Shown: positions 1 to 10,956 of the stretch, in pieces
How the letters are laid out: each line of letters opens with the position of its first letter
Position numbering within the stretch: the first letter of the stretch is position 1
Origin: Promethearchaeia archaeon
GTDB lineage: Archaea; Asgardarchaeota; Lokiarchaeia; Sigyniarchaeales; SOKP01
Direction: 5' to 3'
Length of the DNA stretch: 10,956 nt
NCBI GenBank assembly: GCA_029856105.1
Contig: JAHQWH010000008.1
Span: 1 to 10,956, forward strand
Program-made: the position numbers and the translations under genes
Notes under the pieces: model-generated
Databases searched by the model: none
The model's input: only the letters and a program-made list of their open reading frames with translations
Told to the model about the DNA's origin: nothing

Positions 1-670
1 GATTGGGATCAGTCGCCGTCCAAGAAATGCTCTGCCCGGTATATCCCGCTTCCACAGTGAAATTATTAGGGCTAACGGTTATAACCGGATTGGTCGTGTC
101 TTCAACTGTAAAATCGACGCTATCGGTGATGAAATGTCCATAATCGTCTGTGAATTTAACCGTATAAACGTACGATCCTACGCCAAATCCATCGGGGATG
201 TTGTAGTTAATTGCATTTCCGCTCGTCCATGCGGTTTGACCTGCAACTATTCCCGTCCCTAGCAGTTCGATCGTATAATTGTCCGGATTTGCATCAGTTG
301 CCGTCCAAGAAATGCTCTGCCCCGTATATCCCGCTTCCACAGTGAAATTATTAGGGCTAACGGTTATAACCGGATTGGTCGTGTCTTCAACTGTAAAATC
401 GACGCTATCGGTCATGAAATGTCCATAATCGTCTGTGAAGTTAACCGTATAAACGTACGATCCTACGCCAAATCCATCGGGGATGTTGTAGTTAATTGCA
501 TTTCCGCTCGTCCATGCGGTTGGACCTGCAACTATTCCCGTCCCTAGCAGTTCGATCGTATAATTGTCCGGATTTGCATCAGTTGCCGTCCAAGAAATGC
601 TCTGCCCCGTATATCCCGCTTCCACAGTGAAATCGCTCGGAGCGTTTGATATTATCGGGTCTTCCATATC
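1..670 (-). repeat. Tandem 285-nt (95-aa) Ig-like domain repeats: two complete (670-386, 385-101) and one partial (100 to beyond 1)
   Basis: tccacagtga recurs at 51, 336 and 621. Unit: DTTNPVITVSPNNFTVEAGYTGQSISWTATDANPDNYTIELLGTGIVAGPTAWTSGNAINYNIPDGFGVGSYVYTVNFTDDYGHFMTDSVDFTVE. The DTTxP start, WTATD and GSYxYTVxFTDxxG motifs are typical of prokaryotic Ig-like stalk domains. Confidence 0.88.
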
Positions 671-2602
671 AACTCTCTTTCGGACTTGAATGACTGCCAA
701 GCCCGAACTACCATCCGCCAAGTAGGCGTAATCTCCGCTCACGTAAATGCCATATCCAGATCCGGCCGTGTTTTCGTAAACGGGCGTTCCCGGGTTTGTC
801 GGGTCGGAAATGTCGATAACCGCCAAGCCCGAACTACCAGCCGCCAAGTAGGCATAATCTCCGCTCACGTAAACGCCTCGTGCTAATCCGGGCGTATCTA
901 CGTAATTGACCGTTTCCGGGTTTGTCGGGTTGGATATGTTGATAACCGCCAAACCCGAACCATAATCCGCCACATAAGCGTAGTCTCCGCTCACGTAAAT
1001 GCCATGTGCAGTTCCAGTCGTGTCTGCGTAATTGACCGTTTCCGGGTTTGTCGGGTCGGAAATGTTGATAACCGCCAAGCCCGAACTACCATCCGCCAAG
1101 TAGGCGTAATCTCCGCTCACGTAAACATCACGTGCCTCTCCAGTCGTGTCTGCGTAATTGACCGTTTCCGGGTTTGTAGGGTCGGATATATTGATAACCG
1201 CCAAACCCGAAGTGTAATCCGCCACATAGGCGTAATCTCCGCTTAAGTAAACGCCAGCTGCAGATCCAGCCGTATCTGCATAATTGACCGTTTCTGGGTT
1301 TGTCGGGTCGGATATATCGATGACCGCCAAGCCCGAAGGGCCATCCGCCACATAGGCGTAGTCTCCGCTCACGTAAACGCCATATGCCCATCCAGTTGTG
1401 TCATTGTAGACGGGCGTTCCCGGGTTTGTCGGGTCGGATATATCGATGACCGCCAAGCCCGAACTCCAATCCGCTACATAGGCGTAGTCTCCGCTCACGT
1501 AAATTCTTCCTGCAGATCCGGTCGTGGGTTCGTAAACAGGCGTTGCCGGATCTATAGGCTCGGTAATATCGATGACCGCTAACCCCGAACTATAATCCGC
1601 CACATAGGCGTAGTCCCCGCTCACGTAAACGCCACGTGCAAGTCCGGTCGTATCCTCGTAGACAGGCGTTTCCGGGTCTGTCGGGTCGGAAATACCGATG
1701 ACCGCCAAGCCCGAACTATAATCTGCCACATAGGCGTAATCTCCGCTCACGTAAACGCCATATACACCCCCAGTTGTATCTTCGTAGACGGGCGTTCCCG
1801 GGTCTGTCGGGTCGGAAATATCGATGACCGCCAAGCCGAAAAGATCATTCGCCACGTAAGCGTAATCTCCACTCACGTAAACACCATATGCACGTCCGAT
1901 CGTATCTTCGTAAACGGGCATTCCCGGGTTTATCGGGTTGGAAATATCAATGACTGCCAAGCCTGAACCATCATCCGCTACGTAAGCATAATCTCCGCTC
2001 ACGTAAACGCCGTTTGCATATCCTGTCGTGTCTTCGTAGACGGGCGTTCCCGGGTTTGTTGGGTCGGAAATGTTGATAACCGCTAAGCCCGAACCACCAT
2101 TCGCTATGTAGGCGTAATCTCCGCTCACGTAAACATCATACGCAGTTCCGGTCGTTCCTTCGTAAACAGGCGTCCCCGGGTTTGTTGGGTCGGAAATATT
2201 GACGATCGCTAAGCCGGAACTATGATCTGCCACATAGGCGTAATCTCCGCTCACGTACACACTAATTGCAGATCCGGTTGTGTCTTCGTAGACGGGCGTT
2301 CCCGGGTTTGTCGGGTCGAAAATATTGACGACCGCTAACCCCGAAGTACTATCCGCCACGTAGGCGTAATCTCCGCTCACATACACGCCAATTGCAGATC
2401 CGGCCGTGTTTTCGTAGTAAACAGAAGACTCTTGGGGTGTTCGTGTATTAATAATATCGTTAGGATCCCTTTCGTCAATGGGAATTTCGATATCTCTCTG
2501 AATACTTATCAACAAGTTTGGAATTACGATAAACATTGAAATAAATAGAACAATCAGCAAGATATTTATTTTTTTTATTTTTTTTGATTTCCTTCTCATC
2601 AT
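1..2602 (-). CDS. Large secreted or surface-anchored protein: N-terminal signal/TM anchor, 14 LVIVD-type beta-propeller repeats and tandem Ig-like domains (3' end runs off the window)
   Basis: Manual translation gives an open frame from ATG 2602 (or ATG 2599) to the window edge, with SD AGGTGA at 2606-2611. N-terminus MMRRKSKKIKKINILLIVLFISMFIVIPNLL is basic then hydrophobic. It is followed by repeats of VYEDTTGxAxGVYVSGDYAYVADxxSGLAVIDISDPTNPGTP and then 95-aa beta-rich repeats. Absent from the ORF track, presumably because there is no stop in the window. Confidence 0.93.
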   Translation of the reverse strand, partial: MMRRKSKKIKKINILLIVLFISMFIVIPNLLISIQRDIEIPIDERDPNDIINTRTPQESSVYYENTAGSAIGVYVSGDYAYVADSTSGLAVVNIFDPTNPGTPVYEDTTGSAISVYVSGDYAYVADHSSGLAIVNISDPTNPGTPVYEGTTGTAYDVYVSGDYAYIANGGSGLAVINISDPTNPGTPVYEDTTGYANGVYVSGDYAYVADDGSGLAVIDISNPINPGMPVYEDTIGRAYGVYVSGDYAYVANDLFGLAVIDISDPTDPGTPVYEDTTGGVYGVYVSGDYAYVADYSSGLAVIGISDPTDPETPVYEDTTGLARGVYVSGDYAYVADYSSGLAVIDITEPIDPATPVYEPTTGSAGRIYVSGDYAYVADWSSGLAVIDISDPTNPGTPVYNDTTGWAYGVYVSGDYAYVADGPSGLAVIDISDPTNPETVNYADTAGSAAGVYLSGDYAYVADYTSGLAVINISDPTNPETVNYADTTGEARDVYVSGDYAYLADGSSGLAVINISDPTNPETVNYADTTGTAHGIYVSGDYAYVADYGSGLAVINISNPTNPETVNYVDTPGLARGVYVSGDYAYLAAGSSGLAVIDISDPTNPGTPVYENTAGSGYGIYVSGDYAYLADGSSGLAVIQVRKRVDMEDPIISNAPSDFTVEAGYTGQSISWTATDANPDNYTIELLGTGIVAGPTAWTSGNAINYNIPDGFGVGSYVYTVNFTDDYGHFMTDSVDFTVEDTTNPVITVSPNNFTVEAGYTGQSISWTATDANPDNYTIELLGTGIVAGQTAWTSGNAINYNIPDGFGVGSYVYTVKFTDDYGHFITDSVDFTVEDTTNPVITVSPNNFTVEAGYTGQSISWTATDPN
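683..2419 (-). repeat. 14 tandem 126-nt (42-aa) LVIVD-type repeats
   Basis: The Gly codon of the VSGD motif recurs at 734, 860, 986, 1112, 1238, 1364, 1490, 1616, 1742, 1868, 1994, 2120, 2246 and 2372 with no indels. The consensus VxVSGDYAYVAD..SGLAVIDISDP.NP matches the LVIVD repeat pattern. Confidence 0.93.
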
Positions 2603-2649
2603 ATTTCACCTAAAAATTATTGAGTTATGAAAAAAAATAGACAATTATG

Positions 2650-2666
2650 TATTTAACACTTTTGTA
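2650..2666 (-). promoter_or_regulatory. Putative BRE/TATA promoter of the surface-protein gene
   Basis: Minus strand reads TACAAAAGTGTTAAATA about 50 nt upstream of the ATG; a 15/17 identical motif lies at 9304-9320. Confidence 0.5.
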
Positions 2667-2758
2667 TGTAAATCGCATATTAAATACTCTTCATGAAAAT
2701 CCAAAAAACCCCATATGAAAAGTACAAGGGATATATTTCAAATATAAAATATTGAAGA

Positions 2759-2809
2759 CAGCACGATTATATTAACTACTATTATGAACAGAAAGAAAAA
2801 TTTGAGAAT
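2759..2809 (+). pseudogene. Gene fragment copy R1 (QHDYINYYYEQKEKFEN) of an unknown protein
   Basis: Aligns codon for codon with 7579-7629 and 9772-9822; differences fall mainly at third codon positions. Confidence 0.7.
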
Positions 2810-2855
2810 AGAAGGAGTTTAATTAATAGAGTTTTCAATGTCAGATTAATATGAG

Positions 2856-3293
2856 CTACATGAAAGGTCTAAAGTCTCTCTTCTTACCTAATTTGTCCAT
2901 TATGTACGCAGCTCCACCATATGATAATACTGTACCCAAGATGAAAATTATAGTGCTCAATATGCCGTGATACCCACGAAAGGGGGCCCATGGTGCCACA
3001 AAAAGAATGTAATTGACGAAAAGCCATATCGGAAATCCCATAGCCGACGCTCCACCGACTGTCCATATTAATCTATAGATAGTTCTGCTATTTAATTTTC
3101 TGACATAGTAGATACCGAACAGAAAAAGAGGGATTAAGAAAGTTGGAAGAAGTACTCCTATTAGTGGTAGAAATCCTCTGAAATACTCGATCCAGCCCAT
3201 TAATGTTGTACCTATATAAACGCCAATTGTAACCCATAACCAATTCTCAGTAAAATTTTTCCAGATAATCTTAATCTTTTCTTTTACATTCAT
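2856..3293 (-). CDS. Hypothetical membrane protein, about 4 TM helices (145 aa from ATG 3293)
   Basis: The ORF track extends to TTG 3365, which overlaps the upstream gene; ATG 3293 (MNVKEKIKIIW) is the more plausible start. Four hydrophobic segments. Confidence 0.8.
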   Translation of the reverse strand: MNVKEKIKIIWKNFTENWLWVTIGVYIGTTLMGWIEYFRGFLPLIGVLLPTFLIPLFLFGIYYVRKLNSRTIYRLIWTVGGASAMGFPIWLFVNYILFVAPWAPFRGYHGILSTIIFILGTVLSYGGAAYIMDKLGKKRDFRPFM

Positions 3294-3324
3294 TCCCAAT
3301 AACACTGAATTTTGCAAACACTCT

Positions 3325-3546
3325 TTATTTTTTCTTTTTACATTTTTTATAAAATCTAATACCAAGAAAACCTATTAATATACCAACTATTTCTGATAAA
3401 AGAGGGAATGGATTGTAGTAAACAAAAAGGAAAATCATCCCAATAGTCATTATAATGGTCATAGCACAAATACTAACGGTCAACCATTTTAACCTTTCGC
3501 CGATTTCTTCTTTATTCCAATAATCTTTTTCTTCTGTTTTTACCAT
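3325..3546 (-). CDS. Small hypothetical 2-TM membrane protein (73 aa)
   Basis: ATG start, two hydrophobic helices, Lys-rich tail consistent with the positive-inside rule, co-oriented with neighbours. Confidence 0.7.
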   Translation of the reverse strand: MVKTEEKDYWNKEEIGERLKWLTVSICAMTIIMTIGMIFLFVYYNPFPLLSEIVGILIGFLGIRFYKKCKKKK

Positions 3547-3705
3547 ACTTTATTCAATTTTCTTAATTTGACTAATTTGTAAGATTCAAAGTAAGTTAAT
3601 AAACGTTGTGTACTACCTAAGCAGATAATTAAATACGATTCTTCTTGAACAGTCTAGTTTTTTGAATCTGAATTAAAGGTTTCTAATTATATGATTTTTA
3701 TTTAA

Positions 3706-3975
3706 TTAATCTCTAATTTTAAATAATATTAAGTAAAATAATAGAATTAAACCCCCTATTGTAAGAATGGCCCCTAAAACAATTAGATCATAAATCCATT
3801 TAAGTATAGAAGGTTTGGCAGATACCAAATAAGGTAGATATTCTGCGGGGGTTGAATTTAATTTAATAATCAGAAATATTGATAACGATACTATTAAAAT
3901 TGTTCCTAATAGGATTATTACTAAAGCAAAATAGAATAAACTGTTTAATTTGATATGCATTTTTAATGAGTTCAT
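3706..3975 (-). CDS. Small hypothetical 2-TM membrane protein (89 aa)
   Basis: Two long hydrophobic segments; BRE/TATA-like GAAAAAAAAATATAAAT about 25 nt upstream of ATG 3975. Confidence 0.7.
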   Translation of the reverse strand: MNSLKMHIKLNSLFYFALVIILLGTILIVSLSIFLIIKLNSTPAEYLPYLVSAKPSILKWIYDLIVLGAILTIGGLILLFYLILFKIRD

Positions 3976-4091
3976 TATCTTCTTAGATTCAACTAAAATT
4001 TATATTTTTTTTTCTATATATATTGAATAGTATGAAGTTGTATGGCCCTTGTCTTACCATACCAATGAAAAACGATAAACCTAACTCTAAT

Positions 4092-4505
4092 TTAGTAATA
4101 CAACCACTTCAAAGTTTCTGGAATTAGGACAATGTAAAAAAGAAAACTTTCTAGAATCATTTCTATGATGACGATTATGAGAATAATGACTAAGGATTCT
4201 TGCGTATTTTGTTTATATACAAACTTAAAAATCTTAACACCAAGAAAGATATTAATAAAGAATGTTACGATTACGAGTATAATCGGATAAAGTATATAAG
4301 TTTGAGAAAAGGGGTCAAGAACTAGATCAAGAATGAGATTCGTTATTATCAATATGAGGAATATTACTGTTCTCCAACAAAGAATAAAGTATATAGAGAT
4401 TCTAAATCGATAGACCCACCCCTTTTTCCTTTCATACCAATTGATAAGGATTATCCCGATTATAATGATTATGTTATAGCGTAAAAACTCAGTGATTATG
4501 TCCAT
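4092..4505 (-). CDS. Hypothetical membrane protein, about 4 TM helices (137 aa)
   Basis: Ile/Leu/Phe-rich ORF with four hydrophobic segments; SD-like AAGGT about 8 nt upstream of the ATG. Confidence 0.8.
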   Translation of the reverse strand: MDIITEFLRYNIIIIIGIILINWYERKKGWVYRFRISIYFILCWRTVIFLILIITNLILDLVLDPFSQTYILYPIILVIVTFFINIFLGVKIFKFVYKQNTQESLVIILIIVIIEMILESFLFYIVLIPETLKWLYY

Positions 4506-4553
4506 AATAGTCTTACCTTTTTTCTTGCACCATCTAAGAATAATTTCATCTAT

Positions 4554-6020
4554 TCATTCACGAGATTTAATTGAAGGAAGGGTTTTTTTTATTGTATATA
4601 CAATCACAACTAAAATAAGGCAAATAATGACAGTCATAGCTGGAAAGCTAAATAACAAATATGAGTTGAGTGCGTAAGGGTCTTGTAAAAATACTTGAGC
4701 ATTCATGTTCATTAGTAACAACTGAAAAATGTATAAACCAACTAATCCACTACTGACAGAAAGTAATATGACTGAATATGTCTTGGATAAGTGAAACCTA
4801 AACCAATTAGTTTTAAATTCCCTAGAGTTATCAATATTTTCGATAATATTATCTAAACGATGGTTTTTTAATATTTTTCCAATTGGATAATAACAGAAAA
4901 TTATAATCATGATTAATATAATATCAAATAAATTAGGGCCAAATAGTGTAAAACCAGTAGCACCTCCAAATAAAAGAATAAAAGTTAGATAGACATAAGT
5001 GAAAAAAACAATGTAGAGAAGTGCTAAAGATAGTAAAATTAATGCTCTATGAGGAGTTAATTTTACTTGAAACCACGAAAGCTCATCAGAAGTTTTCATT
5101 TCTTTATAATTTTGTTCTTTAAGAAAAAAACTAGTGATCATGAGAGCTAAACAAATACACAGAAAACTTATCGTTTTAATGAAGTCTTCATTTTGGTATG
5201 GATTAGGAGCATTGGAAGATAATCCTAAAAGAGATGATATTTCATAAGTGAATAATGCGAGGTGACAAAAGATCCTAGCTGAAAGGAGAATAAACACCAT
5301 AAAAGAAGCGATAAAAATAAGAAGACTATAATTCTTAATAATTTTCTTTGAAGGATTCATGGGTTTGCCTCTTCGAACTACATATAGACTGTAAAGACAA
5401 AGCAAAAAGAATGTTGCCTTTATTGCAAGTGGAACATTGTCTAACAAAATTTCATGCGAAGTTGCTTGATATAAACCCTCTGGAATCCAACAAAGCGATT
5501 CAAGCAACCCAAATCCAAATGAAGGATACAAAATTGATTCTAAAAAAAGTTGTACTATGAAAAATATCCCTACTAATGATGCACTAAATATAAATAACGA
5601 CTGGCCGTGAGATATTTTTAAACCAAGCCAGTTCACAATTCTTTCTTGATGAATGATTTTTCCTTTAATCTTGTGCTTGGCATTTTTGTGCCTTAAAATT
5701 TTTTTTAAAGCATAGATGCTTAGGATAAGATATATGGTAGATATAATTATGCTTATAAGAGGTCGGAATAAAGGGTAGATCAGATAATTTTCATGATAGT
5801 GTTGTGGTTCAGACAAGTAAGCAGGAAGAATGGAGAATAGGAACTGAAATAAATTGAGGAAAATATCTCCAGCTAAAGTAAAGGGGAGCATAAAAATACC
5901 TATAAGGGATAAAATCAAAAATAAACTGGTTTGCGAACGATTTAATTCAAATTTGAATAGTGTCATTGGAGAGTAGTTTAAATGTGATTCTTGTTTTTCT
6001 TTAACTTCCATAATGATCAT
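4554..6020 (-). CDS. Hypothetical polytopic membrane protein (about 10 TM) built from five degenerate 2-TM units
   Basis: 488-aa ORF with a recurring motif ahead of each helix pair (LFKFELNRSQ, NWLGLKISHGQS, SWFQVKLTPHRA, NWFRFHLSKTYS). Confidence 0.88.
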   Translation of the reverse strand: MIIMEVKEKQESHLNYSPMTLFKFELNRSQTSLFLILSLIGIFMLPFTLAGDIFLNLFQFLFSILPAYLSEPQHYHENYLIYPLFRPLISIIISTIYLILSIYALKKILRHKNAKHKIKGKIIHQERIVNWLGLKISHGQSLFIFSASLVGIFFIVQLFLESILYPSFGFGLLESLCWIPEGLYQATSHEILLDNVPLAIKATFFLLCLYSLYVVRRGKPMNPSKKIIKNYSLLIFIASFMVFILLSARIFCHLALFTYEISSLLGLSSNAPNPYQNEDFIKTISFLCICLALMITSFFLKEQNYKEMKTSDELSWFQVKLTPHRALILLSLALLYIVFFTYVYLTFILLFGGATGFTLFGPNLFDIILIMIIIFCYYPIGKILKNHRLDNIIENIDNSREFKTNWFRFHLSKTYSVILLSVSSGLVGLYIFQLLLMNMNAQVFLQDPYALNSYLLFSFPAMTVIICLILVVIVYTIKKTLPSIKSRE

Positions 6021-6097
6021 TCTTTATTTTTTAATGCTTAATTGTTTGATTAATTTAAAAAGATTCAGTACTTATAGTTGTCATACAAAACAGCTTA

Positions 6098-6115
6098 TAT
6101 GTCTTATAAGACATA
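6098..6115. promoter_or_regulatory. Perfect 18-bp palindrome TATGTCTTATAAGACATA, candidate operator
   Basis: Located in the middle of the divergent intergenic region between the 488-aa membrane gene and the wHTH-like gene. Confidence 0.6.
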
Positions 6116-6204
6116 AACGTTGTTTAATAAAAATAAATACATAAACTCATATAAGTTAGGTATAGAAGGTTTTAATAATCAGCATACTCTGTTCTATACT
6201 TAGG

Positions 6205-6666
6205 ATGAATTCTATTACTGATTTTCTAGAAAAATATAATTTAGATAGTTTTGATGAAGCGCTAGAACTTAGAGGTAATGATAAAGTCACCTTTTTTAAT
6301 GATCTAATTTCTCTATTAAGCTCAGTTTGCAGGATTTTTGATAAATTAACAACAGTATTTTCCCTTAGGGGCGGGCAAGTATTAATGAGTCTAGCAAAAT
6401 TACAGGATTATGAAGATATTATATCCAAAACGGATGTAATGAACTGTTTAAATATCGATCGGCGCGAAAAATTGATCCATGCTTTTGATGTTTTACTAGA
6501 GCATAATTACATTAAGATCAAGAAAAAAACTAGCAAATTTCACATGGTTAAATTGAATGAACAAGATAATCCCGATTTTGCATTATTTCGCGAAATTGTT
6601 CAAAGATTTTGGACTTCACCTCAGGAGGAAAAAGATAAAGCAAAATCATGGAGTGGAATAGAATGA
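6205..6666 (+). CDS. Putative winged helix-turn-helix DNA-binding protein (MarR/ArsR-like fold)
   Basis: GQVLMSLAKL..ISKTDVMNCLNI..REKLIHAFDVLLEHNYIKIKK..FHMVKLN shows a three-helix plus wing pattern. The fold call is by pattern recognition only. Confidence 0.65.
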   Translation: MNSITDFLEKYNLDSFDEALELRGNDKVTFFNDLISLLSSVCRIFDKLTTVFSLRGGQVLMSLAKLQDYEDIISKTDVMNCLNIDRREKLIHAFDVLLEHNYIKIKKKTSKFHMVKLNEQDNPDFALFREIVQRFWTSPQEEKDKAKSWSGIE

Positions 6667-7511
6667 AGAGTCAGAACCGAAAATTACTAGAAATTAATTT
6701 TGAGAATAACGAAAATACAACTCAATTTTTTACCTTGATTAAAACTGAATATTTAAAAAATTTATATCAAACATATTTTTGGTTAATTTTACTTGTTATT
6801 ATGTATGTAGTGTATCAGTTAATCACGACTCCTTTTAATCAAACCACTACAATATTCATTGTGGATCAAGTCATTATTAGTGTACTTTTTTCTTTCTATT
6901 TATTAATCCACTTTTTCAATTTAACCTATGTCAGATTTACACCTACAATTATAAATTTTCTTGAAAAAGAGTTACGCATGTTAGACTATAAGATTCAAAG
7001 AAAATATAAGATTAGACCCTCCAATTTTTTGTTTATTTGTGTTTCTATTATTGTATTTATATTCTTTACAATTGGTATTTACTATTCTTCTAATATTAAT
7101 GTAATTTCCCTTATTATGAGATTACTAATTGTATATCTTTTTACATGTATTACAATACCAGTACTTCGTGGGAGGTTACATGATATTTTTCTGGTAAACC
7201 TAAGAAATTCATATTTTGTTCAAATAGAACTGCAACTTAAATTAATTAAACATAAAGAAGTAGAATCTCAAATGGTTAAGATTTTTATGACCTCAAATAA
7301 ATTAGGTCCAAAAGAAGATCAGCCCGGACATGCTCTTTATAATAAAATAAGTGAAAAAAGATGGCTTCAAAGGAAAGATAACAAAATTTTACCTCGTTTT
7401 ATTTCTAGTGATTATCTCTTTTTTCATGAATATGCAACTTTAATAAACTTCAAGGAACAAATTTTGAATGTTGTCTCAGCAATTCGAGAGTGGGATATAA
7501 CTAAAAGTTGA
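6663..7511 (+). CDS. Hypothetical membrane protein (4 TM plus soluble C-terminal domain), translationally coupled to the wHTH gene
   Basis: ATG 6663 overlaps the upstream TGA (ATGA) and has SD GGAGTGG at 6650-6656, so it is preferred over the track start at 6648. Confidence 0.85.
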   Translation: MKSQNRKLLEINFENNENTTQFFTLIKTEYLKNLYQTYFWLILLVIMYVVYQLITTPFNQTTTIFIVDQVIISVLFSFYLLIHFFNLTYVRFTPTIINFLEKELRMLDYKIQRKYKIRPSNFLFICVSIIVFIFFTIGIYYSSNINVISLIMRLLIVYLFTCITIPVLRGRLHDIFLVNLRNSYFVQIELQLKLIKHKEVESQMVKIFMTSNKLGPKEDQPGHALYNKISEKRWLQRKDNKILPRFISSDYLFFHEYATLINFKEQILNVVSAIREWDITKS

Positions 7512-7512
7512 G

Positions 7513-7722
7513 ATGCGCCCCAAAAATAAGGTGTTTTATAATCTTATAAAAGCTCATGGAAGTGAGGAAGATAAATGGCAGCACGATTACATTAATCTTT
7601 ACTATGAATAGAAAGAAAAATTTGAAAAGAAGTACCTAAATGAATTATCCCTAATAAAATTAAATTTAAAAAAGTTTTTAGAAAAAAATATAAATATTCT
7701 AAAAACAATATTTATAAAATGA
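7513..7722 (+). pseudogene. Short reading frame containing fragment copy R2 (AHGSEEDKWQHDYINLYYE*KEKFEKK) with one in-frame TAG
   Basis: ATG at 7513, TAG at 7609-7611 where R1 and R3 have CAG and CAA, frame then open to TGA 7720-7722. Similarity to R3 spans 7552-7634. Confidence 0.6.
7674..7716 (+). promoter_or_regulatory. BRE/TATA promoter of the MBL gene overlapped by two inverted repeats
   Basis: GAAAAAAATATAAATA at 7681-7696, about 25 nt before ATG 7719. Inverted repeats GTTTTTAGAA/TTCTAAAAAC (7674-7683, 7697-7706) and TATAAATATT/AATATTTATA (7689-7698, 7707-7716). Confidence 0.5.
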
Positions 7723-8528
7723 GTGATAACAACCAACATTTTAAAATAGTTAAACATAAAGATTATTTATATGTAATACAAGAAAATATTTCCATAGTTC
7801 ACTCTGCTTACACAAATGATCCTCTAAATATGTATCTAATTTTAGGAAATCATTCTGCTTTATTAATTGACACGGGATGCGGGATATCTCCTTTAAAACC
7901 AATAGTAGATAAACTAATTGGTTCAAGAAAATTATTAGTTTTTAATTCACACGCCCATTGGGATCATGTTTTAGGTAATGAAGAATTTGGTGAAGTATAT
8001 ATTCATGAAAATGAAGAAATAATAGTCTCTGAACCTTACAATCTTTCGTATACAAAGGAATTATTTGCCAAATATTATGCCAATAGAAATTTTTCTATTC
8101 CTCCTGCGAAAATTATTAAAAAATTAAGAGATGGAGATATTTTTGACTTAGGAAATATCAGTATTGAAGTAATTCACGCACCGGGCCATTCTTCAGGCTC
8201 AATATGTCTACTTACAAATAAGAACGAACTTTTTACTGGAGATGTTGCATATTACGGAGATCAGTTTTTACCCAGAAAAAGACACATTCCCATAGTTCTC
8301 GAAAGCCTTTCTAAATTGATAAAATTATGTGAGAAAAACAAGTCGCTCGAACTTTATCCATCACATAGACAATTTCCATGTGATATAAATCTTTTAACTG
8401 AGCTTTACAAGGGAGTTAGAAATATAAAAAATCTATGGCATACAAGAAATCCATTTGATCTTTTTTATGCGTGGGAAATTAAAGATGAAGAAAATGATAA
8501 GTTTAGATATTTTGTATCTAGACTTTAA
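7719..8528 (+). CDS. MBL-fold metallo-hydrolase (glyoxalase II / beta-lactamase superfamily II)
   Basis: LLIDTG, HAHWDH (HxHxDH), PGHSSGS, LFTGD and PSH metal-ligand motifs occur in the canonical order. Confidence 0.95.
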   Translation: MSDNNQHFKIVKHKDYLYVIQENISIVHSAYTNDPLNMYLILGNHSALLIDTGCGISPLKPIVDKLIGSRKLLVFNSHAHWDHVLGNEEFGEVYIHENEEIIVSEPYNLSYTKELFAKYYANRNFSIPPAKIIKKLRDGDIFDLGNISIEVIHAPGHSSGSICLLTNKNELFTGDVAYYGDQFLPRKRHIPIVLESLSKLIKLCEKNKSLELYPSHRQFPCDINLLTELYKGVRNIKNLWHTRNPFDLFYAWEIKDEENDKFRYFVSRL

Positions 8529-8764
8529 TAAGTTGTTTCGATCTAACAAGCTTCTTATTATTGAGATTCTGTGTTTTTTAAATATAATCGAAACATTAAC
8601 ATAATCACGGTCAAAAAAGTAAAAAAAGGATTTATGTTTAAAATCTTTGCTGAACTTGCCGATTCTGTAATCTATGTTATCAAAGATATAGTTTTTTTAT
8701 TTTTGAACTTTTAATATTTAGAAAGACCAAAATTTAAATTAATCGTTGTTTTTACGATTCTTTT

Positions 8765-9226
8765 CTAAATCTTTCGTGAAAGCCAAACTCCTATAAACGA
8801 TAAAACACCAGCTATAATAGGACCAATGCTGCCAAAATTGGGTCTATAATAACCCCAACTAACACCTATAGCATCACCCATTATAATATTGTATATAAGA
8901 GACCCCGCAATAAGGATAATACCGCAAATTAATAATAAACCTTGTAGAATTTTTCTATTTTTAATACCCTTACGAGACATTAGCGCGGTAAATATTAAAG
9001 TTACTACACTTATTATATTTAAGATCAAGAAAATTATCCCCGTCAAAAAAATATACTCTGGAATAAGGACCACTACCGAAGCAGGAGCTATTGAAGAACC
9101 CCACATCCATACAAAAGCTATCCCTGGGGTATAATAAGCCGTAATCGCAGGACTTATTATCGCAATGATTACTATCAGCGCATCTATACTAAGATATAGC
9201 CAAAATTTACTTTTTAAATCAACCAT
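8765..9226 (-). CDS. Hypothetical 4-TM membrane protein (153 aa)
   Basis: Four hydrophobic helices, with VWMWG after TM1 and YRPNFGSIGPIIAGVL at TM4. Confidence 0.85.
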   Translation of the reverse strand: MVDLKSKFWLYLSIDALIVIIAIISPAITAYYTPGIAFVWMWGSSIAPASVVVLIPEYIFLTGIIFLILNIISVVTLIFTALMSRKGIKNRKILQGLLLICGIILIAGSLIYNIIMGDAIGVSWGYYRPNFGSIGPIIAGVLSFIGVWLSRKI

Positions 9227-9249
9227 TTTAATGTCAATCTAATTATTGG

Positions 9250-9320
9250 TCTTTACACTTTTGTATTAAAATTTGTAAGACAAGAATAATATTGATAATT
9301 GATTATTTAATGCTTTTGTA
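9250..9320 (-). promoter_or_regulatory. Two tandem BRE/TATA-like elements upstream of the 153-aa gene
   Basis: TACAAAAGTGTAAAGA (9265-9250) and TACAAAAGCATTAAATA (9320-9304), both resembling 2666-2650. Confidence 0.45.
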
Positions 9321-9663
9321 ACACTTATTCATTAAAATTTTAATTTTGCTCCTGTTTTATCTCTTGGTCATCAGATTAATTTTTTGCCTAAACTCATATA
9401 AATCTTTCAATGCCAAGAAGATTAATTCTTAACAAAAATTCCTTTAGAACAAGATATTCAGGCTCTTACCAAAGAATTGGATAAAAAGAAAAATAAAGAA
9501 AGTTAACAAAACAGAACCAAAAAAAAATAAGTATTAATTTTTTATAGGTTGATTTCTGAAGAGATTCATAAGTTAAAATTGTTATTTATTAATCAATAAT
9601 ATTTAAATAAATGATGAAATTTTTAAAATCACTCTTTTGAAATGCTTTTTGTTTTACCTTTAA

Positions 9664-9828
9664 TCTTTATACAAGATATATATCGAAACTCACGACGAGT
9701 GGTATTGTACTGAATGTCATGAAAACGATCGCATCTGGTACCCCGCACATGGAAGTGCAGAAAATAGATGGCAAAATGACTATATCAATATGTACTATGA
9801 ACAAAAAGAAAAGTTTGAAAAGAAGTAA
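9664..9828 (+). pseudogene. Longest fragment copy R3: SLYKIYIETHDEWYCTECHENDRIWYPAHGSAENRWQNDYINMYYEQKEKFEKK*, 5'-truncated, containing CxxCH
   Basis: 54 sense codons between TAA 9661-9663 and TAA 9826-9828, with no ATG/GTG/TTG in the 5' part; homologous to R1 and R2. Confidence 0.7.
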
Positions 9829-9890
9829 AAATAAAGGAAAAGAGAATTCTATAAAATAGCTCTGCCAATTCGCCCAAATAATGCTTTAGA

Positions 9891-10289
9891 TTAAACCCTG
9901 CGGCCCCTATGGCCCCCCTTGCGCCGGCAGTGGTCGTGAGATTTAGGGGTGACTTCTTCTATTCGACCTACGCGTAGTCCAGAACGAGCGAGTGCGCGTA
10001 TGCATGCTTGAGCCCCAGGTCCGGGAGTTTGGCTTTTATTTCCACCGGGCGCTCTTACTTTAATGTGGACGCCCAAAACGCCTTTATCTCTAAGTTCGTT
10101 AGCCACGCGGAACCCGCACTGCATTGCCGCGTATGGATTCGATTCGTCTCGGTCAGCTTTAACTACCATACCGCCGCTACATTTTGCGAACGTTTCACCG
10201 CCGCTGAGGTCCGTAGCTGTAACAATAGTGTTGTTGTAGCTGCTAAAGATGTGAACGATTGCCCATTTCATTTGTTCTGATTTACTCAT
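9891..10289 (-). CDS. rps11: 30S ribosomal protein S11 (uS11), archaeal type
   Basis: [46 protein letters not shown] and RGRRV motifs. Confidence 0.98.
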
Positions 10290-10302
10290 ATTAATTATCT
10301 CG

Positions 10303-10806
10303 TTAAGTCTTTTCTTTAACTGTTGTTAGAGGGCTACTGGGAGCGTAACCAATGAAATCTTCTTCGTCTTTTTTTACTATGTAAGAAGGGGCGTCTATTT
10401 TTTTGCCTATTACTTGAATGTGTCCGTGAACAATAAATTGTCTCGCTTGATAGATTGTTTTGGCAAACCCTTTCTCAAAGACCAAAGTTTGTAGTCGTCT
10501 TTTTAATAAGTCCTCAACGGTGAGCGATAACACGTCCTCGAATCTTGCTTCTGGACCTACTACGCCGATTCTGATTAACTTCTTACTTAGCGTTTCTTGA
10601 ACCTCTGCAGCTCTTTCTTTTGATAACGTTCTAGATTGTCGCGCTATTCTTCTCCAATTAACCAGCATGGAACGCATTTTCCAGAACTCTCGTTTATTTC
10701 TAAGTCCGTATTTACCTAGGAATTCAAGTTCTTCAGCCAACCTTTCTTTTTGAAAGGGGTGTTTTGGTTTTTTAAATTTTTTTTTTAAGCGTCGTGGGTC
10801 TCCGAT
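10303..10806 (-). CDS. rps4: 30S ribosomal protein S4 (uS4), archaeal type, 167 aa, apparent ATC start
   Basis: [15 protein letters not shown] and [10 protein letters not shown] motifs. The frame extends 22 codons upstream of the track's TTG to ATC-GGA-GAC-CCA ([18 protein letters not shown]), matching the conserved archaeal MGDP N-terminus. Confidence 0.95.
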
Positions 10807-10808
10807 TT

Positions 10809-10956
10809 TTAATCACCTTGTTTTTGCCCTTGCCCTTGCTCTTTTAATCTTCTTCTAAATACGCCGACTACTAGTCCGTGTCGTCCCGTGCTTTTAGTTT
10901 TTTGACCTCTTACTTTCAGTCCTTGGTGGTGTCGTACACCTTTATAGCTTCTAATC
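10809..10956 (-). CDS. rps13: 30S ribosomal protein S13 (uS13), C-terminal part (5' end outside the window)
   Basis: Translation [48 protein letters not shown] matches the uS13 signature; stop TAA at 10811-10809. Confidence 0.96.

Follow-up and report, generated by a model that had tools for sequence, protein, structure and literature searches.

The window, by which we mean the whole 10,956-nucleotide stretch analysed here, belongs to a metagenome-assembled genome (MAG) of a Promethearchaeia archaeon (GCA_029856105.1, contig JAHQWH010000008.1; hereafter G000). Towards its right end stand the ribosomal protein genes rps11 and rps4 (9891..10740, minus strand), a conserved flank with 93% nucleotide identity to the relative G017 over 5.3 kb. 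At the left end, a minus-strand gene (2..2602) encodes an LVIVD-repeat beta-propeller surface protein (Pfam PF08309, E 3e-140); it contains 126-bp tandem repeats and continues on contig C229 of the same genome, which overlaps contig C7 by 127 bp. Between these limits are three small membrane-protein genes, recognised from open reading frames and hydropathy (o169, o73 and o89; 2856..3975, minus strand), a block of four genes (o137, the 11-TM o488, the soluble o153a and o287; 4075..7542), and a segment (7691..9226) comprising an MBL-fold hydrolase (7719-8528, plus strand; Pfam PF00753, E 2e-18) and the 5-TM protein o153b (8765-9226, minus strand). Cargo genes are found on either strand, with upstream regions of their own. 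Searches of the window cargo against PHROGs, NCBIfam and Pfam returned the LVIVD and MBL-fold families only, and none of the nine cargo proteins tested, all those besides the LVIVD protein, matched a phage or mobile-element family. The stretch 3560-3705 was considered as a dispersed repeat and rejected, there being a single further match of 30 nt in G000.

Distributed among the cargo are remnants of one small gene, here called X, which in its intact form encodes 149 amino acids. The intact parent gene supposed by the sequence-only reading of this DNA was found in relatives, adjoining rps11. There a 548-aa, all-alpha protein gene (P0002) is followed by X, which is convergent on rps11 and then rps4; this intact order occurs in G017, G028, G004 and G034 and at more than 20 metagenome loci. 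X has no Pfam or NCBIfam match and belongs to no known family. Its predicted structure is a helical hairpin with a Cys4 zinc ribbon (pLDDT 91). The DksA/TraR-type zinc-finger proteins, coiled-coil hairpins with a C4 zinc finger, were considered for X; Foldseek gave a weak match to DksA (E 0.7, TM 0.37) and VIA-align generic helical-hairpin matches only (Z <= 6.5); neither program found an informative match in the PDB for the predicted structures of X and P0002. The type of gene pair, approximately 500 aa of all-alpha protein with a zinc-ribbon protein of about 140 aa, is Asgard-restricted and uncharacterised, and several paralogous copies are present per genome. X and P0002 are members of these two families, but multiple fragments were found for the rps11-adjacent subfamily alone. 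Distant paralogues that align from residue 1 have uninterrupted frames and occur once per contig, except for adjacent pairs on G010:C72 and G007:C2.

Three remnants of X, named R1, R2 and R3, are placed in a single family (D6) by repeat search, and all lie on the plus strand. A six-frame search of the whole G000 genome with the R3 peptide matched three places only (E 8e-36, 3e-10 and 6e-3), while a nucleotide profile made from intact X genes gave matches with E-values of 2e-68, 2e-17 and 3e-5. The presence of three co-oriented fragments of one gene, as first proposed from the sequence alone, is therefore far beyond chance, and all of them lie at a single locus next to the ribosomal cluster rather than scattered through the genome. 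Their divergence under coding constraint is likewise borne out, with pN of 0.08-0.13 between the G000 copies, saturated synonymous sites and pN/pS of about 0.1. These copies are 65-81% alike: either several X copies stayed functional over a long period, or they derive from different species. Copies of different subtypes occur in one array.

The fragments are real but most of their coordinates had to be redrawn. R1, of the 'YYY' subtype, occupies 2746..2812 (X codons ~117/121-138), and a degenerate tail and motif (TGTCAGATT) may extend it to about 2850; its closest copies are in G019 (85-88% over 41-61 nt) and in a distal copy on G017:C5 (82% over 73 nt). R2 covers codons 112-149 at 7552..7674, reaching about 40 nt further right than first thought, and has an in-frame TAG at 7609-7611. 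The junction of its tail with the MBL segment recurs in G017:C4, where it follows an X piece of codons 1-16. R3 is a resident X copy cut at codon 89 (9675..9890), continuing as a frameshifted tail and the X-rps11 spacer. Homology to the relatives begins at 9675/9676, that is at codon 89, and runs on into rps11; the earlier start at 9664 is merely that of the stop-to-stop frame around R3. Its early stop results from a 2-bp deletion after GAAAAGAAGTA. Compared with X of G017, 50 of 50 amino acids are identical with three synonymous differences (96% nucleotide identity), and on this sequence evidence R3 is the orthologue of the intact gene. The right boundary that had been noticed as common to the three copies does exist among them but corresponds to the end of the conserved EKFEKK block; R2 and R3 both extend further when aligned with intact X genes.

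A fourth remnant raises the count of three. At 4054..4075 on the plus strand lies a 5' piece of X, consisting of the promoter-proximal region and codons 1-4 (MKND), with one mismatch in 22 nt to G017:C4 26978-27000 where the chance expectation is 0 matches. Together with R2 it is one X copy, X_b, and the 3.5-kb four-gene block (4075-7542) therefore sits within an X copy, not beside one. That block is 90-93% identical to G017:C4 10620-15564, where no X remnant adjoins it, and neither target-site duplications nor terminal repeats were seen at its ends. Genome search of G000 found neither an intact X nor a 5' half, just two distant intact pairs of P0002-like and X-like genes, on C107 and C114, at about 31% identity. 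P0002 has been lost entirely from this genome (92% complete), as has X beyond the stump, and the next 13.5 kb leftward contain no X copy.

The window covers the right-hand portion of a flexible genomic island, which extends from a conserved 474-aa gene on G000:C229 to the rps13-rps4-rps11 cluster. Left-flank genes of 621, 165, 137, 252 and 474 aa are conserved in G008, G017:C4, G009 and L088; an alpha/beta hydrolase gene to the left of the LVIVD gene was considered as part of this flank and rejected, being island cargo of a multi-copy family. At this one position the island is approximately 1.9 kb long in G008 and 11.4 kb in G000, and in G017 it spans at least 27 kb and probably about 66 kb; its contents differ in G030, G019 and L088. 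Relatives do then carry different cargo between such fragments, as the sequence-only reading anticipated. Besides the remnants of X and P0002, the accessory cargo includes LVIVD, MBL-fold, MFS, GNAT, PPDK-like, ADH, alpha/beta hydrolase, TIR, restriction-modification and radical SAM families.

Among the closest relatives (approximately 92-93% nucleotide identity), island blocks show reshuffling instead of clean presence or absence. Blocks shared by G000, G017 and L088 are 89-96% identical, compared with 92-93% for the flanks, and their order differs. Being as diverged as the core flanks, they fit vertical inheritance followed by shuffling and not recent arrival, which tells against the repeated arrival of cargo that had been postulated. 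The o89 block (3680-4061) shares 92% identity with G017:C4 25647-26039, o89 also adjoins an X copy in G009 and L088, and 3571-4061 of the window corresponds to three G017 segments that abut with overlaps of 2-3 nt. In G017:C4, L088 and L091 the MBL block is found again, with other genes beside it. Similarity among the X copies within G019 is 86-98% and between the two 'YYY' copies of G017 94%, and cargo families resembling o169 and j1752 are repeated inside the island, all of which points to local duplication.

The ends of the X pieces are ragged. In different lineages, the rps11-adjacent stumps begin at about codon 16, 65, 68, 74-75 or earlier, 89, 112, 113, 116 and 132, and a single MFS-gene flank joins X at codon 116 in G008, codon 132 in L097 and codon 82 or earlier in G030, which looks like a series of nested deletions. 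There are 5' pieces (codons 1-4, 1-16, 1-44 and 1-110) and internal pieces (codons 16-68, 54-119 and 61-98), as well as a remnant of the P0002 3' end, and the right ends lie between codon 68 and the stop codon of rps11. Apparent clusters of left ends (codons 59-62, 74-75, 88 and 112) and right ends (134-141) were rejected as fixed breakpoints and treated as alignment artefacts, since they coincide with the edges of conserved blocks and ORF callers start at Met88. Breakpoints thus differ between lineages at both ends, contrary to the fixed integration site envisaged in the sequence-only reading.

We consider that the best explanation, to which we assign a probability of roughly two in three, is a flexible island that owes its shape to duplication, recombination and deletion and retains the X pseudogenes as scars. 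The ancestral right edge of the island would have been P0002 followed by X. X is dispensable and rps11 is not, so that deletions or replacements from the island side would end somewhere within X, and the 3' stump left behind could be of any length; R3 would be one such stump. The older inner copies (R1, and the 5' remnant with R2) would once have been separate functioning genes, arising from segmental duplication within the island or possibly from import from congeners, before illegitimate deletions and the insertion of other blocks of the island broke them up. We infer that the remnant array was produced by duplication and deletion, effected by the recombination and repair systems of the host itself. 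The X-rps11 spacer carries a terminator-like hairpin with a T-run after it on the rps11 strand, which would explain why the X 3' end and spacer are always kept. Some distal copies retain part or all of the spacer (G017:C5, G064, and G019:C176 up to the rps11 stop codon), which indicates repeated entry of new DNA no more than about 40 nt from the end of rps11; we attribute this to selection, and a preferred site could also account for it. Wherever a contig holds a second X copy it is co-oriented (14 of 14 comparisons, 10 contigs), as a directional process predicts and as tandem duplication predicts too. The divergence of the G000 copies under purifying selection also counts against this explanation.

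A different reading, which we regard as improbable, makes X a portable stretch of homology for cassette exchange. Crossover between two co-oriented X copies would loop out a circle of one X and its cargo, which would enter the resident X of another cell by a single, Campbell-type crossover, bringing in cargo and duplicating X; redundant copies would then decay, and only RadA-type recombination of the host would be required. This would suit the uniform orientation of the X copies, the mixture of subtypes in one array and cargo devoid of mobility genes, and stretches of at least 20 nt are conserved between copies. A mosaic between L088 and L091, in which a 730-bp segment of 96.7% identity lies beside an X piece of only 77%, is also in its favour. 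However, none of approximately 50 loci has two intact X copies, the shared blocks match the flanks in age, the 3.5-kb block has moved with no X attached, and copies only 65-81% identical recombine poorly. Furthermore, the origin of the first duplication is left unexplained.

Somewhat more doubtful is serial integration of site-specific elements at an att site located in the 3' end of X or in the spacer hairpin, with the recombinase encoded elsewhere in the genome, in the manner of tRNA-targeting islands or of elements that borrow the host Xer recombinase. Co-oriented partial copies arrayed beside a conserved gene, cargo that varies by species and retention of the spacer motif CTCTGCCAGATTGGC in distal copies would be expected of it, and tycheposon and additive islands supply a precedent. 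That motif is, however, explained as a terminator hairpin common to convergent genes. Neither end has a fixed crossover point, nor does the same defined part of the target recur as direct repeats; X pieces of 5' and internal origin exist, no intact target copy borders the array in G000, and none of the six loci with intact P0002-X and 4-10 kb of upstream sequence has a partial X upstream. PF00589 had no match anywhere in G000 or on the island contigs of G000, G017, G019, G030 and G002, and PF00239 and PF07282 (TnpB) had none on those of G000, G017, G019, G030 and G064. Since all the genomes compared are MAGs, a recombinase encoded off the island contigs could conceivably act in trans. The same observations count against the att scars and integron-like array first suggested: with no PF00589 in G000 or on the relatives' island contigs there is no intI gene next to the array, and in place of attC-type sites the recurring sequence is a coding remnant of X that was formerly under purifying selection.

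A related minority reading, which we hold to be just as doubtful, is that the X 3' end and spacer hairpin serve as a recombination site for recombinase-free cassettes, used by a host recombinase or by homologous recombination. Later deletions would have blurred the junctions, and the island would be an archaeal, protein-gene-anchored counterpart of additive tRNA islands. An assembly or binning artefact, in which a chimeric contig joins strains at the repeated X, finds some encouragement in the 6% estimated contamination of the source MAG and in the frequency with which relatives' contigs end at X copies, but can hardly be the answer, since an independent 33.7-kb JGI contig (L056) matches the entire window at 100% identity, 6795-9232 is identical in a Logan assembly (L057), and copies only 65-81% alike are too diverged to mislead an assembler.

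Among known systems, the 'additive' flexible islands of Alteromonas and other marine bacteria occupy a fixed position and contain partial tRNA repeats (PMC4898812). The present island resembles them in lying between conserved flanks, in differing in content between close relatives, in its accessory cargo (surface and membrane proteins, hydrolases, transporters and defence genes) and in holding repeated partial copies of a bordering gene. Here, however, that gene is protein-coding and beside a ribosomal operon, its partial copies are ragged, 5' and internal pieces among them, searches gave no integrase or other mobility gene, and the shared cassettes have diverged to the same degree as the core genome and are not near-identical. 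The tycheposon islands of Prochlorococcus grow by serial integration at a tRNA, older elements being pushed inwards; they carry tyrosine recombinases and are flanked by att-defined partial tRNAs (10.1101/2020.12.28.424599). The idea of serial accretion, with degraded remnants and older partial target copies lying deeper, is common to both, but neither a tyrosine recombinase nor att-defined repeats were found here. The likeness to integrons is superficial, limited to modules separated by a recurring sequence; intI and attC-type structured sites are absent here, and the cargo lies on both strands with its own upstream regions.

The analysis does not reveal a new insertion mechanism. Were the minority reading true, a recombinase-free cassette system anchored on a protein-coding gene would be notable. 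What has been defined is a variable island with exact borders, the 474-aa gene and rps11, belonging to a genus of Lokiarchaeia-like Asgard archaea. Genes for surface and membrane proteins, hydrolases and defence are exchanged between strains at this island, which makes it useful as a marker of diversity among strains and of gene flow in this lineage.

A repeat search of the window places 2732-2814, 7552-7634 and 9745-9827 in one direct-repeat family, whose members all translate on the + strand as Q[HN]DYINxYYE[Q/*]KEKFE, and a six-frame search of the 3.66-Mb assembly of this archaeon (G000) matches the R3 peptide at just three places (E = 8e-36, 3e-10 and 6e-3). This shows the fragments to be genuine, confined to one locus and alike in orientation, and the sequence-only reading saw correctly that they derive from one gene. 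In same-genus relatives the R3 peptide forms the C-terminal end of a 149-aa protein, X (P0001). R3 (9675-9890) covers X codons 89-138 and matches X of the relative G017 at 50/50 amino acids, with 3 synonymous differences; its homology to five relatives starts exactly at 9675 and runs through the spacer into rps11, and its tail is shortened by a 2-bp deletion. R2 (7552-7674) covers codons 112-149 and carries an in-frame TAG, while R1 (2746-2812) spans codons from about 117/121 to 138. A fourth remnant, at 4054-4075, comprises the promoter-proximal region of X and codons 1-4, and shows 1 mismatch in 22 nt against a copy on G017:C4, where the chance expectation is none. Between fragment pairs pN is 0.08-0.13 and synonymous sites are saturated, which bears out the earlier proposal that the copies diverged under coding constraint. 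A genome search of G000 recovered neither the orthologous 5' part of X nor its upstream partner, P0002.

In relatives, P0002 (548 aa) and then X face the convergent genes rps11, rps4 and rps13, an arrangement intact in G017, G028, G004 and G034 and in >20 JGI metagenome loci, and one that we take to be the ancestral state. X has no family in Pfam or NCBIfam; its confidently predicted structure (pLDDT 91) consists of a short strand, a long helical hairpin, a Cys4 zinc ribbon and a C-terminal helix, and comparison with the PDB gave no informative match. P0002 is predicted to be all-alpha, likewise with no informative PDB match, and its only record is an Asgard hypothetical protein. Two more intact pairs of the X and P0002 families (~31% identity) are present in G000, at C107:8455-8787 (L036) and C114:31244-31606 (L034), in each of which a ~140-aa zinc-ribbon protein follows a ~480-aa protein whose motif G(F/I)DPLFF...RHHF is conserved; this pair family, without known function, is limited to Asgard archaea, with several copies per genome. 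After the X stop codon lies a conserved motif, CTCTGCCAGATTGGC, often followed by AAAAAGAGCGCTCTCC, that forms a hairpin and then a T-run on the rps11 strand, a putative terminator common to the convergent X and rps11. Further along, the rps11-rps4 gap is about 190 nt in G028 (L047/L008, G028:C17), L078 and perhaps L083, against 13-16 nt elsewhere, and the end of the rps11 reading frame differs there too; either a small insertion or a problem with the sequencing could account for this.

The window makes up all of contig G000:C7, which contig C229 overlaps by 127 bp within LVIVD repeats, adding 13.5 kb leftward to the locus. The left gene block (621, 165, 137, 252 and 474 aa) is conserved in G008, G017:C4, G009 and the locus L088. 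Counted between the 474-aa gene and rps11, the island amounts to about 1.9 kb in G008 (a gene for an MFS transporter plus an X stump), 11.4 kb in G000, and at least 27 kb on C4 of G017 with probably 39 kb more on C5; that of G030 reads MFS, X remnant, GNAT, PPDK-like, X remnant, 220-aa gene, X pseudogene. Cargo in the window consists of an LVIVD propeller, seven small multi-TM proteins, one soluble 153-aa protein and an MBL-fold hydrolase, and in relatives also includes ADH, alpha/beta hydrolase, TIR, CBM96, DUF7000, restriction-modification and radical SAM genes. The propeller gene (window 1-2602 and C229) has 13-14 units of 126 bp in tandem, and also 285-bp repeats; the assembly break falls within it, and the full gene in a JGI contig encodes 965 aa. 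A tandem TIR-domain protein occurs in the G019 island, and upstream of P0002-X the G017 island (G017:C5 28903-38000, L054) carries NmeDI_C and DUF4145 (restriction/defence-type) together with genes for a TPR and a radical SAM protein.

G000 and G017 share 92.4% identity in the flank to the left of the island and 93.2% across 5.3 kb of the one to its right, and the shared island blocks are similar (o89 92%, o137-o287 90-93%, the MBL gene 93%, short pieces 88-96%), with L088 behaving alike; the common ancestor therefore already had these blocks, which have been reshuffled since. Window 3571-4061 is made of three G017 segments abutting with 2-3 nt overlaps. The order on G017:C4 is o89, 0.9 kb, X(1-16) fused to an X tail, MBL (7719-8528, + strand, in the window), whereas in G000 it is o89, X(1-4), the o137-o287 block (4075-7542), X(112-149) with tail, MBL; the 3.5-kb block thus lies inside one X copy in G000, and in G017 sits elsewhere with no adjoining X. 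X copies within G019 are 86-98% alike, the two 'YYY'-type copies of G017 are 94% alike, and cargo families recur within the island, so local duplication does generate copies. Between o488 and o153a, G017:C4 has a 1.37-kb insertion in the divergent promoter region, bordered by a ~100-bp direct repeat of window 6056-6157 (G017:C4 12606-12707 and 14077-14178). Two segments within window 3571-3682, 51 and 64 nt long, match G017:C5 307-357 and G017:C4 18006-18069 at 95-96% identity; the former and a third, weaker match (G017:C4 5895-5947) lie ~100 nt upstream of j1752-family genes, and the segments look like relocated promoter pieces. The metagenome contigs L088 (8611-9497) and L091 (2363-3380) share 96.7% identity over a 730-bp segment and just 77% in the directly adjoining X piece, a sharp mosaic boundary that suggests recent recombination between lineages.

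About 27 truncated X copies were aligned to the consensus of intact genes. Stumps adjacent to rps11 start at about codon 16 (L082), 65 (L087), 68 (L090), at or before 74-75 (G019, G064), and at about 89 (G000), 112 (G002), 113 (L099), 116 (G008) and 132 (L097), while distal remnants include 5' pieces (codons 1-4, 1-16, 1-44, 1-110), internal pieces (16-68, 54-119, 61-98) and also a P0002 3'-end remnant; the fixed breakpoint proposed within X is thus not borne out. One and the same upstream MFS-gene flank joins X at codon 116 (G008), 132 (L097) and at or before 82 (G030), which is a nested-deletion pattern. A large share of the right ends lie at codons 134-141. There the conserved EKFEKK block gives way to a variable Lys-rich tail and the alignment of native X copies likewise stops, so the common right boundary noted earlier is the edge of conservation and not a crossover site.

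We favour, with a probability of about 0.65, a flexible island whose soft right edge would lie within the dispensable gene X and whose hard edge would be formed by rps11 and its terminator; through deletion or replacement X would be cut back to stumps of any length, and older copies within the island would decay. Two directional models are kept alive by the co-orientation of all second copies on a contig (14/14 comparisons) and by the spacer that some distal copies retain, one as far as the rps11 stop codon: cassette exchange by homologous recombination through X, which we consider improbable, and site-specific integration by a trans-acting recombinase, which is less probable still. Against the latter, Phage_integrase, Resolvase and TnpB-type searches gave no match on island contigs of G000, G017, G019 and G030, nor did Phage_integrase on those of G002 or Resolvase and TnpB-type on those of G064; in the window, the one PHROGs match is that of the MBL protein, a weak one to a hydrolase (non-mobility) family. 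The nearest described phenomena, additive flexible islands and tycheposon arrays with partial tRNA repeats, are defined by a recombinase and fixed att repeats, whereas searches at this locus returned neither, and the integron-like mechanism first proposed is not supported. An assembly artefact is unlikely, since a JGI contig of 33.7 kb is 100% identical to the window and a Logan contig is identical at 6795-9232. As a hotspot of variation, the locus is genuine.
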